This document shows positions 1-64,000 of a stretch of DNA of 64,000 bases, one piece after another. A program made the translations under genes and the position numbers. The notes below the pieces were generated by a model. It made no database searches, was not told the DNA's origin, and saw nothing but the letters and a program-made list of their open reading frames with translations. The first letter of the stretch is position 1, and each line of letters opens with the position of its first letter. The stretch lies in the NCBI GenBank assembly GCA_044892525.1, contig CM097885.1, forward strand, positions 32,862,001 to 32,926,000, given 5' to 3'. The stretch comes from Schmidtea polychroa. Lineage: Eukaryota.

Positions 1-397
1 GTGGTAATTTAATAAAAATTATGGAATTTGCCTTTTGTTAACCGGGCTCGAATGCGGTCACAGAAAGAGTTTTTTCAATTATTAATAATATGTCAACAGC
101 AGATAAATCGCAATTTAATATTGATACTTTGAAAACAATGTTTATAACAAAATGTAATTTCGAATGCAATATTAGCGAGAACTTCAAGCTGCAAATAGAA
201 AACGGTGAAGTCCTTAAAAAATTCATTCTATCACAAAATACTCATAAAACCAATTAAATTACTTTTATACTATTATTAAATAATTTTTATTGTATTAGTA
301 TTTGTTTCATTTAGAACAATTTTTAAAACAATTTTTTCTAAAATGACCTCCCACTGACTGATGTCCCAGATTGAACTCCAGAAAAATGGTCATCCTA
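1..397 (+). mobile_element. 3' end of a hAT transposon (C-terminal dimerisation region plus terminal repeat)
   Basis: Plus frame from ~42 reads PGSNAVTERVFSIINNMSTADKSQFNIDTLKTMFITKCNF (hAT dimerisation motif S/N-x-x-ERxFS); element ends ATGGTCATCCTA at 397 (reverse complement TAGGATGACCAT, TAGGG-type hAT terminus). Confidence 0.7.
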
Positions 398-419
398 TAC
401 TCATACAAAATATTTCAAC

Positions 420-1400
420 GGATTCACTGTCATCACCAAGTAGAAACGAATAAACTATATAGATTTTAAATTGCTTATTTTAAAAGATTTAACAAAAAAA
501 TTGGATATTTCTCCGATGAAACAAAAGGCAGTAAAATTCAATTAGCTCTGTTTCTGATGAAGGTCCATCTTCTTGAACATTTCCCACGACACATCTGGAT
601 AGTTTCTCAATATTTATATTTTGTGTATTCAGGTTTAATTTTTTGAACTCAACAAAACGATGTTCAAACTAAATGTGCAAGGTCAAAAGTATTTGAATAT
701 GATTTTCTCTTGTATGTGATTCACAATTTATTTCATCTTCCAGCTTTTCTTTCAAACAGGGAAAATACTTGATTTCTTCAAGACATAAGTTATTTTTCCA
801 AAATGAAAGTTTGTTTAACAATGCTTATAAGCTTGAAATCATTTGTCCCGGAAACTGAATATTAAGTTAGTTAATTCATTTTGTGACATCTACAAGAAAA
901 ACAAAGTCTCGCAACCAAGCAAGATTTTCAAGTTGTGAATAGTTTTCAATGTGTTCTTTGAAAAATGCAACTCTTGCAGGTAGCAATTCATTGAAACGGC
1001 GTAAAATATGTCCCTTACTTATTGTTAATTGAGATGTGCCAATTATATTTACAGATTCATCAAGTTTATTAGGTAAATAGCAACATCTGCTAAATCACTT
1101 CCAAACTGCAAAGAAACATCACTAGACATTCTCAACTTGCCTAGTATTGGTAGAAAGCCGCGAGGAATTAATTGCATATAATATATCTGATTTGTTTTTA
1201 AAGCCATCAAATAATACATCTACTGCTTCCTTTGTCATTCCATTTTCTTCGCAAGTTTTTCTTTTTTGCTATTATCTGTGAGGTGCGATAGTATGCAATA
1301 GTAGCTGCCTTGTTTTTATCCATGATTTTTGTAAAAGTACATTGTTGAAGACTTAATTAGTTTTTCAACTATTCTACTTTTGTTTTTCTCACATACGAAG
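420..1400 (-). pseudogene. degenerate GTF2IRD2/EPM2AIP1-like hAT transposase relic
   Basis: Fragments in shifting minus frames: AATIAYYRTSQIIAKKK, KNKSDILYAINSSRLS, LDESVNIIGTSQL, SKGHILRRFNELLP, YSQLENLAWLRDFVFLVDVT; many stops and internal deletions. Confidence 0.7.
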
Positions 1401-1499
1401 CTAAAGGATTATCGTAATCAATAGTGCCATCACTATTCGGGAGAATAGTGATGGACAGGAACCGTGTTTGGCAAGAATAAACTTTTTACAAGCTCTGTA

Positions 1500-2017
1500 A
1501 AAAAGCAAGCGCCTTCAACAGCTGCGAATATGTCATCTTAAAGTTTTTGGAAATGTTAATGAAAAGGATTGCAACACTGCCATGAATTCTAATATTATCT
1601 CTACTTATCCTTCAGGATTAAAAAATAAAGGAGAACCTGGTACACTTCAAAGTCAAACATCAATAATTAAGTTCTTTGTAGGGGACAAGGTAAGAGTAAC
1701 AATGACTTCAGAAACCTTTAAACATTTTCTAATCCAAATGGTGGTCCAAAGTAGTGTGCCTTTAACATTTTTTTTCGGAACCTGCCTTTTTAGGTTTAAA
1801 CAGTGAAATGGCTAAACACTTGGAATTTCGCTGGAAAGAGCTAGCATCAGGAGACTGATACTTGAAGAGGCTAAAATTAAAAAAGATGGATTGCAATAAA
1901 GTTTAAGTTTTGTAAAATTTTGTGTAAAATTATATATAGTCGGAGTCAGATTTAAAATTTTAAAAAAATATAGTCGGAGTCAGGATCGTAATTTTTAGGA
2001 CCGACTCCGTAGCCCTG
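1500..2017 (+). mobile_element. internally deleted hAT element fragment with right terminus
   Basis: Frameshifted KVRVTMTSETFKHFLIQMVVQSSVPLTFFSEPAFLGLNSEMAKHL (hAT transposase N-terminal part); subterminal AGTCGGAGTC repeats and terminus CCGACTCCGTAGCCCTG ending at 2017. Confidence 0.6.
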
Positions 2018-2152
2018 CTTTAAACAGAAAATTTTGGATGAAATAAATTTTAAAAATCATTATGACTTCTGACTTTGTAGATAAAGCTGAAGCTGACAAT
2101 TTTATTTGAGCTAACAGTTACTACTTCAAAAATTTAATTAAATTCATCCAAC

Positions 2153-2821
2153 CTTTTGTTCATTTATTTTCATAGTTGATGAGCAGGAATCTTCTTGATT
2201 TGATGATATTGGAGAGTCAATTAAATATAAATTCCAAAATGGATGGGAATAATCATAAGGTTCATTGCTAATCTCAACTAAAATATCCGATAAGCCCGTG
2301 AATTTCGGAGTGAACGAAGTGACATGATTGCACAAATCAAACTCACAATCTTCAACCCATCTCCAATTAAAATCTATCTTTTGAGCAATTTGGCGAAGTC
2401 GTTTTGTGATTTGATAGTTTTTATTCGAACTTGAATCTAGATTTCCAATTCTTTCCCAAATCACTCTTTTCAACTCGGACAATTCCACTGGTTTATCCAT
2501 GAACAAAACTCCAATCATTGAAGCGCCCGTTTTAGTAACCCAACGAGCTTCTTCGAATGTTAACAAAACGTCAATTTTTCCTTCAGTTGACTTTGCTTTA
2601 GAAAACACCAATCTATATAAATAATAAATTCCATGTACGATTCCTGAAAGCAGGCAAATGATTCCAATAATAGAAATAAGTGGACCAATAAGAATGAAGC
2701 ACATGAAAAATATTGCTAATTCTGAACAACAAGATCCTAATAGATTATCATTGGGATAATAATCAACCTCCGGTGTTTGATCCGAATAATATCGAATATT
2801 TGAAATTCGAGATTTGCTCAT
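2153..2821 (-). CDS. first coding exon of a wax ester synthase/diacylglycerol acyltransferase (WS/DGAT)-like protein with N-terminal membrane segment; gene continues beyond the left edge
   Basis: RLRQ..WRWVEDCEFDLCNHV..LSDILVEISNEPYDYSHPFWNLYLID resembles the WS/DGAT N-terminal half; hydrophobic helix near the N-terminus; probable donor AAG|GTTGGA at 2152; catalytic HHxxxDG not seen in the window. Confidence 0.7.
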
Positions 2822-3450
2822 GATTTCTTGAAATCATTTTTATTCTGTATTTGTCAGCTGCATTTATAATTATCACACGTTTCAGTAATTATAATGAGTT
2901 TTTGACAAATAACCAATCAAAATCATGACAATAATCAACCAATCAAAATCCATTTATTATAATTATTTCTTTATCACTATTCTGTTATTTTTTTTTGCTT
3001 AAAACAATTTTCATATATATAGAAATTCTTTTATTTACAAGGAAAAACTAATTGAAAAGAAATTAATTTCCACAGTTTTTCTTTCTTCGTTCTCAGAGGA
3101 ATAAATAGAGAAATGCGCATTGTTGATACTAGATTGTACTCAAGTTTAATTTGTATTAAATTGGCTATTATTTTCCAAAGCATTCTCGACAATTGAGTAA
3201 ACAAACATAAACTGTTTTGCCTAATTGAATAAAAATATAGTTTTTGGGAATTTAGAGATTTAATCCTAAGGTTTTGTTTCACTATTTTAATTAAAACGTG
3301 GATTAAAATGGAAAATGTCAGTGCACGAATATAACCCAACAGGTAACAAACGTCAATAGGGATTATAAGGAGCCTGTTTTTCACGATTTACTTTGCTTTC
3401 AAGAAATTTATTATAAGAAGAACAACTAAAACAAAATATAATACACATTG

Positions 3451-3526
3451 TTCGCGTCTGTGTGCGCACACATAAAAAATCCAATTTCCGAAAACAAAAC
3501 GCACACAGACGTGACAATTAAACTCA
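3451..3526. repeat. transposon-terminus-like repeat with internal hairpin, second copy at 20395-20468
   Basis: CGCGTCTGTGTGCG..CGCACACAGACGTG..ATTAAACTC matches CGCGTCTGTGTGTG..GCCCACACAGGCGCGATAATTAACCTC at ~20396-20468. Confidence 0.55.
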
Positions 3527-6278
3527 GGATTGACCAGACAAGTTTAGTAGTTAAGCAACAAAAGAAACAGAAGATTAATCAACTAAATACCGCGAGTTTA
3601 TTTACAAGATAAGATGCTCCATTGCAGGAAAAATTATGATATCTGTAATCATAGAAGTAAAACTGTTGCATTATATAATGAAAATTGGACTCCAGTGGAA
3701 TACTTTGCAACCTATCACTAACATTATAGAAACAAAATCGGTTGCTTTTATTTTTAAGTCTGTATGTAAGATTATATTTTGGAATCTATATAATAATATT
3801 TATTTAATTCTATTTTATTTATTTGAACAATACTTGCTAATTATTTTCTTTAAGATGTTTATATAATGCGATTTAAAAATAGCTTTCATTGTTTAATTTT
3901 GTTCTAATAACAGACAGGTCCTTATTAAACCTGCAATGAAGTAAAATGTCATTATATATATTATTTTCCGCTTGAATAGTCATAGAACCTGAAAAATATT
4001 TGTATTTATTGTTTATCGAGATAAATTCTACCAAAAATATATTATTTTCAAAATCAGAAATCACACATTTTGTAAATTGTTTAAAAATGCATTAATGACT
4101 AACCATAATTTTCATATTCTCCTTGGGGAAATGTCTCCCCTACTTGGGAAGCCCTGAAATAGTCATTAATCTTCGTGTTAATAGCTATTAATACTTTTTC
4201 TAGTTAATCATAATTTTATTATTAATGTCATAATGTGTAATAAAAAGTGAATTTTTCAAAATTTATCGTCTGAAATATTTATTTAATAAAATTTTCTAGT
4301 AGAAAATATCAGTTACATTCATCATTAATTAATTTCAGTTTATTTTCCTTACATCGTCTTTACTATAATTCTAGCTAAAATTATAATAAAATGACATAGG
4401 CATTCTGTTTATAAATATTCCTATTCAGTTCATAATATTTATTTTGTCATAAAAATTATTTTCTATGCTTAATTAGGATGTCGAGTTATACTTGCTAAAG
4501 GAGTTTAATAAAACAAATTAATAGAATAAAAGATTTGATTAGGGAAAATATATATTTATTAATAAGGAAATATGCTAAATAACAAATATCTCTAATTTGA
4601 CTATTTTTTCAAAAAATATTTTTTTAAACCCTAATTTTAATCTTATTTTATTTTACAAAGAAAAAATACCTTCAGTGACATTTTTTTTCAATGAGATTCA
4701 CGTCTTACCATTTTTATAATGTGAGATAGAAACATAAATTGTTTTTGTTTTGGAAGATTTCTTTTTAATTTAATATTCACATTCATTAAGGTAGGGTTTT
4801 TTTGGTCATTTGAAAAGTGACTTCATTTTATTTGAAAATCGACTTTTTCTATTGAATTTCAAAATTCAATAAAATAAATTAAATTTTTTAATATATTTAA
4901 AATTAAAAGTTAGTTACAAATTTTACATATAAGTTTTATTGAAAAATCGTTTTATTTCTGTAATTTTAATGGACACTTAACTTGACACTTCTATTTTAAT
5001 GATATCTGACAGCTGACTTCTCTCCGTTGAATGATGTATAATTTATCCAATTTAACTATTTATTTATGCTAGACAGCAGAAAATAAACAAATATTTTGAG
5101 ACTGATAACAACTGATACAGAATTAATGTTTGTTTGAATGAAGAAATGTAAAACATTGATGTTTATTCGAATAATTATTTATTTTGACATTATATTAAGC
5201 AATTCACTTTTAATGTATTGTTAAGGTTCTGCAAATGAATACAAATAAAATTTAAATACCCAAAAAATTCTAATTAAAATATTGCAAATTTAATTAAAAA
5301 TTCAAAAGCAAATTTAAATGTAAAATAAATAATTAAAAATTTAAAAAATCAAAAAGTCAAATGGTTATTAAAATTTATACAATCATTATATATCGATGGG
5401 ATGTTCTACTACAAAAATTAAAAACTTATTAATTAATAAAAAAAATTGTCAACGACATTAATCCTATCAGCATGTTGAGTCAAACTGGACTTGAATTCAC
5501 ACCAAAAGTGTTTATAAACTCAATAGTCTTATATTTCACATTCATATTATTAATTTCAAAATATAAATTTTTACCAACAATTATGATCTTGTAGATCGCT
5601 TTTATCTTTTCGACATTTTTATTTCTAATTTTCAATTAACACATTTATATTACCAAGAAAAGAAAATACTATCATAATTATGAATTTAATAAATTGCAAA
5701 AAATAATTCTAATATTTTATTTTTACTTGAATAAACAAAACCTTTTTCAAAAAATTATTTAGTAAGCGCCTTTATAGTATCAAATAACTTTTCAAATAAC
5801 AAATCAAAATTTAAATTTTAAATATTCATGAAAATAGAATAAAATTCTCTTAGATATAAATAATAAATAATAATTATTAAAAAAAGTTTTCAATCACGCG
5901 CAATGAAATTCGAAAAAAATCACTTATAAAAAGCATAAATTTAAAATATATTTTTTTAAAATAAAACATAAAATTTGAAAATTAATATTTAGCGTTAATT
6001 GATTTAATTGAAAATGACATTTCTTGAAAATCTTGTACATTTGCTATCTTTGATATGAATGTAAAATAAAAGCTCATACTTGTCAATATATCTTTAAAAA
6101 TTTTTAAATGATATTTATTCACATTTTAAAATATTTCAAATTTACATTTAAAACATAAAGATTTAACGAAAAATATTTATTAAATAACAAATAATTCTAA
6201 CAAAGTTCTACTCTCCTTTATTCTTTATTTATAAATTTTCTCTTGTTTGATTTTTTATTGTCTTTGCAAAGATTGCTT

Positions 6279-7262
6279 TTAATTTGATGAATTTCCGTCA
6301 TCGTTTTGAGAATCGCTGTAGTCTATTCTCCTTTTCTCTTTATAATTATGTCCATAACGTTTTTCAGATTCAACAGTTTTTTGTTGAACATTTAAACTTT
6401 TATCTTTTGTTTGATGTTTATTTTTAGTAATTTTTGATATTTGATATCTTAAACGTCTCGATTTAATGATATTTTTTACAGCATTCTTTTGTGAATTAGG
6501 TTTAATCTCTATATTTGGTTGGCTTCCTAGTTTATCATTTTCTTCAATTGCTAAGTTTTCATCGCTAGCATTTTTTACTTCGTTGTCTTTAACATTTTCA
6601 CAGGTTTTCGCTTTGACACATTTGACATTAAAAGTCGACATATTTACTTCTGAAACTTTATAATACATCGTTTTTCTAGGTAATGTTTGATAATCTTCAT
6701 ATGATTGTTCATCAGATTTTATGAATGTATTTTTAACAGAAGATTCAGTTTCATTTCTTACTAACTTTTCTTTATTTTTAATTTCGATTTTCATATTTTT
6801 GATTGCTTTTACAATTTCTAGAGATGATTCACTTTTGACTTCTGGTTTTTCTTTTAAAGCTTTACACTTTTTAATTTCCTTATTCTTTTTTTGTAAAGAT
6901 TCAGTAAAGTTGTCTATAGGTTTTCTATCTTTTACATCCCCTTTTTCCAATAATGTTTTATCAGAATTTTCTTTTAATTTTTGTCGTTTTTCTTTTTGAA
7001 TAGTATTACTAATACTTTCAGAAACAGGAGGTAATTTGTAAGTTCCGGTAGCACTGAAGTTTAATCCGGTGAGTCTTATTATCTCTCCAAGGTCGACAGC
7101 TCTTTTAATTGCCCATCTAATTTTGCTATCAAATTTAGGAGAAATTCCATAATTTTCATGAACATATGCTTTTATTACTTGAAAGGATGTACCATTTGTA
7201 GTATTTGAAGCTGAAATGGCATCTTTAATAATTTTAATATGAATCTGTTTTTCCTCCAACAT
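6279..7262 (-). CDS. linker histone H1/H5 (H15) domain protein, 327 aa, intronless
   Basis: N-terminal winged helix IIKDAISA..NGTSFQVIKAYVHENY..KIRWAIKRAVDLGEI..SATGTYKL followed by a long K/E/N-rich tail; ATG at 7262. Confidence 0.85.
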   Translation of the reverse strand: MLEEKQIHIKIIKDAISASNTTNGTSFQVIKAYVHENYGISPKFDSKIRWAIKRAVDLGEIIRLTGLNFSATGTYKLPPVSESISNTIQKEKRQKLKENSDKTLLEKGDVKDRKPIDNFTESLQKKNKEIKKCKALKEKPEVKSESSLEIVKAIKNMKIEIKNKEKLVRNETESSVKNTFIKSDEQSYEDYQTLPRKTMYYKVSEVNMSTFNVKCVKAKTCENVKDNEVKNASDENLAIEENDKLGSQPNIEIKPNSQKNAVKNIIKSRRLRYQISKITKNKHQTKDKSLNVQQKTVESEKRYGHNYKEKRRIDYSDSQNDDGNSSN

Positions 7263-8681
7263 ATTATCAAAATAGAACTTTTAACAATAATTATTACAAT
7301 TAAATTGAATATAAATTAAAATCTTGTTTAAATATTTATTTGATCTTTGTTATAACAATAAAAAATTATTTGAAATTTAAAAGAAATTTTCTATACAAAA
7401 AAAAATACAAATTATTTTGTATGAAAATTTAATTTTTAAAATAAAAATTTTGATATTAATCACTTTATTTTAAAATGTTGAATTAATATTCAATTAATTA
7501 AAGGTTAAAAATATTATAAAGCGAATGCTGAAATTAAAATAATAAATTATTTAATACTAAGTATTATTATAATAAATATTTTTTTTAGGTATCGAGCAAT
7601 ATTAAATTACGATTATTCAATTGAAGAAATTTTCTTATAATTAGGGCTTGGATTAAAAATAAAAATTATTATTAAAAATTTTAAGTCTAAATAATTAAAA
7701 TTAGAAATTTATCAAAAATTGTGTTAAATCTAACTAAAACCTTAAAATAGGTGACCGGCCAGTATGGTTTTTTAACCGTTTTGAATTTTAACCATTTAAA
7801 CGCCGCAAATTATTTGTACGGCTATACACTACATGCTAAGAAATTTCTAGCAAAAACAAAATCTAAAAACAGTTTATGTAATACTAAACACTATTAGCTT
7901 GTAAAATGAGAACGAAGTCAAATGCGTTTGAACTCTTATTGGGTATGGGTCATGTGACGTGCACGAAAATACAGAGCGAATTAACTCGCTTCTGTCGCCT
8001 AAAAGGTTTAAGAGCCAATAAAACTAAAATCAAAAGAATGTATACTTTGCAATTAGATAGTAGAAAATTAATGGGTATCTTTATGAATTTATTGATCTAT
8101 TGTCATAATAAGCAAAATTTTATTTCATTTATAAACTAAAAATTTCATTTCAATTTTTACCAAATATTTGAATGATTGAGAAATTATATATTTAAATCCT
8201 AAACAAACTTGTTATTATCTCAAAAGTGAATTGTTTCAAAACAAAATTTTATCTAAATTATGGTGTAATTATAAAGAAAAAGAAAATTTTAATTTGTAAA
8301 ATTGTCAATTTTATCTGTATAACAAATGAGAAAATTAATAATCGAAAAAAATATGACTATAGTATCAATTTTTTTAAAAACTCCGACTTGAAAATTAATT
8401 TTGGTTTTAAATATTTTTATTTTTTGTAAATAATTAATTTGACATAGACTCCATTATCTCTTTATTGTTTTGGGTTTTATTAAAAAATTTTACAAAATTT
8501 TCATTTTTAATATTTTTTTATCATTTAGGATTTAGTTATCTTTTAAAAGATTTAGTTTAAAATTTAAAATTTATTTAATTAAATTAAAATTTTAATAAGT
8601 TTCGTCAATGTGTATAAAGACGATAGAGAAAGTAGAGAGATATAATCACCTAGAAAACAAAGAATTATACATTATGTAGAT

Positions 8682-9650
8682 CATAGTTTCTTAACCTTGG
8701 GTCCATGGGTGATTTTTCGGGCGTCCGTCGACTACAATTTAATTCGAAATTTTCAAAAGTTTTTAGCTTCAATTTTATTACCAAACACAACAACAAGAAA
8801 ATAAAACCAGTGTAATTTTTTCAAATCAAAATAGTTTTTTTATTTATTATTTTTTATTTATTATTGCATTAGCAAAATTTTAGTACACCTATCCCCCGGA
8901 TTTACACGGTAGATACGTTCCTGAGAAAACCGTGTAAATCGAAAAGCTTGCAGAAAATGCATAATTTTGCTATTTAACAGTTGTGATTTTTTCAATATTT
9001 TTAGGCGTACACAGAAATAAAAATAAAATGCATTGAAAGGTTAAAATATGTAATATATTACGGAAACACTGTTTTTTTATTTAATTACAATACATTAAAC
9101 AGAAGAACAAAAAATAAAACCAAAGGTGTTTTATTATCCTTCATCACTATCAGAAATTACTCTCATTCTTTTTTTCGGAATCGAAGGTTGGAATTCATTT
9201 TCATCGCTCGAAGTTATTTGTGCCGATTCGATGTTTGAAGCAGAAATATTTACATTCTGAGAGGTGGTAATAAAATCGGTTATTAACAATTGCTTCGAAT
9301 TTTTTGTAAGATCTTTGTAAACTTCTTCAGCATTAGTAGAGTGCGATAAAAACAAAAAAAACTTATTTGAAAAACCGTGTAAAAGCGAAAACGTGTAAAA
9401 CAAGTACCGTGTAAATCGGGGGATAGGTGTATTTGAATTTTATTTTAATAGAAAGTATAATTCTGTAATAAAGTTAAATTCAATTTGGTAAAGCTTTTTA
9501 CAAAGTGATAGTTTTTATAAAGGTAAAATATTTTTTAAGTTTTAATAAAATACTTATTTGAAATGAATTTTTTTAATGCAAAATTTCATATGTTGAACGA
9601 AGTGCTTTCTGAAAAGAGATGTCGGATAGAATCCAGGTTAAGAAACCATG
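8682..9650. mobile_element. non-autonomous hAT (Charlie/Buster-type) MITE
   Basis: Inverted termini CATAGTTTCTTAACCT / AGGTTAAGAAACCATG; flanks ATGTAGAT and ATCTACAT (imperfect 8-bp TSD of the nTCTAGAn type). Confidence 0.7.
8886..9429 (-). mobile_element. pogo/Tigger-like deletion derivative nested in the hAT MITE
   Basis: TIR CACCTATCCCCCG(G)ATTTACACGGTA / TACCGTGTAAATCGGGGGATAGGTG, TA on both sides; retains a transposase-like C-terminal tail KQLLITDF..KKRMRVISDSDEG. Confidence 0.8.
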
Positions 9651-9658
9651 ATCTACAT

Positions 9659-12144
9659 CAGCGGTTCTCAACCTTTTCCTTAGATGTACCCCCAAGAGAA
9701 AAGGTATTTTGTGTGCGTACCTCTACCTAGAACAACATTTATAAATATTTATAAATACACTAATAACATACAATTATATGTGTAATGAACAGTACTAGTT
9801 GTAAACAAACGAAAATTTAATCAATGCGAACATTGAGCTTGTTTTGAGCTGCATAATTTTGCAATGTCAGGCTTTAATTTTGTCAGTTTTAGACGTAAGT
9901 CTGACTCAAGTTCAAGTTTCAATCTGTATTTATTTTTAATTGACAACATTGCAGAAAATCCAGTGTTCGGCTAGAAGTGAATTCTAAACCCAAATCTCGA
10001 AAATGTGACGACATAACACGCACACCTAGCTTTAAGTTTATTTAAATAAACTATATACAACACCAAATAAACAACGGTAATAATGAGTAAAAATAACAAT
10101 TTTCTACAAGTGTGTTCCATGTTAGCTTGATGAGGTAGAGTGGAAGAGTTATTGCGCTTAGGAAAAATCATTAAATTAAGGGACCGGAGCAAATCGGACA
10201 CGTATCTTCTATCGATAGTCCGTGAACCCAAAGAGTGTCCAACAATTATAGTGCAAATAGTGTGCACTCACCCTCTTGATACAGTACCAACGATGATCAC
10301 TCATCGGGTATCAAGCGAAGAAATTGTTATTTGTATTTCGGTTTACGCTGGTAACAGCACGAATAGGTAAAATGTATGCTTGCCTGTAACCCACCACCAA
10401 TTTCACAAATATATAAAGTACTGAAAGGAATTAAAACTATCAAAGCTCGGTCCAAAATTAATCCATATTCTCCTCTTCTTTTTAACCAGAAATCATTCAA
10501 GAAATCTTTGCTAAATTCACTTTTCAGTTCACCATCACATGAAAGGTCGATGAGCTGATCTCTTTCTTGTGCAGAAAAGTCAACTGGCAATTCAGCTTCA
10601 GCAAATGGATTTCGTATCCAACTTCTAACAACCAAATTTTCTGGAAAGTAGGACCTGAAATTCAAAATCAATTGCAAACAATGATTTTTTATATCTTCAA
10701 CCAAGTCTGGATGCATTGGAAGATCATTCTCTGTCAAAAATGTTTGCAATGACATGCCACTATTTTAAAATGTTCAACACGGACTTTATAAGCGTAAGCT
10801 TCTTAATTATTGCATTTACTGTCAGCAACCACAAATGGATTTATATTTCGACCTTGCAAACTCAAATTTAACTCGTTCAGATTACCAAAGATATCAGCTA
10901 AATAGACCAATCTCATTAGCCACAACTCATTCAAAAATAAGTCGCGTCTTTCATAGCTACTATCCATCAAAAACATTTGAGCTTCTTCGCGAAGTTCAAA
11001 GAGTCGAGTTAACACTTTTCCTCGTGACAACCATCTTACCTCTGTGTGCAAAAGAAGCTTCTTGTGATCACTCCCCATTTCATTACACAATATTGAAAAC
11101 ATTCGAGAGTTGAGAGCCCGAGCTTTTATTAAATTAACAACTTTAACTGATTCATCCAGAACGTGTTTTAAACTAGCAGGCATCGCTTTGGTAGCAAGAG
11201 CTTCACGATGGATACTGCCTTGGGTAAACATAGCTTCTAGTGCAACTTGTTGAAATTTGGTTACCACTCCTCCATGTTTGCCAGTCATTGCAGTTGCCCC
11301 ATAAGAGCAAATTCCAACACAATTTAGCCATTTACGGTCATGAAATTATAAAATTTTTTAAATATTTCTGTAGCAGTTTCCGACCAGCTAATGGCTCACA
11401 ACACTGAAATTCTTCTTCAACCGACTGTTCAAATTCATAGCTAACATACACCATCAGCTGTGAAAAGTTTGTAACATCTGTACTCTCATCTAACTGAATC
11501 GCAACGAATTTGCTCTGCTGAATTTTTTGAATGAGAATTGATTTAACTTGTGCTGCTAATTCGTGAATTCTTCGAGAAACAGTACTATCGGACAAAGGAA
11601 CGACATCCAGTTTCTTGACAGCATTTGGTCCTAGTACAGATGACACAATATCTTTTGCTGCAGGCAATATCAGAGTCTCCCCTATTGTATACGGTTTTCC
11701 AGTTTGAGCAATTCTCAGACTGACCAAATATGATGCCTCCAAGCTTTTCGAATTAACTGATGTTAATAGTTTCAGTGTGTTTATACCGTTTAATTCATTT
11801 TCTTTTCTTTTAAAAAATTCGAGTGGTTTATCCTTGAAAATTGCATGCTTTGTATTGAAGTGACGCTGAAGTAGTGAAGGCTTCATCGAATGATACGATA
11901 ATTTTTCAGCACATATGACACATTGAGGCTTTGGATTTCTTTTTTTGCCACACCACGAAAATCCAAAAAATAAATAATTATCATCATATCGCCTAATTTT
12001 TGGCAGTTTTCGATTGTGATAATCTGAGTCTCGATCAGTTCTATCTTCACTGGCGTCGGCGGCTGTTTGTGTTGTTTCAGTGCTTGTGTGTGCGGCGAGA
12101 GAGTACTTTCTTTTTGACGGTTGTTGTTTCAGTCATTTATCCAT
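9659..12144 (-). mobile_element. hAT Buster/Charlie (ZBED5/SCAND3-like) transposon with disrupted transposase
   Basis: Terminus CAGCGGTTCTCAACC at 9659; transposase from MDK*LK (12144) through MKPSLLQRH, QLDESTD, IHREALA, HTEVRWLSRG, WIRNPF, IPFSTLYICE to TGFSAM..KQAQCSH* (9821); several frameshifts and an insertion. Confidence 0.92.
9964..10399 (-). mobile_element. ~436-bp insertion, probable solo LTR, inside the hAT transposase
   Basis: Splits the conserved YICE|TGFS motif; TG..CA ends; on the minus strand AATAAA lies shortly before a terminal AACA; no clean TSD. Confidence 0.45.
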
Positions 12145-12709
12145 ATCTCAGTTTTGAAGTTATATATTTAGTTGTAAATGTTAAATAATCATTAAATATT
12201 TTACGGTTTACATATAGAGCGACGTTTGGTAGTCACACAGATTAACAAAGACCTTATACAGTATGAAGTTTTGAACCATAGAATTGCCAAATACTATTTA
12301 TTGAAGTTGATGCTGGTTATCGTTTATTTACAATTTAAATTTCAATATTCCATGATTAACTGAATTAAATGTCTGATAGATCATTGAACAGTTATACAGT
12401 TGTTAATAAAATGTAACAATCTAAAAATTTAATTCAAAAAATTTGACAGTATATTTAAACAAAAATGCTAACTAAAACTAAATGTTAAAACAAACGTTTT
12501 AATGATTGTTTATTTATTTCTTATAAATAAACGCAACACCTGGAAAATCACTACAAACATGAATAACAAATGTATGTGCAAGGTCTTAATTATAAACACA
12601 AACTATTAACTTAAGATGAATTGAAAATGTTATTATTCGTTTTATTAATCGGTTCAATATTTGAAATATATTACACAAAAATAATTTGAAATAAAAATTT
12701 ATTATCCGT

Positions 12710-13685
12710 TTTCAAGAACGAAATAAAACCAGATGTATTTGTCTATAAAACTAGGTAATTATTGGCCCCCTGTAGCAACGTCCCCCTCGCCAACAGTCAA
12801 CACTAAAGAAGAAAGCAATGAAATCATCAATTTGATTTGTAGTTTTTACTTTATTAATAGCTTTTATAAAATAATTAAATTAAATATTTAAAAAGTAATA
12901 ATTTGAAATAATATAGAAAATAGATAAAATATAATTTTAGAAGATCATTAGAATTTTAAAATCGAAATATAAACATTTTTTAAAATATTTAAATTGCCTA
13001 TATAAATAAACAAGTTTGCAGATATTTTTATTCTGTGATTTAGCGAATTTACAAGTAAATTTACAAGCGTCTCCTGCATAGTACTGATGAGAGCCAAAAT
13101 CTCGAAACTAGTCTACTATTTTAGATTCTTAAAAGTTGTTTATTTATTACCAATTACACACATGCACGCGTACAGTCAGCATTCTACTTCTAAAGTATGT
13201 ATGTATATATTAAAATTATATAGTTTTTATTTGATAGAGTGATGGCCTGTTTATAAGTCTATATAATAAAACTATATAGTCTGTGTGATTTTATCTACAT
13301 ATTTATTAAATTACTAATAGTAAAAAATCTAGAACGCCTATCTTTTGCAGAATCTTTTACGTCGGGGTTTTTACATCAAATCTTTATAAAGTTTTTCAAC
13401 ATCTTTTATTGTACATTTTTACACCTCATTATTTTTTCACATGGCCTGTTTTTAATTTTGTTTAATCACAATGTTTATCACAATTTCAAGAACGAAATAA
13501 AACCAGATGTATTTCTATAAAACTAGGTAGTTATTGGCCCCCTGCAGCAACGTCCTCCTCGACAACAGTCAACACTAAAGAAGATAATTTACATTTTTAC
13601 ATTTTTACATTTTTACACCTCATTATTTTTTCACATGGCCTGTTTTTAATTTTGTTTAATCACAAATGTTAATCACAATTTCAAG
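12710..13685. repeat. interleaved local direct duplications (A 12710-12812 = A' 13484-13584; B 13412-13490 = B' ~13606-13685)
   Basis: Direct sequence comparison; B/A' junction shares TTTCAAG; (TACATTTT)x3 at the A'/B' junction. Confidence 0.85.
13078..13119 (+). ncRNA. minimal type I hammerhead ribozyme
   Basis: ATAGTA-CTGATGA-GAG(CCAAAAT)CTC-GAAAC-TA-GTC-TACTAT: 6-bp stem I, canonical core, 3-bp stem II, palindromic minimal stem III, GUC cleavage triplet. Confidence 0.8.
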
Positions 13686-13801
13686 CGTCTTTCTCAACCT
13701 CTTTTGTTTCTTTAACCTTTAGACGCGTAAAGCGACTATGTCGGTGAATTTATTTTCCTCTTCGACGCGTTAAGCCGAATTTTTTGAGCCCCTCTCCCCC
13801 A

Positions 13802-13821
13802 ATATATATACAAATATATAT

Positions 13822-13894
<73 letters not shown>
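13802..13894. repeat. (TA)n microsatellite
   Basis: Direct observation. Confidence 0.95.
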
Positions 13895-13896
<2 letters not shown>

Positions 13897-14106
13897 AATG
13901 TAACAGATTCCTAACAAAATGACGTATGGTAATTATAAATATTTTAAACAATTTATTTAAATTTAATTATAATGATTGCAAAAATTCGGTTTAATATACC
14001 TATAAATTTAGTCATACTTATTTGGATTTTTTTTCAAAATATCGTCATAAAAATCATAAAAATATTTATAATATTTAACATTAAAAAATTGAAAATATTT
14101 TGGCTT

Positions 14107-14919
14107 TTAAATTGTATTCTGAAACCACAAATGATTGAGGAATTCATTCAAGTTTATTCTGTCCTCAGGGTTAAAAGCTAAACATTTGTCAATCAGGTTT
14201 CTGGCATTTTCTGAACATTTGTAATATGGGATAGAAGTTATATTCTCATAATCATTCTCGGTATTAAAAAGTAATCTTTTTTCAATGGAAATATAAAGTA
14301 AACATCCAATTTCGAAAACCATATTTTTCTTGATATCGTATGTCTTTTCTTTGACTGCCTCATAGCTTGAATATCCGAGAGTACCAATCCATCCACGACG
14401 TTTAGGATTTTCGTTTAATTTCTCATAAAGGGAACTTTCGAAGTCTATAAATTTGATATTGTAAGTTATACTATTTATCATAATATTTTTATGTTTTATA
14501 TCTAAATGATAAACACCTTTACTGATTAATTTCTCTAAACCTTTGATTACATTTGTTATAACCTTTCTCATCATAATTTCACTTATTACATTTGTATTAA
14601 TAAACTCTAGCAAGTCCATCCAATCTCCATTGAGGTTTTCCATAATAATTGCAAATTCTGTCTCAGACTGAATACAATCTAAAACTTTCGGACTGAAATT
14701 TTCTTTTTCAATAAAATCTAGAAATAATAATTCATTTGGTATTGGAAACGGATAAACTTTATTTCGAATAAACAAATAATCTTCAGATTTTAAGAAACAT
14801 TTAATGACAACAGTTTTATGATCTAGATTTTTGTTCGATTTGTTTTCAGCTTTATAAATTATGCTCTTTTCGGTATCATGGATTATTGAAATTAATTTAT
14901 AATTTTTATTATTAATCAT
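14107..14919 (-). CDS. divergent PIM-like Ser/Thr protein kinase, 270 aa, intronless
   Basis: VVIK, IPNELLFL, WMDLLEFI, YHLDIKHKNIMI, IKFIDFE, IGTLGY, CLAFNPEDRINLNEFLNHLWF. Confidence 0.85.
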   Translation of the reverse strand: MINNKNYKLISIIHDTEKSIIYKAENKSNKNLDHKTVVIKCFLKSEDYLFIRNKVYPFPIPNELLFLDFIEKENFSPKVLDCIQSETEFAIIMENLNGDWMDLLEFINTNVISEIMMRKVITNVIKGLEKLISKGVYHLDIKHKNIMINSITYNIKFIDFESSLYEKLNENPKRRGWIGTLGYSSYEAVKEKTYDIKKNMVFEIGCLLYISIEKRLLFNTENDYENITSIPYYKCSENARNLIDKCLAFNPEDRINLNEFLNHLWFQNTI

Positions 14920-15539
14920 TTTTTGTTTAAGTTAATTAATTAGATTTTAATTTTTAAATTGAAATAATATTATAAAATAATTTATTTAATGTACATTTGA
15001 TTGGATAAAATTTAAACAATTTATTATTTATTGTTTTTAGTTTTTGTGAATTTTGCAATATATTGCTTATTGATAAGACGTAATTATAAAATTGGGACCT
15101 CAAAATATGCATTGTGATATTATAAAAAAACATTAAAATATTAAAAACTTTTTCTGATAAATCCGAAGCTAGATACACTCAAAGAACAAGTGATAAAGGA
15201 GTCTGAGAAAATTTAAGTTTTAGTTCTATATATTTGAACATAAAACTAAGAAACATATTCTGGAGTAACACATAACGAAAAAATTAACAAGTGGAATAGA
15301 ATTTTTGACACCAAAGTAGGTAGTTAGTGGCTTACCGCAACAATTACCCCCCTAGGGGGGGTGGGGGTAAATTGTTGCAACTTTTTATTACGCAATTGTT
15401 GCAACTCACATTTTTTGCTTTCAGGGAGTTTTAGTACAAATTTTTTTTTATCAGACTTTAGTTGGTGGTTATTCAATATTTTGAAAATAAATTTAAAAAT
15501 CTTAGTTTAATTTACTTATTACATTACTTATTTAAAAAT

Positions 15540-16362
15540 TATTACTTTAATTTACTTTTTTAAAATTCTTGACCATTCATTACTTAATTTTAAAATTTGG
15601 ACCTTAATTAACTTTAATTTAATTTTTTAGTTCCTTAATTTACTTTAATTTAAAATTTTGAACCCTAATTAACTTTAATTCAAAAATCTGAACCTTATTT
15701 TACTTTAAGTTAAAAAATTTGGACCTTAATTTATTTTAATTTTAAATTTTGAACCTTAATAAACTTTAATTCAAAAATTTGGACCTTAATTAACTTTTAA
15801 TTTAATTTTTTAGAACCTTAATTTACTTTAAGTTAAAAAATTTGGACCTTAATTTATTTTAATTTAAGATTTTGAACCTTAATTAACTTTAATTCAAAAA
15901 TCTGAACCTTAATTTACTTTAAGTTAAAAAATTTGGACCTTAATTTACTTTAATTTTAAATTTAACCTTAATTCAAAAGTTTACCACGCTTTTTTATTGT
16001 AGACCACCTTTTTCTATTGAAATTCTCAGTACCAAGGAGACCCACCTTAATTTACTTTGAAAATTCCATGCTTTTTTAGTGGTAATTCAAATATGTATTG
16101 AAAATATCCTGAAACCTTGTATTACCACTGTTTTTTAGTGTAGACCACCTTTTTCTATTGAAGTTCTCAGGACCAAGGAGACCCACCTAATTTTAATTCG
16201 AAAATTCCATGCTTTTTAGTGGTAATTCAAATTTGTATTGAAAATCCCTGGATTAATCGAGACCCCCTCACTATAGTCTGAAAAATCCATGATTTTTTAG
16301 TGGTAATTCAAATTTGTATTGAAAATCCCTGGATCAATCGAGACCCCCTCACTATAGTCTGA
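15540..16362. repeat. internal tandem arrays of the Maverick-like element (~30-bp, ~140-bp and ~79-bp units)
   Basis: GGACCTTAATTTACTTTAATTTTAAAATTT-like unit repeated ~15540-15970; TAGACCACCTTTTTCTATTGAA..GGAGACCCACC x2; TCCATG..GAGACCCCCTCACTATAGTCTG x2. Confidence 0.85.
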
Positions 16363-16483
16363 AAAAAAAATTTGTACTAAAAATCCCTGAAAGCAAAAAA
16401 TGTGAGTTGCAGCAATTGCGTAGTAAAAAGTTGCAGCAGAAGCCCCCCCCGGGGGTCATTGCTGCGGTAAGCTACTCACTACC

Positions 16484-17846
16484 TACTGAAAGGAATTAAA
16501 ACTTTCAAAGCTCGGTCCAAAATTAATCCATATTCTCCTCTTCTTTTTAACCAGAAATCATTCAAGAAATCTTTGCTAAATTCACTTTTCAGTTCACCAT
16601 CACATGAAAGGTCGATGAGCTGATCTCTTTCTTGTGCAGAAAAGTCAACTGGCAATTCAGCTTCAGCAAATGGATTTCGTATCCAACTTCTAACAACCAA
16701 ATTTTCTGGAAAGTAGGACCTGAAATTCAAAATCAATTGCAAACAATGATTTTTTATATCTTCAACCAAGTCTGGATGCATTGGAAGATCATTCTCTGTC
16801 AAAAATGTTTGCAATGACATGCCACTATTTTAAAATGTTCAACACGGACTTTATAAGCGTAAGCTTCTTAATTATTGCATTTACTGTCAGCAACCACAAA
16901 TGGATTTATATTTCGACCTTGCAAACTCAAATTTAACTCGTTCAGATTACCAAAGATATCAGCTAAATAGACCAATCTCATTAGCCACAACTCATTCAAA
17001 AATAAGTCGCGTCTTTCATAGCTACTATCCATCAAAAACATTTGAGCTTCTTCGCGAAGTTCAAAGAGTCGAGTTAACACTTTTCCTCGTGACAACCATC
17101 TTACCTCTGTGTGCAAAAGAAGCTTCTTGTGATCACTCCCCATTTCATTACATAATATTGAAAACATTCGAGAGTTGAGAGCCCGAGCTTTTATTAAATT
17201 AACAACTTTAACTGATTCATCCAGAACGTGTTTTAAACTAGCAGGCATCGCTTTGGTAGCAAGAGCTTCACGATGGATACTGCCTTGGGTAAACATAGCT
17301 TCTAGTGCAACTTGTTGAAATTTGGTTACCACTCCTCCATGTTTGCCAGTCATTGCAGTTGCCCCATAAGAGCAAATTCCAACACAATTTAGCCATTTAC
17401 GGTCATGAAATTATAAAATTTTTTAAATATTTCTGTAGCAGTTTCCGACCAGCTAATGGCTCACAACACTGAAATTCTTCTTCAACCGACTGTTCAAATT
17501 CATAGCTAACATACACCATCAGCTGTGAAAAGTTTGTAACATCTGTACTCTCATCTAACTGAATCGCAACGAATTTGCTCTGCTGAATTTTTTGAATGAG
17601 AATTGATTTAACTTGTGCTGCTAATTCGTGAATTCTTCGAGAAACAGTACTATCGGACAAAGGAACGACATCCAGTTTCTTGACAGCATTTGGTCCTAGT
17701 ACAGATGACACAATATCTTTTGCTGCAGGCAATATCAGAGTCTCCCCTATTGTATACGGTTTTCCAGTTTGAGCAATTCTCAGACTGACCAAATATGATG
17801 CCTCCAAGCTTTTCGAATTAACTGATGTTAATAGTTTCAGTGTGTT
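16484..17846 (-). pseudogene. near-identical duplicate of hAT transposase segment 10419-11781
   Basis: Constant 6065-bp offset, same frameshifts, only two substitutions noticed (ACTATC/ACTTTC; CACAAT/CATAAT). Confidence 0.95.
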
Positions 17847-18239
17847 CCTACAGGGGGTCATTGCTGCGGTAAGCTACTAACTACCTACTCACCAACAATC
17901 CAGAAGATCAAATATTCTATATATTTCCGGTTAATTTGAAATGTCTTTTTCTAAACTTCAATCGACCTTCAAATTCGTCCAACTGGTCATCTTAAGTTAG
18001 ATGAGGTCAAGGAACATAAATAATTTTTGATTTATTTTAAGAAGTCTTAAATTATGTATATACAAAATATAAAATAAAATATTTTTTTTAAAGTAAAAAT
18101 TTCAATTTTTATATTAAAATGTTTATATTTATTTTAATTGCTAACGTTCTAAAATTGAAACATGACGTCATACAGAACAAGAAATTCTAATCAAAAAAAA
18201 TTATTATTGTAATTATTGTGTAACATTGGTAAGATAATG

Positions 18240-18289
18240 GGGTTGTGCATACCCATAGGGGTACGCGTACCACCGGTTGAGAACTTCTG
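18240..18289. mobile_element. hAT (Buster/Charlie-type) terminus, possibly the far end of the 9659 element
   Basis: GGGGTACGCGTACCACCGGTTGAGAACTTCTG is inverted relative to CAGCGGTTCTCAACC at 9659; TSDs do not match. Confidence 0.5.
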
Positions 18290-18299
18290 GGATAGATAA

Positions 18300-18916
18300 T
18301 GTTTCTGAATAATTTGAAAAATGAAGTTTGTAAATATTTTGAAGTACTACAGGTTTCATTAAAAAATTATTTCAACATGGATGGAAAATGAAATCAGCTG
18401 TGGATCGTAATCCATTTCTTTGTGATATTGACTGTAGCGATAATACTGATCTTATCGATCTTAGATAAAAGTCTTTGTTAAAAATGGATTTTGATTCAAA
18501 AACACTTGGAGAATTCTGATCTCTTTAGTGAGAAAAGCCTATGTTTTGCTTATAAAAGGATCTATGAAGGCTGTAATTCCATTTGAAACAGTTTACCTTT
18601 GCGAAACAGGCTTTTCCACACTTATAACGATGAAGACAAAAAATCGAAAAAGTTTGAATGCCAAACATGGTATGCGCGTTGCTTTGTCATACCAATCCCA
18701 AAATTCAATTTATTAACTAAGTAAAAACAGCAACAGTCTTCACATTATTAATTTGTTGATGATTTTGAAATATTAATAATAAAATTAAATATTTTATAAT
18801 AATTGATGTTTTTTTAAATTTTTTATCGTTTTATATATTGAAAAGGGGCTGGGCTCCAAATTTTAAAAAGAAATTATAAAAGGTATTCATTACACCGAAA
18901 AGGTTAAGAAACACTG
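18300..18916 (+). mobile_element. 3' part of a second Buster/Charlie hAT transposon
   Basis: IPFETVYLCETGFSTLITMKTKNRKSLNAKHGMRVALS..KQQQSSH; terminus AAAAGGTTAAGAAACACTG at 18916 followed by ATGTAGAT. Confidence 0.8.
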
Positions 18917-19665
18917 ATGTAGATTGTGAGCCAGGTTACTTTTTGATGCGTCATGAGAGCTCATTGTTGATTTTTTCAGAGATAAGATTGAATTGACCTG
19001 ATATTTTGTACCAAAACATAAAGTGAAGTCTGAAAGGTGTAAAATTAAATGTAATTAAATTATAAATTTTTTAAATAATTTTTATTAAAAGTATTTGTTA
19101 CTAAATTTATCAGTATTTAATTAATATTAAGATTTACCAAAGTGCTTCAGAAAAGACTTTGGAAAATTATAAAATAGCACAAATTTGAATAAACAAATTT
19201 TGTAATAAGAATAATAAAGTTTAAATTAACATATTTTTTTTGTATATTTTTCCACGGTTTAAGAGTCTTTTAAGGCTAGGAATCGCATTTATAACAACTA
19301 AATGAAAATAAGAATATTCAAACAAATTAACAACTAATAATCGTAATCAAATTGTATCAAACTAAAAAATATTTTAAATAACAATTTCTTCTTTGTGAAA
19401 ATAAAAAAACATTTTTTAAAATTATTTTAATTTTTTAAAAAACGTACAAAATTTTTAACAATCTCATACATAATTTTTTTTTAAATTAATTTAAAAATTA
19501 AAAATTGTTTTCATACAAAAGATTCCTAAAATTATCACTAATGTGGGTCAATACATTCCGTCGGCAATGCTCAAGGACTCGAGTTCAGAGATGATGGGTA
19601 ATGGCATTACACCCATTACATGAAAATTTATACACGAGCTCTGAACGCAGACCAAAAATCGGTAG

Positions 19666-19760
19666 AAATACATAACAAAAATTCAAAATATGCTTTTTTA
19701 TTTATCCATATAAAAATCGGTAAAACCTTTTTATAATGCATTTTATAATTGTATTAGTTA
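19666..19760 (+). repeat. isolated copy of the mariner 3' end (matches ~27291-27385)
   Basis: AAATACATAACAAAAATTCAAAATATGC..AATCGGTAAAACCTTTTTATAATGC..GTATTAGTTA present at both sites. Confidence 0.85.
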
Positions 19761-19879
19761 TTTATATACATGTTTAAAGAAATATAAGCTTGAATTCTCT
19801 GAAACATTCTGAATAAGGTAATACCAAAACGTAGTTTTGATCAGTGTGTTTAGATCGAATTAGATTGAATTTGGTGAAA

Positions 19880-20133
19880 TGAATAGAACTCCATACCAAA
19901 TTGTCATATCATTGAAATATCAGCTCCAACCTTAAGTGCTTCACGAATGCCTTAGTTCCAGATCTTGCAATTGTTCTCAAATTGTTAATCAAATCTGCCT
20001 TTGTCATTCCGATTCCATTGTCGATAATAGTTAACGTTTCAGCATCTTTATCGGGAATCATTTGAATCGTTAAATCCTTTGTAGTGCCGAGAACTGGTGG
20101 ATTTGTTAGGCTTTTGTATCTTATTTTATCAGC
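19880..20133 (-). pseudogene. HSP90: HSP90 N-terminal ATPase-domain fragment
   Basis: [40 protein letters not shown], then frameshift to [20 protein letters not shown]. Confidence 0.9.
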
Positions 20134-20469
20134 ATGATACACAGCTTCCATTGCATATTCACATTGACATAAACTACTATACAGAGAAAAAGTAGTTGTG
20201 TTTTCATCATATCTTCGAACCGTTATAAAAATTTTCAAAGAACCCAAGAAAAAACCATCAAAACTTTATTTTTCCAAATTTTCGCCACAAAAAGTACCTT
20301 TTAAACAAAACTCTACTTCCCAAAACCAAAAAACAATTAACTCGCAAAACACAGAATAACTTTTATCAAAAAAATGAAATTCAAAAAACAATGTCCGCGT
20401 CTGTGTGTGCACACATAGATCTATGCAAATTCAAAACAACGCCCACACAGGCGCGATAATTAACCTCTA

Positions 20470-21110
20470 ACTTCAACATCAATAGAATCATTATCTTCAT
20501 ATAAACCTGTGCAAGGAGTATCCAACATCCATTTATCAACGGTTTTTTCTTATCATGCGCTCAAGAAAAGATTTAGAATATCCATTTTCAAGAAGCAACA
20601 CAAACATAGAATCAATACTTTTCACTGAATTGATAAATGCGGATAATAGAGACCAAGCACGAAAAACTCTCGGGAATAGTATAAAGACCAGTATCAGTCG
20701 CTTTTCTGTATATTTCAGTCTCATAGTCTTTTTCATTCCGTTGAACGAGCAAATCTAAGAACGGTATTATAGACATTTTTATTCTTCACATGTAAATGTA
20801 ATATTCATATACAAATAATTTATATAATCTAAGAAAGGCCTTACATGCTCACGATTCTCAAACACTAAAAATTATCATCAACATAAAGTTTATACACAGT
20901 TGGTTTAGTTAAATTTTATGATGAAATTATCTTTTCTAAACTTGACATGAAAATAGATGTCGTTGTTGGAGCCAATGGAGAATCCACAGTTACATCATCA
21001 ACCTGTTTATATCACTCATTGTTAGAAAGAAAATTCACACTCGACGTTGCAAATTCAAGTAATTTACGAACTGCAATCTCATAAACTTTCTCATGTTCGG
21101 TAACATTTTC
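20470..21110 (-). mobile_element. Penelope-like reverse transcriptase relic
   Basis: GSPLAPT..IFM, YKLYVDD, ITFTCEE, PFLDLLV, EIYRKATDTGLY motifs with stops and frameshifts. Confidence 0.75.
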
Positions 21111-21117
21111 TTTTTCC

Positions 21118-21142
<25 letters not shown>

Positions 21143-21149
<7 letters not shown>

Positions 21150-21310
21150 GAGAGCTTGAAGACTATAAATCAGTAATATATCGATGTTTTTTGATACTCA
21201 CGAATTTTCGGCACTGCCTTTTTCGAGCGAATTTTCACTTGAAAAAAAGGCAGTGCAAAAAATAATCAGTGGTGAAATTTAAAAAAAAATTCCTATGATA
21301 TATATATTAA
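21143..21310. repeat. dispersed repeat, probable Penelope-like pseudo-LTR (two inverted pieces, mutated hammerhead at 21196-21232 minus)
   Basis: Related copies at 22071-22188, 40410-40526, 56615-56700 and 58623-58768; adjacent to (TA)n and to the RT relic. Confidence 0.65.
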
Positions 21311-21397
21311 AAGATTTGTATTTGATATTGTGATTTTTTATTAATAAAAATTTCTATCACGCAAATAATAATAAAATTCAACAAAATTAATATCCTG

Positions 21398-22047
21398 TTA
21401 AACTAATCCAATGACACAACATGCAAGTCTTCCTCCCGCATTACCACTTGGTTGAGATGCGTATTTATCTTCGTATTCGTGTAGTACTACTGATCTTCCT
21501 ATAACAGAATTAACTCCAATTAGTTTAATAACAGAATCAAATTTTGTGGTAGTAATATTCCCATTTATATTAGATACTACATTTCCTAAATCTCCAATAT
21601 GTCTGTCCGCACTCGTCGGTCCTCCGTGACGTCTAAATTTACATAAAATACCACAAATATCACAACATTTTACCTCTGTAAAGGATTATAGTGCGCTCCG
21701 GCTTTGTTACATGATTCTCTCAAATCTCCAAATTCATGAATATGAAATCCGTGAATTGAATGAGGTTGAAGTCCATTAATATTTATTTTAACATTTACAA
21801 TTTCATTTTTTTGCTCCATTTCTATTAGACCCGAAATTTTGGAATTCAAGTTGAATTGTCCGTTCATTAAACAAATAGCTTTCACACTAATTTGGATTTT
21901 TGGATCTTGATTGAAGTAATGAATGTTAAGACAGCTAATTTTATACAGGTTTATAATCAGTAAAATAATATTTATCTTTTTTTCACTTTTGATGCATTTT
22001 TCCTATAAAATTTTTTTATCTTCATTTATATTTTTACTATAGACCAT
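21398..22047 (-). CDS. Cu/Zn superoxide dismutase with hydrophobic N-terminal extension; exons 22045-22047 (inferred ATG), 21674-22002, 21398-21632
   Basis: HGFHIHEFGD, GAHYNP, RHGGP, RHIGDLGN, GRSVVLHE, GNAGGRLACCVIG; GT-AG introns of 42 and 41 nt restore the frame. Confidence 0.92.
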
Positions 22048-22747
22048 TGTTAAATAGGAATAAAATAATTTTATAAGAACTTTTTCAAATTTTCACCACT
22101 GATTTCTTTTCAATTGACATTGTATTTATTAAACAACTTGACTATAAATCAGAAAATATATCGATGTTTTTTATATTCACGAATTTTTTGATAAAATAAG
22201 TGATTTTGATGAAATATTACTTAGAGTTGAAATCTAAATGAAGATAAATCAAATCCAAAAATAAATTTTTACATCTAGCTTAAACAATTTTTGCCCTAAT
22301 TAAACAGGTTACAATGTTTGAACTTGCATAAACTTATAATTTGCTTAAAATGATAAATAAATTAAATGAAATATAATATTTTCCACATGTCAAATTGTAT
22401 TTGGACAACATGTACTTTTGATAATTACTGTTGACGTTTTCGAACGAATATTTATTGTGTATTAAAATCAATCTCTCTCTGGTGTCACTTTTTGTAATGT
22501 AAATTGTAAATAAATTTTCGTTCTGTGTTAATTTAAACGAAATAAGTAATACATTTTATAAATATTGATTTTCTCGTTAATTAACAAGTTAAATCCATCT
22601 TTAGATCCATCTTTAAATTTGCAGCAAAAATCTCGAAACTAACAATATATATTTAATCAAAGAATTTCTAAATAACAAGTTTTAATTAATTCGCAAAACC
22701 GCCAATTCCAAATTATTTAAACAAACAGATATCTAACTCTCCCCTTC

Positions 22748-23755
22748 TTAAGAATTTTTCCACTTCTTCAGCCACTCGATTCTTCTTTCTTTCGTTCCTT
22801 CTTGTGAATGTAGTTCGACTCGATGAGGTGATAGAAATCTGGCGATTTTATATGGGCCATCGTATTGCATACCATCCTTGTGCCTGTTCTGCGGCTCTTT
22901 ACGTACGAGTACCTCCTCCCCCACCTCGAAAACACGAGTGCCCCTCTTTGTCTTATCCATGGCTCTCATAGTGTCTGCGGCTTTACTCGAATTAAATCTC
23001 GCGTCTTCGATTCTTTCGCTTCTTGATATCTCGGCTTGTTTCAGGTTAGAGTGTAGGTTAACACTCCGTCCATAGATTATCTCAAATGGTGATAAACCTG
23101 TAGCACTTTGTCGACTGCTATTTATAGTGAACTCTATTCTGGGTAGAAGTTCGTGCCAGTTTCTCTCTTCACATCCGCCTGCCAATGTTGCTGTAATAAG
23201 ATCTCTTATCGTTCGTATGGCTCTTTCGGCTAAACCATTTGATTGGTGCTGATAAGGTGAGCTGAATTCCTGTTTGATTCCAAGTTTCTGTAGCTTCTGT
23301 CTTAGGAAATTCCCTTCGAAATTTCGGCCTCTATCTGTTAAAATGCTCTTCGGTTTTCCAAATCGATAGATCCAACTATTAAGTATTGTTTTGAAAATGG
23401 TCCCTTCGTCTTGCTTTGTGATTGCAGTTAAAGAAATCAGTTTGCTAAAACGGTCCACCATTACTACCATATATTTTTTCATGGCGTTTATTTCCATGTA
23501 AGCCACATCTAAAACAATCTGTTCTAGGAATTCAGAGCTATATCTAGGAATAAATGTTTCCTTGGTTCTTGTCTGATCGATCTTTCTCTTAGCGCAGATC
23601 TCGCAACATCGTAAACAGAGTTGGATTGTTTCTTGCATTTTCGGCCAATAAAATATCTTTTCCATATAATGAAATAATTTCTTAACTCCAATGTGACATA
23701 GTTCTTCATGTAGTGTTGTTGTTAACAGGCCTGCAAATGTTTCTGGGACTAACAT
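22748..23755 (-). CDS. retrotransposon integrase (HHCC zinc finger, rve core, C-terminal domain)
   Basis: HEELCH..CEIC; LDVA, VDRFSK, TDRGRNF, YQHQSNGLAER; YDGPYKI. Confidence 0.93.
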   Translation of the reverse strand: MLVPETFAGLLTTTLHEELCHIGVKKLFHYMEKIFYWPKMQETIQLCLRCCEICAKRKIDQTRTKETFIPRYSSEFLEQIVLDVAYMEINAMKKYMVVMVDRFSKLISLTAITKQDEGTIFKTILNSWIYRFGKPKSILTDRGRNFEGNFLRQKLQKLGIKQEFSSPYQHQSNGLAERAIRTIRDLITATLAGGCEERNWHELLPRIEFTINSSRQSATGLSPFEIIYGRSVNLHSNLKQAEISRSERIEDARFNSSKAADTMRAMDKTKRGTRVFEVGEEVLVRKEPQNRHKDGMQYDGPYKIARFLSPHRVELHSQEGTKERRIEWLKKWKNS

Positions 23756-23816
23756 TAAGATATTTTTGTTCTTTTCTACTGTTATTAATCCTCCATCAAT
23801 TCGTGTATTTTTTACG

Positions 23817-24599
23817 TTAAAAGGAAAACAATTCTTTTTCTCTTCTTGATCTGTGGTGACTAAATTGGTCCTCTGGTAGTCTTCTTTGTGATGATGTATG
23901 CATGGGATCTTGGGTATTCTTTTGAATTCTCATCTTCCATCCCTCAGTCACGCTAGCGTATGTTCTTTGACCGATTGCTTTAATAAATTCTGTTTTATGG
24001 TTTCCATTTTTGTTACTTTCAAAAATTTTCGCCAATGATCTCGTTTCTTCAATTTTTGTTTCTGGTTTCGTCAATAGTATCTCTCTCAGTCTCGCATCGC
24101 GTGCTTTATTTGCGATGAGATCTTGAACAATATCTTCTTCTGATCGTCCTGAATTTATAACTTCAGCTAAAGCTTTCCTTAGCCGTATTTCAAAAGCTGC
24201 AAACCTTTCATCATCTTCCTGTTCCATAGCTGCCAATTCTCTGATTTTGTCAGTTATTGATTTTGTAATTGTGAACGTATTTAAGAACCACGCTTTGGCT
24301 TTTACATCTGTTGTTTCTGTTTCTCTGACGTTTCCCCACAATGTCTTTGCTTCTGCCACTAATAACACATCGAAAGTGCTTGTCAATCGCTGTCCATTTG
24401 TCAGCAACCATTCTTCTATATCCCTGATCCATTCTTCGGCTTCTTTTAAACCTCGTCCATCATATCGTCTGATGTTCAATGTGAGCATGTCTTGGCATGA
24501 TTTCGGTAGGCATTCCATTAGCGATTTTGTCGATTTTGAAATGGCGTTGATATTTTGATTTTCGGCGTGGTCGCCAGTTAAATCCATCTTTAGATCCAT
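23817..24599 (-). CDS. gag-like protein of the LTR element
   Basis: 260-aa ORF starting in the 5' LTR; YDG..AEEWI and QEDDERFAAFEIRL (major-homology-region-like). Confidence 0.75.
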   Translation of the reverse strand: MDLKMDLTGDHAENQNINAISKSTKSLMECLPKSCQDMLTLNIRRYDGRGLKEAEEWIRDIEEWLLTNGQRLTSTFDVLLVAEAKTLWGNVRETETTDVKAKAWFLNTFTITKSITDKIRELAAMEQEDDERFAAFEIRLRKALAEVINSGRSEEDIVQDLIANKARDARLREILLTKPETKIEETRSLAKIFESNKNGNHKTEFIKAIGQRTYASVTEGWKMRIQKNTQDPMHTSSQRRLPEDQFSHHRSRREKELFSF

Positions 24600-25502
24600 C
24601 TTTAAATTTGCAGCAAAAATCTCGAAACTAACAATATATATTTAATCAAAGAATTTCTAAATAACAAGTTTTAATTAATTCGCAAAACCGCCAATTCCAA
24701 ATTATTTAAACAAACAGATATCTAACTTAACAATTAATAAATATCTAATTAATGTATAGAAGTTGTCAGATCTATGCACCTATCGATGATTCATTGTATT
24801 AAATTCAAATTTTATCATAAATGCAATTTTTATTTCGATGTGAAATGAAAATCAAATTTTCTCTAGGGAATGATGCATAATTTGTCCATTTTCGCCAATG
24901 AGTTCATTTCAAACTTGTTTATATTTTTATTATAAAATGATATGATATGTAATTTTCCCACGAATTCTCATTTTTTGTCTTTAATAAACTTTAAACTTGT
25001 AGCAAGGGCTTATCATGTAACTTACTATTTATATTATTGTGGATTGATACAGAAAGCCATAGTTTTATATAATTTTTTTATTGTGATATTTGAAAAATAT
25101 ATTTGTTTAAATAATTAATGTTGAATTTGACAGCACCCTTTGATAATTTGTGGGAATTCAAATAAATGTCAAAATAGATATTGATAATGATTTCCTTTCA
25201 TTTTTAAGAAAACCTTGGACCTTGCTCTACTAGTTGCAACCAAGGATGCTTTCCCAAAATTTATCAACCGGTTCGCAGTGATATTTTCTTACAAATTTTT
25301 TTATTTTTTTAATATTAATATTTCCATCAAAATATTATGGTTTGTCAGAGTAGCAGACTAAGTCAAGAATATTTAACTATCGTTCAGATTCTTTGCAACA
25401 ATAATGTAATAGGATAAAAGAGAATAAAAAAATAATTCAACGAGGTAAAAATCACTTTTATTTTATTTATTCATTTCAAGAGATACAAAATTTACATTAA
25501 AA

Positions 25503-25717
25503 AAACTGAACATAACAAAAAAATTGTGAAATTGCATATATTAGTAAATATTATTGTTATAAAGTAATTATATTATTTAAAATATTTCCAAATAGCTAAT
25601 TGATTTTCTGTGAACTGAACATAACAAAAAAATTGTGAAATTGCATAAATTAGTAAATATTATTGTTATAAAGTAATTATATTATTTAAAATATTTCCAA
25701 ATAGCTAATTGATTTTC
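25503..25717. repeat. 110-bp tandem duplication
   Basis: AACTGAACATAACAAAAAAATTGTG..GCTAATTGATTTTC twice, one substitution seen. Confidence 0.9.
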
Positions 25718-25739
25718 AGTATATTCTTTCGGTTTAGAT

Positions 25740-26430
25740 TTTTTAACCCTGGTATCATCTGCCGAGTTATGCTTCATCAACCAAGTTTTTACATAGGGAA
25801 CTGCGTTTTTATTAGATTGATGAAAAATACAATATATTTTGTCCATGAAAACTTTAAAATGATTAACCTGTTTGATATCGTTTATGGAATCATCTAAAAC
25901 AAGTTGTAGACGGTGATTGAGGCAGTGCTAAATAATAACATTTGGAAACATCTCTTTTATTCGAACGCTGATGTTTTTTCTCTAATGTTTTTTTAGTGTT
26001 TTTCTCTAAATCAATGGTACTTCGTAGTATTTTCTTTTTTTTACAACCATTATCGTCCCTGCACTTCTTACGACCCACTTTAATAATAAGCTGCAAAATA
26101 TTAAATATTGGCTTTTCGACTAATTTCGAAAAAGATTTGACGAAAAAACAGGGCGAATATTGAAAAAGACTGGTGGGAAAGAATATTGGAGTTCCATTGT
26201 ACATTTGCACATGATTTATTTCCAATCGACGATCAAACCTTGAAGTTCTTTAATATTTTCTTTCTCAACACGAATAAAAATATCAAAGTCAGAACAATCT
26301 TCAAAATTATAATCATCATTTTCCTTTTCAAAACTCAATACTTCGTCCACAGACAATTCCAAGGTTTCTTAGTGCTTTCAACTACTTCCAAACCACCCTC
26401 TTCATTGTCCATAGGTATACTCACTTTAAA
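25740..26430 (-). pseudogene. ZNF862-like hAT transposase relic
   Basis: [50 protein letters not shown] (CxxH motif) at ~25800-25958; outer boundaries approximate. Confidence 0.65.
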
Positions 26431-26599
26431 ACTCATTTAGAATAACTAAATATGGTTAATCAATGAAGGAAACCAGAGCAAAATTTTATTTAATTTTTGA
26501 TTTCACCTTTTATCTTTTTTTAATTCAATAATTTTCATATTATCATATGTAAGACTATAGATCAAAACAATATATAAGGTGCAATATATTTCGGAATAG

Positions 26600-27385
26600 T
26601 GTGTATAAGGTGTGTATGCATATCCGGTTTTAAAAAGGAAGTTATGAAAGAGATGAAAGCTAAGCAAATGGGTACCACAAGATTTGCAAATGATGAATAA
26701 ACTAGAGCGATTTAATATATGCTCTTCACATCTTAGTCAGTTAAAGGGAGGGATTTTTCGATAGAATTATGACATGCTATGAAAAGTGGATCATATACAA
26801 AAATTCTAAGCGAATGCATCATTAGGTCAAAAGAAACTTTTTCTGTATGTTTAGTGAACTTCTAAATGAATTATTCATGAGTTTTTAAAAATAGGAGAAA
26901 CCATTAAGGCTGACATCTATTGCAGTCAACTCAATCAAGTTCAAGAAGAATTATTGAAAAAACAGCAAGCATTGGTGAAAAGAAAGAAAATTTAATTTCT
27001 TCTAGACAACGTTCGACCTCAAGTGCCTAATAGTACTCTTGGCAAGATAGCAGAGCATGAATGGGAGATTATGTTTCATTTACCATATTTTCACCTAACC
27101 TCTCTCCAACAGATTTTCACTTGTTTCTTAGTTTGGATAACCATATAAAAAGTAGATGTTAAATATTGATAGTGATTTTAAAAGGAAGTGAATAGGTAAA
27201 AAAAAGAATTTTTATAAAAACAGCATAATTAAATTGCTAAATTTGTCGGAGAAAGTTATAAAATGTGAAAGTTCAAATGTTGATGAATAAAAATACATAA
27301 CAAAAATTCAAAATATGCTTTTTTATTTATCCATATAAAAATCGGTAAAACCTTTTTATAATGCATTTTATAATTGTATTAGTTA
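26600..27385 (+). mobile_element. mariner (DD34D-type) transposase relic
   Basis: GETIKADIYCSQL, FLLDNVRPQ, WEIMFHLPY/SPNLSPTDFHLFLSLDNH with stops and frameshifts. Confidence 0.8.
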
Positions 27386-27563
27386 AATAATTCACAGTCC
27401 AAAAACCATTAATTCCCTTTTTTGAATTTTAAAAAGTTCTGTTTCCCACGCACTTAACTGATGCCTATTTTCTTATATCTAAAATTAATTTAGTAAATAA
27501 GTTTTCAATAACTAAATGTTTATTTAAATTTAAATATTGAAAGTAATTTTATGGAAAAATATA

Positions 27564-28863
27564 CCGTGCGATTCATAAGTCTCCGACTCTAAAACTAAAA
27601 CAAAACAACAAAACACAATATAATTTATACTCACATATCTATACTCATTGATATTAATTATTATTCACTGATTAATAATATGGGGGAAGCAGCTGGTGAT
27701 GTTAAATTTTCGCTTGCGGATAGTGTTTATAGTAAGCCATGCAATAGTCTACCAGAGTAGTGCCGAAGCTTGCCAAAAATTTCAATAATATTTCAATCGT
27801 GCACCTCCAGCTAGAACAACAGTGCAATACTGGAAACAGAAGTTTGAAGAAACTGCAAACTTATCCACCAGGTTTCGATCAGGAAGATCGTCTGATGAAA
27901 TCATGAAGGTAAAGGTGGTAAATTTTGTAAAAGAGAATGATGGCACAAATCAACGAGAAACTGCACGAGTGTGTATGACTTCACAAACTTCGGTTCACAG
28001 ATATCTCAAGGAAGAAACAATAAATCTTTTCAAATATTCTTTTAATCAAGCATTGAGATAAGATAATCCCGATAGGAGGGTTGAATTCTGTTCTTGGATA
28101 GTCAACGAAAAAGTGTTAATTTCCATAGAAAGATTATTTTCTCAGATGAAGCTTCGTTTTATCTAAACAGTCTCGTACGAAAACACAATCTCTTTTATTA
28201 CGCTAAAGAGAATGAACATCGTTTGTTATCTGTAGCACTTAAATCACCTAGACTGACTGTTTGGGCGGGTATTTCATACGATCTTGGTGTAACCTTCAGT
28301 ATCAGTCATGAAACAATGAACAAAGAGCGGTATGTCACTGTTTTAAATCAAAAGCCGTTGTCCTTCTTTGGAAATGACAAACAACATTGGTATCAACACA
28401 ATGGTGACCGTCTCATTTCAGTATTTCAGCACGATAATGGCTTGATCAACATTTTCCACATCGGTGCATTGGTCGTAGAGGACCGAAGGAATGGCCACTA
28501 AGATCCCCAGACCTCGCGATATTGGACTTTTGGCTATGGACTACATCAAAGATTGAGTTTATGCTATCCATAACAATTATACAACTCTCAATGAACTTTA
28601 AGAAGCAATTTCATATGAAATAATAAACCTAAATCAAGAAGTCGTCGGTAAATGTTATTCAAGCTTCAGGAAACGATGTAATCTCTGTTTGGAGGAAGAT
28701 AGTGAACATTTTGAACAGTTTCTATGAAATTGCTTATTATTTTCCGTTATTTGTTCTTACTGTTATTGTGTTTTGTTGTGCAATAAAGTAACTCAATATA
28801 TTCAGTTTGTTCTTGCTGTTGTTTTATTTTAGTTTTAGAGAAGGAGACTTATGAATCGCTCGG
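27564..28863 (+). mobile_element. full-length Tc1/mariner-superfamily element with disrupted transposase
   Basis: TIR CCGTGCGATTCATAAGTCTCC / GGAGACTTATGAATCGCTCGG, TA both sides; IIFSDEASF, VWAGIS, WYQHNG, WPLRSPDLAILDFWLW. Confidence 0.9.
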
Positions 28864-29990
28864 TATATTATTTCATCAATTTTCTCTACTTTTTTTTGGT
28901 TTCATGAAATTGTTCAATTTGGTAAATGAGCAATTTAATTGGCTGACGGGTTATTTATTGCCGCTAATCAAATTATGGTAATCGTTAATTTTATTGGATA
29001 TCCCAAAAAAACTGGAAATATGAATATAAAACCCATTAACTTTGGTTATCAAGTTATTAAATGATGGAAAAAAATAACCTGACAGTTACAGACTAATAAC
29101 GTGGGTAATAAGAAAAACATAAAATCGCTCGTCGCGAATACACAACTTAAACTTCCGATGACTGTGAGCCAAAATAAATCTTGACTATCATTATTTTAGA
29201 GAAATCAAATAAAAGTTAAAACTTCAAAAACTGCACTTTTTCTTGAAAAATTGTAAAATATTGTAAAAACTTGAGATTTACATCTCTCGGGTCATAGTTG
29301 ACCGGGAGACGAAATCCGATTTCGGGAGACTCCTGGCAAAAATGAAAGAGTTTGCAAACCTATATATAGTGAGACTTTCCTCTGTTGAACAGATAAATTT
29401 TGAATAAGATTTTTCTTATATGGGAAAATTATTTTCTATCTATATATGTCATTCACAAATTGCTATCCCAAATAAAGTTAATAATGACAAACATACCCTT
29501 TTCTTGAGATAGGCAAGCTTCATTCACAATTACAAAAATTAACAAAATAGAACTAAAAATCAAAATTCGGTTTTCAATATGCATTTGATTCAAATAATAC
29601 GAATTGAAATGAATAGATTCGAAATTATGCATTTAAACAAAAATAAAGTTAATTATATTTGGAAAACTGGCGTTAAAAATTAGAAATAGAATTTCAGTAA
29701 TTGTTAATAAATATTAAATGTTTTTCGTTATTATTTTTTCTAAATGACAAAAGGATAATAATAATAAATTTTAACAATTGTCTCTAATATAGTTAAAATA
29801 TCAAAGATAAATTTAAAGAGTAATTTACAAATTCTTACACAAAATAGATTAATAATTTAAAGTTTTTGTAGTTGTCTTTATAATTATAAATGTGTGGAGA
29901 GATGCAACATCAGCACTGAATTCACATGGAACATCTGGCTGCCTTATTCACTTTTGAAATAAAATAGTTACTGTTCTGTTGGGTATATTT

Positions 29991-30936
29991 AGGGTTTATA
30001 CAAAAACCGAATTTCAATTTATCCATAAAACCGGTTAAAATCGTTTTCCGAATTTTTCTTCATTTATTTAAAAACTAAAAAAAAATCTTATTTTGCAATT
30101 TATTTAATATGTAGGGAACTAGAAAAGACAAAATAAATAATTATGCCAACTAAAAAACTAAAATCGGTCTAATCAAAATCTTTATTTCATACAAAAAGAA
30201 ATTATAAATTTTTATGTCATTTAGTATTTTTCTTCAGAAAATATGATTTCAAAAAATATAAACTGTTCACTGAACGATTACTTAATCTCGTTCTTATTTT
30301 GGAAACACTATTCCTTGAAATAGAAAATACTCTTTCATTGGCTACTGAACTTGGTTTAATGGTTTTTAGGCATCAGAATAATAAATCTAAATTCCTTGTT
30401 CTTTTATTGATTGCCTAATAAATTGAAAATTCAGCCTTCAGTGTCTTTGCATTTGATATTATTTCTTCAGGTTCCTCGAGAAACTTATGAATTGATTTTT
30501 CCATGGCTTCCTTTAGAGCCTTGTCATTGCTTCGATTGCTTTCTCCGCCTCCTCCTCCTATATATTCATCTATAGAATCAGAATCTGTTTCCCTTTCCAC
30601 TGAAGAATTTGGATATATTCTGAACAATATTTTTTCAGATAACTTAATAATATCCAATTTTGAAGCTTGTGGGAGTACACTATCAACACGAACAGAAGTT
30701 TTATTTGCAGAAAGGTTTTGTGGATTTTGCAAATATTGTAAAAGGGATATCAATCCAACTTGTCTTTCATTAATTTGAGTTAGTAAGGCATTTAAAAATT
30801 TGGAACTAATATCAGTCTTTAAATTTTTTAGTTCATTTATTAAAAATTCAATTATGCCTTCATTTGTTAATAAATTGGAATCTTCTTTTGATTTATTAAA
30901 TTCAATACGCAAGTTTTCTTCTTGTCTCTCGTCCAA
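29991..30936 (-). mobile_element. 3' part of a hAT (Ac/ZBED-like) transposon
   Basis: LKAEFSIY*..LKTIKPSSVANERVFSISRNSVSKIRTRLSNRSVNSLYFLKSYF; terminus TAGGGTTTATACAAAAACCG at ~29991. Confidence 0.75.
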
Positions 30937-32689
30937 CTGCTTTTCTGATTTTCAATAATTCATTTAAAATCTCCTTTCAAATTTCTCTCGTAGTAATTTT
31001 TTCTCCTCTCTTCTAGTTAGTATCCGGTTTTTATACCTTGCCATCCAATGGCACTTATTGTTAATATATTATTTTTTTTCATATATTCCACTGGGCACTC
31101 CGCAATCTCTGACAGTTGTCGAGATATGTATTTTTGACTATCCCATCTCTCGGATTTCTCTTGTCCTTACTTTTCCTTACCTCAAATAGGCCATCAAGAT
31201 AACAAGATAATTTTAACTTTGTATTTGCTTTTTGTTTCGCTTCTTTTACGCTTGTACTTGTTAATTAAGAATTACTTTCTTTTATTTAATTGTCGGCTTT
31301 TATTGATTTTCTTCTGTTTCCTTCTCATTTTTCAATATCTCGTTTCTACTCTTATTTTACTGTGTTCCAGAACAATACCCCATTAATTTATAATCATTTC
31401 ACCCAATCATTTTACGCATTAAATAATTAAATTTTTGTATTATTATTTAGGTATCCTCAACAGTTCTAAAAATGATGTGAATAAGGCATATTTCTGTAGG
31501 ACAAGTCTCTTCAATTATTCAGGATACATGTTAGAAAAATCTTTTTGGTCACTTTGGTCTTCGACCAGCATGGCGACTTGGTAAAATTTTGAGATTTTTT
31601 ATTTGGACTCTCTTTTTCCTCATCTTTCAAATCAAACACAGTTACTGATCAATGAGGAACCAGAAGGCTTTTTTAATTGTTTTCATTTTACCTTGATGAG
31701 CTATCATTGACCTGTCAAGGTTTTGGATTTCTTTCCTAATTAAATATTTTTATTTTTCTTAATTAATTAATTAGTTTGTATTTTCAAAATAACTTTGTTT
31801 AGAGACCTCCAGTAAGTTATATATTACTATATTCACATTTATCTTATCATTTGCCACCCGCTCAAGTTTATTTCCCCGAAAAATATTGATTTTTATTCTT
31901 TACCAATTTTTAATTAATTTTGCATTTTGCGTTAAATTTTATATATTAATTGCTTTGCATATAATTCTGTGTTTACATTTATTTTAATTTACCCCATCAA
32001 ACTTATCCAAATTGTAATTGTTCAGATAAAAGGCATGTATCAGAAATAGAGCTGAGAGAGGCTATATTCGAATTTAAAAACTAATAGTTCAATAAAGTAA
32101 TAAATTTGTTCGAATTTAGTTATTGATATAAAAACATAAAATATTATTTTCATTTCGAAATTTCTATAAATTTATCACATTATTTAATAGGAATATACAC
32201 ACAAAAGTCATAATTACTTTCTTGCAAGTAAAAAATACAGATAGTATAATAAAATTGTGACACGAATATAAATACGAAAATGCTATAATTATAACGGTGA
32301 AAATTTAAAAATTAATTAACAATAAATATTCACAATTTGAAATACACAGAATAACTACTAATAACTACAATATATGATAAAACTGGTTTTTTTTCAATAG
32401 GTTAACTTATGCAGTTTTTCATGCTGACTAGAAATCTGAAGTCCATTTTTCCCACCACATTCAGATTTTAAACAGCAGCATATTCATTTTTCTAAGCAAA
32501 GTTCCTCACGGAATTTCATGTGAATGAGTGATTTTAAGAAGCAATTTAGTTATCACGTGAATATTTGAAGATCCAATATTTAAGTTTAAGACAAGGTGTT
32601 CTATACATGTATTTTCAAAAAGACCATAATAATATATGATCTTTAAATAGATGAATTACAATTATGATCTTTTCCACGACTTCCGTTGG

Positions 32690-32960
32690 TGAGTAATCAG
32701 TTTGTATCTCTTCAAATATCAACAGTAATCCGGCATTTTATTCACGATCCAGCGGTCTTAATATCCTCTTTCCATTTTGGAAAGGTCCAGGTGGAATCAT
32801 TCTCAGTTCTCCTCAATGTACGTATCTAAGTTTTCACTGAGGTATTGCAGGTGAGAATAGAGGATATATAATTTCACACTCATTTGACAACTGAATTTCT
32901 TAAAATTTTTATGAGTGTTCTAACATATTGACCGTAATAGTTATCAACGCTATGTTCAAC
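32690..32960 (-). pseudogene. DNA transposase C-terminal relic (possibly Sola2-like)
   Basis: CQMSVKLYILYSHLQYLSENL..FHLDLSKMERGY*DRWIVNKMPDYC resembles the HSHLD..GERFHQDI..ADYCW transposase family; superfamily label uncertain. Confidence 0.55.
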
Positions 32961-33600
32961 ACAATTTCACAAAATATGTTCAAAAAACTATTTTGTGATA
33001 TTGTTCAATAATTTTGATACTAAGATATGCTGATTACATAGTGCAACGACGACTATCTCTGTCTCCCCATATTATATAATTTACAGACTGACTACAGAGT
33101 ACTCTAATTGCTATGTTTTTTGATATAATTTTTTTTATTATTATTTCGAAAAATATGAACAGATAATATAAATTCAATGAAATTTAAAATAAATTCATTT
33201 AAAAAAATTAAATAAAATTTCCGGTATTGGTACAAAGAATAGAAAAACTGTGGACAAAAATAGGCAATACAGTTAACAGTGGAAGAAAAGTAATAGCAAT
33301 AATAACATTCTTTGGAAACAAATGAAAAATTAAAAAAATTATGTATAAATTTTACTTTTTTGTTATTATTTACATATTTTAAAAATTTTCAATTTCCATT
33401 TCCATATTTAAAAAATTTTTCAATTTCCATTTTCAAATCTAGAGTTAAATTTTTTAAAAATTTTAAAAAGAAAAATTAACATGTTAAACGTTGAAATAAC
33501 CTAACTTTAAAACCAATGGTATCAAACAAAAATGAGTAAGGCAATGAAAATGTTTGTTTAAATATTCACTAAATAAAATGTATTTGTATATAATTTTAAA

Positions 33601-34635
33601 ATGTTAGAAGAAATTCAAAATTTTAAACTCATTAGAAAAATCGGTTCAGGCTCATTTGGTGAAGTATTTCTCGCAGAAGAAAAATTCAATGGATTGGTAT
33701 GTTTTTTATTTAGTTAGAAATTATTTTATACCACATAGCAAGTAGCAGTGAAAAAAGAATCAAAAAACACACCAACACCCCTTCTTCGGTTTGAATCAAG
33801 TGTTTTAAAATATCTACAAGGGGGTCCTGGGATTCCTCGATACAGGTTTTAATCTGTTTTGATTCTTCTCTGTTTAATTACAGTTTTAATTCAGATGGTT
33901 TGGAACTCAAGGGAATTTTGACGTTCTCGTTATGGACCTTTTAGGGCCAAGTATTGAGCAATTATATGATTATTGTAGTAGAAAGTTTTCAATGAAAACA
34001 ATGTTAATGATTGCTATTCAGTTGCTAGAAATTATAAAATTTGTTCACCACAAGAATATTATTCATCGAGATATAAAGCCCGATAACATCTTATTTGGTT
34101 TAGGCCGAAATAGGGACGTTGTCTATCTAATTGATTTTGGGTTATCGAAAAAATTCCGTGATGCCAGAACAAATCTCCATATTCCATTCAAGTAATGAAA
34201 AATGATTTTAACTACCAAATTAGCATGTTTAATTCCAGAACCGGCAAATCACTGCTCGGTACAGCCAGATATTGTAGCATAAATACACATTTAAATTATG
34301 AACAATCTCGAAGAGATGACTTAGAATCTATTGCCTATGTTTTGATATATTTCTTGAGAAGCTCACTTCCTTGGCAAAATATCAAATCTATAAAATCAGA
34401 AAAATATCGTTTAATCGGAGAGAAAAAGAAAGCAACCCCAGAAGAAGAACTTTGCAAGGGAATGCCAGTGGAATTTATTTTGTTTTTAAAGTCTGTCAAA
34501 TCTCTGAAATTTGATGAAACTCCAAATTATTGTGAATATTCACGAATGTTTAAAGATTTATTTACTAGGCTTAATTTCATAAATGATAACGGATTTGATT
34601 GGACACTTATTAACCAAAGAACGAGAAAATTGTAG
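33601..34635 (+). CDS. CK1: casein kinase I family kinase, 298 aa; exons 33601-33696, 33739-33845, 33895-34191, 34239-34635
   Basis: [64 protein letters not shown] introns of 42, 49 and 47 nt give one 897-nt frame. Confidence 0.95.
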
Positions 34636-35377
34636 AATTAATATATTTATACTTATTTTCATTTTATTCTATTTTTCTAATCATTTATTTTACTATTTCT
34701 ACTGTAAGAATTCCATGTAAAACTATAATTTTCGTTTCCATAGTTACTGGTGTAAAAGTACTACTTATAAATTTGTGAGTAGACATACATACCCATTACA
34801 ATATAATAATTATTATATAGTTATATCGATTTTTAATGATCTAATTCGACCAATCGTATGACGACACTACAACATTCAAAGAATACTAATATCCAATCCA
34901 CATAGAGGATATGCGCACATATTTGATGAAATGATTACGAATTCCAATTAGTAATTTTAAATTAATTAATTTTTATTTTTAATATTTCATTTATTCTCTT
35001 TACGACTATCGATAACATTCATTTCCCTCTATAATACAGATTTCAGGTATTCAAATAGGCAGTGTCGGAAATCTTCAAAAGAAATTTCAAAAGACTTGAA
35101 AATAGAGAACAATAGAGGAATAAAATGTCCTTGTTTTTAGAAAAGAAACAATGTAAAATAATCATTTAATTCATATATGTAATTATAATTTTAATTTCTT
35201 CATTCAATTAAAAAATTAACAAAAAATACAAACAAATATCAATCTAAATGGTTTTATTTAAACAAAATATATTGTGAAAAATCAAAAATATACGTAAATT
35301 TGCTTCATTTTTTTCTTATTTGAATGTTCTACATTTTTATCAAATACTGGATACAACTCAAGCGGACAAAATTAACT

Positions 35378-38300
35378 CTATGAATCGTCAACAGAAGATA
35401 AACTACGCATTGGGGAAATATCTCTATGGAATAACTGAAAAATATTTGCCGATATTTTCCCGTTTTTAATGTCTTCGTTCAATTTTTCCCATTTCTTTCG
35501 ATTATTTGTGATATTTTCTATCATTTTTTGACCAAATAAGGGATAAAGGTCGGCAAATAACCTAAAAATTAAAAATTAATTTCACATTATAATAACAATT
35601 ATATAACAAATGTACATAATGACCCGTTTTAAAAGGAACACTATTTGTTCTGTAATATTGCGTAATTATTAAGGAAGAGATTGGTCTGATTTAAATGGCG
35701 ATTAATTTCCGTGATATTGACTATCTCTAACTTTTTGATTTATCCCTAAATAAAAGGGAGTAAGTAGTAGAAATTGACGAACAGAAAAAATAAGAAATAG
35801 TTGTATGATCACTGGCGTAGTGATAGGACAAAGGAGGCCGAACCGCCATAGGCGACACTAGGCCTAGAGGCGGCATTTTCGGTTTAAAAAAATAAAATTA
35901 TTTTAAATTAATAATTCACAAAGTGACACCAACCGTCAACTGTGACTAATACTACCGAATAGTACTGGAAATTTTATTGAATTTATGAAACTCGTGGGGA
36001 AATATGATGCATTTTTAAGAGAACACATCACAAAAGTTGCGAATTGAACAAAAACTGTGTCATACCTATCACCTGACACTCAGAACGAATTTATTTCGCT
36101 CCTTGGATGCATCGTCCAATCTGCTGTAATTGATGAGGTCAAAAATGCGAATTATTTTACAATTTTTTTCGATAGCACGCCGGATATTGACCAGATATCT
36201 CAGGTTCTGCGTTATGTCGATATTCATGAAGGAACTGTGGTGATCAAAGAATCGTTTGTAGATTTCCACCCTCTTGATGATAAAACTGTATCAGTGCTAA
36301 CAGAGCAGATAATCGAAAAAACTCAAAAATGATGGACCTTATTTGGAAGATTGTAGAGGTCAAGGATATGAAAATGCTGCGACGATGGCTGCAATTCATA
36401 CTGGGTTTGGAAAGCGTATCTCAGATATCCACCCAAAAGCTGTATTTGTAACTTGTACAAATCATAGTTTAAATTTAGCAGGAGTGCATTGTGCTGAGAA
36501 AGTTGTTAATGCAGTAACATTTTTTGGAATAATTGAAAAACTGTATGTCATTTTTTTCTGAGTATACACATCGCTGGTTCATTCCTATGTCACGTTGGAG
36601 TTCAAAACATGATGCAGTGGAAGCAGTAACTTCAAACACAGAAGGATTTGTTGAATCTGTGGAAGAGCTACGTGACGGCGATTCTGAAACTGAAGAAACA
36701 AAAGGTGATGACCCGGGTATTGACGAAGCAATTGATACTTTGTGTGAAGTATATGACGAAATTATTTCACGAGAGCTTAAAAATGAGGTTCAATCTCTTC
36801 GTAGACGTCTGAGCAGTTATGAAGAAATAAAATCAATGGAAGTGAACAACTGGGGAGGTATCAAACTACTTCAGTGGATTGTCAAATAGGGATACACTGA
36901 ATATTTGTCCAACTTATCCATTGTACTCCGAATTTTTTAACAATGTGGATAAGCGTTACTAGCTGCGAAAGAAGTTTTCCTAAACAAAAACTGATCAAAA
37001 CCTATCTAAGAACTACAATGGGTGAATCACGACTTTCCAATTTAGCAATTCTTTCAATTGAACGGGAGTTGTCCAAAAAGATTGACTTCGATACAGTTAT
37101 TACAGATTTTGCAGTATTGAAAACAAAAAAGTGAAATTTTAAATTTTGATGTTGATAAGTCGAAAACTTGACTGTTGATATGATGTTAAATTAATAAATA
37201 ATATTGGTTAAGACTTTTTAATTTGTTACTAGTCTGCTCCCTATTTGTCTCAAAGTACTAGTTTCAGACTAAGTTAAAGACTAATTTAAAGTAGTCTAAA
37301 GGATAACATTCACCTTTTTTAGGTATTTTTTTATTAAATACAGATTTAAATAAAATTGCATTAATTGGTACAATTTGTATAGTGCCTATTGTGCAGTAAC
37401 CAGATAAAAATGGACAATGGCTGCACTTTGCCTCACTACGCCACTGTGTATGATTATAACTAAATATCAGTGAGGCCTACATCTTGTGATGAGGAAGCGT
37501 GTGCTTTATAGTCCCATAGTGATTATACAGATGAAAATAAATCAAATTGCATATAAGGAAACAACTCAGTATAACAAAATAATAAATTAAATGTTATTGA
37601 TTATTATAAATTTACGAGAAAAGAGACATACTTTTAAAAAATTATAAGAAAGATCAAGCAAAGTTATAAAACACCATTCACGAATTTATGAACATTGCAT
37701 CAATTTATTTTTTATATTATAAAAACTTGCAGTGTAAATAAAGTTTCAATAATGTTGGAGTTTAATAAGTGAATATAGAAATTATTTTCAGGTACGAGCC
37801 GTAGCCGAAGTAAGCGACCGACTAAGGCGCTAAATTTTTTAGGGATCAAACATTTTTGTAAATTATTTCTTGAATATTGAAAAAAATATTTATTTAATAA
37901 ACATCTCGGATTTAGTGAAAGATTTTGCGAAAATGAAGGAAAGAAAAGTGAATTATAATGATAAAAAGTGGAAAATTATAATGATATCTTTAATTTTTCT
38001 CTTTCACAATGTCACTCCTTTATTAGATTTATTATTATTTATCTATTAAGAAAATGCATAAATTATTATATTTTATAAATGGACAGATTTATTATTTCAC
38101 TCTATAAAAATTTATCATGAAATACCTACAGGCTGAATTAAGAAAAATTTTTTTTAAGAAATTTTTATTAACAAGTGCACCTGAATTGTTTATTAAAACA
38201 ATTTGGTACCCATATTAATTGTCAAGTGAAGAAGCGCTTTAAGGAGAATGTTTCAAAACTAAGAATTATTTTGATTTTTGTATAAAAAAGCTATAAACAG

Positions 38301-40350
38301 ATTTCAACGACACAGGAAAATAAAAGGAAGGAAAAAGAAAACTCACGAGTTAAAGAGTTTTAAATTTAAATTTAACCAAAAATTTGCTAGGAAAATAAAG
38401 ATATAAATGAATTATAATTAAAGTGAACTTGCATTCGGCAGTTGTATCTATACAATATTTACAACAGTTGAAAAAACTTTTAAAGTGCAAATATTAATAA
38501 TTTTATATCTGTCGTTTATTTGTTCAATAAATTTATAAAGTGTGACTTACTGTTTTGATACTCAACAATGCGTGAAGTCAATGTCATTCAATAAAGACAG
38601 TACTGAAATTTTGTGTTGTATAGAAATTTAATTTTTGACCTTTTCTCATAATGAAAATAAATAAAATATCAATAAAAAGGAAAAAGCTTTTACTGATAAA
38701 TAAATTTGTTCCTATTTGTCTAATAAGACATCAAATATTAAGAAAAATTTATATATTATAATTGTGAGGTGTTTTGTAATTTGTATTAAAATAATGGTAT
38801 GATGTTGTGCATGTTTGATTGTATGCTGAAATCCTTACTTATACATTAATTATTATTTTTTAGAAACTCCTCAAACAAATTAACGTTATAATTTGTTTTA
38901 ATAATATTTGTGTTATAATAATAAACGTGTTAATATAGTTTTAGTTATGGATTCTATTAATACCCGTAGCTCTGTAGCTAATATGGCGACCACGATTGCA
39001 AATTTTATCAAACCACCAAAAACATATGACATGGATTCAAACGTAGAAGATTTCATCTTAGAAACGGAACGATTCTTCGAGATGACAAATATTGTCGATG
39101 AATACAGAAGCAAATTCGTCAAAGCTTTTCTATCAATCAATTCAAATATGAGTTGACTAATGAAACTCTGCATTATACAGAAAGATTAAGTAACGCTTTT
39201 GCTAAGAACAGAAGTCTTATCGATGATCTCAACGAAGCGCTAAATTAGTGTCAAGGAAATGAGGCTGCCGAAGAATTCTGCTCAAAAATTGAGAAACTTG
39301 CAAAAAATATTTTGAAGCATAAACTGGAGGAAGAAGAACTAAAGAAGTTTTTGCTATTCAATTCGCTTGAAGATAAAGAAGTTAAAAAATATCTCAAAAT
39401 GCAAGATTTAAAATCATTTGATGAAATGAAAGAAAGATTAAAGAAACACGATCAAATTTCAAAAGAAATTAATGTATTTCATGCTGATGTAGCTTCAATG
39501 AATTAAACACAAGAGCTTACCAAGATATAGTTATGATAACAGATCAATTCGAGAACGAGAAGCTAATCCAAGATTCAAAGATGAATATACAAGAGAACCT
39601 CAACCTAATCCAAGATTCAAAGGCGAACTTACCAGAGAACATCGATATGCTATTTCAAATGGATGGAAATCTATGAATAGAAGTAAGCCTTATAATACCA
39701 GGGAATTTCAATCACGAGATAATGTCCGAGCAAACATAAATCATGGAATTTCGGGAAGGAATTTATGTTGAATTCAACTTTTCAAAAAACTATTAGGAAG
39801 ACTCCAGCTGAAATGGTGTTTGGGAAAAAGATTCATAGTCAATGGTTCTCAGAAATTGTGGAAGAAGAAAAAATCAATCAAACGACAAATCGCGAATTGA
39901 TCAAAGTAAATGTTCGAAATAAAGGTGATAACCGATACATGGGTCCAGGTGTGATTACTAAAAAGATTCATGATCGAAGTTTTTTAATAAAATTGGAAAA
40001 TGGAAGTTCCGTCACGAGAAATATTAAGTGGTTAAAGGTTTTTAAAAAGTGGGGATGTGAGGCGTTTTGTAATTTGTATTAAAATAATGGTATGATGTTG
40101 TGCATGTTTGATTGTATGCTGAAATCCTTACTTATACATTAATTATTATTTTTTAGAAACTCCTCAAACAAATTAACGTTATAATTTGTTTTAATAATAT
40201 TTGTGTTATAATAATAAACGTGTTAATATAGTTTTAGTTATGGATTCTATTAATACCCGTAGCTCTGTGGCTAATAATAATAATTACAAAAAAATTATTA
40301 TTAAAATACTGAATCCCTTATAGGCTAATAACATTTTGTAATTATTTTTG

Positions 40351-40413
<63 letters not shown>

Positions 40414-43400
40414 CAGTAATATATCGATGTTTTTGATATATTACTGGTTTATAATCTTCAAGCTCTTTTTAATTAATAAAAAGATAAAAAATCAGTGGTG
40501 AAATTGGAAAAAAAGTTCATATAATATATCACATAAGTACAAGTAGATAAATGTAGACGTTCTTTATGGCCTATTTAATATTTAATTACATGAATAAATA
40601 AATATTATAAATGTTATTCTTATTCACTCTCTTTTGACAAATTATTCTTTCATTGCATTAATTTTGTATTATAATTCATTTTAATTACATTGTAAATAAA
40701 TCATAAATGAAATTAAATAAAAAAAACTATTAAAAACTTAAATTATAATTAAATGAAATATTAACACTATTAAATGCAAAGATTATACTGATAGATGAGA
40801 CACCCTATTTTATCATTTGAATTTTAATATTATTAATAACAAAAATGTTTATAAGAGAAATAATTTATGTGAATATAAAATAAAGATATAATCATAACAA
40901 TAGATACGGAAATAAATCTCAATTTTTCTTAACTTGGAATTCGGAAATTGAGTTTTAAATTATGAAAACAATAATTGAGGTCTTAAATTTTATGTATTTA
41001 TTGGAGAAAAAAATTTAACATTTCAATTTTTATTCTCATATTAAAGGCCGGAAATTAAATTTCTAAGAAAGAGAAAATCACTTAAATTATACAGTTCATA
41101 ATTTATGCAATTTTAAAAGAAGTGAAATTGGAATGGGAAAATATTGAAAATAAATCTTTAAAAAATTTACTGAAAACATGGCAAAGCTATTCCATCTAGA
41201 AATGACATCTGTAGACTAGGAACACATGCTCTTTCTCTGTCCATCTGTTCTGCGGGCTTTTGACCGATAGATTTCTCCATATCTCCTTGACTGAAAAATT
41301 CTTCATAAATCAATTGTGCAACAGCGCGAGTATTTTTCCAATTTTTCGATTGATCACTGAGATCAGCACTTGTCATCAATAAATCCATTAAAAGAACATG
41401 ATGATGATTTGAGTTTGAATCATAAAAAGTATCAATCATTTTTCTCTGTTCGGAAATTATTCGCAAATGGTGCGCGAGATCTGTGGCCAATATAATGTCT
41501 CTAATCAAATCCAAAACATGATGATAGTCCTATCAAAAATTATGTTGTTTTTATGAAAATTCAATGAATAAAAATAACTTGTCTTGAAAAGTTTTCAAAT
41601 ATATTACATCCTTCACTATTCAAAACGCATATTGTCTGTGAAAAATGATGTCGCTCCAAAACTGAACCTTCACTACTATAAAGTGCAGCTAGAACTGATT
41701 TTGATGTTACCTTGAATGTTGAATTTAATATGATTGAATAAAATAAAATAATACATAAATAAAAATTTAAAATAATAATTGGGTTGAATCGGACCCTAAT
41801 ATACTAGCAGAATTTGCGAATTCCCAAGAGAAAGTAAATGTGACAATTTATAATATGAAAGGCACAAGTGGGTTACTAATTCACTTTATTTTAAAAAATT
41901 TCAATTATTATAGTAGTTTTAATATTTTGGATTTGGATTTAATAAAATTACTATTGAAATAATTTCAAAAACAAAATACAGAAAAATTTGCTATTTTCCC
42001 CAAAATTTGAAAAGTTTACAGGTTTACTCTCTAATTATTAAAATATATAAATGAATTCAATAAACAAATTTCATCCGAATTCAAATCGAATTTACCTTAA
42101 ATTTTAGAGTATTTAATACAGTGGTGCCCAAATTGTGGCACGCGTTAGCCTTTTTATTGGCACTCTTTAAACTTCCATATTTGTTAAAGTTTTCGAAACA
42201 ATCACCTTAACCTTGAAATCAATAATTATTGTTTATTATTAATCTACAATCGAAAGAGATTAAAAAATAAAAAAGATTAAATATGTGTAAAAAATCAATA
42301 TGGAATTTTTGTCTTTAATACTAAAATGATGTTATACAATATATATTTATTTACTATTGATGTTGAAACCATTCCTGTATTGAGTAATGTTTTGTTTTAT
42401 TATGTTTTGCTATGTTTTGTTTTGAATTTTTTAAATTGGCACTATTTATATTTAAGGAAATGTTTTTTTGGTACTTGTCGAAAATATTGTGGGCATCACT
42501 GAATTAATAATATTTTTTAAGTTTATCATTATCTTGAGAAGTTGGAAATTTTTTTTCTGAATAATATCCTTGATAAATTCAGTGGCATTCATATGCTCAA
42601 AGATGAAATAACTAATGAAAGAAAAAGAAGGAAACCAATGATGAACGATTACATTTTAAAAGTCGATTAAAGACTGTTACGTGCTCATTTCCTATATGGT
42701 GAACATCGTATAATAAAATGTTAATATCCAAGTTAAACAATTTTTATTGTCTATAAATTATTCGTTTGTTCGTTATTACTACAGATAAAAAAGCTCAAGA
42801 TATAACAGGTTTCTTTCTATTTTCATTGGCTTAAAACGTTAGAAAAATTCAAACACATTTTAAATAATTAAAAATGTAATATTAAATTAAATAAATTTTT
42901 TAAATATTAAAAAATAATTTATTTTTCTCTAATAGTTTACGATTTACAGTTTTTACTTTAATCAGCAACTATAATGGGTAAAATGAATCAGTTCAACAAT
43001 TTGCATATTTCTGCAAAAATTCTCTGAAGAAATTTTTTTCAATTTCTCATCTCTTTTTCTCATCTAAAATTTACATATGGTCTATCTGAATATCAATTCT
43101 TTTTCATTTTGTCTGTTATTTCAAAAATAACTTTCTTTTGTAAAGTTTAGTCTGTATTTCCTATTTATCGATAATGAATAGTTTATCACGATTTATTTTC
43201 GTAAATATTTATTGAAAATGTTAAAAAAATATTTTGTAAAATACTCACTGATGACCTTGAGATTCAATGTACCAAAACAGTTTAAAAGGCTGCATAGAAA
43301 GTTTTTGTTAAATATAAAGTAATATATAATAATTAAAAAAAATCTTTTGAAATGTTTATTAGAATGTACTAAAAAGGAAAAGTATAATTTTTTAGCGAAA

Positions 43401-46400
43401 TTAACTTGAGAACTAATGTAGAATAAAAGCGTGATGAGTAGGCATTACTGTTAAATTTATGCCCCTTTAACAGTGTATCAAAACATTAGAGCAATATAAA
43501 TATTCATGTAACGGAGATAACTCATATAATTTTAAAATGATTTTTAGAATTTAAATGAAACTTTTAATAAATTGACAATCAAGAAGCTTTCATTTCAAAA
43601 GCTTTTTTACAAAACCAATTTTACTTTTACATTCCATTCTAAAACTTTAAACTGATTTATTAAAATTATGTCATAAGCTTTGTCCTTAAAAATTTTATAT
43701 TTTTTAATTCAGGTGTTGTTTAAACTACTTAAATAATTATAATGAATTTAAACACTCAAGCACAACAATTATATTCCATTTTCTTTCCTATTTTGTAATT
43801 TTTAATATTGAGTCATAATTCAGAGTCCATTAAATTATATACGGTTTTTTTTCAAAAGTTTAACAATTTAGTGAGGTAATTTTACTTTAAAAGTGACTTA
43901 ATTGAATTATTTTGTTTAAATTTAGTAAATAATAAGTTAATATTATCAATAATTATTTCGATTAAGTAGAAATGTTGTATTAATTTATTCAATTTAAACA
44001 AATATATTTTTTAAAACTGCTATTCTATATTAAATATTAAAAATTAATTTTAAATTAATTTAAATTATTGATTTGAATTTTTCACTGTAAGGATTGAGTT
44101 TCTTGGTACTCTTTTTATCTCATAAAATAATGTAGGTTTCACATTAATTCATTCGAGATTGCATTTTAGCGCTTCTTTTTGAATTAGGATGTGTCCCTAG
44201 TTCGGTAAACTACGTTATAAAATGGGTTAAAAATATTTAATAATATATCATTTATCTAACCAGGCCACTGTGATCTTGATGTGTAATGTGTACAATGACA
44301 AAAACTAATTATGAAAGTGCACTAATAATATTCTCTTTTTAGATTACGCAAATGAGTAGTATAAATAGTGGTTCAATTGTATGTAAGAGTTAAATTTCCT
44401 TAAATATATATTTCTATCATATGCAATGTTCTAATAGTTCTGATAGCGATAATTAGATTATGGAAACTATATGATTTTATATATGACGTGGTATATGATG
44501 TAATACAATGCAACTAAAGAATTTGTACTCCTATGCAAAATATTTTGTAACATAACAAAAAAATGCTTGTTAATTTAAGAGTAATGGCTATTAATAAAAA
44601 TAAATAAATATAGAATATTAATGAACAAAGTATTATTTATTATAAATTTATAAATTATTTTGAACAATTTAAAGGATCACAAAAGTAGTGCTAGTCACAA
44701 AGTAATAAAAATTAATTTCAATATTCATATTCAAAAAGGCTTTCATCGATACAAGGGCAAGGGATACTTTGGTTTGCACCTCTACGCGATCGCGTAACAC
44801 GTGTACCCATACCACTAACGTAACATATAAGTTTGAATAAAGTATAAAAATTTGATTAACATTCATTAAATAAATAAACATAAAATATTCAAATTCGAAT
44901 GAAAATCTTATAACATACTTGAAAAGAATTATTTGTTCCCCTGTGATCGATGTCATGACACAAGGAAGCGACAAATAATGCTAATAATTCAAGGGGTAGC
45001 AACTGTTCATGGAGAGGCAGATTTGTAATGCATAAATAAATAAAATGAGCAACTGAAAAAGCATGAGTCCAGTTGTGATAAGGTGGATCCCGATAACCTC
45101 TTTTGATCATTAATATAAACCTTGATAAAGTTGGACGCGATAATCGCCATTTACTGATGAATCCCAGAGTATTAAACATCCCCAAGATTGTCTGAACAAT
45201 CACAATCAATGATATACAAAAGAATAATTATTATAAAAATATTTTTATAAATATTAAAAACACAAAAAGGTTAACTGTCAATAAAGACTGTATAAACATT
45301 AAAACAAGAAATTTGAAAGTGCATTCAAAATATTTAAAAACAATTTTACTAAATGAACATACTTATAAAAAAATACATGGATAATTGATGACAATATGAA
45401 AAATATTTATTTGATACTCAAAAAAACGAAAGATTATTTTTTTATATAATTAGTTATTTATTATATAAACCGTTTAAATGATTGAAATAAAATTAGAAAA
45501 ATATAAATAAAAACATAATCATCAAAACTTGTATAATCATTTTCTTTATCATTCAAATTCACAAAAATTCTAATTATAAATTTTGAATAAATTATTTAAT
45601 GAAAAAATATTTATTAATTTTCTTTAACTTCATTTCAAATCATTGATATATATTTTTATTTATTTAACACTAATTTTCGGCAATGATTTTAAAAGTTGAA
45701 AATCATTGTGAGAATTAGATAAATTATCGAGACAGAAAATATTATCAGAAAAAGTGTCATGAGGACGTGAGTACGTCTTCACTAACCTCAAATAATATTT
45801 GTTTCTATAAGAGAATTTTGACAGATACAAGATTAATTTAAAATCAAAAGTTCAGTCGACTATGAATTTTTAAAAAAATTTCCCAATTTCCATTTTGGAA
45901 ACTATAATTATTGCCGTGATAATTAGTGATTTTGATTTTATATAATTGAATTTTTCAAAATTTTTTATTTGTATTTTAGTAAAATTATTTTCTGTAAAAT
46001 CATTTAGTTTTTTGTTCACATTTAACCTGTTTTTATTTTGAAAATTTCATTTATTTTCATTACAACTATATATAGTTTTTTTCCTACATAACACAAATTT
46101 TCGGTAATGTTTACTGTCGTAGTTTGCTCCTTTTGATTGGTGAAGGACTTTCTTTGACCTTTTCATTAAAAGAAGCCGCTTTTTGATTATTAAAATATCG
46201 GCAGCTGAGGATATCTTGAAACTGAGTTTCGTCTATCAGGCCATCATTGTTTCTGAATAACGTTTTTGGTTTTACAATCGGTTTGACATGAATAAAATGA
46301 ATCTGCAAGCCTTTGATTGTTGTGAAATAATGTCGAAACTTATTCAATTCTGCCTCACACAGTCGCTATTGATATTTGTGAAGCCAATAATTGATTAAAG

Positions 46401-49400
46401 TAATCTACGTTAAATACATATAGGAAATTTGAATTTGATAAAGAGGTGGAAACAATACGATTTTCCAAACAACTTTTCAAATTAACTAAAGTTGAGTCAG
46501 AAACTTTAATAACAATTTCAATGACACCTGAAGAATTGATGTCTCGATAACCTCACGTTTCTTTCAAGGTTTCATTTGGCATATCGGGTAGAAATAAATC
46601 GCCAACATAATTGGCATTGCACAAAAATGTCATAAGTAGTATTAATAAAGAAATGCAGGCCCAGATTTCCAGATTTTTCTTCGAATTTGAAAAACTCCTT
46701 GAGAAAAAATAATTCCATCGGAATATTCCGTGAACCAATCGTTGATAATATAATTCATAATTAATTAATACAAAAAAAATAGCCAAGTAACTTTAATTTG
46801 TATATTCGCATAAAATTTAATAAACTGATTATACAAACAAAAACTTTTTTTATTATAACACAATTGTTTTCTTTTTATTTACATAAATGTTTTTTATCCA
46901 ATTTTAAGTTTTTGATTAACTCACTACATTTACTCTGTGTCACTTATGAAAAATATTGGTCTTAATAAAAAATTTAGTTTTAAAAATAAATAAATTTTTA
47001 AGACTAAATCTTTTATTAAGACCAATATTTTCCATAAGTGACACAGAGTAAATGTAGTGAGTTAATCAAAAACTTAAAATTGGATAAAAAACATTCAGTA
47101 AAATTAAAATTAAAATCAAAAATTAAAATTAAAATTAAAATTAAAAATTTGTAAGGATGAGCATTGCAGACCATAGTCGACAAAATGTTATGATTTTAAT
47201 TATTTATATTTAATTCAAATTTTTTTTGAAAAATATTTAGTTTATGAAAATTTACAGTCAAATCCCAATATAACTACATATACATTTATGACCACACTAT
47301 TATCAAGACAGTTGAAAAAGTTATTCATCAAACGAAGCTAATAATTAAATATGTATATAAAGTAGCTCAAAATAAGTTTGAATGTACAAAATATTAAATT
47401 TGCAAATCTATAAATTTATAAAATTCCAAAATTAATTAAAAAATTTGAAAAAAATCAAAATGACGTATTCCGCGGGAAATTTGTATGTACAGATAGCTAA
47501 CGTTGAGACGAGCACAGATATACTAATATGAAACCGACGAGGAAAAAATATATTCAATAAATACAAATTAATTAAAAATAAATAAATAATTTATTAGTTA
47601 TGTGAAAAATCCGAACCATATAGAAAACCTGAGCGGTAAACAAGAGGAAAATGAAATTAGGTCTCCTTTCAAGATCAATAAATATGATTAGCTTTGAATT
47701 AGCGAAATGAACCTGTGAACAACGACGAGAGGGCACCTGTTCTATTATTTTGTTTTCCAGAATTTAAGTCGATATCTAATTCAAGCGGGATGAACAACAA
47801 TAAAAGTTAAAACGATACTGTTGGGCATATGCTAGTTGGTCGAACAGATGAAACTATGATATGTTCATTAAAGACTAAAAAGCTTACAAGTGTTAAATAC
47901 AGGGTTATTCTAAAATATATTTAAAATTATCTAACAATATATTTAAATTTATTCAACAATATATTTAAAATTAATCAACATTATATTAAAAGTTATTCCG
48001 CAATGTATTTAAAATATTCCAAAATTTAATTTAAAATTATCCAACAACATATTTAAAATTTTTAAAATAGAAAGGAAATATTTTTATTACCTTTAAAAAA
48101 CACTTTGTTAGCCATATAATTAAAAATCGATATCTAAGAAATAAATTATTTATTTTATAGGATTTAAAAATTATTTTTTTGTATCCATGTTTAGTGACGA
48201 ATACGATTTTTTTGAAAACGATTTAAAGGAAAATTCCGCACCGAATGCCAGAAAAAAGCGAAGCACCATAACTCTTGACATGCTTAAGAGCATAAGAAAA
48301 TATTTAGAGAAGAATATTTCTGTAAAAGAAATCGCTGAAAGCGAGAAAATTACCTTGCAATGTGCATATAATATCATTAAAAAAATTTATGATAATATGA
48401 GTGACGAGGAAATACTTCAAAAGAAAAAAGGACGAAAGAAAGAAAATAAAACTGAAGATAAAAATCAAATATTCCAGTTTTCTAAATATATTGTTGGATA
48501 ATTTTAAATATATTGTTGAATAACCCTGTAAAATTGGTAAGAAGAGAAATATCACTGCGAAATCTGATAAAAGCGGTGTCCCTTAGAGTATCAAACTAGT
48601 AAAGGAGCTATTTCATGAATTCGAAAAAATATTGTTCTACTTTTAGAAAATAACAGAAAAATTAATATTCCTGTTTGTGAGGTGTTTTCAGCTGAGAATT
48701 AAATATTTCAATGATTTATTAAAATAATTTTAAATGATAAATAATTGACTATTTAAAATAATTTTTAAAAACATTTTAAATTGAAATTTTTAAATTTTTA
48801 AATTAAAAAATTAAACAAGCTTTTATTAGTAAAAAATTTTTAAATAAATATATTTTAAATATAGAAATTTTAATAAATGGTTTTTGAAATATTTTATTCA
48901 ACGCTGAAAATTTGTTTGAAAATTATACAATATTTAATTAAATAAATATTTGGAATTATGACTTAAATTTTGAACCGGATTTAAAAAATAATTTAGAAGA
49001 TTAGCAGATTCTAATACTGTTGAAGAATGTAAGGTAAATAATAATTCATTTAAAAATTTTCGTGATTTAGATAAAATGGTATACGGAAAAGAGAAGATGA
49101 TATTTGTGTAAATGGAACAGTACTTAAAATGATTTGAAAAAAAGTGGCTTTAAAAATATCTATTAAAGATTTTTGTGCGTCTAACGGTTGGTTAGATATT
49201 TTTAAATCAAGTCATAAGTTGTTGTTCAAAAACATCTGTGGTGAAATCAAATCGGGTTTAGATGAATTTTACTTTGCAAATTATAAATATGTTTTAGAAT
49301 ATGGGTAACGTAACATATTTAACTGTGATGATACGGCGTTATTTATAAAAGATTTTTCACCTAAATATTTTGTTGAGAAAAGTGACAGTTGTAATGGAGC

Positions 49401-52400
49401 TAAAAAATCAAAGAAAAATTACTTTATTTTTGTGTTGTAGTTTATAAGGCGAAAAGCTAGAACCACTTATTATTTGAAAATATAAAAATCCCAAATGTAT
49501 GAAAAACTTTAATTTCAAAGATTTCAGAGTTTTATATTTTTCTTCAAAAAATGCGTGAATGACAATAGAAATATCTCGAACATGACTGACAGTGTTAAAT
49601 ACTGAAATGATCAAGCAAAACAATCGTACTCATTGAAAATGCCAGTTGTCATAAATCATTGGACTATTCAAATGTCAAGTTATTATTTTTACCTAAAAAC
49701 TCAACTTCACTTATTCAACTTCTTGATATGTGCATCATAAAAACTTTCAAAACTTATTATGTAAATACACTCATGAATTTTTTCTTAATGATTGCGAATC
49801 GTCGAATTTTCTTTCAAAATTAAATATGCTCTAAGCTATTGTTATAATTTCAGAGGCTTTGGAAATGTTAAGGGTTGAAACTATCAAAAATTGTTGGAAT
49901 AAAATTAATGAATATCGTAAATCAGACCTTGCTGACATTATAAAGGATGAAGTTGAAGAAAATATCAATGAAGTAATAGAAGAAACATTTGAAAATTTTG
50001 ATGGGATTAAAAATATTGAATTTTACAATGGCGAAGAGATTATAAATGATGTTGAAACTTCAGATGTTTTAAAACAATTAGAAAAATTAGAGGAAAATAT
50101 TAGAATATTTAGTTTAGATTCTATAAAAGAATTTTATGCATTCAGAAAAAAACCTTAGAATGATATTAGAAAAGTTCGTAAAATCAAAATTACCAATATT
50201 TTGATTAAAAAATAAATGCTTTTATCATGAAATTTATTTATTTAACATATAAAGTTCTTATTTAATGTTTAACTTCGGGTTCTGGGGCACTTTGTCAAAA
50301 ATGATGTCCCTAACCGGGGTCCGACTGTACATATATATAAAACTATGAGATTAAAAGTACATATCTTACGTCATTTGACTGACATTTTACAACTAAACCT
50401 AGGGGAGAGAAATAATAAACTGATACACTTTATGAATTTCCCTTTTCAAATACTTAAAATAAGAAATTGAATTTATTATTTTTCTTGCCAATGTCAGAGT
50501 GTATAAATTTTGAGCCAGTAGCCATTACCCGATAGGTTTTAAGATAGGTATGTTAAAACTGACATAAAATATAACATAGTGAAATATCTACAATTTTAAA
50601 GATATTTAAATATGGATTAAGAGTTAAATAAACATATAATTTATGCATATAATGTTATTTAGTGGTATGTTGTTAAAATAGTGTACAAAAAAGCTGTTTA
50701 CCAGAATATAACTCTAGGCATACAAGTGAAAGGTCTAATAATTTTACTTAAAGTTTATTATGTAATACATAGAGTGTATATTAAGTCGTACTTGGATATA
50801 AATATTTAATGTCTCATAAAGGTTTCAATTTAAAAAAATCTCATCATTTTATAATTTTCATACTACTAAAATTTAAATAATTATATAATACAACAATATT
50901 AATTAATAATGTGCCACCGATTTCCCATCTTTGATTATCCAAATGGTCAAAAATTAAATATCTAAATCCTACCTTCAATTTAATTCTGTAACTTTTTATC
51001 ACCAAATTTTATTATTTCCTAAAAATCAAAATTTCTAACATTAGGTTATTTTCAATTTTAATAATAATAATAATAAATTTAATACTAAGGAAATAATTTC
51101 TGTTATTTTTTTAAAAATACTAATATTAAAGATATTATGAAATGAAATAAAATAATCTTGTTTAAATATAAAAGCCTATCTGCCACATTAAAACTACAAT
51201 AAGTTTTAATTATAATTATAAGAGTGAGATTTTTATTTGAATGTTATCTGAAAATCGACTTTTTCTACCTAATGATGCATTAATTAAATGAAGTAATATA
51301 TAATATATTTTCCCAACATTATCTGTTTATTTATTTGTAATTCTGGAACGCTCAAAGTTTACTACGATTTTTTCCCCAATTCAATATTTTTATAATTTTT
51401 TAATGGAGTAATTCAGTTTATAAGTAATTCAGTAACAAAAACTCTTTATTTAATTATTTTATGAAACTGATAAAAGCAAAAATTTGATCAACCTAGTTAT
51501 TAAAAAATAGTTACAGTATGTAATAATTACTTATTTAAAGAAAATTTAACGTATTAATTTGCATTTTTGTTTAATAGTCATGGTTGCCAATTTTGATGTT
51601 CTGATTGTTTAAAACCGAGTCACACCAAGTCCTTTTATGGTCCACTTTTGTTAATGTTCATAGTTAATGTTAATAGTTAATAATTGGTAAATATTACTTG
51701 TGATCTCAAATTGTGGAACATTAACCATTTTCTTGTTTTTGCAACAGTTTAGGAAAGATTTATGTTTCCCGTCAGTACCCTTCAATATTATCTCCTAGCA
51801 TTCATGTCCTCTTTATAACCAAAAAGCTTCACTTCTAAGTTAAAGAAACAAGTAATCTTTTTTATATAAGCCATTTTTCTCCTAAATTACATCTAAGTTT
51901 TAGGTAAACCATCATATATTCTAAAAAAGTGTTACATTTAACTTCCACCATAAAACCCTTCCATCAGTGAAAGCAGTTTCAGTAATATTTTTAGAAATTG
52001 ACTGAAATTCAAAAATTTGTTACAATTTGTTCAAACTTGTTACAAAATTAAATGGGTATTGATAATTGCTGAGATGAAATTATTAAAGTTGTCAAATATT
52101 TTACTGCACTATTCCAAGATTCATTAACAAATTGACAAGAATCGATAAAATTAATAGTTAAACCATTCATTCTCTCATATAAAAGTAAAACAACTGACCC
52201 GTTTGTCGAAAAAAACTTTTCACAAATTAAACGTATTTAAACCATACACAATATTATCAAAACTATAAATTTTCATATCTAGTTGAATCAAAATATAATA
52301 TAAAAGATATATAATGTTTTCGAATGGCAGATTTTTGGTTTATTAGTATTTCTTAACAAACTTCACGAAGTGTTCTCAAAAGTCTCAGAAGATTTTTATT

Positions 52401-55400
52401 AATTTAGGGACTCAAATTTATTTTGTAGAATTATTTTGAAAATATGGTAGGACTGTATTGACAAATCTCATTATTTTCGAATTGAAATATGCAGTGCATT
52501 TTGCTGCTGCTTGTAAAATAGATTCGAAATCTGTATACATTATAAATAGAATAACAGTCTTTAAAGAATCCTTAAACACCAAGTTTTTAAATAAAAACAT
52601 TGCAAGGAGTGTTGCTCCTAAGTGCTATAAAGCACAAAGCTTGGTTTTCAAAAGATTCGGTTGCAACTTCATATGATGATAACACCTAGTATTTTTAATA
52701 TGATTAAATTAATAACTTTTCATCAGCATTTCGTAGACGGGATTATTTAAAGCAAAAGACTTGGCACTGACTAACGAATTGAGCCCATCACGCTTCGACA
52801 TTAATAGTAACCCATAATAGTGTTGGGATGCTAATAGTTTTGTCGATATGAATTAGTTCTCGACTTGACTCCTCGTGTTCAATGAATAAATAAATAGGAA
52901 TTGAATGCTAAAAAAATAACTTCATTTCAAACAAAACCGAATACACTTGACAATTTGACAATTGATCTCAATGGGGCAGACACCCAATGGATATCACCCT
53001 TTTACTATCACTACACAATCTGGTTTGGATAACAACTTGGTTTCACTTCGTTTCTAGTTTCTTTTTTAATTCAATTCAATTTTCGCTTTTTCTTGAGTTG
53101 ATTAACTGACACTTTGTTTTGTTTGACTAAGATTTTATACTATTTTCCCCATAAATTTTCCTCTCAATCCTGAGTTGGAAACGGGTGAAAATTTTATTGC
53201 CCCATTAAAAATACCTGGGAAATTTATTAAAATATATGTGCCCAATGGGTCTGATTGGGGTCTGATGAAAACCATGAAATCATGAAAACTTTAGGGTCCC
53301 AAGTTTTTTAAGTTTCCAAAATGATGTTATAAAAATGTAATGATTAAAATAATTTTATAAATAATATAATAACTACATACCTGTAAACGAATATTATGAT
53401 TATCACGTAAATAATAATTATTATAAGTTCTTATAAATTATAAGTGACGATTTTTAATTTTAAATTGCTTTTAGTCACATTTAAAAATACTTTATTAAAC
53501 TTTATTTTGAAAAGTTTTACAGAGTTTTACACACACGTAAGAGTACGAATATAAAATGTAATCGAGTGAAAGTGATACCTTTTCGCTTGTCAAAGGATGG
53601 AAAATTGTTTTTATGCACTTTCAAAAGTTGTTCAGAATTATGAAAGATTTTAATAATTTTCTTTCTTTCTAAAAATTGTTGAATGTAATATCAAATTGTA
53701 AATTCAAACATAAAAATATTTAATTATTATTAATAATTAAAATATTTTTGTTCTAAAAATCAAACAATCTTTAATTTTCTATTGGCCATTAAGCTGACGT
53801 TCAGCTGGATACTCCTGATTAATGAGCTTGAGTTAAAACTCAATTAATTAATTAATCAATCTGTTTTTTTTTTAATCCTATCTTTTCTATGAACTTCTAA
53901 TAGGTTTAAAATTATTTTATACGTCTTCAAAATCTCATTTGTTACCGATTACCACAACAATAGATTTATTTTGTGCTAGGCTTAAGTAATAAGCAAAGCA
54001 TTAAGTCATATAAAATTGAATAAATTATTTAACAAGTAAAATTTAATAAAAATTTTTAGACTTGAAATATAAATAAAAAAATGTATAAATAATTTCATTA
54101 TCAATGAAATAAAACAAATTATTAAACTACTACAATGGTAAATTATTTATTTTATTCAGGAACTTCCATATATATAAATATATATGTAAATGTGATATTT
54201 GTAAAATAATTTTATATTAAAAAACTTTCAAGAATATTTTGGAAAATAATTCTGTCATGAAAGCAGTGGACCAAATAGGGAAATATCCAATTAGATACAT
54301 TTTGATATAATTAATGACAGAGAGAAACACTGTGAAATATTTTTAATGAAATATAACATGGATTTTAAAATTTAATATTTTGGGGTTAAAAAATATTAAC
54401 AAAAATTATAGATAAATGCTGTCAAAAATTTGGCTTTTTTAAGAAAGGACCAGCGACTTACAGATAACAAATATTTTCATTGACAAAGATAAATAAAATA
54501 TGAAAATTGTTTTAAAATTTCTCGCGTTTCCAATTTAATTGACTTAGTTAATTATAGAAATATAAACAATTTGTGATTGATTAAAATTAATTAACCCATT
54601 TGGTACTAAATTGGTTTTCCCACTGTAGATATAAATTTACAGTAGATGACAAAAATATTATAAGTATTAAATTTCCAAGAAAAACTTTGACATCTGTGAA
54701 ATACTTATTAAACTGAAATAAAAGGTTAAAAATTTTGATTTGCTCACATCTTTGGTGCCCATTTGAAAATAATCTGTAAGATATACAATTATTGCTAATT
54801 GTTTTCATTTGGAAACACTGGCTATAAATGAGTTAATAAATAAATAAATGATTATAGTAATTTCATGGGTCAAAATTAAGGAAACAAAGGTATTATGAAG
54901 AGATATATTGTAACACGGACAAGGAATACTGAAGATGAATTGAGGACTATTCAGGTCCGGAATTTAGGCACAAGCAAATTCGGCAGCTGTTTAAGGCTCC
55001 TGATGGCACCAAATTATTCTGGTTTATCTATCTATTTATTTATCTATAGTTTTGGATAAATAAGTATTGTATAAATTATTTATTTGTTTTGCTATAAGAT
55101 TGTTTTCTTATTACAAGGGATAAAAAGTCATTCGTTTTAATTTCTTATAACGAGTCCTTACCGTAGTACTTTAATCTATAATAATAATTAAAACTTTTTT
55201 AGACTTACTAAAGCTGAATCATGTTCTTTGATATCCCTCGGAATACATTCAAAGCTGTTGATATCTTCTTTAATATCCATGAGATCCGGATAACCACAAT
55301 TTGTTAACCACTTGACAGTATCCTCATTCACCTTAAATTATTTAAATCATTCAAAAAATTCAAAAGAAAAATAATTTATTAATTAAAAAAGAGGAAGAAA

Positions 55401-57073
55401 ATGTCATTTTTAAAGAAATTTTTAATTTCACTCAGTATCAAATTATCCAGGCATTAAACATCTATAACTTGAGTATCTTTTATTTATACTGGTAATAATT
55501 TCGTTCATTTGAGTAAATGAATATATTAAGCTAATATTAAGCTAATAGTAACATTAATTTCACATAATAAATTGTAATAATTTTGTTGCAAAACTTAAAA
55601 CGATGAAAAGAAATGTAACAACTAAACCAGTGACAATATAAATTACTCAAAAGATTCAATATATTGTTAGAGTTGTGGGTGAAATGTAAAATTTAGAATT
55701 ATTGATCTGCCTCCAAAGCATGCCTTGATTGACAACAATGACGAATTCCAGACAATATAAAATTTTATTGATTAGCAAGTATTCTATAAATACTCGAATT
55801 CAGGACCACTTAACTACTGCTTCTGATTACAATAATTGGTAGAATCGATCTAGTTGCTTATCTTGTTTCGAATCGAAAATATTCAATACTTATGATAAAT
55901 GACTTTAATAATTTGTTTAAATTGCTTCTTTGATATGACAAGGTTTTATCCAATAAATTCGTAATTCAATTTGTTTTCGTTTCGTTTTTATTCTCTTTTC
56001 TCGTGTCTGTCTCTTTGTTGTTTTACCGTAATCCAAGTTGTATTTAACTTTTATACTGTACCGTCTAATTATTTTAATTAAAGTTTGTCATTAGGATAAT
56101 TTTCTACATAATTTCAGGAAAGTTGACAACTATTAAACAACTATTATTAAATTAATTTGGGAACGGCAAAAAGATCTTCAGGTAAAATATTTATCAAAAC
56201 AGGTGTCTATGATATAACGAATTGGCCATGGATTCAAGCTTTGAAACTAATTTGATACATTCTTAAAGCTGATACATGCACAAATTTTATGATATTACAA
56301 ACATTGCAGATTATACACAATACATACTATCATATTTATCTTTTGGTTTCACTTTTGATCATTTTTTATTTTCAATAATTTTCATATTAATTTTTCCAAT
56401 ACATACTTGATAAAGACTGTGCAAAATATCGTGTTTTCTTATATATTGTTTTGATAACAAGAAATACTTTCAAAATAAAATTATTCTCCAACTCGGGATA
56501 ATGCGATTTTCACTTATTTATACCCATGGTCTTCATATCATTTCATATCTTGGAAAAATCTTTAACTCGCCGAATCCCATCGCCGTATACAATATTTTTA
56601 TAAAATTTATTATTATTTACTTGAAAAAATCAGTGCCGAAAATTCGTGAATATCAAAAACATATTTACTGATTCATAGTCAAGATTTTTAATAAATACAA
56701 CATTATTAATCCTAGTCAAATGGATTATATTAAATTATTATGTAGTAACTATAAAACTTAACTGAACTGTCAAATATTTTGAAAAATATATTTTAGAAAT
56801 GGTGTTCATTTATTTGAATTTCAAAATAATTAATCAAAACTGTAGCTAGTAAAACATATTACTTTTCAACTGTTGCTGTAAAAAAGAAACAGTATAAAAA
56901 TTCCTTTTCTAATATAAACTATTTATATGTTAGGAAATTTAAACAAAATTTATTTCAAATTATAAAAATGAAAAAATAGAAAAATCAAATCTCACTTGCA
57001 TGTGATATATCATCAATTCATTAGCCAATTTGTTCCGGTGCTGAGCATCTTGCACTTTCTTATACATCAGTGA
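35378..57073 (-). CDS. PDE2A: cGMP-stimulated phosphodiesterase PDE2, 3' exons 56996-57073, 55209-55331, 44919-45191, 41579-41710, 41171-41529, 35378-35561; GAF exons not found in window
   Basis: [110 protein letters not shown]; all junctions GT-AG and phase-compatible. Confidence 0.93.
35810..37446 (+). mobile_element. hAT (ZMYM1/Tip100-like) element, internally deleted, in the last PDE2 intron
   Basis: TIR CACTGGCGTAGTGA / TCACTACGCCACTG; perfect 8-bp [66 protein letters not shown]. Confidence 0.92.
38763..40276 (+). mobile_element. short non-autonomous Gypsy-type LTR element (degenerate gag plus integrase tail)
   Basis: 221-bp LTRs 38763-38983 and 40056-40276 (2 differences seen), 5-bp [68 protein letters not shown]. 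Confidence 0.92.
40354..40526. repeat. (TA)n tract joined to a fold-back copy of the pseudo-LTR-like repeat
   Basis: AAATCAGTAATATATC..GATATATTACTGGTTT hairpin, then AATCAGTGGTGAAATTGG shared with 21264 and 58623 copies. Confidence 0.75.
42119..42501. mobile_element. hAT MITE
   Basis: CAGTGGTGCCCA / TGGGCATCACTG termini; 8-bp TSD ATTTAATA / AATTAATA. Confidence 0.75.
46262..46690 (-). pseudogene. microsomal epoxide hydrolase (EPHX1/JHEH-like) N-terminal fragment inside a PDE2 intron
   Basis: Membrane anchor, [50 protein letters not shown]; two stops and a frameshift; catalytic domain absent. Confidence 0.8.
46887..47094. repeat. long near-perfect inverted repeat (~100-bp arms)
   Basis: ATCCAATTTTAAG..CTCTGTGTCACTTATG..GGTCTTAATAAAA is mirrored by TTTTATTAAGACC..CATAAGTGACACAGAG..CTTAAAATTGGAT with a short AT loop. 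Confidence 0.92.
47900..48528 (+). mobile_element. Tc1/IS630-like deletion derivative with subterminal ~22-bp repeats and truncated HTH ORF (48187-48501)
   Basis: TA-CAGGGTTATTC..GAATAACCCTG-TA; repeats [50 protein letters not shown]. Confidence 0.8.
48877..50327 (+). mobile_element. pogo/Tigger transposase relic with right terminus
   Basis: [58 protein letters not shown]; ends GGGGTCCGACTG-TA. Confidence 0.85.
54595..54832. mobile_element. piggyBac-like MITE
   Basis: TTAA-CCCATTT..AAATGAG-TTAA. Confidence 0.5.
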
Positions 57074-58729
57074 CTTAAATTAAAATCCAAGAGTCAGGAA
57101 TTATTTATTTATTAATTAATATAATATAATTATCCAATAATTAAATTAACGAATTTTATTTACTGATAATTAATGCACTATCAATGATGAATTATATTTT
57201 ATTAGAATTGATTTTTAATTTTAAAATTGTAATTAAAAAACATAAATTTATTATAAAAATATTTTTAAATTGATAATTGAATTTTAAAAATAAAACATTT
57301 GGTTTTTAATTAAAATAATATTTAAAATAATAATATCGATTATTAATTATATTGTTGATTATTAATTATATTATTAATTAATGAATTTAATTAATTTTAT
57401 AATTTGTAAAGACTCCGAATATCTAATAGGATCAACTGACTAACATATGACTAAGTTAGCTAATATCAAATGTGATACGATGTGATTTCTAATGGTAGGC
57501 AAGCTTCAATTTTATTTATTCTCATTAGTACCAAGTTTCACATTTCTCATTGAGAAATTCTCAAGGTAAATAAAATGATTTTCAAAGCATTTTATTATTT
57601 AAAATTCACTTTTCTATACAATGTCATTGCGATCAGCACATTTTAGGGGAAAATAAAAATCTCTAAAGTTTATAATATATTTCATTTGAAACCTTTAATT
57701 ATTTTCAGTTTAGTTATTTGTATAGTTTACGTACCACTCTCAGTGCCACGGAAAATATTGGCCGACACAGTAACCTGACAAGTTTATTTTAAAAAGAGCA
57801 CCTGTCAAATAAATCGACTTGAGACAAAACTTAAATTATTATTGCATTTTAAATATTATTGCTATGGAAGTAGCAAAGCATTGTCAGGCATTTTTGATAT
57901 AAAATTTGGTGAATTTATTTAGGCATAGTCTTTAATAATAATTATAATAAATTGGCTTATCTGTCTTTACTTTCAATGATGTGACATATCCTTTAAAGTT
58001 TGTTACAAAAACATTTTTTACAGATTCTGTTTCCCTCTATTAAACTAATTTGTAACAGAATTTATGTAGATTTTAAATTTCTTCAAATTCGATACTTTTC
58101 AAGTTAAATAAACCGTTCAAACTAATTCCGAGCCAACATGCTCTAAATCTTTACCATATTTTCTGCATTTATAGGCACATAGGATTTTTTCAGAAGGAAC
58201 AAAACTAAATTTTATTGCGCATCAATAGTTTATAAAATAGAATTTATTATTATAAGTGCATATGTAATTTCAGTATATTTTTTGCCAACAGACATTGGTC
58301 CGATGACTTCTGTTGAGAAATACTTATATCGAAATTGTCAAAAAGCATAATTAGAATAAGACAAACGGATATTTTTAGAGATTAATTAATTACTCATTTT
58401 ATTAAATAAATATTTTATGCAATATCCGAATTTTGTAATACTGAAGTAAGAAACTTTTAGGTGGAATTATTTACATTAATTTGCTAGCTGTTTATTAAAT
58501 TTAAACAGATGTAGTACATAAGTAAGTTCTCACAATATACGAGGCCTCCCAGTGGATTGAAATTGAAGAGATTTGATATTAAATAAATACTGAGAAATTT
58601 TTATTACTGGTTTAATTTTTCAATATTATAAGAACATTTTTTTCCAATTTCACCACTGATTATTTTTTCCATTGAATTTATTTAAAAGAGAGCTTGAAGA
58701 CTATCAGTAATATATCGATGTTTTTTGAT

Positions 58730-58766
58730 ACTCACGAATTTTCGGCACTGCCTTTTTCAAGTGAAT
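58730..58766 (-). ncRNA. minimal type I hammerhead ribozyme, U3-A8 core variant, in pseudo-LTR-like repeat
   Basis: ATTCAC-TTGAAAA-A-GGC(AGT)GCC-GAAA-AT-TC-GTGAGT: 6-bp stem I, stem II, palindromic AATT in place of stem III. Confidence 0.65.
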
Positions 58767-58985
58767 TTGATCATTATTGCATTTTCCAATTATTGTTAGG
58801 GAAAAATAAATTTATTTCATATTTTATAATAAATTTATTGGTTTAATTATATTTTAATTACACAAATAATATTTCCTATTTTTTATATTTTATTTTATAA
58901 AAAAACGTTTTATAATTTTTATATATTTTAATTTTAAATTTTAAATTTAAATCCAAATTCAAATAAACGTCTCAGGGATTTTTAT

Positions 58986-59625
58986 TTAAATTAGTTGAAT
59001 GTTGATGGAAGGTTTAAATTTTTTGATATAAAGAGTCTCCGCGGCTAATCTTTGCAATGTATTTTTGAACGCATCTTGTAACATTTTGCATTTTATTTCG
59101 TGTATGAGTGATGCTGATTTATGCACTTTTTTTCTGTGTTCGTGATAATTGCTGGTTTTGACGTGTTCGTTAAGTCTTGTTTGGAATGTTCTATGTGTTT
59201 CCCCTATGTACGATGCGTCACATCATGTGCAAGTAATTTGGTAAACAATGTTTTTTGAGAAGCAGAAACATTTAGTGGAGGATTGGCATATACAATCTCG
59301 ATGAAATAGGTCTGATGTTAGAGATTTTTGAGACTTACGAAGCTGTGATTTTAAAGGTGCAGCGGTTGTACAAATTGGGCGAATATGAGCTGGCAACTCC
59401 ATATTGCGGATGTAAGCTCTGATTGTATTACATGTCTTATTGTTTAAAAAAGGGAAGTGTAGGTATATTACTGGCTTATTGACCTGATCCTTTTGTGTAT
59501 TATGCCTATTAGAGTTATATTCACTCAAAAAGTATTTTTCTACGAACTCCTTTGGGTGTCCATTTTGTAAAAACCGTGTTTTAAAGTTTTCCAGAGTTTC
59601 TTGTTTTATCGTTTTGTCCGAAATG
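58986..59625 (-). mobile_element. Penelope-like element 3' fragment with GIY-YIG endonuclease
   Basis: KNIVYQITCT*CDASYIGETHRTFQTRLNEH..LAAETLYIKKFKPSINIQ. Confidence 0.85.
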
Positions 59626-60360
59626 GATATTAAAATATAATGAAATATTATTGCAGGCTGGATTAATATTGGATAAAATGTTAATAATAATATTTTATGA
59701 AAATAGCAATATAATAAGAAATTTAGGTAATATTTTCCTTATAATTTGCAAGTAAAATAAATTTGTTATCATAAAAAAATAATTTGATTTATAGAATGGT
59801 ATATAGTTTACTGATAAATTATAAGTAAAGTAAAGTTAATAAATAATATAAAGTTAATAACAAGTTTGTTTAAATACCCCAAATATCATCAAATTCATAA
59901 TATTTATATTAGTGAATGAAGGGGTGTTATTTATTTGTTCATTTAGTTCTTACTCAGGAAGTGACAACTCCAATTTAAGTGTTTTATTAAATCTGATGAA
60001 GTAACATTTAAAAATAATAAGTTCTTTGATTCCTACTACAAAATTAACAAATGTATTTTATTATTTGAACATGCCAATCAAACATCACTTATACTATATA
60101 ATTCGACAGATTCACCGTCATCATCAGGTAGATAATCTAATATTAATCCTTTGCAATAGTTTGTTATTAATAGAAACACTCAAACTTTCGACAGTCTTTT
60201 CAAGTCATGCAAATTTGTTTGTTTTTTACTAACCAAAGATTTATATTTATATATGTAAACTGTCAAAGTGATTTTTTTGTAATTTCTCTTTTGTTATGGT
60301 CTAATCTTTAAAATGTCTTGCGGATTTCATTCTTCAAAATTTAACTATTATTCACATTAA

Positions 60361-60591
60361 CCATTAGAGTGCTGAGGAGCGTGATGGCGCTCTTTGCTGT
60401 TTGAGTCAAAAGCGCGGTAAGTGGCATCGCGCCTCACATGTGATCGTGAAATGTATTTGTGTGTGAAATATTTATTAAAATATGTTAAAAATTATGAAAG
60501 ATATTAAATATTTAAAAATACCACCTCTTTTCATCGTTTTTTGTTCAACAAATATAAATAGCATATAGAAAAAGGGTCAGCATTCAAATGG
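60361..60591. mobile_element. piggyBac-like MITE
   Basis: TTAA-CCATTAGAGTGCTGA..TCAGCATTCAAATGG-TTAA. Confidence 0.75.
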
Positions 60592-60798
60592 TTAAAACAA
60601 TTATAAGCGATATTATCCACCATTTTCAAAATATTTTCAATAATATTAAGATCTATGATTTTTTTAAAATATTTTTATTATATTCATCTCTTTTTTACAC
60701 AAATTTAAAGTTCAACGGTTCAAAAAACCACCCTATTTTTTGTAAGGTTTGTCTAGTCTAACACAATGTAAAAGCTATTGTCTTGTAAGTGTGCACAT

Positions 60799-63700
60799 TA
60801 GGGTGGGTCGAATGTTAATAAATTTTGAGTTCAAGAAAGGAAACATGGTTAAAAAGTTGTATTTTGGTATAGAAAAATCGAATCAAACCATTTTACTTAG
60901 ATTTATGGACATTTACTGCTCACAACTTTTCTCCGAAAATGCAGTTCAACATAAGTGTGAAAACAATGTAATTTGGCTAGTGTCGGAATGTGTTTTGCGC
61001 CTTTGTCCATATTTAGATGTAGCTTTCTTAAGAGCTTATAAGTATATTATTTACTCTCTTGGGCTGAGATAGTATATTCTGTGTCCTCATCCCGCATTGA
61101 AATATATCCTGACAACGTCAGTGATTAGGAAAGGCCAAATTTGAATTATCCTTTTCAAAGACAAAAATCAACTTTCGAAATTATTTTTTATTAAAAACAT
61201 CCAGCCAAAAGTTTAGAAATGTATTAGCGAGGGCATAAAAAGAAGTCACATGAAATCAGCTTTGCTTTGCACCTTGGGCAATTCCTTCCTTGATTTTTTA
61301 CACAGTAGTACCATACCATGTCTGGACTTGTGACCAAACTCTTTGCAACTGGCAGAAGAAACATCTTTGATGGCTCTTTCAACGGCTTGAGAATGACAGG
61401 GAAATTGTTCTAATGTAATTTTCTTATTCATCTTCAATTCATGATCCAATATATGAGATAAAAGAGGGGGAGGCGTCAAATTACATTTTGTCCAGTCAAT
61501 CATGTCAACATATGATGTAGCAGACGACTGAAGAAAGACAGTATTCTTGTCCATAGTGCGAATCACTTCGGAAGTGAGAAAATTTTGTCTTGCAGTTATG
61601 ATTTTTTCTGTTGCAAACTTTCTGATTTCTTCATCATCATCACCAACAGCAGCTAGGAGTATATTTTCTGGATGTGAGAAGTAATTGTTGTTCTGAATGA
61701 CAGGAAAGATGATTTCTTGGTCTGATGGATCCAAATCCTGCAGAAGTTGGAGCATATAAAAAATATTTCTTGCACCATCTTGGCATGACGAGTGAGTCTT
61801 TATATAAAACCATGACGGTCCATAGAAATTGACAATAAATTTCACTATTCGCATGAGAGGTTCAGATGGAGCAGTTTCGGACATATATAGTCGCAGAATT
61901 CTATTAGCTTACGTTAGCCAGCGACTGTGATTCAAATTTCCTGGTTGTGCCATTTGTAGAAAAGGGACATCCTTGTTGTTGTGGTACCCTTTCTGGACTG
62001 CCAAGCATACTCTGAGGAAATACAATTGATCAGTGTTCAATTCTTTCTTGACATTTTCACTAATATCTACGACCTTTCCAGGAAGGGACAAAAAGGCTAC
62101 TACGGGCTTGTCTTTTGGATCAAAATCAAGAACGCTTCCTATTTCACCACATGACGTTTTTGGACCTTTTGTTTCTCCACCATCGACGACTGAAAAATAC
62201 TTCCTGAATGGCAATTCATTTGCATGCAACAAGCATATCAGCCATTGTAGAGGTCGCCCTAGGCTTTTTTCGAGTCTTCTGATTATTCCATTATTTTTTC
62301 CGGTGTTTGTATTGGTTCCATCGCACACAATTGCTTGAAGGGTCAGTGAGGACTGCGTGCTAACGATGATTGACATGATTTCTTTGCCAATATCCACAGC
62401 TTTACTACTTTGAGGTACAACATGATCGATATATGTATCCCCTGGAAAGGCGACAATCACATAATGCTCCTCTTTTAGGATCCTTCTATGAAGTAAGGTG
62501 GAATCTTGTTTCCCGTCGAAACCGAGGCAAATCAAGTTTTTCGCTTCTGCTGAATGCTGTTCAATTTCTCTCTCCCTCCAGTACTTTCTCTGACGCCGTA
62601 ATTTTGCGGGATCGATGATTGTTTGAGAGGATAACAGTTCCATATCTTTCAGAAAAGAGTTTACTAGCAAACACGTGTCTCTGTTGCTCACACCACATCT
62701 GTCAACAGCTTTACTTAATTCAGGATAATGTCTTCTATTTTGAAATTCATCACATTCTTCTACGCTTGACTCTGAGCTTTCTGTTGAATTGTCTAACTTA
62801 TCTTTACTTTCATCACTAGCGGCTTCACTCTCCGTGTCACTTCTTGAGGTCGGATGTAGATCGTTAACTTCAGTGTCCATTATTTCATTTTTCATTTGTT
62901 TTCCTTTTCCTGTAGGGCTGCTTTTCGTTTGTTTTCTCTTCAATTTTGAGGTTTCCTGTCTGTCCGTATTTCCGATTTTCATGTTTCTGGTAGTTTGTTG
63001 GTCAATCCAGAACTCCCACTCTAAGGTAGGAATTTTCAAGGCCAACCGGCATGTACACTGACTTCTTCCACGAGCACCATCATTAAAACATTTGCAGCAA
63101 CATATGTCAAACAATTTGGAAAACGAGCTTAACTTATCTTGAAATTTGGCAGATGACCTCTTGCATTCTGGATACTTCTCTAATTCACGCACTTTTGATA
63201 TTAGTCGCTTGACACGAACCACAATACTACTGAACTCAACAGTTGGGATACTTGCCTTCATATAAATTTCCTTCACCTTATTTGCGAGAAGAGTTGCTTG
63301 TTCGTTAAAGCCAGTATGAAATTGCGTACATTTCTCATTGTAACAGTAATCACGAAACACATCTTCACAAGTAGGTAATTGGTTTCTGGGTAGTTCACAA
63401 GTTTGACCAAACAGACAATGACGTGATTTACTTCTTGTTTTGCGAAATTGCTTATTTCTCTGTCCCTTCATAACTGCTCTTCTGTACTCAGCTCTGGCAA
63501 AATAAAAGTGAATCATCAAGTTAACTTTTTTAATTAGGTCCAGCAAACACTTGACATCCAATCGAAACAAATTAAATTATCTGAGTTTAGACTGACTAGT
63601 AGTATCCATGTGGATTATGTGTTGACTGTAGTGTGTGTGTTAGTATTGTTCAGAAGAAATTGTCTTTGTGAGTGCTTGTGTGAAGGTGCTTCCGTGAATT

Positions 63701-63970
63701 AACCTCTCTATACATGCACGCGTTAGCTTGGACTTGTGAATAGAGCATGTCAAAAATGGTCTTTCTGCAAGCGTGTGACTGCTTGCAGGATGAATTTACA
63801 ATGGCACGTGTGCGAGCATTTTTACTGGGATAGTACTAATACATACAAACAAAAGTTGGGACCTGTAAACCCTTTTAAACAGCAGTCTTTTGCAGGGATA
63901 TTTCATTTTCTAGCATAAGCACAACTTTTTAGGCATGTTTGGAGAAAAAAAAAATTTTCGACCCACCCTA
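60799..63970 (-). mobile_element. full-length hATm-type transposon
   Basis: TIR TAGGGTGGGTCGAA / TTCGACCCACCCTA; perfect 8-bp TSD GTGCACAT (60791-60798, 63971-63978). Confidence 0.93.
61246..63471 (-). pseudogene. hATm transposase interrupted by one in-frame stop at 61909-61911
   Basis: GFDGKQD, CDGTNTNTG, WLICLLHANELPF, SRWLT*ANRILRLY, YFSHPENILL, PCHSQAVER; both ORFs are in the same frame. Confidence 0.9.
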
Positions 63971-64000
63971 GTGCACATATTTGCTTATGTACCAAAGAAA

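What the first reader, a model, noticed from the sequence alone, without database searches (positions are those of the whole stretch)
15309..17895. Miniature Maverick/Polinton-like element with a doubled right end that has captured 1.36 kb of neighbouring DNA
Seen: TSD CACCAA, left TIR (AGTAGGTAG...), tandem arrays, full right TIR ending 16487, a near-identical same-orientation copy of 10419-11781, a second 43-bp right terminus, then TSD CACCAA. The TSD encloses the whole 2575 bp, so the cargo appears to have integrated with the element as one unit, yet it sits outside the first right TIR. The TIR/cargo junction has 4-nt microhomology (TACT) and the donor carries no insertion scar. Known: Polintons have 5'-AG..CT-3' ends, long TIRs, 6-bp TSDs and protein-primed replication. 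Inference: template switching during terminal replication or integration repair could let non-coding mini-Mavericks transduce local DNA between duplicated ends.
Basis: partly seen in the sequence, partly recalled or inferred. Interest (0 to 1): 0.8.

Follow-up and report, generated by a model that had tools for sequence, protein, structure and literature searches.

The report
Repair scar inside Polinton-ended mini-transposon
A small gene-less jumping element with Polinton-like ends holds a 1.4-kb copy of a dead transposon lying 3.5 kb away plus a second copy of its own tip, and this is likely a one-off DNA-repair accident after the element had landed, not cargo that travelled with it.

Summary
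The structure is real. The 6-bp TSD, left TIR, right TIR (R1), 99.85% copy of 10419-11781 and second right end (R2) are as described. A zero-mismatch contig in run X4 bridges cargo and R2 at about single-copy depth.

Two corrections. The cargo runs to 17851, so R2 is 37-38 bp, not 43. The cargo keeps family-type letters where the local donor differs.

R2, not R1, touches the TSD in 4 of 4 runs and starts at the tip of a GC hairpin in the TIR. Removing 16451-17852 leaves a plain 1,173-bp element with the same TSD. The likeliest history is insertion first, then a break at the hairpin repaired by template switching onto the nearby dead hAT. This works like single-copy Pack-TIR gap filling (PMC8277862). 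The TSD therefore does not show that the cargo moved.

Polinton identity is plausible (about 0.7) but no autonomous partner was reachable. The left TSD and R1|cargo junctions were not read-tested. The scan noted a similar one-off capture in another element of this genome (e1-9506022, unchecked). Interest is modest.

The parts
15309..15314 (+). Left copy of the 6-bp target-site duplication (CACCAA)
15315..15462 (+). Left TIR, 5'-AG start, with a C/G-run hairpin about 20-65 nt from the end; carries GTTGC/GCAAC motifs
15530..15973 (.). AT-rich 30-bp tandem array (14.8 copies)
15981..16366 (.). 141-bp (1.9 copies) and 81-bp (2.1 copies) subterminal repeats; the body 15315-16487 has no stop-free frame over 60 codons
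16351..16487 (-). Right TIR as now seen (R1). 16351-16450 is the inner TIR; 16451-16487 is inferred to be a re-synthesised copy of the tip. Predicted hairpin stem 16433-16465 with loop 16448-16450
   Evidence: re-synthesis is inference
16484..16487 (+). 4-nt microhomology (TACT) shared by the element end and donor 10419-10422
16484..17851 (-). Cargo: 1,368-bp internal piece of a frameshifted ZBED5/SCAND3/FAM200-type hAT transposase gene, homologous to 10419-11786; no start, no intact frame
17852..17889 (-). Second right end (R2): one unassigned A plus 37 bp of TIR starting at the first base of the hairpin's outer arm; inferred to be the original integrated end
17890..17895 (+). Right copy of the TSD; flank contigs of X3 and X5 end exactly at 17890 (X4's aligns from 17890 with 5 letters left over)
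10419..11786 (-). Local donor: part of a dead hAT copy (terminal repeat at 9659, coding remains about 9840-12150); differs from the cargo at 10439, 11088, 11782 and 11783

Best explanation
This is a gene-less TIR element of a high-copy family, likely Polinton-derived, that likely inserted as a plain 1,173-bp unit and was later broken inside its right TIR and repaired by copying nearby DNA. Steps: (1) inferred: an integrase acting in trans joined the left end and R2 to the target and made the 6-bp TSD; (2) inferred: a break or fork stall occurred at the tip of the GC hairpin 37 bp inside the right end; (3) inferred: the left broken end re-synthesised the last 33-37 nt of the TIR from a sister or family copy, giving R1; (4) shown as sequence, inferred as process: it switched through the 4-nt TACT microhomology to the dead hAT 6,065 bp upstream and copied 1,368 bp; (5) inferred: it rejoined the old right stub, R2, with its TSD. 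The result is a single-copy, locally templated 1,402-bp insertion with no working gene. It has the anatomy to be moved later as a unit, but nothing shows that it has been.
For: Offset arithmetic: R1 and R2 are 1,402 bp apart and removing 16451-17852 restores one TIR and both TSDs. R2 homology begins at the base right after the predicted hairpin loop 16448-16450; family contigs also diverge there, with 34-62 loose ends per run before 17853. R2-type letters sit next to the TSD in 4 of 4 runs with 0 differences, and R2 shares with the left end the letter at which R1 differs. The donor ends 3,522 bp from the left TSD. Cargo and local copy are 99.85% alike, while listed family contigs differ by 10 of 315, 4 of 221 and 12 (plus 3 gaps) of 262 letters, and both lack a T at 10779 that carries 1451.5 of 1453.9 depth in X4, 201 of 201 in X1 and 60.2 of 97.1 in X5 (0 of 97.5 in X3). 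The cargo|R2 contig has depth 258 against 191 for R2|flank and 248 for the flank in X4, whereas the TIR tip sums to about 411,000. Microhomology of 4 or more has p = 0.0037. PMC8277862 (introduction and passages) reports the same signature for single-copy Pack-TIRs: 160 of 281 within 15 kb of the parent, microhomology in 190 of 281, breaks inside the element.
Against: No cargo-less allele at this site was seen directly. The cargo|R2 contig was listed in only 1 of 4 runs, but the local donor's own version of that stretch was not counted in any run either, so absence says little. The switch falls within 4 nt of the element's terminus, which this model treats as chance or as run-off from a linear template. 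R1 and R2 differ at 1 of 37 letters. The cargo keeps family-type letters at 11782-11783 where the local copy differs (Arg in 4 of 6 homologues and the cargo, Ile in the local copy), so the template was not the local copy exactly as it reads today. The R1 hairpin is no more stable than shuffles (z = -1.0, 34 of 200 fold as well; left end z = -2.8, 3 of 200), and its link to the junction was noticed after the fact. Contig depth is no copy number by the tool's own warning.
Confidence: 0.6

Rival explanations
1. Capture before or during integration. A free or nearby copy of the element primed synthesis from its exposed right end on the hAT, regained a right tip, and the 2,575-bp molecule was then integrated as one unit close to the donor.
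For: The switch lies at the terminus itself (16483-16487), as expected of a free end. A perfect TSD flanks the whole. Flank contigs of X3 and X5 stop exactly at 17890, which suggests a second allele such as the empty site and so a recent insertion. FoSTeST is described for Ssk-FB4 (PMC8277862 passages).
Against: It needs the product to land 3.5 kb from its donor. The cargo junction is at about single-copy depth. The multicopy, transposed Pack-TIRs of PMC8277862 lay far from their parents. A TSD is equally expected under the best explanation.
Confidence: 0.2
2. Read-through from another haplotype or single-end attack. A family copy once sat with its right end joined to 10423 of the hAT on another chromatid or haplotype; repair of the break in this element copied through that copy's end into its flank. 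No switch at TACT is then needed. This resembles maize Ac composite insertions.
For: It explains an exact terminus at the junction, the R1/R2 mismatch, and a cargo that differs from the local donor at 4 letters with family-type states.
Against: TACT becomes a coincidence (p = 0.0037). The window's donor has no TIR or TSD. It needs two insertions of the family within 5 kb. The joints table shows no such allele, but 515 rows were cut.
Confidence: 0.13
3. Assembly or polishing artefact: the structure is a chimera of a collapsed repeat, or two ordinary hAT paralogues were made near-identical by polishing so that the 'local donor' is an illusion.
For: The left TSD and R1|cargo junctions were not read-tested. 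Three of the four donor/cargo differences lie within 21 nt of the tract ends, as polishing could leave. No contig with the local donor's letters at 11756-11782 was counted in 4 of 4 runs.
Against: A 92-nt, zero-difference contig in X4 spans cargo|R2. Exact R2|flank contigs occur in 4 of 4 runs. The TSD is exact. Local-type sequence is at about twice single-copy depth in X3 (97.5 against 47-49) and X4 (433.7 against 187-191) (weak). X4 may or may not be the assembly's source.
Confidence: 0.07

Closest known systems
Single-copy Pack-TIRs of animals made by transposition-independent gap filling (Tan et al. 2021, PMC8277862; introduction, passages and supplement search seen)
   Same: One copy, donor within 5 kb on the same chromosome, microhomology at a junction, break inside the element, TE ends and TSD kept.
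   Different: The cargo is a dead transposon, whereas Pack-TIRs are defined by non-TE cargo. The junction duplicates the element's last 37 bp instead of deleting a little. The host element has Polinton-like ends; 'Maverick' and 'Polinton' do not occur in that paper's main text, and in its 12 supplementary files only once, as a column head.
Polinton/Maverick elements (PMC8097293 and bioRxiv 10.1101/2023.08.22.554363; passages)
   Same: 5'-AG...CT-3' ends, first five letters of the (AGT)2 motif, 6-bp TSD, TIR of 137-148 bp (reported range 100-1500).
   Different: No pPolB, integrase, ATPase, protease or capsid gene; 1.2 kb instead of 13-25 kb; sixth letter is G, not T; TIRs only 84% alike; no autonomous partner shown.
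FoSTeST multicopy Pack-TIR Ssk-FB4 of Drosophila (PMC8277862; passages)
   Same: Repetitive TIR, template switch to nearby DNA by short microhomology.
   Different: Ssk-FB4 was moved away from its donor and amplified; this one lies beside its donor at about single-copy depth.
Ac/fAc composite insertions of maize (PMC4270019; passages)
   Same: Transposon ends flank a copy of neighbouring DNA, with a TSD outside and a short-microhomology junction inside.
   Different: They need two nearby elements and reversed ends, and copy the DNA that flanks those elements; here the donor has no element end and the two right ends point the same way.
Maverick cargo genes of nematodes, wasp and krma (bioRxiv 10.1101/2022.07.12.499685; passages)
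   Same: Foreign DNA held just inside a TIR.
   Different: Those are coding cargo in near-complete elements that move between species; this is a dead local fragment in a gene-less element.

Membership tests
Polinton/Maverick (non-autonomous derivative) | 5'-AG...CT-3' termini with a short repeated end motif such as (AGT)2 or (AG)3 | tested here: inconclusive
   AG/CT ends and AGTAG present at all three ends; the sixth letter departs from (AGT)2. The terminus is sharp: 40-72 contigs per run leave it at 17889 with unrelated flanks, agreement 0.41-0.43.
Polinton/Maverick (non-autonomous derivative) | 6-bp target-site duplication | tested here: met
   Exact at length 6 only, at this one site. Other copies could not be tested.
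Polinton/Maverick (non-autonomous derivative) | Long TIRs (100-1500 bp) | tested here: met
   148 and 137 bp, 83.8% alike.
Polinton/Maverick (non-autonomous derivative) | Termini shared with an autonomous pPolB/integrase element of the same genome | not testable with these tools
   No genome held; 0 hits in viral contigs and metagenome contigs; 0 look-alikes among scan findings.
Polinton/Maverick (autonomous) | pPolB, integrase, ATPase, protease and capsid genes | tested here: not met
   Longest stop-free frame in 15315-16487 is 60 codons; the cargo frames are hAT.
Single-copy Pack-TIR (gap filling) | Captured sequence between the ends of a TIR element, with TSD | tested here: met
Single-copy Pack-TIR (gap filling) | Captured sequence is non-TE | tested here: not met
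   The cargo is a ZBED5/SCAND3/FAM200-type hAT transposase fossil (donor ORF search; alignment). It works like a Pack-TIR but falls outside the paper's definition.
Single-copy Pack-TIR (gap filling) | Nearby parent and microhomology at a breakpoint | tested here: met
   3,522 bp away; 4-nt overlap, p = 0.0037.
Single-copy Pack-TIR (gap filling) | Cargo-less element at the orthologous site in other lineages | tested here: inconclusive
   R2|flank in 4 of 4 runs, cargo|R2 listed in 1 of 4; contigs cannot prove absence.
Multicopy Pack-TIR (FoSTeST) | Several copies with distinct TSDs, far from the parent | tested here: not met
   Junction depth 258 against 191-248 for the flank in X4 (one run, rough measure); parent 3.5 kb away.

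The most novel reading that the evidence does not exclude
Free ends of Polinton-type mini-elements prime DNA synthesis on nearby chromosomal DNA through a few matching bases, regain a terminus at the TIR hairpin, and are integrated with the captured piece. Doubled ends would then mark a general entry route for Maverick cargo, and other copies of this thousand-fold family would show doubled ends around different local DNA, some of them amplified.
Probability: 0.15. Interest if true: 0.65.

Novelty: new variant of a known kind. Interest (0 to 1): 0.3.

Why it matters
As a repair scar it is one more case of local capture inside a TIR element, with a dead cargo and no function. Its value is as a clean record of the first step by which a Polinton-ended element could gain cargo: both outer ends and the TSD are intact, so a helper could in principle move the 2.6-kb unit. 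How Mavericks take up cargo is not explained in the passages read from bioRxiv 10.1101/2022.07.12.499685. If a genome-wide search found many doubled ends with different cargo, the question would become directly testable in this genome. One locus does not do that.

Tried and rejected
No whole genome is held, so the TIR could not be searched genome-wide and no hAT phylogeny could be built. TIR motif scans found 0 matches in viral contigs and 0 in metagenome contigs. Sequence look-ups in the scan's findings gave 0 windows for the left TIR and for the right arm; nothing was noted near this place; a word search gave 0. Pfam gave no family for 3 of 3 hAT frames; the hAT call rests on the homologue search. 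The broad read-laying on 9500-19000 was swamped by the arrays (515 joints, 5,378 loose ends and 89,472 pieces not shown), so no empty-site or cargo-less joint could be seen; both laying calls are spent. Missing cargo|R2 contigs in X1, X3 and X5 are not used as evidence of absence. Rejected: LTR element (the repeats are inverted); hAT identity of the host element (6-bp TSD and AG ends; hAT 8-bp TSD recalled); left TIR as template for R1's tip (left and R2 differ at 3 of 37 and R1 adds a fourth); cargo as a working gene (23-40 stops in each reverse frame). Literature: a search for six phrases naming non-autonomous or mini Polintons gave 2 papers, of which one was opened and concerns Tlr1; a search on duplicated ends with templated insertions gave 0; some searches were seen as listings only, apart from the papers named. 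Subscription papers and Repbase are not searched, and non-autonomous Polintons are recalled from Kapitonov and Jurka 2006 (not held, recalled), so absence from print is not established. Supplements of bioRxiv preprints were not seen.

Full report
Observation. CACCAA stands at 15309-15314 and 17890-17895 and is an exact duplication at length 6 only. Between the copies lie 2,575 bp: a left TIR from 15315, arrays of 30, 141 and 81 bp, a right TIR (R1) ending at 16487 that is 83.8% like the left over 148 columns, a copy of 10419-11781 with 2 substitutions in 1,363 letters, and a second right end. The terminal 25-mer occurs 3 times in the window and never in 100 shuffles. The 4-letter overlap TACT joins R1 to the cargo; such an overlap is found at 0.37% of positions in the local hAT.

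Correction 1. The second end (R2) has 37 bp of TIR homology, 17853-17889. The five letters 17847-17851 are still hAT: family contigs in X3 and X4 align to 17851, and contigs in all four runs read CC at donor positions 11782-11783 where the window's donor reads TA. At the protein level the cargo has Arg there, as do 4 of 6 homologues (the other two have Lys), and the local copy has Ile. The cargo is therefore 16484-17851, equal to donor 10419-11786, and only 17852 is unassigned. Correction 2. The donor has no TIR or TSD, but it is not free of changes at the end point: besides 11782-11783 it lacks three letters at 11788 that most family depth carries (256 of 288 in X3, 1241.5 of 2076 in X4, 75 of 105 in X5, 69 of 105 in X1). 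Whether that is a scar or a subfamily trait is open.

Is it real? No genome is held. Seven public runs were listed and four were laid. In X4 one 92-nt contig with no difference spans 17791-17882, with 61 letters on the cargo side and 31 on the R2 side. It was listed in 1 of 4 runs. Exact contigs of 52-59 nt join R2 to the TSD and flank in 4 of 4 runs, though below the 31-letter bridging rule. Flank contigs of X3 and X5 end exactly at 17890, which suggests a second allele there, probably the empty site; this is inference, since its letters were not shown. The left TSD and R1|cargo junctions were not tested. One point against: no contig with the local donor's own letters at 11756-11782 was counted in any run, and the X4 contig does not break where donor and cargo part. 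Graph simplification can do this. If 26 of its 62 words were shared with the donor, its depth would be about 1.42 x 191 = 271, against 258 seen (my arithmetic). I leave 0.07 for an artefact.

The host element. The body has no stop-free frame over 60 codons. The terminus is sharp and very common: 43, 72, 40 and 43 contigs leave it at 17889 into unrelated AT-rich flanks, and summed depth on the tip is about 59,000, 411,000, 13,400 and 10,700 against 49, 191, 14 and 42 for this site's junction (X3, X4, X5, X1). That points to hundreds to thousands of ends, though summed depth is no copy number. Whether most are 1.2-kb elements or the ends of larger ones is unknown. The ends fit Polintons in the AG/CT dinucleotides, five of six letters of the (AGT)2 motif, the 6-bp TSD (PMC8097293, passages) and TIR length (bioRxiv 10.1101/2023.08.22.554363, passages). 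Earlier scan notes describe abundant Polintons and gene-less satellites in this genome, probably a flatworm (unchecked). No autonomous partner with these ends was found in the collections I could reach. I put Polinton descent at about 0.7.

The cargo. The donor's first frame matches ZBED5/SCAND3/FAM200-like proteins, the best at 73% identity, a hAT transposase group (family placement recalled). Both copies are broken in the same places. Listed family contigs differ from them by 10 of 315, 4 of 221 and 12 of 262 letters, and both lack a T at 10779 that dominates in X4, X1 and X5. The cargo thus belongs to the local copy's lineage, although the template was an earlier state or another haplotype of it.

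How it most likely arose. R1 and R2 are 1,402 bp apart. Taking out 16451-17852 leaves one right TIR and a 1,173-bp element with both TSD copies. R2 is the end next to the TSD and agrees with the left end at the one letter where R1 differs, so R2 is best read as the original end. R2 starts at the base after the predicted loop (16448-16450) of a C/G hairpin in the TIR, the place where family contigs also diverge (34-62 loose ends per run before 17853). The hairpin is not more stable than shuffles for R1 (z = -1.0) but is for the left end (z = -2.8). The simplest history is: insertion; break or stall at the hairpin tip; re-synthesis of the last 33-37 nt; switch at TACT to the hAT 6,065 bp upstream; 1,368 bp copied; rejoining to the old stub. 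At the second junction the family-type hAT and the TIR share a CCG that would give a near-seamless join, one letter off from what is seen (inference). The TSD encloses the cargo only because the event took place inside the ends. Confidence 0.6.

Rivals. Capture by a free end before or during integration (0.2) explains why the switch lies at the terminus, but needs the product to land 3.5 kb from its donor. Read-through from a second family copy that sat at 10422|10423 on another haplotype (0.13) explains the exact terminus, the R1/R2 mismatch and the family-type letters, but makes TACT a coincidence. A cargo-less allele at this site separates the best explanation from the first rival.

Comparison with what is known. 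It works like the single-copy Pack-TIRs of Tan et al. 2021 (PMC8277862; introduction read whole, other sections as passages): 160 of 281 lie within 15 kb of the parent, 190 of 281 have microhomology, and breaks are inside the element. It is not a member by their definition, because the cargo is a transposon fossil. It differs in duplicating the element's tip and in the Polinton-like host; Maverick and Polinton are absent from that paper's main text and appear once, as a column head, in its 12 supplementary files. Maize Ac composite insertions (PMC4270019, passages) need two elements with reversed ends. Polinton TIRs left as direct repeats by rearrangement are known from C. elegans eri-6/7 (bioRxiv 10.1101/2024.01.15.575659, passages). 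Coding cargo inside Mavericks is known from nematodes (bioRxiv 10.1101/2022.07.12.499685, passages). PMC3014272, PMC5499653 and PMC6431247 (passages) added nothing on this structure. My searches for non-autonomous or mini Polintons and for doubled ends with templated insertions found no matching description, within a library that lacks most subscription papers.

Verdict. A real, probably single-copy repair product in a gene-less element with Polinton-like ends: a new variant of a known kind, interest 0.3. The bold reading, that such ends capture local DNA and carry it, has probability 0.15 and would deserve 0.65.

Noticed in passing
window 9659-18289: The element may lie in a 5.75-kb block (about 12372-18124) nested in the same hAT that gave the cargo. 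A hAT-type end at 18275-18289 matches the end at 9659 in 13 of 15 letters, and contigs of X3, X4 and X5 join 12371 to 18125 (only 18-21 letters on the short side, weak). The outer 8-mers do not form a TSD.
   Followed up: partly
window 15315-15462 and 16351-16487: Left and right TIR differ in a concerted way: at three repeated motifs the left has GTTGC/GCAAC and the right has GCTGC/GCAGC. This suggests fixed left/right types or a chimera of two subfamilies, not random decay.
   Followed up: partly
window 14107-14931 (-): Intronless 274-codon protein kinase frame (PF00069, E 1.5e-29) 380 bp left of the TSD, at several times single-copy depth in the laid runs. It lies outside the TSD; its origin was not studied.
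   Followed up: no
window about 9965-10395: A roughly 430-bp insertion interrupts the 3' end of the local hAT frame about 25 bp from the cargo's first junction; part of it is very high-copy.
   Followed up: partly
window 13067-13120: High-copy 54-bp piece whose loose ends in X1, X4 and X5 read like U1 snRNA (motif recalled, not searched), so possibly part of a U1-derived repeat.
   Followed up: no
window 6279-7280 (-): 333-codon frame with a linker histone H1/H5 domain (PF00538, E 4e-12).
   Followed up: no
window 46867-47114: Near-perfect palindrome, 121-nt arms, 92% complementary, 6-nt spacer.
   Followed up: no
window 12742-12812 and 13514-13584; 38763-38983 and 40056-40276; 22587-22738 and 24576-24727: Further direct repeats: a 71-nt local duplication, and two pairs (221 and 152 nt) that look like LTRs of small or deleted retroelements.
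   Followed up: no
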